Part shown: positions 1 through 64,000 of the stretch, in pieces
Position numbering within the stretch: position 1 is the first letter of the stretch
How the letters are laid out: the number at the start of each line of letters is the position of its first letter
Origin: Saccostrea echinata
Taxonomy: Eukaryota
NCBI RefSeq assembly: GCF_033153115.1
Contig: NW_026889750.1
Span: 50,220,001-50,284,000 of the forward strand
Reading direction: 5' to 3'
DNA: 64,000 bases
The notes under the pieces: generated by a model
What the model was told of the DNA's origin: nothing
The model's input: only the letters and a program-made list of their open reading frames with translations
Databases searched by the model: none
Position numbers and translations under genes: made by a program

Positions 1-12506: not shown

Positions 12507-15500
12507 TTAATTAGTAATACTGTTTTGATCCTCATCAGCCGTGACTGTGATGATGACGGACGACTGGACGTCATTATCCTCATCGTCCACTGGTATAGCC
12601 TCATCTGATTGGGCGATCAGTGCCTTTGACGGAGACTGAATCATCGTGATCTTTTTGACCAGTTCAACTTCTGGTTGTTTGGGCTTTTGACCAGTCATCA
12701 ACTCGTATGTATTGTCTACTTGGATAAGATCCTCTATCATATCATAATATCGCATGTCCAGCCCAGCATAGCTCTTTAATGCCTCTGTGTTTATCTTCTC
12801 CCTCTCCTTGATGGCATCCCGACTGAAAGCCCTGACATCAGACGACACACGCCCTCCTGCCATGCTACTAAGACGAGTCGACACACGCATGTCCTCCATG
12901 GCAGACTTTGAAGGAGTTAGTGTGGAACGACCAGGAATTTCCTCCACCTGTAATTCAGATGCAAATTTCACCACACTGGTTGGTCGTTCTGTCTCTGGAG
13001 TCCTCCCACCAGTAGCTGAGGAAAATTCCCTCTCACTGCTGTCCGTCACATCACTGTCCTCTGTTGTGACCTTTGACCTCTCTGATCCCTTGGGTGTGCC
13101 CTGATCTTTGGGTGTACCTGAGTCGTGCTGTCGGCCTGATGTGGGTCTGGCCTCGGGTGTGGCCACTTCACTCCTGGTGTCCTCTCGTGACATGATTTGA
13201 TGAAGTTCTTCATCTGCAGTCGGGGTGAAGACTTCACGGCTCGGGGTGGGGGAGACACTCCTCTGATGAGGAGTGTGGGGTCTATCACCTATCACCTTCC
13301 TTTGAGATGTGTCAGGGCGATCACTGGCCTGACTCATTGATCTTATTCTCTCCATCATTGGTGGAAGTTTCTCTTCACTCTCCTAAACAGAAAATTACAC
13401 AAAAATTAATAATAAAGATTGGGGGAAAAATTTAAATTTAAGGATTAAAGATGCAAGCAAAAAAAATGTCATATCAAGAAGGTTTTCATATATATTTTTA
13501 TTTAAAACATTGCTGTGACGTCATGCCTTTGTTCTTGCAGTCTAAAAATTTACCTGTAGCCGTCCGATAATAATAATTAGCAGTCCAAAAATATATTATC
13601 GGACGGCAGTGATAACAAAATCGGACAGTAGTTAAAAAACAACAACTAGAGTGAAATCAAGGTTTAATTTGTCCAGAAACCAAAAAAAAAGTTAGGGAGA
13701 AAAAATTCAGGGAAAGCGAACACGAGGTAATTAATTTGTTAAAAATAGCAAATCCAAGAAGATACTGGAGTTTTAACCTTCCTCAAAAGTAACACTTTCC
13801 ATTCTGTTCTTTGCAAAGCATTTTCGATACAGCACTGTGAATAAGCCAATTTTAATCCAATTCTGATAAAGAACCAGTCTGCGAATCTCTTCATTTAACG
13901 AGGTTTGTTGGCCAATGACCGCACTTTTAAAACCTAAGATTTTCATTATATCATCCAATCAAAATTTTCAAATAATAATCCGCATTTTTACTTTAAATGC
14001 ATTTTGAAGATATCATCCAACACTGTATCAACGTCAAACGCACTTAATAAAAAAAATCTTCCGAATCATAAAAAAATCCTTCATCACCTAACCACTGGCC
14101 ATAGTTCCTGCTAAGCCAAACGACTGCCATTGAATGAATGAAAGAAAAGAGTTCACTCACTGATTTTACTGTCTAAAGAAAAAAAAACTTTCTCTTTTCT
14201 TTTGTCTACTTATTAGATGGTTTCGGGTAGAAAACTATTGATGCCTGAACTCCTATTGTGTAATTATCGGATTCTTCCAGGTAACTTTTGGACATTTAAA
14301 TAGCAATGTTTTAAGTAAGATATATGCCTCATACAATTCTATATGTAAAATTATCAGACTGTTTTCGGCCCTAACGGGCCTCAAACAGTCCGATAATTTT
14401 AGATATAGAACAGTATTCAGCATATATCCATTACTTATATCATTTCTAACCATTAATTCTCTCTAATCTAGGTTTGATTTACCAAAATATTTCATTTTAT
14501 CAAATTTGTTGCTATATCAAGAAAATCATTACATACATGTATAAGGTAACTACTATCTACAATATCAAACAACATAAAATTAAAGTCATAGATTTAGCAT
14601 CTGTAAATAAAAATGGCAGATTTTGCAAGCATACCACCTAAATTCACCTAAGTTTTCAAAGTACAAGTGAGGTTTGTAGACCTGCTTATATAAAATTAAA
14701 GTTAAATGCAGCATAAAAAGAGGTGTGGTGTATCCCTAGATGCATGCATGGTTAGTATGCCAAATTTTATCTCTGAAAGAATGATAATATAGTATATTGT
14801 TTCATGCAATGTTGTTAAAAATATTATTAACCTGCTTATTTGGTAACTGAAATTGAAAAAAAGCACTACAAGGATTGGTGTACACATGCACCAGTGGCAA
14901 AAATTCAGCAAGATTTGGAGTGTGCATCTTTAGATTTTTACAGTAGGTGCATACATGTACATGCAGAAATGAACATGTTCCTAAAACTCAATCTAACATG
15001 GGCACATGCTGGATCTGAGGCATGACTATATAAATACATTGAAGTAATTGTTTATATTTTGTAAAAGAATATCTTCTATGCAAAACTGAACTAGATCAAT
15101 CTCTAGTAGAGAGGGTTTTACTATTTAGAGAACCTTTCCAAAAAAATTTTTATATGAACATATTTCTCATACATAAAAATATAGGTAGGACTACATCTTA
15201 TATAATAATTTGACATGATTAATCAAGTTCATCAAGTTCAGCTTAAACTGGTCCTTAAGTTACCAAAAATAGAAATTGACACATTTATAGGAAAGATCAA
15301 TTAACATAGGTTTTACCTTACTTTTCCTTGTTCTAGATAGCCTGGTGTATGACAGACTGGACATTTACCTTCCTTTTCCTTGTTCTAGATAGCCTGGTGT
15401 ATGACAGACTAGACATTTACCTTACTTTTCCTTGTTCTAGATAGCCTGGTGTATGACAGACTAGACATTTACCTTACTTTTCCTTGTTCTAGATAGCCTG

Positions 15501-18500
15501 GTGTATGACAGACTGGACACACTGTAGGTGAAGTGACAGTGACTCTTACTCGACTTGGCAGATCTCAGTAAGATGACCGAGTATGGATTTCTACGCTGTT
15601 AGCAAAGTGTAAGCAAAGCAAAGTTCTCAGGTGCAAGTCAGTCATTAAAACACAGTACAACTGCTCATTCAAGGTTTTAAAAATGTTTATTAATGGACAG
15701 GATATGAAACAATGGACCATTTAGAGGTATTTGATTATAAAATGATTTGATAAGAAAAAAGATCTCTTTTGAGGACAATCGTATGACTGTGGTACTGTAT
15801 ATTTTATACTTCTGAATAAGCAGCTGTACATGAAATTTAGATTGTGTACAAAAGAGAGGCTTGAGATGTGATATTAAGCAGAAAAAGACCTATAGTTAGC
15901 TTAATTTTGCTTAAGTAATTCTATGTATACATAGCAAAGGCAAAACAAAAAGCAGAGAACAGACAGGGAGCAAAAAACAGGAAGTCCTGGATGTACCTCC
16001 ATTTCTTTTTCGTTCTCGTAAATCATTCTACTCAGGTTTTCATGCTTCAGATCATCGGCTTCATTCAGAGAAATCTGGGCTGCAATGTTACCCTTGGTGC
16101 AAAGTTTACGGACTTCATTCTTTATTTGAGCTACCATGTCCATATCTTCCGTGGCACTGATTCCAAACATCTCTAATGTGTTAGCTATCTCCCTGTCAAA
16201 ATATATCAAAATAACTCTTAAATGGTATAATAGCCCTCTAAAATAGCAGTTTAACATTTTTAGACACTTCTAGATAGACACTTACTCTTTGAGCAGACAG
16301 AAATCTTTGATTACACAGACACTTACTCTCTGACTAGACAGACACTTAGAGAGTCACTAGACTGACATTACTCTCTTCCTAGACGACACTTTCTCTCTGA
16401 CATGATAGACACTCACTTATTGACTAGACAGACTTAAAGACTCAGAGAGTCACTAGACAGACACTTAGAGAGTCACTAGACAGATAAGTACTCTCTGACA
16501 AGACAGACACTCGTTTTTGACTAGACAGATACTTTCTGACAAGACAAACACTTACTCTCTGGCTGAACAGACACTTACTCTCTGACAAGACAGATGCTTA
16601 GTCTCTGACTAGAAACACTTACTCTCTGACAAGACAGACACTTAGTCTCTGACTAGAAACACTTACTCTCTGACAAGACAGACACTTAGTCTCTGACTAG
16701 AAACACTTACTCTCTGACAAGACAGACACTTAGTCTCTGACTAGATAAACACTTACTCTCTGACAAGACAGAAACTTAGTCTCTGACTAGAAACACTTGC
16801 ACTCTGACAAGACAGACACTTAGTCTCTGACTAGAAACACTTACTCTCTGACAAGACAGACACTTAGTCTCTGACTAGATAAACACTTACTCTCTGACAA
16901 GACAGACGCTTAGTCTCTGACTAGAAACACTTACTCTCTGACAAGACAGACACTCATTTTTGATTAGACAGACACTTTCTGACAAGACAGACACTCTCTG
17001 ACTAGACAAACACTTACTCTCTGACTGAATATATAGACACTTACTCTCTGACAAGCTTAGTCTCTGACAAGATGGACACTCACTTACTGACTAGAGAGAC
17101 ACTTACTTTCTTCACTGGACCAGACAGACACTTGCCTGTATTCTTTAACCAGAGAGACACTTACTCTTTGACTAGACAGACACTTACTCTCTGACTACAC
17201 TGCTAGATTCCACAAGGAATCTCTCCTGTAGGACCTCTGCCACATCCTCTGTCTTTAGTTTCAGCATCATCAGGGTGTGACAGGCCTCTGCTCTCACCCC
17301 TGGCTTCTCCTCATACCTGACCGCCCACAATAAAGTTTCAGTAATTTCCTCATTGACCACACCTATGTTACCCATAGCTACAACATAAAAATAGACCACA
17401 CGTATGTTTCCCATAGCTATCATGTAAAAACAACATGTCTTTTACTCTTATTTATGTAAGGTTGAACATAACTTGGAATATTGCTTTATCACTTTTTATT
17501 TATTTACCTTAATTGACATTTAATTCTGCACTTTCCAAACATTGACTAAATTCAGAAATATTGGGAAAAACATAGGTAATCAGAGATTACAAAGCTCATC
17601 TCAACGAATCTTGTCTTTAAGTAAGGCAAAGTCCCACACTAAACTAATAATCTATGCATCATCCATGCAAGTTTGGTTCAGATGGACCATATAGTCTCTT
17701 GGTCAAGGACTCCTCAAAAAACTTTAACCTGGTTGCTCATCCAGAAAATGTAGGTCAAATCCAGCATCTGAAGCAAGTTCAGTATTGTTTCCTTTGAAGT
17801 ATCATAAATGCAAGTTTGGTCTGCAAAGGGCTTATAGTTATCTGCTCCAAAAACTTTAACCTGGTCACTCATGAAAGTCAAATCCAGCATCTGAAGCAAG
17901 CCAGATAGTGTGCATCCTTAGATGTATCATCCATGCAAGTTTGGTCAGCATAGGACTTATAGTTACTTGGAAATGAGATCTGCTCCAAAACCTTTTACCT
18001 GGTCACTCATCTGGAAAATGTAGGTCTGATCCAGCATCTTAAGCAAGCCTGGTAGTGTACATCCTTAGATGTATCATTCATGCAAGTTTGGTTAATATAT
18101 GGCTTACAGATACTTGGAAATGAGATCTGCTCCAAAAACTTAAACCTGGTCTATCATCCAGAAAATGTAGGTCAGATCCAGCATCCGAAACAAGCCTGGT
18201 ACACTGTGCATCCTTAGATGTATCATCCATGCAAGTTATATAGGGCTTATAGTTACTTGGAAATGAGCTGCTCCAAAAACTTTAACCTGCTCCATAAACA
18301 TTAACCTGGTCATTCTTTAGCTGAAATTGCAGCATCTGAAACCTTGACTGGTACAATAAAACATACTAGAAGCATATTCCATGAATCTCTGATTAATATT
18401 TAGGGCAGAGAAGCTAGTACTAAGTACTTGAAAAGAAATCTGCTCCAAAAACTTTAACCTGGAACGCTGACGCCGAGGGTATTACATAATCTCCCCCAAC

Positions 18501-21500
18501 TCTGTTGAGGTGAGCTAAAAATCTAAAATCCTTCATCATCAATACATTATGTAATGAGAATTAATGACTCTCCACTGAAGATGTTGAAAACAAAGTCATT
18601 TTAATTTTTTCAACAGATGGACAAATAGATTTGACTGCAACATACGCATATATTATTTTACCCAGAGTCAATAAACCAAGTGCAAAAAAAGAACACTTTG
18701 GAAAAGTACTAGTAATTTTAAAAAGCACTTTTCTTTTACCTTGAATAGCTAAAGCCTTCACTTTCCAGATGGGATCAAAAGTAGCTAAATGGATCAGCTT
18801 CTCTATAACTTGTTCATCTTTTATCTCCAGGTTGCCACAAGTTATACAGACTTCAGATCTCACAGAAATGTATTCATCTTCAAAACAGTTCAGGAACACA
18901 GGCAGTAGTTTGGCTGTCATTATACCTAAAATCAGACATTAATTACATTGAGCGTTTTATCCACAGGTTTGATCTATTTTAAAATGACTTCTTTTTTTTA
19001 CACCTATATACAAGTACATTTTCCTTATACATTTCTCCCAACTGAAGGCTACACATTAAACACATTAAAATAGAAATAGAAAAAAATTAGGAAAGAAATT
19101 GTAACTTTCTTATCCCCCTTCTCTGTTAAAAATGAAAACTAGTTTGATATTAAAGATGACTGTAACGAGGACACTGCATTAAACACTCTGATACCTAATT
19201 GTCCAATTTTACTGATGGCTTCTAGCCTCGTGGCTTCATTGCCTTTGATAATCCTCTCTCTGAGGTCATCGTGGACCTCCCTACCATGGCTGGTTTTACC
19301 GAGGCACTGGGCGGCGCCCTTACGGACATCTTCATGCCAGTCATTCCACATCAAATCCATCAACTTATTGGTTACATCCTAGATAGGAGAGTGTAAAATG
19401 TTCATCTTCACCATGGAAGCATGTTGTAAATCATAGATGATTTTTACGAATTTTTTTAGATAATGGGACAAAAAATTAATAACTTAAGAGTCCTTGCCTT
19501 GTTAATGGTGCCATGAAGTGTGGGAAGTATTTTACAGGCAATGACTTTATGTCTCCAGCTACTGCTGTTTAACTGTTCAGCCACCATACAATGAACTAAA
19601 GGCTACAACAAAGAAAGGAATTTATCAGAATGGCATACAGCAAAATACAAGCTGCAATTAAAAATATATGATCTATACTGTATATAGAACAAATTTTGCC
19701 CAATTATTTTTTTTTTGCTCAGTCCCATGTGGGTGAATTTAAAATGGGATGGATTCAAGAAAGACTACATTAGTGGGTATCTCTTGGGGCAAATTATAAA
19801 CAAGGCAAACTTGTTTGAACATTAAAAAGAGCAAAATAAAGGGGAGGGGGGTTAAAAATAACTCTGTGAACAGTATAAATATAAAAAGAACATGTAATGC
19901 AGAGAATATACCAAAGTTGAAACCATTGCATGTAATTATATTTAAAGGGTCTCATTAAAAGTTTTTAAACATTTAAACTAAGAGAACCTTATTCTAGCAA
20001 CTGCAAAAACACTTACAGAGAAAATGCTTAGTTTGCCAAGTAAGTAGATAGCTTTCTCGTGTTTAATGGTATCCTCTGTCTCTAACAGCTGACGGACAAT
20101 CTCGCCCACTACTAGCGAGTTACAGAGGCCATCATGGGCAAGACACTGGGCAGCAGCCCATCTGTCCACACTGGTCTCACTCTGTAGAGCCAGCTGAAGA
20201 ACTTGTCTGGCCTACAAAGGAATTAGTGTGATATACTTTACCAGCCATGTCAGTTAGCCAAACATTTGTGGCACAGGCATTCTTTGACTTTTGTATTGAC
20301 TCTAGATAACAAAGTTTATTCAATATGAGAGAAAATGTATGATATAAAGAGTATGAAATTAATGCAAGCATAAAAAAAAATCTTAAGTATATTCATCGTA
20401 CCTTTTCACCTGGCTTGTTGAGTGAGTAGAGTGTAATCGCTGCTGCTAGTTTGACACGATCCACTTTATCATCCAACAGACACTCAAGAGCAACAAACAG
20501 TTTGTGGGGTAGCTCTTGGAATGGGGCTTTAAGTGAGGGTGTATCTCCATAAATTGAGATCTCCTGGGCCGGGGGACGATACTCGGCGACCTTGGCAATG
20601 GTGGCTATGGCCTTCAGTCGGACATGACTCTGTATGTCTGCCATGTCTTTGATGAGATCCTCTGGCTTACTGTCCACCAACTGACCACTCAGGTGCCACT
20701 TCTGTCTCCACTCATCAACTACACATAAACAGGTCTAATTAGTAACCTTATCTTCCTTTGTAATTACAAATTTAGTAATCTATACAAGAAAGCTATCAGT
20801 TGACTCAATTTTTTGATGCATCTGTAATTTTAGCCTCCTTTAATAAAAACTAATTTAATGATTCTTTGATTTTTTTTCCTACAAAATGACAGAAAGATTC
20901 AATAGTTACTAATTGACTTGAGTTTGTAATGTTACTTACTGACTTGAGTTTGTAATATTACTTTCTGACATGAGTTTGTAATGTTACTTACTGACTTGAG
21001 ATTGTCATTTTACTTACTGACTTGAGTTTGTAATGTTACTTACTGACTTGAGATTGTCATTTTACTTACTGACTTGAGTTTGTAATGTTACTTACTGACT
21101 TGAGTTTGTATTGTTACTTACTGACTTTATTTTGTAATGTTACTTACTGACATGAGTTTGTTATGTTACTTACTGACTTGATTTTGTAATATTACTTTCT
21201 GACATGAGTTTGTAATGTTACTTACTAACTTGATTTTGTAATATTACTTTCTGACTTGAGTTTGTAATATTACTTACTGACTTGAGATTGTAATGTTACT
21301 TACTGACTTGATTTTGTAATGTTACTTACTGACTTGATTTTGTAATATTACTTTCTGACATGAGTTTGTAATGTTACTTACTGACTTGAGATTGTAATTT
21401 TACTTACTGACTTGAGTTTGTAATTTACTTACTGACTTGAGTTTGTAATGTTACTTTCTGACTTGAGTTTGTAATTTTACTTACTGACTTGAAGTAATGA

Positions 21501-24500
21501 GGCATTCTGTTTGGTCAGCCTCCGAGTGGTGGGATCTGGTGACCTGTGGTATTCAGGGTCAAAACCCGGAGGAATCATGTTAAACTCTGCTGAATCCTAA
21601 ACACAGAAAATAACCACGAATTTGATCAATATTTGATATCATGGGAAGAGAGGGCGGATGATGTGCAGATCTAATATTATTTCAATACTTAAAAATAACA
21701 CCATTCCTAATTAAGGCTTAATATCACTTTGTTCTATTCCACATTTAACCATTTTCAGAATTTTATATTTCTATAATACATGGTAATACATGTACTCGGA
21801 CATATACATATACATTTCGTCTTCAGCAGAATTAAAGGACACATGACACAAAAAATATTTTGTCTGCATTCAATGTCTTAATCATCCTTTAGTCAGATTC
21901 TAACACTGAAGCTGTTAAACAAGCATCTGTTTCACAGCTAGTGCTGTAACACAGTGCTGATAAGCGGCTTGACCTCAATATGCATATTTTAAAGCCCAGA
22001 GATCGGAAATAGTCGAGGTGACGTCAGAGATCAGCTTCAGCACAGAGATGCTAAACACCCACGTGACGCTTATCTCATTAACTGTCGGCATTGCTCGGAG
22101 AACTGCTTCGGCTAGTATTTATAGATTACTTTATCCAGCTGTGCGTTGTTATCTGATGCTTGTTTAACAGATTCAGTGTGAGAATCTGACTTAAGAATGA
22201 TAAATACATTGAATGCAGACAGAATATTTTTTGTGTCATGTGTCCTTTAAATATCACTGCTTATTCCTTTTTGACAACAATCACACATAAAGCTTTCCTT
22301 ACATCCGCTGGCTCGGGGAGTTTTTTCCAGCGACGAAGTCCTTTCTCCACCTTTTTGATGCGTGGTGACTCCTTCACTTCATGTGGTGGTTTAGCCTCTG
22401 GCTCATTATACCAGGTCTCTGGGTTCTGTGGGTGTTCAGGCTGTAGATTTTTCTGATATTTATGACCAGTACTCAGTACAATCTTGTCAGACTCCTCTAT
22501 GTGAACTTGATCCACCCCTGACAATCATCAAATACTATATATAACACCAAAGTATCAGGACACCTTATTTAATTTTGAAGTATATTTACGCTAAATTTTC
22601 ATGAAATTATAGCATTATAATATAGAAAAGTTTGCTGTCTAATAGCATTATAATATAGAAAAGTTTGCTGTCTAATAGCATTATAATATAGAAAAGTTTG
22701 CTGTCTAATAGCATTATAATATACAAAAGTTTGCTGTCTAATAGCATTATAATATAGAAAAGTTTGCTGTCTATAATAGCATTATAATATACAAAAGTTT
22801 GCTGTCTAATAGCATTATAATATAGAAAAGTTTGCTGTCTAATAGCATTATAATATACAAAAGTTTGCTGTCTAATAGCATTATAATATAGAGAAGTTTG
22901 CTGTCTAATAGCATTATAAAGAGAAGTTTCTATAATAGCATTATAATATAGAGAGGTTGCTATCTAATAGCATTATAAAGAGAAGTTTCTATAATAGCAT
23001 TATAATATAGAGAAGTTTGCTGTCTATAATAGCATTATAATATAGAGAAGTTTGCTGTCTAATAGCATTATAATAAAGAGAGGTTGCTGTCTAATAGCAT
23101 TATAAAGAGAAGTTTCCATAATAGCATTATAGTATAGAGAAGTTTGCTGTCTATAATAGCATTATAATATAGAGAAGTTAAATGTCTAATAGCATTATAA
23201 TACAGAATAGTTTGCTGTCTAATAGCATTATATTATAGAGAAGTTTGATGTCTAATAGCATTATAATATAGAGAAGTTTGCTGTCTTATAGCATTTTAAT
23301 ATAAAGAAGTTTGCTGTCTAATAGCATTATAATATAGAGAAGTTTGCTGTCTAATAGCATTATTATATAGAATTGTTTGCTGTCTAATAGCATTTTAATA
23401 TAGAGAATATTGCTGTCTAATAGCATTATTATATAGAGAAGTTTGCTATCTAATAGCATTATTATATAGAATTGTTTGCTGTCTAATAGCATTATAATAT
23501 AGAGAAGTTTGCTCTCTAATAGCACTTTTGTTGATTCTGAACTCTCCATTCCATGCAGCATTATTTACAGATTTCATCCCCTCTCCATTGTATGCAGCAT
23601 TATTTACCGACATCCATCCCCTCTATAACAATCCTTGCTTACCTATCAACATCTCCTGTTGAAACTGATTGTCTGTATCATAGAACTTGTCTCCCACAGC
23701 AGGGTTAATAAAGTCACGGATGGTGGGTGGGGCAGGCGGCTCATAAGTGTAGTCGATAGTGATATCAGCCGTAGCATTGATGGCACCTATGCGTACAATA
23801 GCATTCTTTAATTTGATTTTGAGAATTCTTAAAAAAAAACAATAATATGAATGAGGACTGCATAGGTTTGCTTGTGTCAAATTCATGAAAATGCTTTTAA
23901 TGTTGATATATGTAATTTAATTAATTTCTAAGTTTCATTAGTCTGAATTCAAAAGGCAAAAGCTAAGTATTATTTATGTACCACATTGTTTACAGGACAA
24001 TGAATGGTACTGCTAAAGAGTTACAATAGTAAAATTAATGTGGGTATAACTAAGTCTAATTTGATTCCGTTAAATCTCTCCATAACCAGTTTAATCTCTC
24101 CGAGCACCAGATTACTTATTCCCAAAGTTTTCTAATAGTAAAAATTATAATTTACAAAACAAAGAAAAAATAGAAACTCTGAAATACATGTTAATCAAAC
24201 ATACATGTACAGTATACTTATGGTTTATGTACTACTGAAGAGCCCTTATCCCTGGGTATTAGTAACTATCCCCTGGGTATTAGTCAACTATCCCCTGGGT
24301 ATTAGTCAAAGTGCTGTGTGATAAAAATTGGTACAAACCTGCACTATTGGTCACTGGAGATCAGCCATGGGAAGGTGAATAAAACAAACAGGTGCAAATG
24401 AGTAACAAACAGACAAACACTCTGGTTACACAAAGACAAGGAAACAAATATATGGAATGAAACGTGAACAAAAAAATTACAGCATGCATCACAAGGTGAA

Positions 24501-26141
24501 CCTAGTGAGGATATCAATAAATAGTAAAATAAAACTCTGATGTACTTATAGCACTTTTATTTTAGAGTCTATTCTTTTTTCAAACTTTTTTTTAGTTTTG
24601 ATTTATCAGTAATGACTAATTTGGATTTGTAAGAGGGTATAAAAAACAAATTGTTGGTTAGGAGGGTAAGTTTCAAAGTGTTACCTTCCTCCTCCTTTTC
24701 TGCATGTTTAATTGCCCGCCGTAAACCGACTGGTTTCCTGTAAAACGGGGCCTTAGAGTCGTCTGAGTATGGGTCATGAGCATGAGGTTCTGTTATTTCC
24801 TCTGCAATATCCATCTCATATACTCGAGCGAGTATCCTGCACAAAAAAATTTACACTCAATTTCTATAAAATTGTTTCTTCAGTATAAAAACAAAACAAT
24901 TGAATTTTATATGTTTCATTCACAATTTCTTCATTCAGAATGTCATTCTACTTGACTTACGTTGACTCTGGCTTCTTCCATTTTTTCTTCGGCTTTTCCA
25001 TGTCTTTTTTGACTTCAGTTGGTTCCTCTTTCTTAAGCTCTCCCAGAGACTCCAGCAACAGATCGGAGGAATCCTGTCTACCGTACCAAGCCTCCACTAG
25101 TTTCTTCAGTCTGTCTCTATCTGGTCCATCAGGCATCTTCTCCAGAACGACCCACTTTGACATATGCGAGCTGACCTTTGATAGAGTGTATGCATCCCAG
25201 TCATAGTTTTCTCGGCAGAATTTTTCCCACACCTCTTTTGTTTCCCGCTCAGAGTCCAGGCTACTTTGATCTGATACTGTTTTTCTTGGTGATCTTTTCT
25301 TGGGCCTGATTTCTTCAGCTTTTTTCTTTTCCTTTGGCACTGGTTTCTTTACATCCTGGATCTGAGGAGAAGCACTGTCCTGTTTTTGTCCGCTCACCTC
25401 CGTCATGAAGAAACTCTCCTCCGACGAGACCTCCGTCGCTGTGTCCTGTGACTGCGCTATCACTGACTTGTGCATTTCTCTGGCTCGTTCCATTATTTTC
25501 CTCTTCAGAGGTTTGAGATGAGGTTTGTATGATTTTGTCAAGTGACATGGCATATGACGCTGGTCCATGCCTCGGGCATCATGGCGACCCGGGGGAATCC
25601 TAGCATGTGGTGGTGGGGACACAATGTCATCTTTAAAACAATTTGAGTTTTTAACATTAGAACACTCTTCACTTGATACACTAATGTACATTAATTTATT
25701 CATTTATTTAAAATGAAAAGAAATGGATTATCTACATGTACTCTAACCATCAGCACAGAAATAGATAACTGATTTGTTCATTATCCTGACAAGTCAATGC
25801 AAAACATCTCTTTATTATTATGTAAGAAACTTAAAATGCTTACATGGGTCAAGAGCTTGGAACAAATACTTTGTGTCATAGGGCACCATATGAAAGCATC
25901 GATCTTCCACAACATCTTCACTGAAGCGTAAATCAGCACTGATTCTCTTCAAGTAACTTTTATGAACAGGTTCAGGAGCTTGAAAGGACTTGAAAATAAC
26001 TGAGGTTGGTGCAGGTTTGTTTGCAAGTTTCAATTCAAAATCTGTTTCCTCTGACCCCAGCTGAGGTACTTTAACCTTTGCTGCACATGGAAATAAGGCT
26101 GGGGTCTTTACCCGTTCAGATTTCTCTCTGAACAGAGACAT
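12507..26141 (-). CDS. HEATR4: HEAT repeat-containing protein 4
   Basis: Phase-consistent exons 26141-25844, 25630-24961, 24836-24685, 23786-23643, 22517-22303, 21596-21485, 20718-20402, 20211-20017, 19602-19498, 19378-19195, 18925-18740, 17377-17188, 16192-15997, 15595-15473 (cassette-like), 13382-12507. HEATR4-typical segments RWAAAQCLA, EQLNSSSW, LMWNDW, MTAKLLPVFLNCF, DPIWKVKALAI, LLWAVRYEEKPGVRAEAC. Confidence 0.9.
15313..15520 (-). repeat. 52-bp tandem repeat x4 made of the exon 3' end plus donor site
   Basis: Period 52 (15317, 15369, 15421, 15473). Unit = last ~46 nt of exon 15595-15473 + GTAAAT. Confidence 0.9.
16275..17197 (-). repeat. ~21-25-bp subunit minisatellite (dimeric core) containing GTCAGAGA|GTAAGTG
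   Basis: Repeated CACTTACTCTCTGAC on plus, contiguous with the donor at 17187. Confidence 0.9.
17578..18520 (-). mobile_element. HINE-like element with ~143-bp internal tandem repeats
   Basis: Terminal GAGGTGAGCTAAAA inverted to AGCTCATCTCAAC near 17595; internal repeats CATCCATGCAAGTTTGG..CTCCAAAAACTTTAACCTGG. Confidence 0.7.
20907..21492 (-). repeat. 26-bp minisatellite (~22 copies) containing TCAAGTCA|GTAAGT
   Basis: Unit CTTACTGACTTGAGTTTGTAATGTTA, contiguous with the donor at 21484. Confidence 0.9.
21836..22246. mobile_element. TTAA-flanked MITE (Kolobok-like) with ~95-bp TIRs
   Basis: TTAA|AGGACACATGACACAAAAAATATT ... AATATTTTTTGTGTCATGTGTCCT|TTAA. Confidence 0.85.
22607..23524. repeat. 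~33-bp intronic minisatellite
   Basis: Unit ATAGCATTATAATATAGAAAAGTTTGCTGTCTA; it produces the repetitive ORF 23286-23561. Confidence 0.9.
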
Positions 26142-27298
26142 CGCTCAAGTGTGTCTGGAAAAAACTTACGAGAAGTTAAAATGAAAGTTACAAAATTCAA
26201 AAAGTAATCAGTATGGTACTTTCAAAGTTTCTAAAAATGGAGAAATTAATACATGATTTTTTCCTTTCTTTTTCTTTTCTTTTTTTTTTTTAAATATTTT
26301 CTTTTGTTTTAGTTGATTTTTGTTGTTTTCTTTTTATACAGTAGTTTTTTTCTTATTCATTTTATATTGTTTTCAAAATTTTATGAAACTTGAATATGAA
26401 CGATTGAATAAAATTTTTAACTTTGAGCATTCTCAAATTTTATTTTATATAATCGATTAAAAATGGGACCAACTTGAAATTCATATTCCTCTCTAAAATG
26501 TTTGTTCTAGTTCCTTGACAAGTATTACTTAGAAGTTCTTTATTACGTATCAGCATTGTAATAAAAGAAAATTTTATCAGTGGTTTGTGTTTTTATGTGT
26601 AAGTAAGTCTCATGAAATGTGCTTGAAATAGGACGTGTTAATATTCACCTAGAGGAAATTCGACCTGTACTCTATGCCGTTGTGTTTGCCGTATTACAGC
26701 ACATTTTCACGCAGTGTCACATTTTACACTCCGATCATATACCCATGAAGATAACAAAACCACAATGTGTTAATTTAATCACATCATTTATGCAATGTAT
26801 TTGCCACCAATATCGTGAATCTGTTTGTTGTATCCAAGAAGCATCTATGTCAGCTAGGTGTTTGTTTAAAATGGCTAACCCCGAACCCGACCTGATATAC
26901 CAGTTTTAATCGGCAATTTGCAGGCTGCTCGAGATGGTTGGCAATGATTTTTTTTTTAACTCCACTAAGATTATTTTCACTGCACAGACCACTAACGAGT
27001 GAATACTATTATCCCAGTAAAATAATTTTTACTCAATGCTGACAATTAATTTATTTTTACTCTTAGTAGTTAAATTATTTCTCGGTCACTCCTGTTAAAA
27101 TCATTTCATGGTTGTCCCTAAGACCCGGGGGCCGGGGAATTTCCACGCTTATAACGACGTCCCCCCCCCCCCGGTTATTTTGGTATTTTTCCTAAACTCC
27201 CCTTTAGGGGATGAACCCCAAACCCCCCTTCTACTTTTTCAATGAACCCTTCTATTTCAATTCTTAGGAACAACCCTGCATTTATTCCTTTCCTAAAT

Positions 27299-27542
27299 CA
27301 TGACCGTCGGAACCGGGGGGCACGGGGGGGGGGGGTGCCCCCAATAATTTTGCCGATATATAGAATACTATAGAAAACATAACTACTATATGCTTGTGCT
27401 CCCTCAAAATAACTTCTGATGACCTTTTTTTTTTTTTTTTTTTTTGCTTGTCAAGGAATTTTGGTAGTTGATAGTGCCCCCCCCCCCAACTGAAAATATA
27501 TCTTTGTGCCCCCTCAAAGTGAAATTGCTTCCTACGGGCCTG
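27299..27542. mobile_element. Short MITE-like repeat; a related inverted copy lies at ~34525-34770
   Basis: Ends CATGACCGTCGGAAC ... CTTCCTACGGGCCTG. Internal CAATAATTTTGCCGATATATAGAATACTATAGAAAACATA is present reverse-complemented at ~34675-34712. Confidence 0.6.
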
Positions 27543-30485
27543 ATTAAATTAAAGATTCTTTGTGGCCACCTTATTTCAGATAATGGTTTTACTGGAGTAA
27601 AATTACATGTAATTTAACTGGAATAATAATATCTAATCTCAATAAAATATGTTTAAGCCAGCACAAACAATATTTAATTGAGAGTAGCATGACCAACCAT
27701 ACTCACCGATGAAAGTAATTTTAATCGATAAACTTGTCATTCTTAGAGAGAGAGAGAGAGAGAGACTTACTTTAAACTGTAGGTAGCGGTCACAGGGGTC
27801 AGTGATTTGTATAATATACGGAAAACGAAGAGTCAACCTCTATGGTAGCCGTCAGGCCCGGGTCCAGAAATTGACTGAATCAACACTAAAATATATATAT
27901 TTAAGAAAGAGGGGGTGGGGGCGTGGGCGCCCCACCCACACCCCCGATAACGGTTTACATAGGTATGTTTGAACGTTAACTTTGAATTCCTAAAGTTAAT
28001 AATTTTACTTTTCCCCTTTATGTTAAAAGAAGGAGACTAAGATTCTGCAGTCATACACATGTACACACGCATAAAGTGGTCCTACAGTGTGCATATATAA
28101 TTGTTTCATCTTCATTCTTTTTTATAAATTTCCTATATTCACTGTTTCTTATCTCTTCTCAATCTGAATGTTCATTATAGTCATTGCTGTTTAACTGGTG
28201 TTTTAATGATCTTCACCCGACAAAATGTGTGTATTTTAAACATCCTTGGTCTTGCTTTTGTCATTTGCGATTTTGCCATTTATAGTACATGTACTGACAT
28301 AATCTATGGCTGATTCATGTGTGCTGTCAGTGTGCACAATGTACAATTTGCGGGTACATATTTTCAATCCGTTTACAAGATGTGCGTTGTTAGTGTGAAG
28401 TGTGCAATATGAAAAATGTACATATAGCGCGTAGAATTTCCAGAAAGTTTTAGAAAATGTACAAATTTCGTCAATCAGGGATTTTAATCAGAACAGTATG
28501 TGTTTTAAGCGCCCACATTTTGACCTTTGCTTTTTTGTACATGTATGCACAGGTGCTTGGTTACGGGATCCCCCCCCCCCCCTCGCGTTCCGTACATAAA
28601 ACACTTTCACAAAGTATTACAGTTGAAAATTTAAAAATATAACCTAAAACTATAACCTAATTTAACCTTTAAAATAAATTACACTCTCTGATAATGAAAG
28701 AGAACAAGGTTGGCGACTTCGACTTTGGCAATTTATATTTTGAAATCACAATAAGAAAGTATCAATGATTGTATTAGTATAAATTTATACAACATAAATG
28801 CATATGACAACAACAACAAATCGTAAACAATTTACGATGTGTGCTTGATGTTAGGGTATGTAGATTAGGGCACATGTAATCTCAATCAACCTATATTTGT
28901 CTGTTTTGAATAATTATACTATAGTATTCTGTTCTGTTCGGAATGTTGTATCTATTCAGAATATTCCTCTATATACCATTTGATTAGATTTGTTAAAAAT
29001 ATAGTTTAAAAGAATAATGAGTTTTATCTTTCTATCAGCAGAAAGTTTTCGGCCATGGCACACGGGGCTTAGTGACAGTAATTTATTATCTGCTTATGTC
29101 TTTGCCTCAGCAACAATAACATTACGCCTATAGTGTACAAAAGGGATTCCCTCATCATGTGAACTCCCCGCTGAGGCAAGTGATGGAGGTTTCCCATTCA
29201 TCTTCCTCCAACCACCTGTACATGAAGGGGATACAATTTCAGAGGACCTCGCAGCACGACGGCAAGCGGAAACCCCCAGGATTGAGGTTAAGGGGTCCCC
29301 CGATAACAGTGGAACCATTTCTGTTTTACGATATGCTTTTGATGATTAGAAAATATATAAATCAATTGTTATGTGACTTTTTAAATGGCATTCGTTAAGA
29401 TTTGAGTGACAGCAATGAAAGATGGGATGTTGGGGCCCTGGGCACGTATAGTCAGGAAAATAGGCCAGGGTTACATTCGTGCATGCTCCCATAGATGCTG
29501 TAAAAAAAAGACATATACAGCGAGCAGAGATGTGTTCACAGAATTTCATATTATTTTATTTCTTTAGTTGATGATAGGAAATTTCTCATGCAGAATTATT
29601 TAAAAACATCTATATATAAACTTATATCGAAAAACCAAAGTAGCAAAAAAAAAATACATGTATATGTATGTCATTTTAGATAAATTTCATAGAATATGGA
29701 TTTTCAGTTTATACTTGATGGATACATTTTATAGTCAGATTCTCTTCTCACGGTTGTAAGTTGGTTTTCCCCCTGCTATAAATATATTTCCCATGACCCA
29801 TGAGACTAGAAGTGATAAACGCAACTTTTGTTTATTTAGAATACTTTATGTGTCAAAAACCAATTAACAAAAATAAACATATTAATGAAGTCTCGGCGTG
29901 CTTAAATATCAATGTAAAGAATTATAATTCTGTTAATAAACACAAAGAGCGTATATCAACAGCGCTGACTTGTAAAATGAAATAATGGGATTAGACGAAA
30001 GTACCCCCCTCCCACGGCGTTGGTCACAGGGTCACTCTATAAAGATTCTCTCTCTCACTCTCTGTTATTTTTCTTGTTTTAGATGATTTTGAGATAAGAC
30101 TACTTAAATAGCTAGAAGAATTAATGAACTGAAATCCTTGCACTCCCAGAATGAAATATAATTAAAAGGGGGGATACAAATTCAAAAACATTAATAAATA
30201 AGATTAGTAGAAGTCATAGAGGGAATCATTCATGGCTGACATTTTTATTTTTTTATCAAATACGTACAACTCAGATGTTTTCATTAATAACATATTCAAT
30301 ATTGTATACGCTAGGAAGAATATTATTTCAAATTAAATAGTATACTGTTCTTTAATTGAATTTTCCCCGTGTTCAAGTCAACATAAACATCTTTACCTTA
30401 ACTCCCCTTCTCTCTTTCTCTCTCTCTCTCTCATTTCATATATATGAACTTGTGACTTATGTTACATAATATTATTCTTACTTAA

Positions 30486-30803
30486 GGACAGATGATACGT
30501 TCCTCAAATATCTGTTTTGCATATCTTCGTATTATATGGAAAATATTCTAAATTTCAATTACCTTCTGATTTCTAAACTGATTTCTGATTGTCTTTAAAA
30601 AAAATAAAACACTAAAAAATGTGATATTGGAAAATTAAGTTTTTTCCATAAGGATTTTATAGGAAACAACATCCTCTGGTATCTTGCACAAATGCCTGGT
30701 AAGGTACCCCAATTTTTTGCGAGTAAACATGTTAAAGTAGGAATACTTCAATGACAAAATCTTAGAAAAAATTATATATTATTGAGGAACGTATCGTCTG
30801 TCC
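30486..30803. mobile_element. TTAA-flanked MITE upstream of nanos
   Basis: TTAA|GGACAGATGATACGTTCCTCAA ... TTGAGGAACGTATCGTCTGTCC|TTAA. Confidence 0.85.
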
Positions 30804-31022
30804 TTAAATATAATTTAATAAATGAATCTTTCGTAATCTGTGGAGAGATCGATTTGGGGCATTCATGCTTGTTGTTCAAACCAAATTGAAGTTTCAATGG
30901 TTGAAAAAAGGTTTTAAAACAACGGAATAGCACATTTTCAAATTTTTATATCTTTTTTTCAAAAAATCTAACCAAATACGGTATGTTAGATTTCTTCAGT
31001 TACCACAACACTAGGAATGGAA

Positions 31023-31059
<37 letters not shown>

Positions 31060-31290
31060 GTTTTGATGCCCTAATGGGTTTGTAATAGCCAGCGTGCTCA
31101 CATTAATTGAGCATAAATAGCTTCGTCACCTCCTCCCTGTTCAATTGACCAATCAGTTCACACCAGGCTATAGAAAGTATTCACGCTTTCTAATTATTCG
31201 AGCGTAAAATACTTCTGACAGTTTGAGTAAAACTCCGCCTCTGCAGAGATTTAAACGTAACAGATCCCGGACTGGCACACGAGATGCAAG

Positions 31291-31998
31291 ATGGCTCAGC
31301 ACAGAAAACAGGTGTGTCCCCAGGACCCTTACAAACCCTTCCAGGACTACCTAGGTTTTAGTGACATAGCCTGGAATAAAGATTTAGTGTCTAACCTCAC
31401 AAACCTAATGACATATTCGCCATCCTTTTTTGACGACAATAGCAGTGACGGGGAATTTTTCGGAGCCACCTTTTCTGGAGGATCGTGTGTCGGTACGTTG
31501 AATGACCTGGGATTCCGGCCCTTCGACCCTCTGGACGCCATGCGGAGGGACTCTTTGGAGGATTTCAGGCATAACGGCCGGGACGTGGAACTGGACGAAC
31601 TGGACAGCTACCAAGTGGAACTCCGGAGACATTCGTCAATTTCCGTCCAGCAGGAATCGAATCCGGTGGTTTTGGAAGTAATGGCATTCAAAGAACGGAA
31701 GCGGGCTGCCAGGAGAGCTAAGCAAAAGAAACTGTGCGTTTTCTGTAAAAACAACGGAGAAACTGTTGTCATCTACTCCAGTCACGTGCTCAAAGATGAA
31801 GAAGGGAAAGTCAGCTGTCCCATACTCCGTAAGTACACGTGTCCTCTTTGCGGGGTTTCTGGGGACAACGCCCACACAATACGCTATTGTCCCAAAAACG
31901 ATGGTGACCTCTCTGCACCAAGCCTTACACAACTTCATGCAAGACGCCTAGCAACAGGAAAGCGACGCCGCGACAGTGACAGCGAAAGCAGTAACTGA
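31291..31998 (+). CDS. nanos: Nanos homolog (single coding exon)
   Basis: Two CCHC fingers ([45 protein letters not shown]) and an N-terminal NOT1-interacting-like motif [11 protein letters not shown]. Confidence 0.97.
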
Positions 31999-32276
31999 AG
32001 GGTGCAACATTGCGTCATGGTGCATTCCAACAAAAATGTGATTCTGGACACCGGATCTTTAATGTGAGGAAATGTTTATAGTATTGATTTTTTATTGTCA
32101 AAGATAATTTTGAGTTCGAGAAGAAGACTTTTACATCATTTCGAATTTTAATCTTTTTCTATATTTCCCAGTTTTGCTATGGTGCTGAAATTTTGTATAA
32201 AGTTTATCAAATTATTATTTTAACTCACTATTTTTACACTAATTAATTTTAAATAATATGTAGACATTACTGAATT

Positions 32277-32351
32277 TGTACATAATCGTTTTAAAGAGAA
32301 ATAACAACTGTTTAGTGCTTTAACATCACAAATCTTGTTCTTGTAAATAAA
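32277..32351 (+). promoter_or_regulatory. nanos 3' UTR: two Pumilio elements and a polyadenylation signal
   Basis: TGTACATA 32277-32284, TGTAAATA 32342-32349, AATAAA 32346-32351. Confidence 0.5.
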
Positions 32352-32762
32352 CTTCTTATCACTTTATCTTTGGAACTGTTAGTTGTCTCCTAGAGTAAAA
32401 ATAACTACATCACGTGTTTCCCCCAGAACTACTACATCACGTGATCAAATGTTTCCCCATAGGAGTTGGATATGTCAAGGGCCGGGTAATGGACGGAATA
32501 CTGTAAGCTAATACAGTTACAGGAGCAGTGTCACTCTTCTAATGCGGTCATGCCTTGTCCATATTCAGTCATGAAATTATTTTTTAAAAAACCCAAAGTT
32601 TGAGAATTGGTCGCACCTAATTGAGCAAAAAGATGCATATGCTGACGTGAATAACACGAAATTTGTTCCTTCATTTCTACATTGCCTTAGATTGAATAAT
32701 AATGAGACCGTGAATACAGTTTCTATAGGCCCTAGTTACAAATTAAAAGGTTCAGACACAGA

Positions 32763-33410
32763 GTTTTAGCTCATCTGAACCGAAGGCTCAAGTGAGCATT
32801 TCTGATCACCTGTTGTCCGTCGTCCGTCTGTAAACTTTTTACATTTTCAACTTCTCAAGAATCACTGGACCAATGTTAACCAAAGTTGGTACAAAGCATC
32901 CTTGGGTAAAGGGGAGTTTAAATTGTTAGAATGAAGGACCAAGTCCCCTTACAAGGAGAGATAATTAAGAAAAGACCAAAAATAGAGTAGGGTCATTAAA
33001 AAGTTCGGCCCCAATAGGGAATCAAAGTTTGACATTGAAATGTATAGAAAAAATCTTTAAAAATCTTCTTCTCAAGAACCACTGAGCCAGAAAAGCTGAA
33101 ACTTATGTGGAAGCTTCCTAAGGTATTGCAGATTCTAAATTCTTCAAATCATGACCCCTGGAAGTAGGTCGGGGCCACAATAAGTATTACAAGGGGGTAA
33201 ATCTGGTGAAGGACAGAAGGGCCAAAGTTACTCAGGTGAGGGTTATGGCCAATGGACCTCTTGTTTCAAATCATGATCCATGTAGGTAGGGTGGGACCAC
33301 AATATGTGATGCAAGTTTTACATGAGAATATATGGGAGGAAATCGGCTGATGAAGAACAGAAGGGCCATAGTGACTCAGACGAGCATTGTGGCCCATGGG
33401 CCTCTTCTTT
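32763..33410 (+). mobile_element. Short HINE-type element with a duplicated 3' end
   Basis: 5' TTTTAGCTCATCTGAACCGAAGGCTCAAGTGAGC; 3' ACTCAGGTGAG..GGCCAATGGACCTCTTGTT at ~33265; second 3' hairpin GGCCCATGGGCC at ~33400. Confidence 0.7.
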
Positions 33411-35177
33411 TTCGTAGAAAGTGGGGGGGACCTTAATCCATTTACAGACAAAAAATTCATTGTAGGACACCCTCCCTTTCCCGGTTCCTATGAAACTGTT
33501 AAACTCCACGGGAATTTGTAGAGAATATAATTTCACTCTATACGAAAACTCCCATGAAAAGTGTCGTACAGTCAAAATGCAGAAAAGTTTAAAAAAAAAA
33601 AAAAAAAAAGAGCCTTCCAGATCGAGTTGTGGTAACGAGTAAAATTGCCATTTTTTTTTCTTCTTTTTTTTAGAAAATACATTGAAGGATTAGTTATTTA
33701 TAAATATCCCGAGTGAGGATTAGATATTCTCTATTTAGAGAGCTCTGATAATGTCATGAACATTTTCCAGGACAAGTCCCTGTGCTGGAAAGAGACAGGG
33801 AGCACACCTCATTGTATCATTTTAGAAACCCAAATGCACCGCTATAACCAGATAGGGAAGAAAAACGAAAAAAGAAAAACAAACAAACAAAACCCGAAAA
33901 AAATTAAATAAAGAGAAAATATTCGGTGTATATATGTAGAGAGCTTTTATCGAAATGAAATATGTTGATTCATATGTTCTGAACCCCAGATTATTTAGTA
34001 CAATGAGTATCAATATTGTAATTTAATTTAAACAATTTAGGAGAATTTTATTTAATCGAAAAGTGTATATTAAGTTACACATTGAGATAGTAAATCGATA
34101 AATCAGCAGTGTGGGTGTTGTAAACTCTGCTTTGTATATACTCTAGCTAAAGATTTCTAACCGGGGGGTAACTTGTTTAGCCAAGTATCTATTCTAAGCA
34201 TGCTGGAATTTATTTTCGACTAGGCTACAGCACGAAGCGCCGCCCGACACCAAATTTGCACTAGGTACCGCCCACAGACACTTCGGTGATAAATTTTTTA
34301 ACCCAGGGTATAATAATAACACCCTTGTGTTATTATTGTACTATAGGTTAAAAGGTTTATTTCATAAACAAGTGCCTGTGCTACCACTGGGTTTTCAATT
34401 AGGCCAAGCTCGGTATTTTTAATTAATTAAGTACATGTATCTTGCAACAACAGCACAACATACCTAATCCATTGATAGTTTTTCAAGATATCAATTCTTA
34501 ATTTAATTACATGTATACTAGTATCGGGCCCATAGGAACGATTTCACTGTGAGGGGGCACAACTATACATTTTCAGTTGGGGGGGGGGGGCACTATGCAC
34601 TACCAAAATTCCTTGACAAGGAAAAAAAGGTCATCAGACGTTATTATTGAGGGGGTACAAGTATATAGTAGCTATGTTTTCTATAGTATTCTATATATCG
34701 GCAAAATTATTGAGGGAGGGGGGGGGGGCACGGCCCTTCCGTGCCCCCCCCCCTCGTTCCTTCGGCCATGAGTATATAGTATATGTGTCCCTGATTTAAC
34801 ATCATAGTACCATTAGATGTTCTTAGACAAAAATAATATCATCCTACCCAGGGGTTTAGAATAGAAATGATAAAATTTTTGGTGTTATTCAAAGAATAAT
34901 TACCATACACATAGTCCATTTTAGTTTTTCATCAATTTTGTTTTGCTAGAGGCGAACAACATCTATAGACATCATAAAAGTCGCTCAAAGGTCCTTCAAT
35001 TATTGGAACTCTTTCATTTAAGAAATATAAAGTTCCAAACTACGTTGCGTGCAAGTATGTTAAGCGATGAAGAATTATTCCTTCAAAATTGTATTTACAT
35101 AAATGTGTAACGTTGTTAATTTACTGTATGATTCAATGTGTAAAATTATTCGTATAAAACATACATGTAGCTTGTGA

Positions 35178-35180
<3 letters not shown>

Positions 35181-35242
<62 letters not shown>
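35181..35242. repeat. (GA)n microsatellite
   Basis: About 31 GA units. Confidence 0.95.
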
Positions 35243-35246
<4 letters not shown>

Positions 35247-35501
35247 TTAAACTATGTGTAATTGAACAATGCATATGAGGAAACCCCACAATTTCATACA
35301 TTAAATATATTAAATTTACCGCGTACAACTTACTTTTTAACAATTATTTCGTATAAACAATGTTAGTACATAAAAATTCGATTAGTTATTGACTGATTTC
35401 TGATCGGGATCGGAATTCAGTTTCAAACTTCCTGATTTTTTTTTTATTGGGAAAGAAGAATATCGAATACTCGGAATAGTATAGTTAAACACTAACTAGT
35501 C

Positions 35502-38500
35502 ATGTCTGATTCAGAGAAGGAAAACATGTCAGAAAAGATGGATAACGGAGAATTGACAGAGCTGCAAGTACGTTATGATACATTGAAATCTCTGTCAAGT
35601 CAAGGTAAGTAAGAAAGATTAAAAAAATTGAAAAAGGAAGTTGTAGACAACGTCTTTCCCACAGGCAATAGGCATATATTATTTTTTTTTAAAGTAAAAA
35701 AATAATGGAAAATACATTGTGCTGGTAAATGAAAGTGGTAAACCACTACCCAATTAACTTCATTCATGTATTTTTTTTTCTCCAGTTCGGATTTTATGTT
35801 TACTTCCTTGTCTGTCGCTTCCTCTTAGCTGTGTGTAATAATCTCACTTCCTGTGGACCTTTGTTTATAAATGTGGAGACTTCCAGTTGAAATTAAAAAA
35901 AGGCATTGTCTAAACACACAATTTTAATCTCTCATTATTGTTTTATGCTATTACATAATTTTGAAATTAAATACTGATGTGCTACCCCACCACCTACCTT
36001 CAGAGAAGTCAGACATATATTATATTCTAACTATATTGCCTGGTTATCTATCAATTCCAATTTTGGCTATAAATTACTAAGTAAGAGGAATCTATATATA
36101 ATTATACAAGTATAACAGGCCAGGAGAAAAATGTGATGGATCAGGCCAGGATTATAACAGGAGCCCTCTGAATCACTAGTGAGGTGCTCTACCATCTGAG
36201 CTATCAGGCCGCCGGTGATCAAACCTACCTGACCACTACACATGTATACATGTACTTGAATTCATTTTTTTCCTTTTTTTTTTTTAGTTCTTGTACAGTA
36301 TGATGACCTGCTTTATAAATTCCAAGAAAATGAAAAAGCGGTAAGAGAAAAAGTTAATGATTTATTTTCATGTCACATCCAAATATTACTTTAGTTATAT
36401 TATTACATGGATTTACCTAATATGATTTCACAAATGTTAAGAATGAAGAAGGAAATCACACCTGGTTTTGGTTCTTTGTATGTGTGTGTGTGTGTCTTAA
36501 AAAGTACAGGTTTAAATAAGTGTTCCAACATGAATAAGTGATGACTACTAATGAACTGATATATTTGTACATGTAAGTACATTATTTAAGGAATGTTTTT
36601 AAGTTTTGTGTGAGTTATTAGTGTGTAAATCGCACAGACTTGTCATGTAGGCATATTTCATGTTAATTCTAATTAAAAATTGTAATCTCTATTTAGTACA
36701 ACAGCGTTGTACACAGACTGAAGCTCAGAGAAAGCCAGCTAAAAGAGATGAAGAAATGTAAGACAATACTTCATATTAACTCACATATACAAGTACTTTC
36801 ATGAGAAATTTTATATGCAATAAGAATGTGATTTTTCATCCTCTTTTTATACGAGTTAAATTAATCCTAAGTAACGTGGTTTAATACACAATATTTAAAA
36901 CAATGAATATCAGGTAATGACTTTGATGAATATTATTCTTCAGTGATACAGCCCGCCATATCTGAGTATGAAAGAATGAAGATGAAGTATGAGATTGAAT
37001 TCGACTGTAGGACTCAAGCTGAGGTGTTAGCTACTAAGGTAAGTACTGAAGGACTTAGCCACCAAGTCAGTCCAGACTGAGGTGTTAGCTACTAAAGTTA
37101 GTATTGGACTTAGTCACCAAGTCAGTCCAGGCTGAGGTGTTAGCTACTAAAATAAGTCCTGGAGGACTTAGCCACCAAGTCAGTCCAGACTGAGGTGTTA
37201 GCTACTAAGGTAAGTATTGAGGACTTAGCCACCAAGTCAGTCAAGGCTGAGGTGTTAGCTACTAAGGTAAGTATTGAGGACTTAGCCACCAAGTCAGTCA
37301 AGACTGAGGTATTAGCTACTAAGGTAAGTATTGAGGACTTAGCCACCAAGTCAGTCCAGACTGAGATGTCATCTTCTAAGGTTAGTACTTAGGACTTAGC
37401 CACTAAGTCAATCCAGGCTGAGGTGTATCAGCCACTAAGATCAGTATTGAGGACTTAGTCACCAAGTCAGTCCAGGCAGAGGTGTTAACTACTAAGGTAA
37501 GTATTGAGGACTTAGTCACTAAGTCAGTCCAGGCAGAGGTGTTAACTACTAAGGTAAGTATTGAGGACTTAGCCACCAAGTCAGTCCAGGCAGAGGTGTT
37601 AACTACTAAGGTAAGTATTGAGGACTTAGTCACCAAGTCAGTCCAGACTGAGGTGTTAGCTACTAAGGTAAGTATTAAGGACTTAGTCACCAAGTCAGTC
37701 CAGGCAGAGGTGTTAACTACTAAGGTAAGTATTGAGGACTTAGCCACCAAGTCAGTCCAGGCAGAGGTGTTAACTACTAAGGTAAGTATTGAGGACTTAG
37801 TCACCAAGTCAATCCAGGCTGAGGTGTATCAGCCACTAAGGTTAGTATTGAGGACTTAGTCACCAAGTCAGTTCAGGCAGAGGTGTTAACTACTAAGGTA
37901 AGTATTGAGGACTTAGTCACTAAGTCAGTCCAGGCTGGGGGGTAGCTACTAAAGTTAGTACTGAGGGAATTAGTCACCAAGTAGGTCCAGGCTAGGGGGT
38001 TAGCCACTAAGGTTAGTACTGAGGGACTTAGTCACCAAGTAGGTCCAGGCTGGGGGGTTAGCTACTAAGGTAAGTACTGAAGGACTTAGTCACCAAGTCA
38101 GTTCAGGCTGAGGTATTAGCTACTAAGGTAAGTACTGAAGGACTTAATCACCAAGTAGGTCCAGGCTGGGGGGTAGCTACTAAGGTTAGTATTGAGGACT
38201 TAGCCACCAAGTCAGTCCAGGCAGAGGTTTTAACTACTAAGTTTAGTCCTGGAGGACTTACCCATCAAGTCAGTTCAGGCTGAGGTGTTAGCTACTAAGG
38301 TAAGTATTGGAAGACTTAGCCACCAAGTCAGTCAAGGCTGAGGTATTAGCTACTAAGGTAACTATTGGAGGACTTAGTCACCAAGTAGGTCCAGGCTGAA
38401 GTGTAAACTACTAAGGTTAGTATTAGAGGACCTAGCCATCTATTCGGTCCAGACTGATGTATATTAGCCACTGAGGTTAACACTTATGTTATTACATAAG

Positions 38501-41500
38501 TCCTACAGCCTTGGTGGGAGGGGGGGGGGTATATTACCCATCATGACCATCATGAATACAGCTGTAGGACTTTACTTCTAATAGACCAGCCACAGAAAAT
38601 AACTGAATAAAGTTATAAAATTGATAGTGTATAGCTGCAACTGATTTTTGGATAAGCATCATCAGTTTAAAGAATAACTAACTTTGGCATAAGCTATAGG
38701 CACAGAAAATGAATATGCATAGAATAGACTCAAAACTGATTCCAGTGTCATCTTCTTTCTGCTTCGATACACATTTTCTTTTTATTTACAGATTTCCACC
38801 CAGAACAAAGAGCTCAAGCGACAGTCTAAAATGTTACTAGAGCTTCAGGGACCTAATCCCCCAGATATCACACAGATGAACCTTGATCTTGATGAGAAAG
38901 AGGACTCCATTGAGGACTTCCGAAAGGAGCAGGCAGAGATAATTCAGAGTAAGGTCCTCCTGACATGTAAACAGTCATAGATCTAATATCTAATGTAAAC
39001 AATAATAATCATTATTATAATGCTTACTGAATTTCTTTCAGAGCTAGAAGAGGAGCTAGTCACAGTCAAAGAAGAGTTGTCTTCCCTTAGAGAGGACCTG
39101 GCCATTGAGAAGGAACATTCCAATAAGTGGAAGCACAAGGTGGATTATTTTATGTACAGTCATTTTTTATAATGTTGTCAGATGTTTTAACTCCATCAGA
39201 TCTGTGTATAAATAATGAGAGGTCCTATTCTGTTGGGTTTAGTTTGAGGAAATGAAGGAGAGCCGGGCTGAAGCTGAGATAGTGGTGGAGCAGTACAAGG
39301 AAGCCATGATGGAACTTGAGAAAGGTAGATAACTCTACCAAATGACATGTCATGTGACTTTATTTTCGCTGAGTGGTAGCATAGCATTGAATCACAGGAC
39401 ATAGTTATGTTGTATCCTCTGTCCTCTGTTTGATGAGTAATTGTAAAGTTACTTCCCTTTATCAGTCATACGTACTTTATTTTCACATGTAGATAACTTA
39501 ACAAAGTCCTGTTAAAACAAACTTCTAGCAAATAAAATACCATTTATTGTATTATTCTTTTATCAGTGTCTGAGGGAGCAGTGAGGGAGTATGAAGCATT
39601 GCAGCAGAGGTATGAGTTAGAGCAGCAGTGTCGCAGTGGAGCAGAAAAGTTTGCTACCGAGGTTCGTATTGATGTTAGTTACTGAGGAATATACTGATGA
39701 AGTTATGTTTCATGTGTCAGAAACTTTCTGTTATTGGTTTCTTTGTTGTTGAGAATGGTGTTCTTCAACAAACGTTTTACTTTGTCATGGTCAAGATGAC
39801 AATCAGTACTGCTTTTAATTTTCTATCAGGGTGTTGGCATTGCCATTGTCAACAGCATTATATTTCATGAACACATCTTGTTGTATGATAAATATCGTGA
39901 AATATCTAAATTTATCGTTCTTCCTCTCAGATTCGAATTCAGAATGAGGCAATGAAGAAACAGAGTATGATCCTCCTGACAGAAGCAGCGTCTGATCCCA
40001 AACTGATGATGGCGCTGGCAGAGGTGGAACAGCTTACCCAGGATTTAGAAACCCAGAAACAGAAATATGAGCAGGAGGTATCTATTGACAAATTGGATTC
40101 TTAACCTGAATAAATGTCAGCAATATTTAGAAAACATCAATCTGTTTAACTTCCCTATGGTTAAGACATTTGGTTTCCCTTTTATGGATTAAAAAGATTA
40201 CACCCTGTAATGGGTCTTTTTATTGATCACCAAATTAAGCAATTATCCATAAATTGATAATATATTTTTTGTGTGATTAATTTTTTGCAATTTTAAGGCT
40301 TCCTCTAATTATTTTCTCCCACACCATTTGTGATTAAACTATTAACAATGTTTACATGTATATTTAACCATCTCTAGAATGCCAAAAGAGATGGCTACTT
40401 AAATTTTCTGTTATGCGATATATGATCTGAGTAACAATGTACTGTATTTTAGAACAATGTTTTCAATGTTTTCTCTGGTATTTGGAGTTAGTCGCCACTA
40501 ATCCGACCTTGTCTCTGGTATTAGTTGATTGAGACTGGTAATTGTTTCGTAGATTAAGGAGCTGAAGGAGAAGGCTGAGGACATCGTGGTGGAGGAGCCA
40601 GATAACTCAGCTTTTCTGGAGGAGATCAGCAGGCTAGAGGACCGGGTCAAACAGTTTGAGGAGCAGTACAATGTACTGCAGGAAAAATGTAAGTCTAAAA
40701 TAGAAATATCAAGAAATAGGACGTATATTATACATTGATGCAGGTTAAGTAAATTATGTATTTTATAAATGTTTCATTCTTATGTGTAGACAAAGCCTTG
40801 GAGGTGAAGTTTGAGGAAGCAACAAGACCCCCACCCCCTCCTCCTCCTCCCCCACCCCCATCACTGACCACCAAATCTAAAGGGTATGTATACTCAGTTT
40901 TAATCATCAAGCAGGTGTAGACCTTAACTTATTTATAGTTAATACACATTAAGATACAGTTAAAAAAAACCATATTAGAAACATATTGAATTTTTTTCTT
41001 TGGGGATTTGTAAAAATTTTCCTTAAAAGAAGGTTTCCTTTTAAGTGAGTTCTGTATAAGCAGTTTTACTGTAGTTTATCAAGTACATATTACATGTTTG
41101 TGTAGAACAGATTTGATTTCAAATTTGTTCAATTGCTGGATATTTCTTTAGGGAAGATGGACACATGCAAGTGACTCAAATACATGTAGTGATTTAAAAT
41201 ATTTCAGATTTCTGTCTCGACTGAAGAGAGACGGATCAAAGAAAAAGAAAAAGCCAGCTGCTGGTGCTTGTAGGTACCAACTTAATTTATAAACTGAACT
41301 GAGAACCAAAGTTATAAACTAAACTGAGAACAGTTGTAACAAATTCTTAGCTTAGCATGATATGTTATCAAACAGGATGCATTATTTGAAATACAACATA
41401 ATATTTCAGTGCAAAATCCAGCAATGAATGACAACTTTTCAAAAGCAATGAGTGAAATGATGGAACGTATCAACAGTGGGAAGCCATTAACGTCTAGTGG

Positions 41501-44500
41501 ACGCACAGTCAAACGTAGGGTAAGTCTCAACAGACTAAGGGTCGCACAGTCAAATGTAGGCTAAGACTCAGCAGGTTAGGGAGCACACAGTCAAACGTAG
41601 GGTAAGACTCAGCAGGCTAGGGGGCACACAGTCAAATGTAGGGTAAGACTCAGCAGGCCGGGGGCACACAGTCAAATGTAGGGTGTAAGACTCAGCAGGC
41701 TCGGGGACACACAGTCAAACAAAGGGTAAGACTCATCAGGCTAGGGGGCACACAGTCAAATGTAGGGTAAGACTCAGCAGGCTAGGGGGCACACAGTCAA
41801 ATGTAGGGTAAGAATCAGCAGGCTTGGGGCACACAGTCAAATGTAGGGTAAGAATCAGCAGGCTTGGGGCACACAGTCAAATGTAGGGTAAGAATCAGCA
41901 GGCTAGGGGACACACAGTCAAATGTAGGGTAAGCAGTGATTTTTTTGGAGTCAAAATGCCACCGATATTCGGCTGTTTCCCCTCGCAAAAATTAGCTATT
42001 TTTTCCCAATTATTAGTATATTTTTCCCAATTTCAAACATACGAAAATTATGTTTTAATTTTGAATAAAAGTCGCTAAATTTGCTTCAAGTCCGTGCATA
42101 TGCAGGCGCTTTTTTTAATGAATGTGTAAAACAATGTAGATATCCATACAGCAGATGAGTAGCTTATAATATTCTTAATGAATTGGTAAATAGTTCCCAG
42201 ATACAAGTCATGTTGCATGTTGACATAATGATTTTGATTTGACCGCCATTATTACAGAGAGGGTCAGGCTAATAACAGGAAATCGACAACACATAGGGTT
42301 TCACTAAAATCAGGAAAAAACAAGCAGTAAAGACTGTTAACTTGATTATCAATATAAGACAGTTTACTATATTATAAGTCTAAATGCTGTTTTGTTTTTG
42401 TTGTTGTTTTTTTTTTTATGAAATTAGATAAAGCAATTCCAAGAAAATAGAAGCTACAAGATGTGACTAATATAAGCCATGTTCACATTCAATAAAATAT
42501 TGATGTTAATTTTTTAAAATGATTATTATATATGAATTTAAATCAAATTCAAAGTTAAAATCAAACAAAATCAGATGTTGTTACTTAGTTTGATTATTTT
42601 ATGTATTTTTTAGCATTCTAATTTACTATAAATGATTTTTCCCAATTTAAAGAAAATTTCGCTAATTTTTCCCAATTCAAAAGGAGGGGGTGGTGGTTTA
42701 AAAAACAAAAAAAAAATCACTGGGTAAGACTCTTCATCCTAGGGCTAAAGACTTAAGTGTGTGTGTGTGACAGCTGGTTTATCAACTAGAGTTATGGTAT
42801 ATTCAGGTTACACTATACATTACTTGTCAGTTATTATATTATTCAGAATGAGATACATGATAAATGATATCCTTAGGTTACACTGTCAGCATATTATTAC
42901 ACAGTGAATGTAACAGCCCTGTTTAACTGTAGGGATCTAAATCCAGTACAGGTGCACTAGGATCCGTGTCGGAGGAGGTACAAACATGAACTGCTTTAAT
43001 GTCGCACTTGCAGCATGAGAAATTACAGTCGTCCTTTTGCCTGAAAACATAAATAAACTGACTTCTTGTTTGTAGCTTTTATCCATCCTATATTGATGGT
43101 TTTGGTATTTGATCAAATCTTCAAGTGCATGATAAACCTGTATTTTGTTTCTTTGTTGTATGTTATGACACATACCTTAATGTAGTTTTACATGTAAGAA
43201 GGTAGCATTTAAAGTCTCCTGACAAACACTCCTTTCTTTATCAAATGATTCATTTTCATTAATTGTCTGTCTGTATTAGGTCTTTCTTTCATCTACTTTA
43301 TCATTTCTGAAGCATGCACAGAATGCTGTAGTGAAATATTAAAAAAGCACAATTGAAAACAAGTAAAAGATGCATGAAAAGAAATTGCTCTGTCAGTGAT
43401 GGTTTAGTACATGGCATTGTATTAAATTCCACTGTATAGCAATCATAAGATGATTTTTTTCTCTTGGTGTTAGCTATCACAGCATGTAATTTCATAGTTT
43501 GGCTTGAATCTTAAATTTGCATTCTTTACTGTGATACATCATTGAATTTTGGAAAAATAAATTGTTTATTTTCAAAAGTAAGGAAGTAATTGGCATAAAT
43601 TATTAATTTAGTTTTTATTTTACAGCCCTCAGAGGGAGGCACTGAGGAGACAGGGGCCATGAAAGAATTAAACAACATACTAGTAAGTAATCAACATAAG
43701 TAAACAACATACTAGTAAGTAGTCAACACACTAGTAAGTAGTCAACATACTAGTAAGTAATCAACATACTAGTAAGTAAACATACTTGTTGAGTAATCAA
43801 CATACTTGTAAGTAATCAACATACTAGTAAGTAAACTACTAGTAAGTAAACAACATACCAGTCTTAGTAAGTAAACAACATACTAGTAAGTAATCAACAT
43901 TCTAGTAACATATAAAAGTAAAAATATAATAGTTATACTAGTAAGTAAACAGCATTAAGGAGCAACAATATACTAAATAGGAAACAACTATTATTAAGTT
44001 AACAACAGACTAGTAAGTAGAATGAGTTAACAACATACTAGTAAGTAAAAATAAGTAAACTTATGGGTTAACAACATACATGTACTAGTAAGAAGTAAGT
44101 AAAAAGAACATACTAGTAAATTAACAATTTACTTGAGAGTAAACAGCATACTAGTCTAGCAAAAAAGCAATATTCTAAGGAGTAAACAACATATTAGTTA
44201 GTAAACAAAATTTGAGTAAGTAAACAACATACTTGTAAGTTAATAATATACATGTATATTGGTAATTAAACATCATACTACTGAGTAAACAGTGAAAAGG
44301 TTTGTCATCTTATGTTTTAACAGTGGGTATTTGGATTTCCAGTATGTGAAGATAATCTTCATTTTTTCATACTTTATGATTTGAATGACAGAAAAAGATG
44401 AAACGTACCCAGAGTGAAGCTGATCTCTTAAACATGGGTGGTGGCCCCAAGGGCGATGAATCAACACCAGACATACCCAAGGAACCTGCCTTCAAGTTCT

Positions 44501-46566
44501 CTCTTAAAAAAAGAGCACCTGTTGATTCTGGAACTCCAGGTAATTATTATAGAATTAACTTGTGGTGTGACTGGCTCACATTGCTTAGTACAGCTACATG
44601 TATATGTAGTGTAATTGTGTAAGATACCTAGCATGCTTGATTCTGATAAAATTCAGCTGATCCTAACTTAGCCAGGTAAATCTGACTATCCTAACTTAGC
44701 CAGGTAAATCTGACTATCTTAACTTAGCCAGGTAAATCTGACTATGTGCTAAGAATCAAGCAACCTGGCCTGTGTTCGATAATTGAAATATTGTATTTCT
44801 ATTGAAAAACATTACCTAGCATAGAAAATGACTACACTTTAAAAATTATGTCATTTTCACCAGCCTTCCTCAAAATAAAAGCTTCATGTCTTAAAGTAAA
44901 CTACTTTCGACACGACTATCAGCAAGAAGGCCATGTTAAAGCTGAGTGAGCCTATCAAATTTTTCAAGTCCAGTCAGCTCACAGGGTGAAGTGAGTGCAA
45001 AACCAGCTCTCAATCAAGTGTGTTGCTGGTCATCACAGGTTTACAGGGGCAAGCCTGATTCATTAGAATCAAATATGCTAAACATATCAGCAATGGGTAT
45101 TCAGTTTTTCAATCAGCAGGGTTGTCCCTAAGACCCAGGGTCCTGGGAATTTCCCTGTCTATAATGATGTTATCCCCGTGGTACTCTGGTATTCCTCCTC
45201 AAACTTTTGTTAGTGGAGGGACCCCAGACCCCCTTCTACATTTTTAATGTTTCCTCCTATTCAATTCTTAGGAACAAGCCTGAATCTGTGTATTATTTTT
45301 TTGTTGAGAGTAAATTGATATTACTTAGTATTTGTCTTATCAGTTGATGCTAATGAGTTTTATCAGTGCTATCTAAAAAGTAAAATCCAAAAATATGAAA
45401 AAGAATTCAAAACTACATTTAGTTAAAAAAAAAAAAAAAAAAAAGAAGAAGTTACAACTTTGAATCCTTTCTTCAATTCAGTGCAAAATTAATTTTACTG
45501 AAGATCAGGAAATCTGAATGTTTCTAACAGAGGACTTAATGGATCAAAAGTTATCTGAAGCTGGGCAGTAGTAAGATTTCTATAGTGTATCATGAACCTT
45601 TACTTCTTCATATATGTATGTGTATATATAGTCCACTGTTGTTATCGATTATTTATTGTGATGATTGCTGAGTCCTATCTCAGTTTACTCCATCAGCTGA
45701 TACTTTGTACTTTCGCTTTTGTTTACATAGACACTCAGACATCAGAACGTACCATTATGTATCGTCAGTATTCTTATATACCTTTCAGGCTTTACATATT
45801 TTTCTTACTATACAGTATATCATGAGTCATGGTACAGTTCACACTTACTGTACAGTATGTCATGAATCATGGTACAGTTCACACTTACTGTACAGTATGT
45901 CATGAATCATGGTACAGTTCACACTTACTGTACAGTATATCACGGATCATGGTACAGTTCACACTTACTGTACAGTATGTCAGGAATCATTGCACAGTTC
46001 ACACTTACTGTACAGTATATCAGGAATCATGGTACAGTTCACACTTACTGTACAGTATATCAGGAATCATGGTACAGTTCATGCTTAGTGTTATGCAGGT
46101 CTTACTGTATAAGTAACATTTGTTAAGGGGTCTAAATTTCATACATGTTACATTAAGACCATAGGTTTTCAGTCATTTTAGAGCACTTCATCCTTTGAAT
46201 ATCATGATATTTTATTTGTGATATTGTTGATATATCATTTGAAGTGAATAAATCCCCAATAAAATGAATTTGTTTCGTATGGGTTTTGAGATATAAAGGT
46301 TAATGATCGTACGACACAAGAGTCTTATTAGTCTATATCTTGGAATTTAAGTTATTTGAGTCGACACAATTTTTGCTGTTTTGAGGTTAGTATGATGATT
46401 TAGCCACCTGAGGAGTACAATATTCACTGAAAAAACAATCTTTTGTTCTTATGAATGTATTGCAGAAAAAGAGAAGGAGAAGCCCGAATTCCTGACCGCT
46501 AATTTCAAGTTGAAAGGGGGCCGTTTAAAGGAGCTTCTCAACCCAGGGGAAGAAGACAATAAATAG
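35502..46566 (+). CDS. SHTN1: Shootin-1-like coiled-coil / polyproline protein
   Basis: Phase-consistent exons 35502-35604, 36288-36340, 36697-36757, 36944-37038, 38792-38948, 39042-39139, 39243-39324, 39567-39661, 39931-40077, 40553-40688, 40790-40883, 41208-41269, 41410-41519, 43626-43682, 44392-44539, 46466-46566. Motifs EIEFDCRTQAEVLATKISTQNKELKRQS, AVREYEALQQRYELEQQCRSGAEKFATE, poly-Pro, AMSEMMERINSG resemble shootin-1. Confidence 0.85.
37013..38480 (+). repeat. ~57-bp tandem repeat (~25 copies) containing GCTGAGGTGTTAGCTACTAAG|GTAAGT
   Basis: First copy overlaps the end of exon 36944-37038. Confidence 0.92.
41503..41933 (+). repeat. ~41-bp tandem repeat (11 copies) containing CACAGTCAAAYGTAGG|GTAAG
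   Basis: First copy is the end of exon 41410-41519. Confidence 0.92.
41934..42722. mobile_element. Non-autonomous DNA transposon with 6-bp TSD GGTAAG
   Basis: GGTAAG|CAGTGATTTTTTT ... AAAAAAAATCACTG|GGTAAG; the host repeat resumes (ACTC..CTAGGG) afterwards. Confidence 0.8.
43671..44290 (+). repeat. ~19-bp degenerate minisatellite containing AACAACATACTA|GTAAGT
   Basis: First copy is the end of exon 43626-43682; copies decay distally. Confidence 0.85.
44655..44744. repeat. 29-bp tandem repeat x3
   Basis: CTGACTATCCTAACTTAGCCAGGTAAAT repeated. Confidence 0.8.
45808..46082. repeat. 40-bp tandem repeat (~6.5 copies) with internal palindrome TACTGTACAGTA
   Basis: Unit ATCATGGTACAGTTCACACTTACTGTACAGTATGTCATGA. 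Confidence 0.9.
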
Positions 46567-48137
46567 GTTACTTGTTTTGGTCGTAGAATTTAAAGATTCT
46601 TATTAAATTAATATGGAATTACATGTACATTCTGATTCAAGTAATCAAAAAAATTAACATGACTTTTAATTTTGGTATTATCACTTGCTGCCTTTTAAAG
46701 GTATAATTTCAGTGTGTATTTTTTTCACAGATGTTTGTTTCTATAACTGAATATATATTTCTTTTATTATTTTTGTTTTAATTTATGTTATCTTTCATTA
46801 AAGAACTGGTCAAATCCTATGTAGCTGAGTGTCAAGATTGTACGAAATATAAATATGATTAAAACAAACACTAGATAGCGGAACAGTTGCTGTTTAACAA
46901 ATGAATATTAATAAGTGTTGACCAATATTTTCTAAAGTAATACTGTGAGAATTGATCAATAATGCTTGGTACTTTTTGTTCTTCATATTCTATAATTTAT
47001 TTACAATGCTCTTCTGAGAGATGGTTGAAAATTGTTTCTCACTGCTTCATACTTTTGTAAATTGTTGAGTTAACTTTTTAAGGACGTCAATAAAAGACAT
47101 AACTTTAATTCTTATTATGTAAAGTAAGGTTTGAATGTGACTTAATATAAGATTACCATAGATAATATCCTTCTATGGGGTTTGGGAGACCAATTACACA
47201 AGCAAGAAGCAAAATTGTGCTTTTTGAGTGTACTCTGTGGACAAAAATCATTATACTGTAAACAAGAAGCCAGGACCTTAATGGTCACCTGAGTATAATA
47301 CAACATTGTGAAGGATCCCCAGAAGTATAAATTTAAAAAAAAAAACTGACAGATGAAAATATATTGCCCAAAAGCAAGAGAATTATGATGATCAGGGATC
47401 AACAAAGTAGTTAGTATAGTACTCGGTAACAAATATTTACTTGCCTGTAGTGCCAGTGCTAACACACTCCCATTTGTCAATATAGCCATACAGAGTTACA
47501 GACTTCACAATACAATATTGTTATATCTTTAAAAAAAAATGTTTCCTAGATAAATCTATACTTAACAAAAGTCTAAAATTTCCAATGTTTTACTGAGCGG
47601 TCATAAAATAAAATCAATGTTAGACCAGGGACCGAGATATTGGACCTGTCAATGAGATACTGGGCCTCTTACATCACACTGTGGGTGGAATCAGCTATAT
47701 CTTTTTTGCATTCAATGGTGTTCAACAGTTACGGAATTAACCGAGTTTAAATGGCAGTGCTGGGGATTGCAACTTATAGTGAAGATTAAACTTTCTCAAA
47801 AGCAAATCAAATATGTTGGTACTTAATGTAAGGTCTTGTCTCAAGGAATATACCTGTGAAATATGAAAGCCCTAGCAGCAACCATTGAAAAGATATAGAA
47901 AAGGGTTAATTTTTTAAAGTAGGTCAAACATCAAGCTCAAATGGTCAAAATTAATGGTACCCAAGGAAAGGCCTTCTCACAAGAAATACACATGTGAAAT
48001 ATGAAAGCCCTAGCACCAACCATTCAAAAGTTATGGCCAAGGTTAAAGTTTTTCGAAAGAAAATCAAACTCCAGGGTCAAAGGGTCAAAGTTGTTGGTAT
48101 CCAAAGTAAGGTCAAAATAAGGTATTTTTTGTCTCAT

Positions 48138-48155
48138 TTTTAGCTCACCTGAGCT

Positions 48156-48198
<43 letters not shown>

Positions 48199-48256
48199 GT
48201 CGGTGTCGTCGTCGTCGTTGTAAACTTTTCACAACTTCATCTTCTTCTCCAGAACT

Positions 48257-48287
<31 letters not shown>

Positions 48288-48295
48288 AGCATCCA

Positions 48296-48340
<45 letters not shown>

Positions 48341-49662
48341 CTTTCAAGGGGAGATAATAGAGAATTTGTGAAAAATTAATAGCATCTTTTAAAAATCTTC
48401 TTCTTAAGAACCACAGGGCCAGGAAGATGGAACTCATGTGGAAGCATCCTCAGGTAGTGTAGATTCAAGTTTCTTCAAATCATGACCCCCGGCGGTAGGG
48501 CAGGGCCACAATGGAAGATCAAAGTTTTACATAGAAATATATAGGAAAAACCTTTAAAAATCTTCTTCTCAAGAACAGCAAAGCCATGATGAGTCATATT
48601 TATATGGAAGCAGCCTCAGGTAGTGTAAATTCAAGTTTGTTCCAATCATGACCCCCGGGGGAAGGGCGGGGCTACAATGGAAGATCAAAATTTTACATAG
48701 ATATATATAGGAAAAACCTTAAAAAAATTTTCTCAGGAAGAGCAGAGCCATGATGAGTCATATTTATATGGAAGCATCCTCAGGTAGTGTAGATTCAAGT
48801 TTGTTCAAATCATTACCCCCAGGGGTAGGGCGGGGCCACAATGGAGGATCAAAGTTTTACGTAGAAATATATAGGAAAAATCTTTAAAGATCTTCTTCTC
48901 AAGAACAGCAAAGCCATGATGAGTCATTTATATGGAAGCATCCTCAGGTAGTGTAGATTCAAGTTTGTTCAAATCATGACCCCTGGGGGTAGGGCGGGTC
49001 CACAATGAACTATCAAAGTTTTACATAGAATTATATAGGAAAAATCTTTAAAAATCTTCTTCTCAGAAACAGCAAAGCCCTGATTGATCATATTTATATG
49101 GAAGCATCCTGAGGTAGTGTAGATTCTATTTTGATCAAATCATGACCCCAGGGGTAGGGTGGGGCCACAATGGAGGATCAAAGTCTTAAATAGAAATATA
49201 TAGGAAAATTTCTTCTGAAGAAGAACTGCAAAGCCATGATTAGTCATTTTGATATGAAAGCATCCTCAGGTAATGTAGATTCAAGTTTCTTAAAATGATG
49301 ACCCCCGGGGATAAGGTCGGGCCACAATGCAGGATCAAAAATTTTACATAAGAACATATAGGAAAAATATTTCTTCTCAAAAACAGAAAAGCTATGTTTA
49401 GTCATATTGATATGGAAGCATCCTCAGGTAGTGTAGATTCAAGTTTGTTCAAATGATGACCCCTGGGATAGAGAGGAGCCACAATGGGGGATCAAATTTT
49501 TACAAAGGAATATGTGGGAAATTTTTTTAAAAATCTTCTCAAGTACAACAAAGCCATTTCTTATATTGACATGGAAGCATCATCAGGTAGTTTAAAATTC
49601 AAGCCCCCCCCCCCCAAGTAAACTTTTCAATACTGAACTGATTTGTGCTTTTAGCCAATGTG

Positions 49663-49697
<35 letters not shown>
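48138..49697 (+). mobile_element. Complete HINE with ~167-bp tandem core nested in the older HINE
   Basis: 5' TTTTAGCTCACCTGAGCTGAAGGCTCAAGTGAGC, (GTC)n, tandem units, 3' CTCAGGTGAGCGATGTGGCCCATGGGCCTCTTGTT. Confidence 0.85.
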
Positions 49698-49698
<1 letters not shown>

Positions 49699-50899
49699 TT
49701 TACTTAGTATCTACCATTTACAAGTCTACCTGACTATTGAAAATATGAAAGTAATTTTTGTATTATACTAAAACTAAAAAAATGTGCATACAATTCTTTT
49801 ATTCTATTCACCTATCAATTACATAATTTACAGTGATTAATTATCATAGATGAATAGCTAAGGGGATTAACTTTTTCCGTAGAGTTCAAATTTCCCTACA
49901 AGATTAAAAAATCCTTGCATGCCCAGCACAAGAACACTTGACCCAGTGGTCATGAATTTCAGAAAGCTAGTATTAAAAAAATACCCTTGCTCATTACAAA
50001 CTTTGTAATCTGTTTTCCTCCTAGATTCCTAGGAGCAGAGAGGAAGATTTTCAAGCATTAATGGTTAATGCATCGTAATTTCAAAGAAATAATGCATTTT
50101 CACTAAATAATCAATAGAGTCCCACCCTATCACCTGAACCTCTAATCCAGGGGCCATGAATTTCATAATTTTGGAAGAAGCATCCTTGCTTATTAAAACC
50201 ATGCAATTAGTATGTGTACTAAATACTCAGGGGCAGAGAAGATTTTTAAAGAATTTTTAAAATCATGCATTTTCACAATGTGATCAATATAGACCCCAAC
50301 CATAACACCAAAACCTCTGACGCAAGGGCCATGAATTTCACGATTTCTGAAGAGGCACCCTTGCTCATCATAACCATGCAATTAGTTTGTTTGGTAAATA
50401 CCCAGATTTTCATAGAACTAATGCATTTTCACTATATGATCATGAATAGAACCCCATCCTAACACCAGAACCTTAACCCAGGAGTCATGAATTTCACAAT
50501 TTCTGAAGAGCTAGACTTCCTTGTTTATCATAACCATGCACTAAATTTATCTACTAAATACCCAGTAGTAGAACAGAACATTTTTAAAGAATAAATGCAT
50601 TTTTACTATATGATCAATAGAGCCCCGCCCTCACACCAGAACCCCTGACCCAGGGGCCATGAATTGCACAATTTGCAAAGAGCCATCCTGGCTCATCATA
50701 ACCATGCACTTTGCTAAATACTCAGGAGCAGAGAAGATTTTAAAAGAATTTATGCATTTTTACTATATGATCAACAGAGCCCCCTGCCCTGACACCAGAA
50801 CCCCTGAACCAGGGGTAATTTTCATAATTTGAAATTTGGCAAAGGGTTCAGTGCTAATTACAGTCATGCCAACAGTTTCACCTACTTGATGTCAAGGAG

Positions 50900-51168
50900 C
50901 AGTGGCAGATTTAACAGTTTAAAGGGGGCGCACCCGGCGTGTGTCCCCCTAAAGCGTAAAGTAAATCATAGTTTCATCGAGAAAATGTAAAGCCTACTCT
51001 GTAAACCTCATTTTTACCCTACAAATCTCTAGAATCCAGGAGCTACCCTGGGCCCCCACTAGGGCTTCGCCCTGGACCCACTGGGGGCCTCAAGGCGGCC
51101 CCCAGACCCCCTGCCTACTTTTGCCCCCCCCCCCCCCCCCCCCAACGTACTTCAATTCCTGGAGCCTG
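50900..51168. mobile_element. GC-rich MITE-like insertion
   Basis: Starts CAGTGGCAGATT, has C/G-run interior, interrupts the HINE unit and is flanked by AGGAG on both sides. Confidence 0.5.
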
Positions 51169-51249
51169 AGGAGTAAAGAGGAAGATTCTAAATGTTGCAT
51201 TATTTTGATGTTTTCAGCTCCTTACCTCGGTCACCAGGTTACATGTAGC

Positions 51250-53432
51250 ATCTATTTGTGCTAATGTGTTTAGTTGATAAATTAACTATAGCACAAAAGA
51301 AGGAAGACTATATGCTTGTTTTATTGACTTTCATAAAGCTTTTGACAGCGCTATCCACACAGGATTAAAGCTCAAATTACTTCAGATGGATGTTGGGTCT
51401 AAATTTTATAATATTATAAGTAATATATATATAAGAATAGTCAGGCATGTGTGAAAATTGGAAGGTTCTTCTCGGATCCATTTCCAATAGCTATAGGTGT
51501 CTGTCAAGGGGATAACTTGAGCTCTTCCTTATTTAAAATATTTATAAATGATTTTCCATCATATTTAGATTCATGTATTGATGAAGTATCACTTCAGACA
51601 AAAACTATTAACTGTTTAATGTATGCAGATGACATTGTTATTTTATCATCATCAGCTAAAGGTATACAAGCAAGACTTTCAAAAATGGAAAGGTATTGCT
51701 CTGATTGGTGGTTAAAGGTAAAGATTCAAAAAACTAAAGTCATGATATTTAATAAAGCTGGTCGTAATATTACGCAAAAACTAATGTTTCAAAATAATAG
51801 GATATACTGCGTATCTAGCTACAAATATCTTGGAGTCCACCTAACTGTATCTGGAAGTTTTCATGTAGCAAGATCAGAGCTCTATAAAAGGCGTTAAAAG
51901 CATATTATAAATTGAGAAATGATTTTATTAATTTGAATCCTGGGATTAAAACGAGTATACATGTATTTGACTCTACTATTAAACCAATTCTTTTGTATAA
52001 TGCAGAGGTGTGGGGTGCAAGTAATATCAATACTAAAAGATTCCTAAAATGCCAAAAGTTAGAAGTTGAAGACTGTTTCAGAAATCTACTATATGAAAGA
52101 ATACACCTTAAATTCTGTAAATATATTCTTGGTGTTCATAAGAGAAGTACAAATTTTGCAGTATTGTCTGCATTGGGAAGGTTCCCCCTGCATTATGATA
52201 TTGTCAAATTCTTAATCAAAAGTTTTTACAGATTTGAAAATTTGTCCACAGAATTTCCTTTACTTTAAGATGCATATGAATGTAGTAAAAAAACTTTTTG
52301 TATACATGGCAAGAACTCATGGTTCGCATTTATACAGAAATTAAGAATTATACTGAATATCAAAGATGAAGTAATTTGTTATGGGAAGCATAAATTTAAG
52401 TCACTCTGTCATAAAACCTTATTAGATTATTATCAGTGTTTGAAATAACCGTGCGCCCGAGACGCACAAATTTTGCCGCGGACGAACAGATTTACAACGT
52501 ATCAAAGCCCGACTGGACCTGTTAAAATTTGCAATAAATTAAAATTCATATATTTGATAAATATCTCTCAAATCAACTAATAGTATCGGCAGCTAACTGT
52601 AACAAGTAAAGGGGTAGAATTCGACAGCCTATAGATTTGGGATGGAAGTTATGGTGATCGTGCCCCATTCACATTATTGCTAAAAACATTTATAATAGAC
52701 TTTTATTTTCTCGGGCTAGCAGAGTTTTGGCAGGGCTGACAACTTTCACTTGCAGTCAGCCCTGCATGTCTAGCTAATTCTACCACGAGTTTCAAACACT
52801 GTTATTATGTAAAAAATTGGTATACATGTCAACAAAGTTATACCGATGGTAAATTAAGCACATATGTAAAACTCAAACAAAATTGGGGTTATGAGAATTA
52901 TTTATCAGTAGTTAAAAATTTTCATCACTATGTAAATTTAGAATTTCTTGTCACAGATTGCAAATTGAAGTGCATGGGAAGATTTACCAACATCCCTCGA
53001 GAAGATCGATTACGCAATAGATGTAATTCTAACAGTGTAGATGATGAAACTCTTTTTTTGATAACATGTAAAAAAAAATATGATCATCAAAGAAGAGAAA
53101 TTTTTCAGTCAATCAAAAGTAAATTTCCAAATTTCTCGGCGTTAGATGATGAACAAAAACTTTTTTGGTTACTCAATACTGAAGACAAAGAAACTCTTAA
53201 TTTTGTGGGCAAATTCATAAATGATAACATGTTGTAGTAGCCGTACACTTTTATATATAGTATTCCCTTTATACCTTTAACTGAAATAGCACAATATTAT
53301 TCTTGAAATGAGCAATGTCATTTACAAATTGTTATACTACCCATTGGCATATCTTTTCCTTATTATTGTAATAATTTCATACTTGTCTGTTACGGGCTCT
53401 AAATTAGAAAATAAATGTTCTGTTCTGTTCTG
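51250..53432 (+). mobile_element. 5'-truncated, decayed non-LTR retrotransposon (LINE ORF2; clade undetermined)
   Basis: RT motifs CFIDFHKAFDS, GVCQGDNLSSSLFKIFIND, YADD, YKYLG; C-terminal GRFTNIPREDR..C..VDDE; frameshifts and stops; AATAAA + (GTTCT)n tail; possible TSD TGTAGC. Confidence 0.88.
52434..52801. mobile_element. MITE inserted in the LINE, 7-bp TSD
   Basis: TTATTAT|CAGTGTTTGAAA ... TTTCAAACACTG|TTATTAT. Confidence 0.82.
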
Positions 53433-53773
53433 TAGCGGGTATTATGAAATTCACAATTTTGTTTCTTCACCCATGGATACCATGTTCCAAAATTGGTTGA
53501 AATTGTTTCAGCGGCTCCATAGAAGAGGCTGCAAATGTTTAAATGTTAGATGACGGACTACACACAATGACGGACAAAAACAGTTTATGGCCTAAATATA
53601 ATCTTTTGTATGTTCATAGTAAGAGTGACTATATTTAAAGATGGCATACATTTTTTGACAAGTCCCCATGGACATGAAGAACATCCATTGACAAATGCTA
53701 GATCAGCATTCGCTCAATATATATATACTGCCTTTAATACACGTCAAAAAAATTTACAAAATTTTTCTTGACA

Positions 53774-53807
<34 letters not shown>

Positions 53808-54280
53808 AAAACAAAAAAAAAATCAAAAAAAAAATCACAGAAAATCTATTTCCCAAACATAAAAACACACGTGGTGGTGATGGTGGGATCCACGTTTTCT
53901 ACGGGGGGGGGGGGGTGTTTCCAAAGTCATTTTTATTAGCTTCAGTATATACTTTTAATAACTCTGAAAATTCCAGGGGGTCCTGAACCCCCCCCCCCCA
54001 TCTCCCTCTAGATCCGCGCATGACATCATATAAAAGCTATTAAATTTCTGCCTGAGTAGAATACGGACCCAATTACCATGGGTTCTAATTTAATAATACA
54101 CGCCCCTTATGCCATTTATTTTAATGATTAAAACATTAAATAATACAAGCGTATTTAAAGAGTAAGTCACATAACACCATTGGATAATTCATGAAAACAG
54201 GACAAAAAATAAGTGTAATTTGAATTTTGCAGCATAACCCGTCATCGTTTTTTATAAATTGTTGATACAAGTGGTTCAAG

Positions 54281-57200
54281 ATGGCGGCAAAGTTTGATTG
54301 TATTTTGATGCATGGACCACCTTTTTCAGTAATTCTTGATTTTATATGTTATATAACAAACTTAATAGCAACTTCATTTCTGTCATGAAATATCTAAGAT
54401 AATGTGTTAAAATTGATGCAATGCAAAGCTTCAAAATGTATTTATAATAACGGAGAGACTACATAACATACATCATCTCGCTAGAGCGCGGTTATCCCTC
54501 TCTAGGTTAGAAACAATTCCCCTGTAGAGAGATCATCTCGCTAGAGCGCGATTATCCCTCTCTAGGTTAGGAACAATTCCCCTGTAGAGAGATCATCTCG
54601 CTAGAGCGTGATAATCCCTCTCTAGCGGAAGAATAAACATTACCATAAACAGGTGTTTTGTTGTTTTGTTTACAAAATAATCAAATATTGCATATAAATG
54701 AGTTGCTGAATTTTAATGAATGAAATCAAAATACTATTTTATTGATTTGTTGCAATTACTGACAGTATTTTGTTTTTCACATAACAAAGCAATTACTGAC
54801 TGTATTTTTGGGCAACCTTTCTTCCCTCTGGGGTTAACATAATCAATTGCAGTTGCCCTCAACCCCCAGCCAATATATGTATATTATTTACATCTCTGGT
54901 AAAGGTTTAAACTATATTTAAAGAAGCAAATATTTCGTGACAATTTTCTGTTGTTTTACCATGAACTAACTGTAAGATTTGTTAATAAACATGATAAACT
55001 TGGTATATTCATAACTGGAAATAATGAGTACAGTCAGTGTAGTTTGCTTGATAGGATAATCATTATGATTTATTTATTCAGGGGAGTGACGTGTACTACC
55101 AGAGATTTCTCAGCAAGGACCATGTTAGGATTATTCCTAAGCATATATTTTCATTACACCAGGAATATGGACTTAGAGATATTGTTCTAAATGTACATAA
55201 GTGTTTGAAGCAGGTAACCTTTACAAATGATAAACATGAACTTTTAGTTTAATATATTTTCAGGATGCTGTCATTTTATTCTACAATTTCTTCCTAAATT
55301 TAAATAATTTTAAAAATTCTGTTAGAACCAGAAAGTGGTTGTAGATGATGAAAATGGTAGTTTTGCAAAAAGATCTGCATACCTCAGGATGATTCAGAAA
55401 AAGGTAAAATGAATTAAATATACATGTATTGTATTGCACCTGTTCACTTGTTAATCAAAGTAAACCAATTTAAAGTAGCAATTTGAATTAACCTACAAAA
55501 TGCACTTTGTTACTTCAATGAAAGCTGGAGTTTAAGATTCATTAAGACATGTAGTAGATGGGTACTTTTCAGCTTCCAGAGAAGACTGTGGCTCTTATTA
55601 GTCTTTTACCAAAATATGGGGAGGCCCAAGTGTTGTGGAACCAGGAAGTATGTCTTAATGAGGAGAATACAGTGACAGTCAGCTACCCAGAGATTTCTTC
55701 CTGGTTTGATCCAACAACCGGCCAAGTGGTTTACAGCTCAAGCAAGTACTTTATATGTCTGTTAATACATGCATGTTACAAGCACATACAAATGTAATAG
55801 ACAAGAAGGCAAATGTTAGATGCCAATTCTTTAAGGTTGATTTTACTAATCATACGTCATTAGCATATTTTACTTCTACGCATAATTAACTCATTTTAAC
55901 CCAATTACTGTTTAGATGATGAACCTGACGAAGAGGAGGGATATAAAGTATTTAATAAAAAATCACATCTGGAAACCTTTTCTGCATTCAAGGTATCAAG
56001 AAATTTATTAAGCAATCTTCAATTCTTTTTCAATTTAAATGGGTCAAAAAACTCTACAAGGAACCTATTTACCAAGCCTCTGAAGAGTAATGATAAAAGT
56101 TTATTAGACTTACAGAAATTTGCTCAAGAAATTATCTCCCTTATTTCAGTTTGATATCCCAGGTCTGCTGATACAGATTGAAGCAATATATCACACATCT
56201 GATGGCTCACTGAATCTTAAGAAAGGGATGAAACAGATATGTATCCACTGGAATGAACAAAATCCTGTAGGAAGAATTATCTTCATTCAGTATGGTATGA
56301 AAATCATTAAATACTAGGAAATCACTAATTTTTGTGGGAGGTTATTTTTTGTTGGTTTCGTAGTATGAAAGGACCAATAAATTCATGTTCTCCACAAAAT
56401 GTTTAAACTTCATAACCCCCTAAAACATGTTTGACTACGAACCACGAAATGAAATCCATCCAGAATCCTTTATTTTTTCCTTGAACTACAAAAATTTGAC
56501 CCCAAGAAAATAAGTGATTTTATAGTTGGTAAATAAAAGATCTTGAAGTGATAATTGCAATTACCATGTTACTTTATTATTCAATTATGAAAGACATATG
56601 CACATACACATATACATTTTTGGGGAAATGTGTAACAGATTTATATGTGCAAAAAATGTGACTGTCTGTAGTGCAAATTTCCAAGTTTTAAGCTTTAATT
56701 TTAGGTAACAAAGAATCTATAGAGGAAATTCTACATTTGCTGACAAGGTTAGCAAAGCAGGTTAGAAATAAAAAAATTTTTCAATATTTTGTAGCTATTT
56801 AATCTTTAAGGTGTTTCTTTTCGCACTTCGTAAAATTCTGAGCTATCGTCCACTCTATTCTATCATTGAAACAAACAACATGTATATGACAGTGGGTAAC
56901 TAGGTATTATGCAGGGGATTTGACAAACCATCGTTCAATCAAATTGCAGTAGGCAGAGCTAATAACTGCACTCATGATACCCTCATCTTCATTGCTCCTT
57001 ACCAAGAAAAACTCTGTTCCTCACCAATTATAGACAAGACACTAAATGCTCCTACCAAGAAAAAAAAGGTACATTTAGTCATCGATGTAAATCCGTAATC
57101 TCAGAATGACCTATATAAAAGTATATCACATGGCTTCAAGAATGACATACCAGAATATTTGCCCTAAGGTGACAGGAAAGCCCTGGAGTGTTATGTCACC

Positions 57201-60200
57201 CAATGCCGAAGGCAGAGGGAGACATAACACACCAGGCCCTGAGGACTTTCCTGTCACTGAGGGGCAAATAATGTACGTGTACATAAATTGGCATATTCAA
57301 AATTTAGTGCAATCACTGGGTATGGAGTTGTTGGCATAATCATGAATTAGCTACACATACCGGTAGCTGTGCCATGTATTGTATTTATAAATGATTTCTT
57401 AGTGGTATTCATGAATTAGCACATTATTTGTCCACGCCAAAGCCGCTAAAATATGAAGCTTGCTTTTTTAAGTACACATACAGTATTCTGGTATGTCACC
57501 CGAGAACTTAATAGTAACCAGAATATCATAATCTAAAAAGTTTGACCAGTTACGACATGTAGAGAAGATATTACCATATAAGTTACGACATGTAGAGAAG
57601 ATATTACCATATAAGTTACGACATGTAGAGAAGATATTACCATATAAGAGGAATTTTAGTGAGACACAAATTTAGCGATTTATCCCAAAAAATTGGTGAA
57701 CATTTTTAGCGAGAAGTAATTTAAGTGTTTTTATAATGTCAAGATATCTCTAACAACCAATATGGAATACAGTAAAACACGCTAATAGTGAAGATGCTTA
57801 TGATAAATTGACACTTACAGAGAAGAGATTTTTATTACCTAGCTGTGACTTTAATTTATAGTGTATATAGGATATAACGAAATACGTTTATAACGAAGCA
57901 AAAATGTCCGCCCCGGCACTTTGTTATAAGCGTGTTTTACTGTAAATTAATTGTTAGCGATATTCAATTTTAGTGATCTTAGAACCTTTGCTAATATTGC
58001 CAAAATTCAATCCTAACTAAAAATTCTGCTTATACGGTATATTATAGCTTGATTTTCCAAGTTACTAGTCATGTAGAGAAGATATATTATAGCTTGATTT
58101 TCCCAGTTATTACATTGTAGAGAAGCTATTATATTGTAGCTGGATTTTCCTATTTATCTGTTCCACATTGTTGATCCGCCTGCTGCAGGGATCTTCTCTG
58201 AGCCTCCTAATCCAGGGATTCTGGCTTTCTTACAAAAGAGACACCATTTATTTCTACACAGTACTGTAAGTAGGCTTACTACTGGTAGAAATGTAATATA
58301 CAACACTTACAACTGTTGTGTAAAAAAAAATTAGAGAATATGATTTTAGTCAAATTTAAGTTTCTCAAAGTTTTTTGGACTTTCTGAAAGTAAGTTGGGG
58401 AGGGTGGTTTAAATCCAGTGTAAGTAAACATACAATGTTGATCTGATAGATGTGATGTGAAGTTTGCAAAAAAAGTTATATTAAATAAGAATTTTATCTA
58501 TGTTTCTTTCAAATGAAAACTGTTAAATTGAAAATTAACTGGACATAAATTGTAAAGCCCAGAGTAGGAAATAACATTTACATATAAATTGTTTTAGCCT
58601 CAAGATCACTTTTCAGGCATGTACATATTTCTAGGGAAAAAATGGAATAGACTTTATTTTTGTTTTTTCTAGAAAACTGTGTATATATACAGCAACCAAG
58701 ATCACATGACCATGGCTAGAGCTGCCGGCTTGAACTGTGTCAAGGTCAGTGTTTTCACCTGTGCCTTAGATTCACTTATTAAAGTGAACATGAATTCAGC
58801 TAAGCACAATTATTTCAGTTCAGCATTGCACACAGAAAGGCAACTATTTCTGATATAAAGCATTTGCAAAGACAACTACAAGTATTTCCGATTAGCATTG
58901 TATATGTAAAGACAATTACACATTTCAGTAGATGATGTCTATGAAAAAAAATAATAAAATGACACAAGACTCAAGCATTTTTATCAACATTTTGAGCCTT
59001 GCTGCACTTTCTTTGCAGATAACTCAGATTCTACAGAATCCAGCTCTGGTGAGTATAAAACCTACATAGTAGATATCCATTTAATATCCTCCACAATGGA
59101 ATTATATGGGATACAGAATCCAGCTCTGGTGAGTATAAAGCCTACATAGTAGATATCCATTTAATATCCTCCACAATGGAATTATATGGGATACAGAATC
59201 CAGCTCTGGTGAGTATAAAACCTACATAGTTGATATCCATTTAATATCCTCCACAATAGAATTATATGGGATACAGAATCCAGCTCTGGTGAGTATAAAA
59301 CCTACATAGTAGATATCCATTTAATATCCTCCACAATGGAATTATATGAGATACAGAATCCAGCTCTGGTGAGTATAAAACCTACATATTAGATATCCAT
59401 TTAATATCCTTCACAATGGAATTATATGGGATACAGAATCCAGCTCTGGTGAGTATAAAGCCTACATAGTTGATATCCATTTAATATCCTCCACAATGGA
59501 ATTATATGAGATACAGAATCCAGCTCTGGTGAGTATAAAGCCTACATATTAGATATCCATTTAATATCCTCCACAATGGTATTATATGGGATACAGAATC
59601 CAGATCTGGTGAGTATAAAACCTACATAGTAGATATCCATTAATATCCTCCACAATGGAATTATATGGGATACAGAATCCAGCTCTGGTGAGTATAAAAC
59701 CTACATAGTAGATATCCATTTATAAAACCTACATAGTAGACATTCATTTATAAAACCTACATAGTAGATATCCATTTAATATCCTCCACAATGGAATTAT
59801 ATGAGATACAGAATCCAGCTCTGGTGAGTATAAAACCTACATATTAGATATCCATTTATTATCCTCCACAATAGAATTATATGAGATACAGAATCCAGCT
59901 CTGGTGAGTATAAAACCTACATAGTAGATATCCATTTAATATCCTTCACAATGGAATTATATGGGATACAGAATCCAGCTCTGGTGAGTATAAAACCTAC
60001 ATAGTAGATATCCATTTAATATCCTCCACAATGGAATTATATGAGATACAGAATCCAGCTCTGGTGAGTATAAAACCTACATATTAGATATCCATTTAAT
60101 ATCCTCTACAATGGAATTATATGGGATAAACTGGAAGCACCATGTTAGTAGGTCCGTAGATGCGAGATTATAAGCTCAGTTTATTAATTTATATAGCACT

Positions 60201-63200
60201 TTCTGGTTCTTATCCAACCAAACTGGCTTATAACCACTTGGATGTATATATAATACATATTAAATTACTACTGTGCTACATTGTTTACAACATACACAGG
60301 ATACTGTATTCTACATTTAATACACCTGTGTGATCAGTAAAGTTTAGGTTTAATTATTTCATACTTTAGCCGACTTGGATAATATTGTGCATAGATCTAT
60401 GGATACTTAAATTAAAGTATTTTGTAAACAATGCATCTGATTCACATTTAAGGATTGACTTACTGGTTTTAAGGTTAGCATCAGGATATGGTCCAGGCTT
60501 GTATAAAAACCAAACTTTACAGCATCTACTAATGCTTGATCTGATGCAAGGATCAAATGCTGTGTCTGACCTAAATTTTATGGTTGAATGATTCTGGTTA
60601 AGTTCAGCATTCAGGCCCGTAGAAACTGAAAGTGCGACGGGAGGGAGGGGGCTTGGCCTGGCCCCCCACTTTTTTTTGCTTGTCAGATAATTTTGTTAAG
60701 TTGCCCCCCCCCCCCCCTTTGGTCAATTTAGGTTGTTTTTTTTGTTTGTCAGATTTTTTTTCGGAAGTTGTCCCCCCAACTTTTGAAACCATTACTAGAG
60801 GCCTGGCATTTAGACATGCTTCTATCTTATAATAAGAAATATGCAAACCAGACAAGTATTCATTGTACAAAAATAAATGTTCCGTCTGATGCAAGATTCA
60901 GGGGCTGTATCTGACATGGTTACATTATACAATGGAGTGACACTGCTTAAGATCAATGTCTGAGAATATGTTAGCGTAGTACATGTAATACTGTTGAATC
61001 ATTAGATTTCATGGTGGCTCAATTTTCCTGGATTTTGTGGGTACCTCTCATACATGAATTAACATTCTCCATGAATTAATGAATTAGGGTTGCAAAGTCA
61101 TATTTCCTATTGCAATTCCACGAACCTTTTAAATTTACGCAATTGACGAAAATTGGCCCTCATAAATTTTAATGATTCCACAGCATACAAACCAAACCTA
61201 CACAGGCTACACTGCATTGTGAATGTTTTTATTTTTTTGTTTGATGTTGAATCTGTCCTACATGGTGACTGAGGAGAAAGGCAGGAGTTACATTAACTTA
61301 CTTTTTTTTTTATCAAAATTCCTCTGCAAGGAAAGAATTATTTAATAAATTTAGAGTAATTCTCAATAATCAAAAGCAGTTTGGCAATCAGGATGAAAAT
61401 TTATAGAAAAATACTATTGAGAAAAACTGATTTTATGAGCAATGTAATACATGATGTGTAGTTAACTTTATTTTAGGTCATTGGTAGTCATGTGATTACT
61501 CGGTCCACTGTCCCAGAATACCTGAAAACAATGGAGATTTTACCTACAGACCAGAAAACACTCGAAAGACCTAATCTCCCATGTGTTACAGAGGAGGAGA
61601 ATTTCCTGAACGGCAACATGAAGTGTGTTCTCCCATACGGGAGACAGGAGTTTATTTTTGCAAAAGATTTCAAAATTGTTTTGAGGTAAAATATTTAAAG
61701 TTACTCTCTTCAAAAGTTGCATCAGTGTCAGATTGAAACAGAGAAGTTTATCAAGATATTTTTGTACATGACTCCTTTCTATTTAAAGTTATCAAGATCT
61801 GTACCAGAGCTGTGTATCAGTACTTAAACAACCAGAGAACATCTACACACAAGACGAGGAGAAAGAACGAGAATGTAATACTTCATTGAACACATCCTTA
61901 AATGAATCCTCCAGAAAACTGCCCTCATGGATGATGGGAAAAGAAACACCGCCAGTGAAAAAGTCCACACATTCCAAAACGATTCTACAGCGGACTGAGA
62001 GTTCCAGCTCCACAGAGGGGCAAGGAAGGTAAAGGGGGGATGTAGGTGTACTGTAATGATGAATATAGAGTCCAGATAATTATTGAGACAATTTTATTAT
62101 ATAGATACGGGTAATAGTCTATGATATAAATCTACTAAAATTCTAGAGAATCATAATAAATGTTCAATATCATTGTGTTTTATTGAACATTGACTTTGCA
62201 TTATGTATACAAGTATGCCCCAAAAAATTCTGAATGCAAGGTCAATATCAAACATGCCATTTTAAACCAAAAAATGTCACCTGGTCACCCGCTCAATGGT
62301 AAGATTTATGATAGGCAGTTGCAGTGAGATAAGAGGGACAAGGAAAGTAAAGGGGGGTCTAGGTGTAATGTGTAAGGATGGAAGCTGGAGGAATATAGAG
62401 TCCAGATAATTACTGAGACAATTTTGCCCCAAAACATTCTGAATGGGAGCATTCAATATTGAACAAGCCGTTATAAACAAAAAAATGTCACCTGGTCACT
62501 TGCTCGATGGTAAGATTTATGATGGGCAGTAGCAGTGAGATAAAATTTTTTGTTACCACAGAAAATTGAAATAATTAAGGCATGTTTAGTTTTGTGTGAT
62601 TTATTGGTGTGTAATCACACAGACTTATTATGTAGGAATATTTCATGAAGTGCGCAAGCACTTCATGAAAAATATGCCTACCTGCAAGTCTGTGTTATTT
62701 ACACACCAATAATTCACACTAAACTTAAAAACATTCCTTATATTTACATTTTACATGTTTAAAAGCACCAAAAATATACTCAATGTTTGAATGTCTTGCT
62801 GCCTTATATTGTTAAATTTTTTTAACATCTCTGTAGCTCATAGTGACATCACTTTAGCGCAGATTTCTTTGTGTGTATTTCCACAGTGTGAATATACACG
62901 AAAGTGACATTAAAATCAATTTCATAGTTGGTTAAGTAGAAAAATACAGCAAATCTAAAATATTTAATAATGTATTGCCTGTAAGCCACAATAAAAGTCT
63001 AAATAAGCAAATCATAACGCTTGGTTGGGTCATTGGAATGATGTGATATTGTACACTTCCAGAACAGACATTGATATTGACACCTTTAATGTGGATACTA
63101 ATATTAAATAATTCTCATTAATTTAAAGTTACACATATTTCATTTAAATAATTAATATAAATCAATAGGAAAGTGTTTTACTATATAACAAAGGACTTAC

Positions 63201-64000
63201 TGAACGTACATTGGAAATTGGTGAATATTGGTACTGGTTGGCTGTAAAAATGCACTTGCAAGCTTGTGCCAATATTCACCAAAATAAGTTAAATAACCCT
63301 ATAATGTTCAATGAATTTATGTATGAATATATACAGAAAGATTACATAGATTGACAAAGAGTCAGTATGCACCGTGATAAAACTTCAGAGATAAAAAGTC
63401 AGGGGGAAAATATATCTCATGTTTTGTATTTTTTCTGAAAATTTGTTTCCAGACAAACAATATATGTAATGACAGAAGAGGAGCTGTTAGAAATTGCTAA
63501 AGATGTTTTGAAGCAGGTATATATTGACACTGAACTAGTCTAATGACACAGTATATTTAAGAAGTTATTCCATTATGACAAAGATATGAAGATAATGTGA
63601 TGTATTGATATTTATCCTCTGTAAACACATCAAACCAAGGAACCATTACCATCAAAATGTGATTTTAGCAAGAGTTACGTCCTGTTAGCCGTCATATTGG
63701 AGTTCAACATGGCCTGATTCCTTCATTAACCAACAGATTTAAAGCTGGGACGTGTAGATAACACTGTTTTATGAATATACATTTGTCAAAGTGTCAAATA
63801 TTGTAAAGATTTTTTATCCTATATTTCTGTCATATATGTATAAACTGGTTGTTCAAAGAGGAAAATCACCAGTTTGATGTCCAAGATGGCGACCATTGGG
63901 AATAATCAGAGGGAAAATATGTGATACAAATACTATCATTCTATAGGATTGTTTATTACAATTTACAGGCAGGCAGAACAGATGTGCTGAGAGAATCTGA
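54281..64000 (+). CDS. PNK-like (degenerate P-loop kinase + degenerate HAD phosphatase) protein with a C-terminal Ku-binding / CYREN(MRI)-like region; 3' end off the window
   Basis: Phase-consistent exons 54281-54328, 55082-55213, 55326-55403, 55573-55741, 55916-55992, 56150-56294, 56705-56760, 58140-58265, 58673-58744, 59019-59048, 61477-61685, 61789-62028, 63453-63516, 63969->64000. Motifs LMHGPPFSGSD, KVVVDDEN...R..Y, EPDEEEGY, EPPNPGIL, MARAAG, RKLPSWM, RQTIYVMTEEELLEIAKDVL. Confidence 0.7.
54472..54625. repeat. 60-bp tandem repeat x2.5 in intron 1
   Basis: Unit ATCATCTCGCTAGAGCGCG..TCCCTCTCTAGGTTAG..TTCCCCTGTAGAGAG. Confidence 0.9.
57548..57647. repeat. 33-bp tandem repeat x3
   Basis: AGTTACGACATGTAGAGAAGATATTACCATATA x3; related degenerate copies at 58060-58130. 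Confidence 0.88.
59032..60128 (+). repeat. 80-bp tandem repeat (13 copies) containing TACAGAATCCAGCTCTG|GTGAGT
   Basis: First copy is the end of the 30-nt exon 59019-59048. Confidence 0.93.
62577..62739. mobile_element. Palindromic foldback element (~160 bp)
   Basis: Arms GTGTGATTTATTGGTGTGTAATCACACAGACTT..CATGAAGTGC / GCACTTCATG..AAGTCTGTGTTATTTACACACCAATAATTCACAC. Confidence 0.7.

Follow-up and report, generated by a model that had tools for sequence, protein, structure and literature searches.

An oyster gene that joins a degenerate polynucleotide kinase-like module to a CYREN/MRI-like tail

Gene structure and transcript evidence

We analyzed a 64,000-nucleotide stretch of the Saccostrea echinata genome (contig NW_026889750.1, positions 50,220,001 to 50,284,000; hereafter the window), in which a single gene of 15 exons starts at position 54281 on the plus strand and runs on past the end. 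Its product is the 730-residue RefSeq protein XP_061171053.1 (P0001), annotated only as "uncharacterized protein LOC133180589". The exons, numbered in window coordinates, are as follows.

54281..54328 (+), exon 1, with the start codon; MAAKFDCILMHGPPFS, first half of the degenerate P-loop; identical to P0001 residues 1-16
55082..55213 (+), exon 2, GSDVYY...CLKQ, which completes GPPFSGSD, with Ser where the Walker A Lys should be
55326..55403 (+), exon 3, KVVVDDEN...KRSAY, including NQKVVVDDENGSFAKRSAY; Walker B-like strand of the kinase-like domain
55573..55741 (+), exon 4, closed by a GC..AG intron (donor GCAAGT at 55742)
55916..55992 (+), exon 5, DEPDEEEGYKVF, containing DEPDEEEGY; end of the kinase-like domain
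56150..56294 (+), exon 6, HAD motif I remnant FDIPGLLIQIEA (Q.E for DxD) and motif II remnant GRIIFIQYG
56705..56760 (+), exon 7, NKESIEEILHLLTRLAKQ
58140..58265 (+), exon 8, HAD motif III remnant EPPNPGILAFLQ at 58200-58223, containing EPPNPGIL (Pro for the catalytic Lys)
58673..58744 (+), exon 9, HAD motif IV remnant YIYSNQDHMTMARAAG at 58682-58729
59019..59048 (+), exon 10, a 30-nt micro-exon (ITQILQNPAL) whose 3' half and donor site are the first unit of an 80-bp tandem array
61477..61685 (+), exon 11, conserved region after the HAD-like domain, with no assigned fold
61789..62028 (+), exon 12, APLF-type Ku-binding motif RKLPSWM at 61913-61933
63453..63516 (+), exon 13, (R)QTIYVMTEEELLEIAKDVLKQ (63454-63516), counterpart of the MRI beta-strand (T52 V53 Y54) plus helix, i.e., the multimerization/ERCC6L2-binding block
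63969..64000 (+), start of exon 14, which continues to 64249; exon 15 runs from 64342 to 64807 (2070-2350 and 2443-2908, respectively, in the sequence record L001 that covers both exons) and ends ...KPDLSILDEIFF followed by TGA

All of the motifs listed in the initial annotation were found on the plus strand at their reported places, and its observation therefore holds. To establish whether both halves of the open frame belong to one mRNA, we aligned contigs from four sequencing runs of two studies, which we take to be RNA, to the locus. GT..AG joints link exons 8 to 14 in contigs of 2 to 4 of the 4 runs, joining the HAD-like exons to the RKLPSWM and RQTIYVM exons. The 59048->61477 junction, which had been named in advance as a check along with the C-terminal motif described below, was seen in 3 of the 4 runs (X1, X3, and X5) with GT..AG ends (joints 58742->59017 and 59047->61476), whereas the joint 63513->63966 was present in 4 of 4. 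One contig (X3 record 14, 2151 nt) showed 0 differences in its four listed pieces (58138-58265, 58673-58742, 61476-61683, and 61787-62026), and its record numbering and the table of joints place 59017-59047, 63451-63513, and 63966 onwards on the same contig. A 30-nt loose end before 58138 in X1 and X3 maps to 56729-56758, within exon 7. The frame stays open through every junction, and P0001 equals the exon-by-exon translation letter for letter, including the exon 14/15 junction, with the GC..AG intron after exon 4 read from P0001 residues 87-143 against the genomic sequence. The gene is single copy, since 12 of 12 genome matches lie in this locus.

A family of mollusc proteins with the same layout

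Using exon 11 as the query, only 2 representatives among 1.84 billion were matched, P0001 at 100% identity and a second protein, P0002, at 59%. Broader searches gave nine proteins at E <= 0.01, from Saccostrea (3), Magallana, Ostrea, Pecten, Solemya, and Haliotis, and one further transcript, and a repeated search returned the same nine. All share the same layout, and the recognizable blocks are invariant or nearly so in the eight that were aligned. Compared with Pecten, Solemya, Haliotis, and P0009, the four most distant members of the family, P0001 is 57-73% identical in the strand-helix block and 46-61% identical in the Ku-binding motif but only 8-20% identical in the long tail between the blocks.

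The kinase-like domain

Residues 1-165 align to 11 T4-type phage polynucleotide kinases (PNKs), from the P-loop to beyond Walker B, with an hhalign probability of 94.3 (P 1.1e-7) and a score of 54.6 against a maximum of 20.4 in 40 column-shuffled controls, and GPPFSGSD falls on GCPGSGKS of T4 Pnk. The domain also aligns to the kinase exons of the oyster's own PNKP, with P values of 5.4e-5, 3.4e-4, and 7.1e-4; the first of these pairs exon 3 with the PNKP exon SVIVDNTNPREDARQ, while exon 5 gives only a weak collinear match to the last PNKP kinase exon (P 0.085). The PNK-3'Pase model TIGR01663 hits the kinase part of 2 of 8 family members, with E values of 7.7e-5 (Haliotis) and 1e-3 (Solemya) on model positions 363-450, and AAA_33 also matches 2 of 8. 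In a comparison of language-model features, all ten best named clusters for residues 1-400 are viral PNKs carrying AAA_33 and PNK3P, with a top score of 0.93 and 179 shared features.

No Pfam, PHROG, or NCBIfam model reaches its curated cutoff on any member, phmmer of P0001 against PDB sequences gives 0 hits, and the family profile reaches PNKP only at an E of about 1.5, behind spurious ribosomal L36 hits. In P0001 the Walker A Lys-Ser pair is Ser-Asp. Among the five aligned proteins that cover the whole GxxxxGK[ST] motif, it is intact only in Solemya and Haliotis, which keep GPPxSGKS, while Magallana P0005 covers only its start. VV.DD is kept widely, but no Asp could be placed at the kinase general-base position, although the alignment columns there are of low confidence.

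The HAD-like domain

Residues 160-330 align to 29 GmhB-family HAD-IIIA sequences over 129 columns, from motif I to motif IV in order, with a probability of 93.1 (P 3.3e-7) and a score of 49.1 against a maximum of 19.2 in 40 shuffles. Four other slices of the protein gave P >= 0.32 in this comparison, and the true HAD domain of T4-type PNK scored less against the same family (P 1.5e-5). The HAD-like slice does not match the T4-type HAD domain itself (P 0.26) and matches only one phosphatase exon of the oyster PNKP, weakly (P 0.047). The HAD fold is predicted from profile comparison alone.

The catalytic DxD, Thr/Ser, Lys, and GD...D map to Q.E, Q or C, P, and Y(S)...H, respectively, and the residue mapping proposed in the initial annotation (Q.E for DxD, PP for KP, and Y..H for GD..D) is exactly what the alignment gives. 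The motif III Lys is Pro and both motif IV Asp are replaced in all eight aligned proteins, whereas the nucleophile Asp is replaced in seven and kept only in Solemya, in LFIDWEG.

The C-terminal tail

The core of the APLF-type Ku-binding motif is RxxPxW, and human MRI carries it in the MRI-A peptide SETKTRVLPSWLTA (PMC4831024), with Met being the commonest residue after the Trp across species (10.64898/2026.07.22.740027). The R, L, P, W, and M of RKLPSWM are invariant in 8 of 8 aligned proteins, and the human MRI-A peptide lands on residues 419-429, a placement reached by 0 of 1000 shuffles, even though the raw score is only 1.5 bits.

The second block, TIYVMTEEELLEIAKDVLKQ, lies 35 residues after the Trp, a W-to-T spacing that is 36 residues in human, and reads TVY[IV]M[TN]E.EL in several species. 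It corresponds to the human multimerization domain (residues 49-81, with YCMN at 54-57; 10.64898/2026.07.22.740027), in which T52, V53, and Y54 bind the HEBO domain of ERCC6L2 (10.1101/2025.11.28.691009). This comparison rests on the residue numbers printed in those papers rather than on an aligned human sequence. A search of this genome with the VIGSSK/HEBO model returned no match, while a Ku_N exon is present.

The protein ends ...LDEIFF just beyond the window, as had been predicted, and E-I-F-F is shared with the human MRI-X peptide VLKYVREIFFS (PMC4831024). LDEIF plus one residue is found in 7 of 8 proteins, with LNSIFD in Haliotis. The XLF-like motif consists of a basic patch followed by a conserved aromatic residue, but the residues just before the mollusc C-terminal Phe are acidic and the basic residues lie 10 or more positions upstream. 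The human MRI-X peptide scored no better than 188 of 1000 shuffles against the family profile.

The Pfam MRI model PF15325 matched neither P0001 at E <= 10, nor the eight family members at E <= 1, nor four members at E <= 5, nor any place in the genome at E <= 10. The only link to this model is the language-model comparison of residues 401-730, in which the CYREN cluster (PF15325) ranks second at 0.81, a score that is only a lead.

Comparison with known proteins

Vertebrate CYREN/MRI (C7orf49) has the Ku-binding motif R.LPSW[ML], a T-[VI]-Y-x-M strand followed by an amphipathic helix about 35 residues later, and an ...EIF(F) ending, with variable, probably disordered linkers, and the oyster tail presents these blocks in the same order. 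However, human MRI1, a protein of about 157 residues, carries its motifs between residues 6 and 81 and at the very C terminus, while in the oyster protein about 420 residues, including the kinase-like and HAD-like module, precede the Ku-binding motif and the tail after the helix is about 245 residues. APLF likewise has a Ku-binding motif ending in W-M and acts as a scaffold on the Ku80 vWA domain, but we detected no FHA or PBZ domain in the oyster protein, and APLF is not known to have the MRI strand-helix block or the C-terminal XLF-like motif.

Phage T4 Pnk (PseT) and the viral PNKs share the order of kinase first and HAD phosphatase second, yet they are active enzymes of about 300 residues with no Ku-binding tail, and the oyster HAD-like domain resembles GmhB-type HAD-IIIA sequences rather than the T4-type HAD_PNKP domain. 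Animal PNKP has a related kinase domain, a HAD-IIIA-type phosphatase domain, and a role in DNA-end processing in nonhomologous end joining (NHEJ), but it is built as FHA, phosphatase, and kinase, whereas the order here is opposite, no FHA domain was found, and catalytic residues are lost. Canonical PNKP exons, in phosphatase-then-kinase order, lie at separate loci elsewhere in the oyster genome, on C2 and C54.

The combination is not entirely new. One sentence of a 2023 preprint (bioRxiv 10.1101/2023.05.26.542399) notes a sea urchin PNKP-like protein fused to a CYREN/MRI-like Ku-binding motif. It gives no domain order, no statement on catalytic residues, and no mention of the central MRI block or the C-terminal XLF-like motif, and homology of that protein to the mollusc family remains an assumption.

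Interpretation

We read the locus, with fair confidence, as encoding a long invertebrate form of the NHEJ accessory factor CYREN/MRI. In this view, the N-terminal half is a PNK-like module in the phage T4 order that in the oyster has lost the Walker A Lys and the catalytic residues of all four HAD motifs, and would therefore be a pseudoenzyme kept under constraint. The C-terminal half is mostly variable and carries three conserved linear motifs in the order and spacing of human MRI, the last of them with the reservations given above. The tail would dock on the Ku80 vWA domain at a broken DNA end, its central block would multimerize or bind an ERCC6L2-like partner, and the inactive module would be held there as a binding or sensing unit for DNA termini rather than as an enzyme. 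The single transcribed gene, the profile relationships of the two N-terminal domains, the substituted catalytic residues, and the conservation of the tail blocks are results of our analysis, whereas Ku binding, multimerization, DNA-end binding, and the loss of activity itself are inferred from sequence. The initial annotation, which proposed a catalytically dead, kinase-then-HAD module fused to a CYREN/MRI-like Ku-binding module as a candidate novel NHEJ scaffold, is largely supported in its interpretation, although "novel" is weakened by the sea urchin note and its suggestion that vertebrate CYREN is a remnant of a larger protein stays an inference.

Other explanations have to be considered. 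The tail could have only converged on CYREN, as Ku-binding motifs arose independently in APLF and WRN, given that short linear motifs evolve easily, that more than 600 human proteins contain RxxPxW (PMC4831024), that PF15325 does not match, and that the C-terminal peptide comparison is not significant. We consider this unlikely, since different MRI-defining blocks occur in the same order, with nearly the same W-to-T spacing and the third at the very C terminus, they are the best-conserved parts of the tail, the central block matches human T52 V53 Y54 C M N, and no APLF or WRN feature (FHA, PBZ, or helicase) was found. A fusion of a short CYREN gene to a PNK-like gene within molluscs or protostomes, with vertebrate CYREN never having had the module, is less likely but possible. 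Our searches, limited in length and sensitivity and without sequences from other phyla to inspect, found the family only in bivalves and one gastropod, but if the sea urchin protein is homologous, the fusion predates the protostome-deuterostome split.

It is also possible, though improbable, that the module still binds, and perhaps uses, nucleotide or acts on DNA ends in at least some lineages, as suggested by the intact P-loop of Solemya and Haliotis, the widely kept VV.DD, and the Solemya nucleophile Asp; the substitutions in HAD motifs III and IV of all eight proteins, the Ser-Asp of the oyster P-loop, the unplaced kinase general base, and the separate canonical PNKP loci speak against this. 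A read-through or assembly chimera of two neighboring genes is very unlikely. Intron 10 is long (2.4 kb) and holds the tandem array, and the runs are only presumed to be RNA, but the joint across it is seen in runs from both studies and the same layout appears in independently annotated genes of 7 other species or sources.

CYREN/MRI is described as the least conserved NHEJ factor and as a disordered vertebrate microprotein, with contradictory reported roles as stimulator and inhibitor. A conserved invertebrate form carrying the MRI motifs behind a predicted folded but inactive PNK-like module would offer an evolutionary origin for the microprotein, a testable idea for what the family originally did at DNA ends, and a tractable folded handle for biochemistry in a family that is otherwise disordered, and may be a case of a repair enzyme fold reused as a noncatalytic end-binding unit. 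More tentatively, and somewhat less likely than not, the ancestral bilaterian CYREN/MRI may have been a large protein in which a catalytically silent, T4-order PNK module was tethered to Ku by the tail and worked as a DNA-end sensor or cap. The vertebrate protein would then be the tail left after the module was lost, and the reported link of CYREN and ERCC6L2-MRI-Ku to staggered or overhanging ends (10.1101/2025.11.28.691009) would be a relic of that role. A bolder extension is that the module came from a viral PNK gene, since viral kinase-then-phosphatase PNKs are its nearest look-alikes. In databases, the mollusc proteins are all named only "uncharacterized" or "hypothetical."

Gene structure and transcript evidence

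The + strand from 54281 holds a multi-exon gene in AT-rich animal DNA. To follow its splicing, we aligned contigs from four public runs of two studies, presumed but not established to be RNA, to positions 58001-64000, and obtained a series of joints with GT..AG ends.

Splice joints (+ strand) and the number of runs in which each was seen
58265->58673: 2 of 4
58742->59017: 3 of 4
59047->61476: 3 of 4
61683->61787: 4 of 4
62026->63451: 4 of 4
63513->63966: 4 of 4

The listed pieces, record numbering and joints of a single 2151-nt contig (record 14 of run X3) place all of these exons on it, and its four listed pieces show no difference from the window. The initial annotation had asked for cDNA evidence linking 59048 to 61477 and, allowing for the shifts in where the joints are cut, this junction is exact. 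By phase arithmetic the frame stays open through every junction, and a read-through chimera was rejected as an explanation. The 30 letters hanging before 58138 map to 56729-56758, which fixes exon 7.

Pfam scans of 12 exons taken one by one found nothing, and neither did a word search with exon 15, which covers only proteins of 84-268 aa. A search with exon 11 alone, however, returned two proteins at E <= 0.001 out of 1.84 billion representatives, P0001, which has 730 aa and is 100% identical over the exon, and P0002, a 144-aa fragment at 59%. P0001 is RefSeq XP_061171053.1, "uncharacterized protein LOC133180589 [Saccostrea echinata]", and equals our exon translations throughout. Reading this protein against the DNA alone, we infer that intron 4 has a GC..AG boundary, with the donor GCAAGT at 55742. 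The gene has 15 exons, the last one and a half of which lie beyond the window, and the protein ends ...KPDLSILDEIFF. It is single-copy, since all 12 of 12 genome matches fall in this locus.

A conserved mollusc family

A word search with P0001 gave nine proteins at E <= 0.01 among 7128 candidates. These come from S. echinata (the query itself), S. cucullata (two proteins, one partial), Magallana gigas, Ostrea edulis, Pecten maximus, Solemya velum and Haliotis rufescens, together with one transcript-derived protein. Those that carry a name are called only uncharacterized or hypothetical. A profile search added no further relatives. Eight of the nine proteins were aligned, leaving out the partial one.

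The kinase-like part of the N-terminal module

Single-model scans gave weak support. Full-length Pfam, PHROG and NCBIfam scans of P0001 found nothing above chance, and no model reached a curated cut-off. AAA_33 matched 2 of 8 members (best E 4.2e-4), and TIGR01663 (PNK-3'Pase) matched the kinase portion of the Haliotis (E 7.7e-5) and Solemya (E 1e-3) proteins. A phmmer search of PDB with P0001 gave no hits, whereas the family profile gave as its best PDB hits ribosomal protein L36 on GRIIVICD, which we take as spurious, and reached PNKP kinase domains only at E about 1.5.

Profile-profile comparison was clear. Since hhalign against the single T4 PseT sequence aligned only the P-loop (Prob 2.6), we built an alignment of 11 phage T4-type PNKs. 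Residues 1-165 matched this alignment with Prob 94.3, P 1.1e-7 and a score of 54.6 over 77 columns, from the P-loop to beyond Walker B, while 40 column-shuffled controls reached at most 20.4. We also compared this part with 11 exon peptides of the oyster's own canonical PNKP. Three kinase exons gave P values of 5.4e-5, 3.4e-4 and 7.1e-4, the last kinase exon gave 0.085, one phosphatase exon gave 0.047 and the other six gave 0.21 or worse. The Walker A Lys-Ser pair is Ser-Asp in the oysters and Arg-Asn in Pecten but is intact (GKS) in Solemya and Haliotis, as one expects of a decayed true P-loop.

The HAD-like part of the N-terminal module

Residues 160-330 do not match the T4-type HAD domain (P 0.26). 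We therefore assembled from 61 bacterial genomes a 29-sequence alignment of GmhB-family HAD-IIIA phosphatases, which they do match, with Prob 93.1, P 3.3e-7 and a score of 49.1 over 129 columns running from motif I to motif IV. Forty shuffles reached at most 19.2, the reversed slice gave P 0.17 and four other slices of the protein gave P 0.32-0.42, while the genuine HAD domain of T4-type PNKs scored lower against the same family (P 1.5e-5). A scan of genome contigs with E. coli GmhB returned only relatives at 88-99% identity. An oyster PNKP phosphatase exon gave only chance hits on primases in a tblastn search of phages and no hit in viral contigs and, in the absence of a PNK3P-type alignment, the GmhB match does not tell whether the module is nearer to PNK3P or to GmhB-type HADs.

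Catalytic residues of HAD phosphatases and the residues aligned to them in this family
Motif I: DxD canonical; Q.E here
Motif II: Thr canonical; Q or C here
Motif III: Lys canonical; Pro here
Motif IV: GD...D canonical; Y(S)...H here

For motifs I, III and IV this mapping is as the initial annotation proposed. The motif III Lys and both motif IV Asp are missing in 8 of 8 proteins, and only Solemya keeps the first Asp.

The domain order is kinase then HAD, as in T4 Pnk, whereas the two canonical PNKP-like loci of the oyster genome, at C2:4850657-4853921 and C54:45244200-45254542 (contigs of the assembly), have phosphatase then kinase. The C2 copy reads FDIDFT where HAD motif I is usually DxDGT, and several C54 exon matches contain stop codons, although these may only reflect exon edges. 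In a language-model comparison of residues 1-400, all ten best named clusters were viral PNKs with AAA_33 and PNK3P, with a top score of 0.93 and 179 shared features; by the method's own figures this is supportive but not proof. The module is 28-40% identical between the oyster and the four most distant members, compared with 8-20% for the long tail after the helix, and is therefore under constraint.

CYREN/MRI-like motifs in the C-terminal half

Grundy et al. 2016 give the human MRI Ku-binding peptide as SETKTRVLPSWLTA and the C-terminal XLF-like peptide as VLKYVREIFFS, with the core R-x-x-P-x-W and conservation "among vertebrate species". According to Vu et al. 2026, Met is the commonest residue after the Trp across species, and residues 49-81, a strand with YCMN at 54-57 followed by a helix, form a multimerisation domain. 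Reichl et al. 2025 report that T52, V53 and Y54 form a strand that binds the ERCC6L2 HEBO domain.

The oyster protein has RKLPSWM, in which R, L, P, W and M are invariant in 8 of 8 proteins. This is followed, 35 residues after the Trp (36 in human), by TIYVMTEEELLEIAKDVLKQ, with Y, M, E, E and L invariant among others and TVY[IV]M in three relatives. At the very C-terminus, LDEIF plus one residue is found in 7 of 8 proteins. Against the four most distant members, the strand-helix block (57-73% identity) and the Ku-binding motif (46-61%) are the best-conserved parts of the tail, while the C-terminal block is 58-83% identical in three of those four and only 20% in Haliotis.

When scored against the family profile, the human Ku-binding peptide lands on residues 419-429, and none of 1000 shuffles reaches it, although the raw score is small. 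The same test with the C-terminal peptide was not significant, at 188 of 1000 shuffles. The language-model comparison placed a chordate CYREN cluster (PF15325) at rank 2 for residues 401-730, with a score of 0.81, which we regard as a lead only. Against membership of CYREN/MRI, the Pfam MRI model matched nothing here.

Prior knowledge and interpretation

The bare idea of a PNKP-like/CYREN-KBM fusion in an invertebrate is already in print, as a one-sentence remark on sea urchin in a preprint (bioRxiv 10.1101/2023.05.26.542399), the only prior description that our literature searches found. The mollusc family, the T4-like domain order, the loss of catalytic residues and the presence of the central MRI block and the C-terminal motif were found in no paper searched, although supplementary material outside these searches (Table S1 of the preprint, Supplementary Fig. 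1 of Grundy 2016 and Fig. S5 of Vu 2026) may hold invertebrate sequences that bear on novelty. The protein differs from the known factor in its N-terminal module, but it is already annotated as an uncharacterized protein and was partly anticipated by that sentence.

The sequence features recorded in the initial annotation are real. Its reading of them, as a kinase-then-HAD pseudo-PNK fused to a CYREN/MRI-like Ku-binding module, is largely supported. Our analysis shows one transcribed gene, a decayed PNK-type kinase plus HAD-IIIA module as judged from sequence comparison alone, and three MRI-type motifs in order, of which the C-terminal one is assigned only tentatively. The functions are inferred: the tail would dock on Ku80 vWA, and a Ku_N exon exists in the genome; the central block would multimerise or bind an ERCC6L2-like partner, on which a search of the genome with the VIGSSK/HEBO model, which found nothing, weighs neither way; and the dead module would bind or sense DNA termini. 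If the sea-urchin protein is homologous, the fused form is older than the protostome-deuterostome split and vertebrate CYREN would then be its remnant, a possibility that we hold tentatively and consider at best about as likely as not.

Repeats and other features of the locus

The micro-exon 10 overlaps the start of a tandem array in which each unit repeats the last 16 bases of the exon plus its GTGAGT donor, so that intron 10 begins with a row of duplicate donor sites. Only the first donor was seen used in the contigs aligned, and a few low-depth contigs lie inside the array. The following features were observed in the window.

59032-60128: 80-bp tandem array of about 13 units, 95% alike, starting inside exon 10
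54472-54625 and 57548-57648: short tandem arrays in introns 1 and 7, 60 bp x 2.6 units, and 33 bp x 3.1 units with 100% matches
63646-63937: dispersed repeat of about 300 bp in intron 13, with at least 40 further copies at 68-81% identity on many contigs of this genome
62601-62800: very high contig depth in intron 12
63170/63297: joint between opposite strands in one contig of run X1
696-841: run of 146 N

The depth at 62601-62800 reaches 293, against about 20 on the exons, with many variant letters and loose ends in all four runs, and this looks like an abundant repeat-derived sequence. The joint at 63170/63297 suggests an inverted repeat or fold-back in intron 12.
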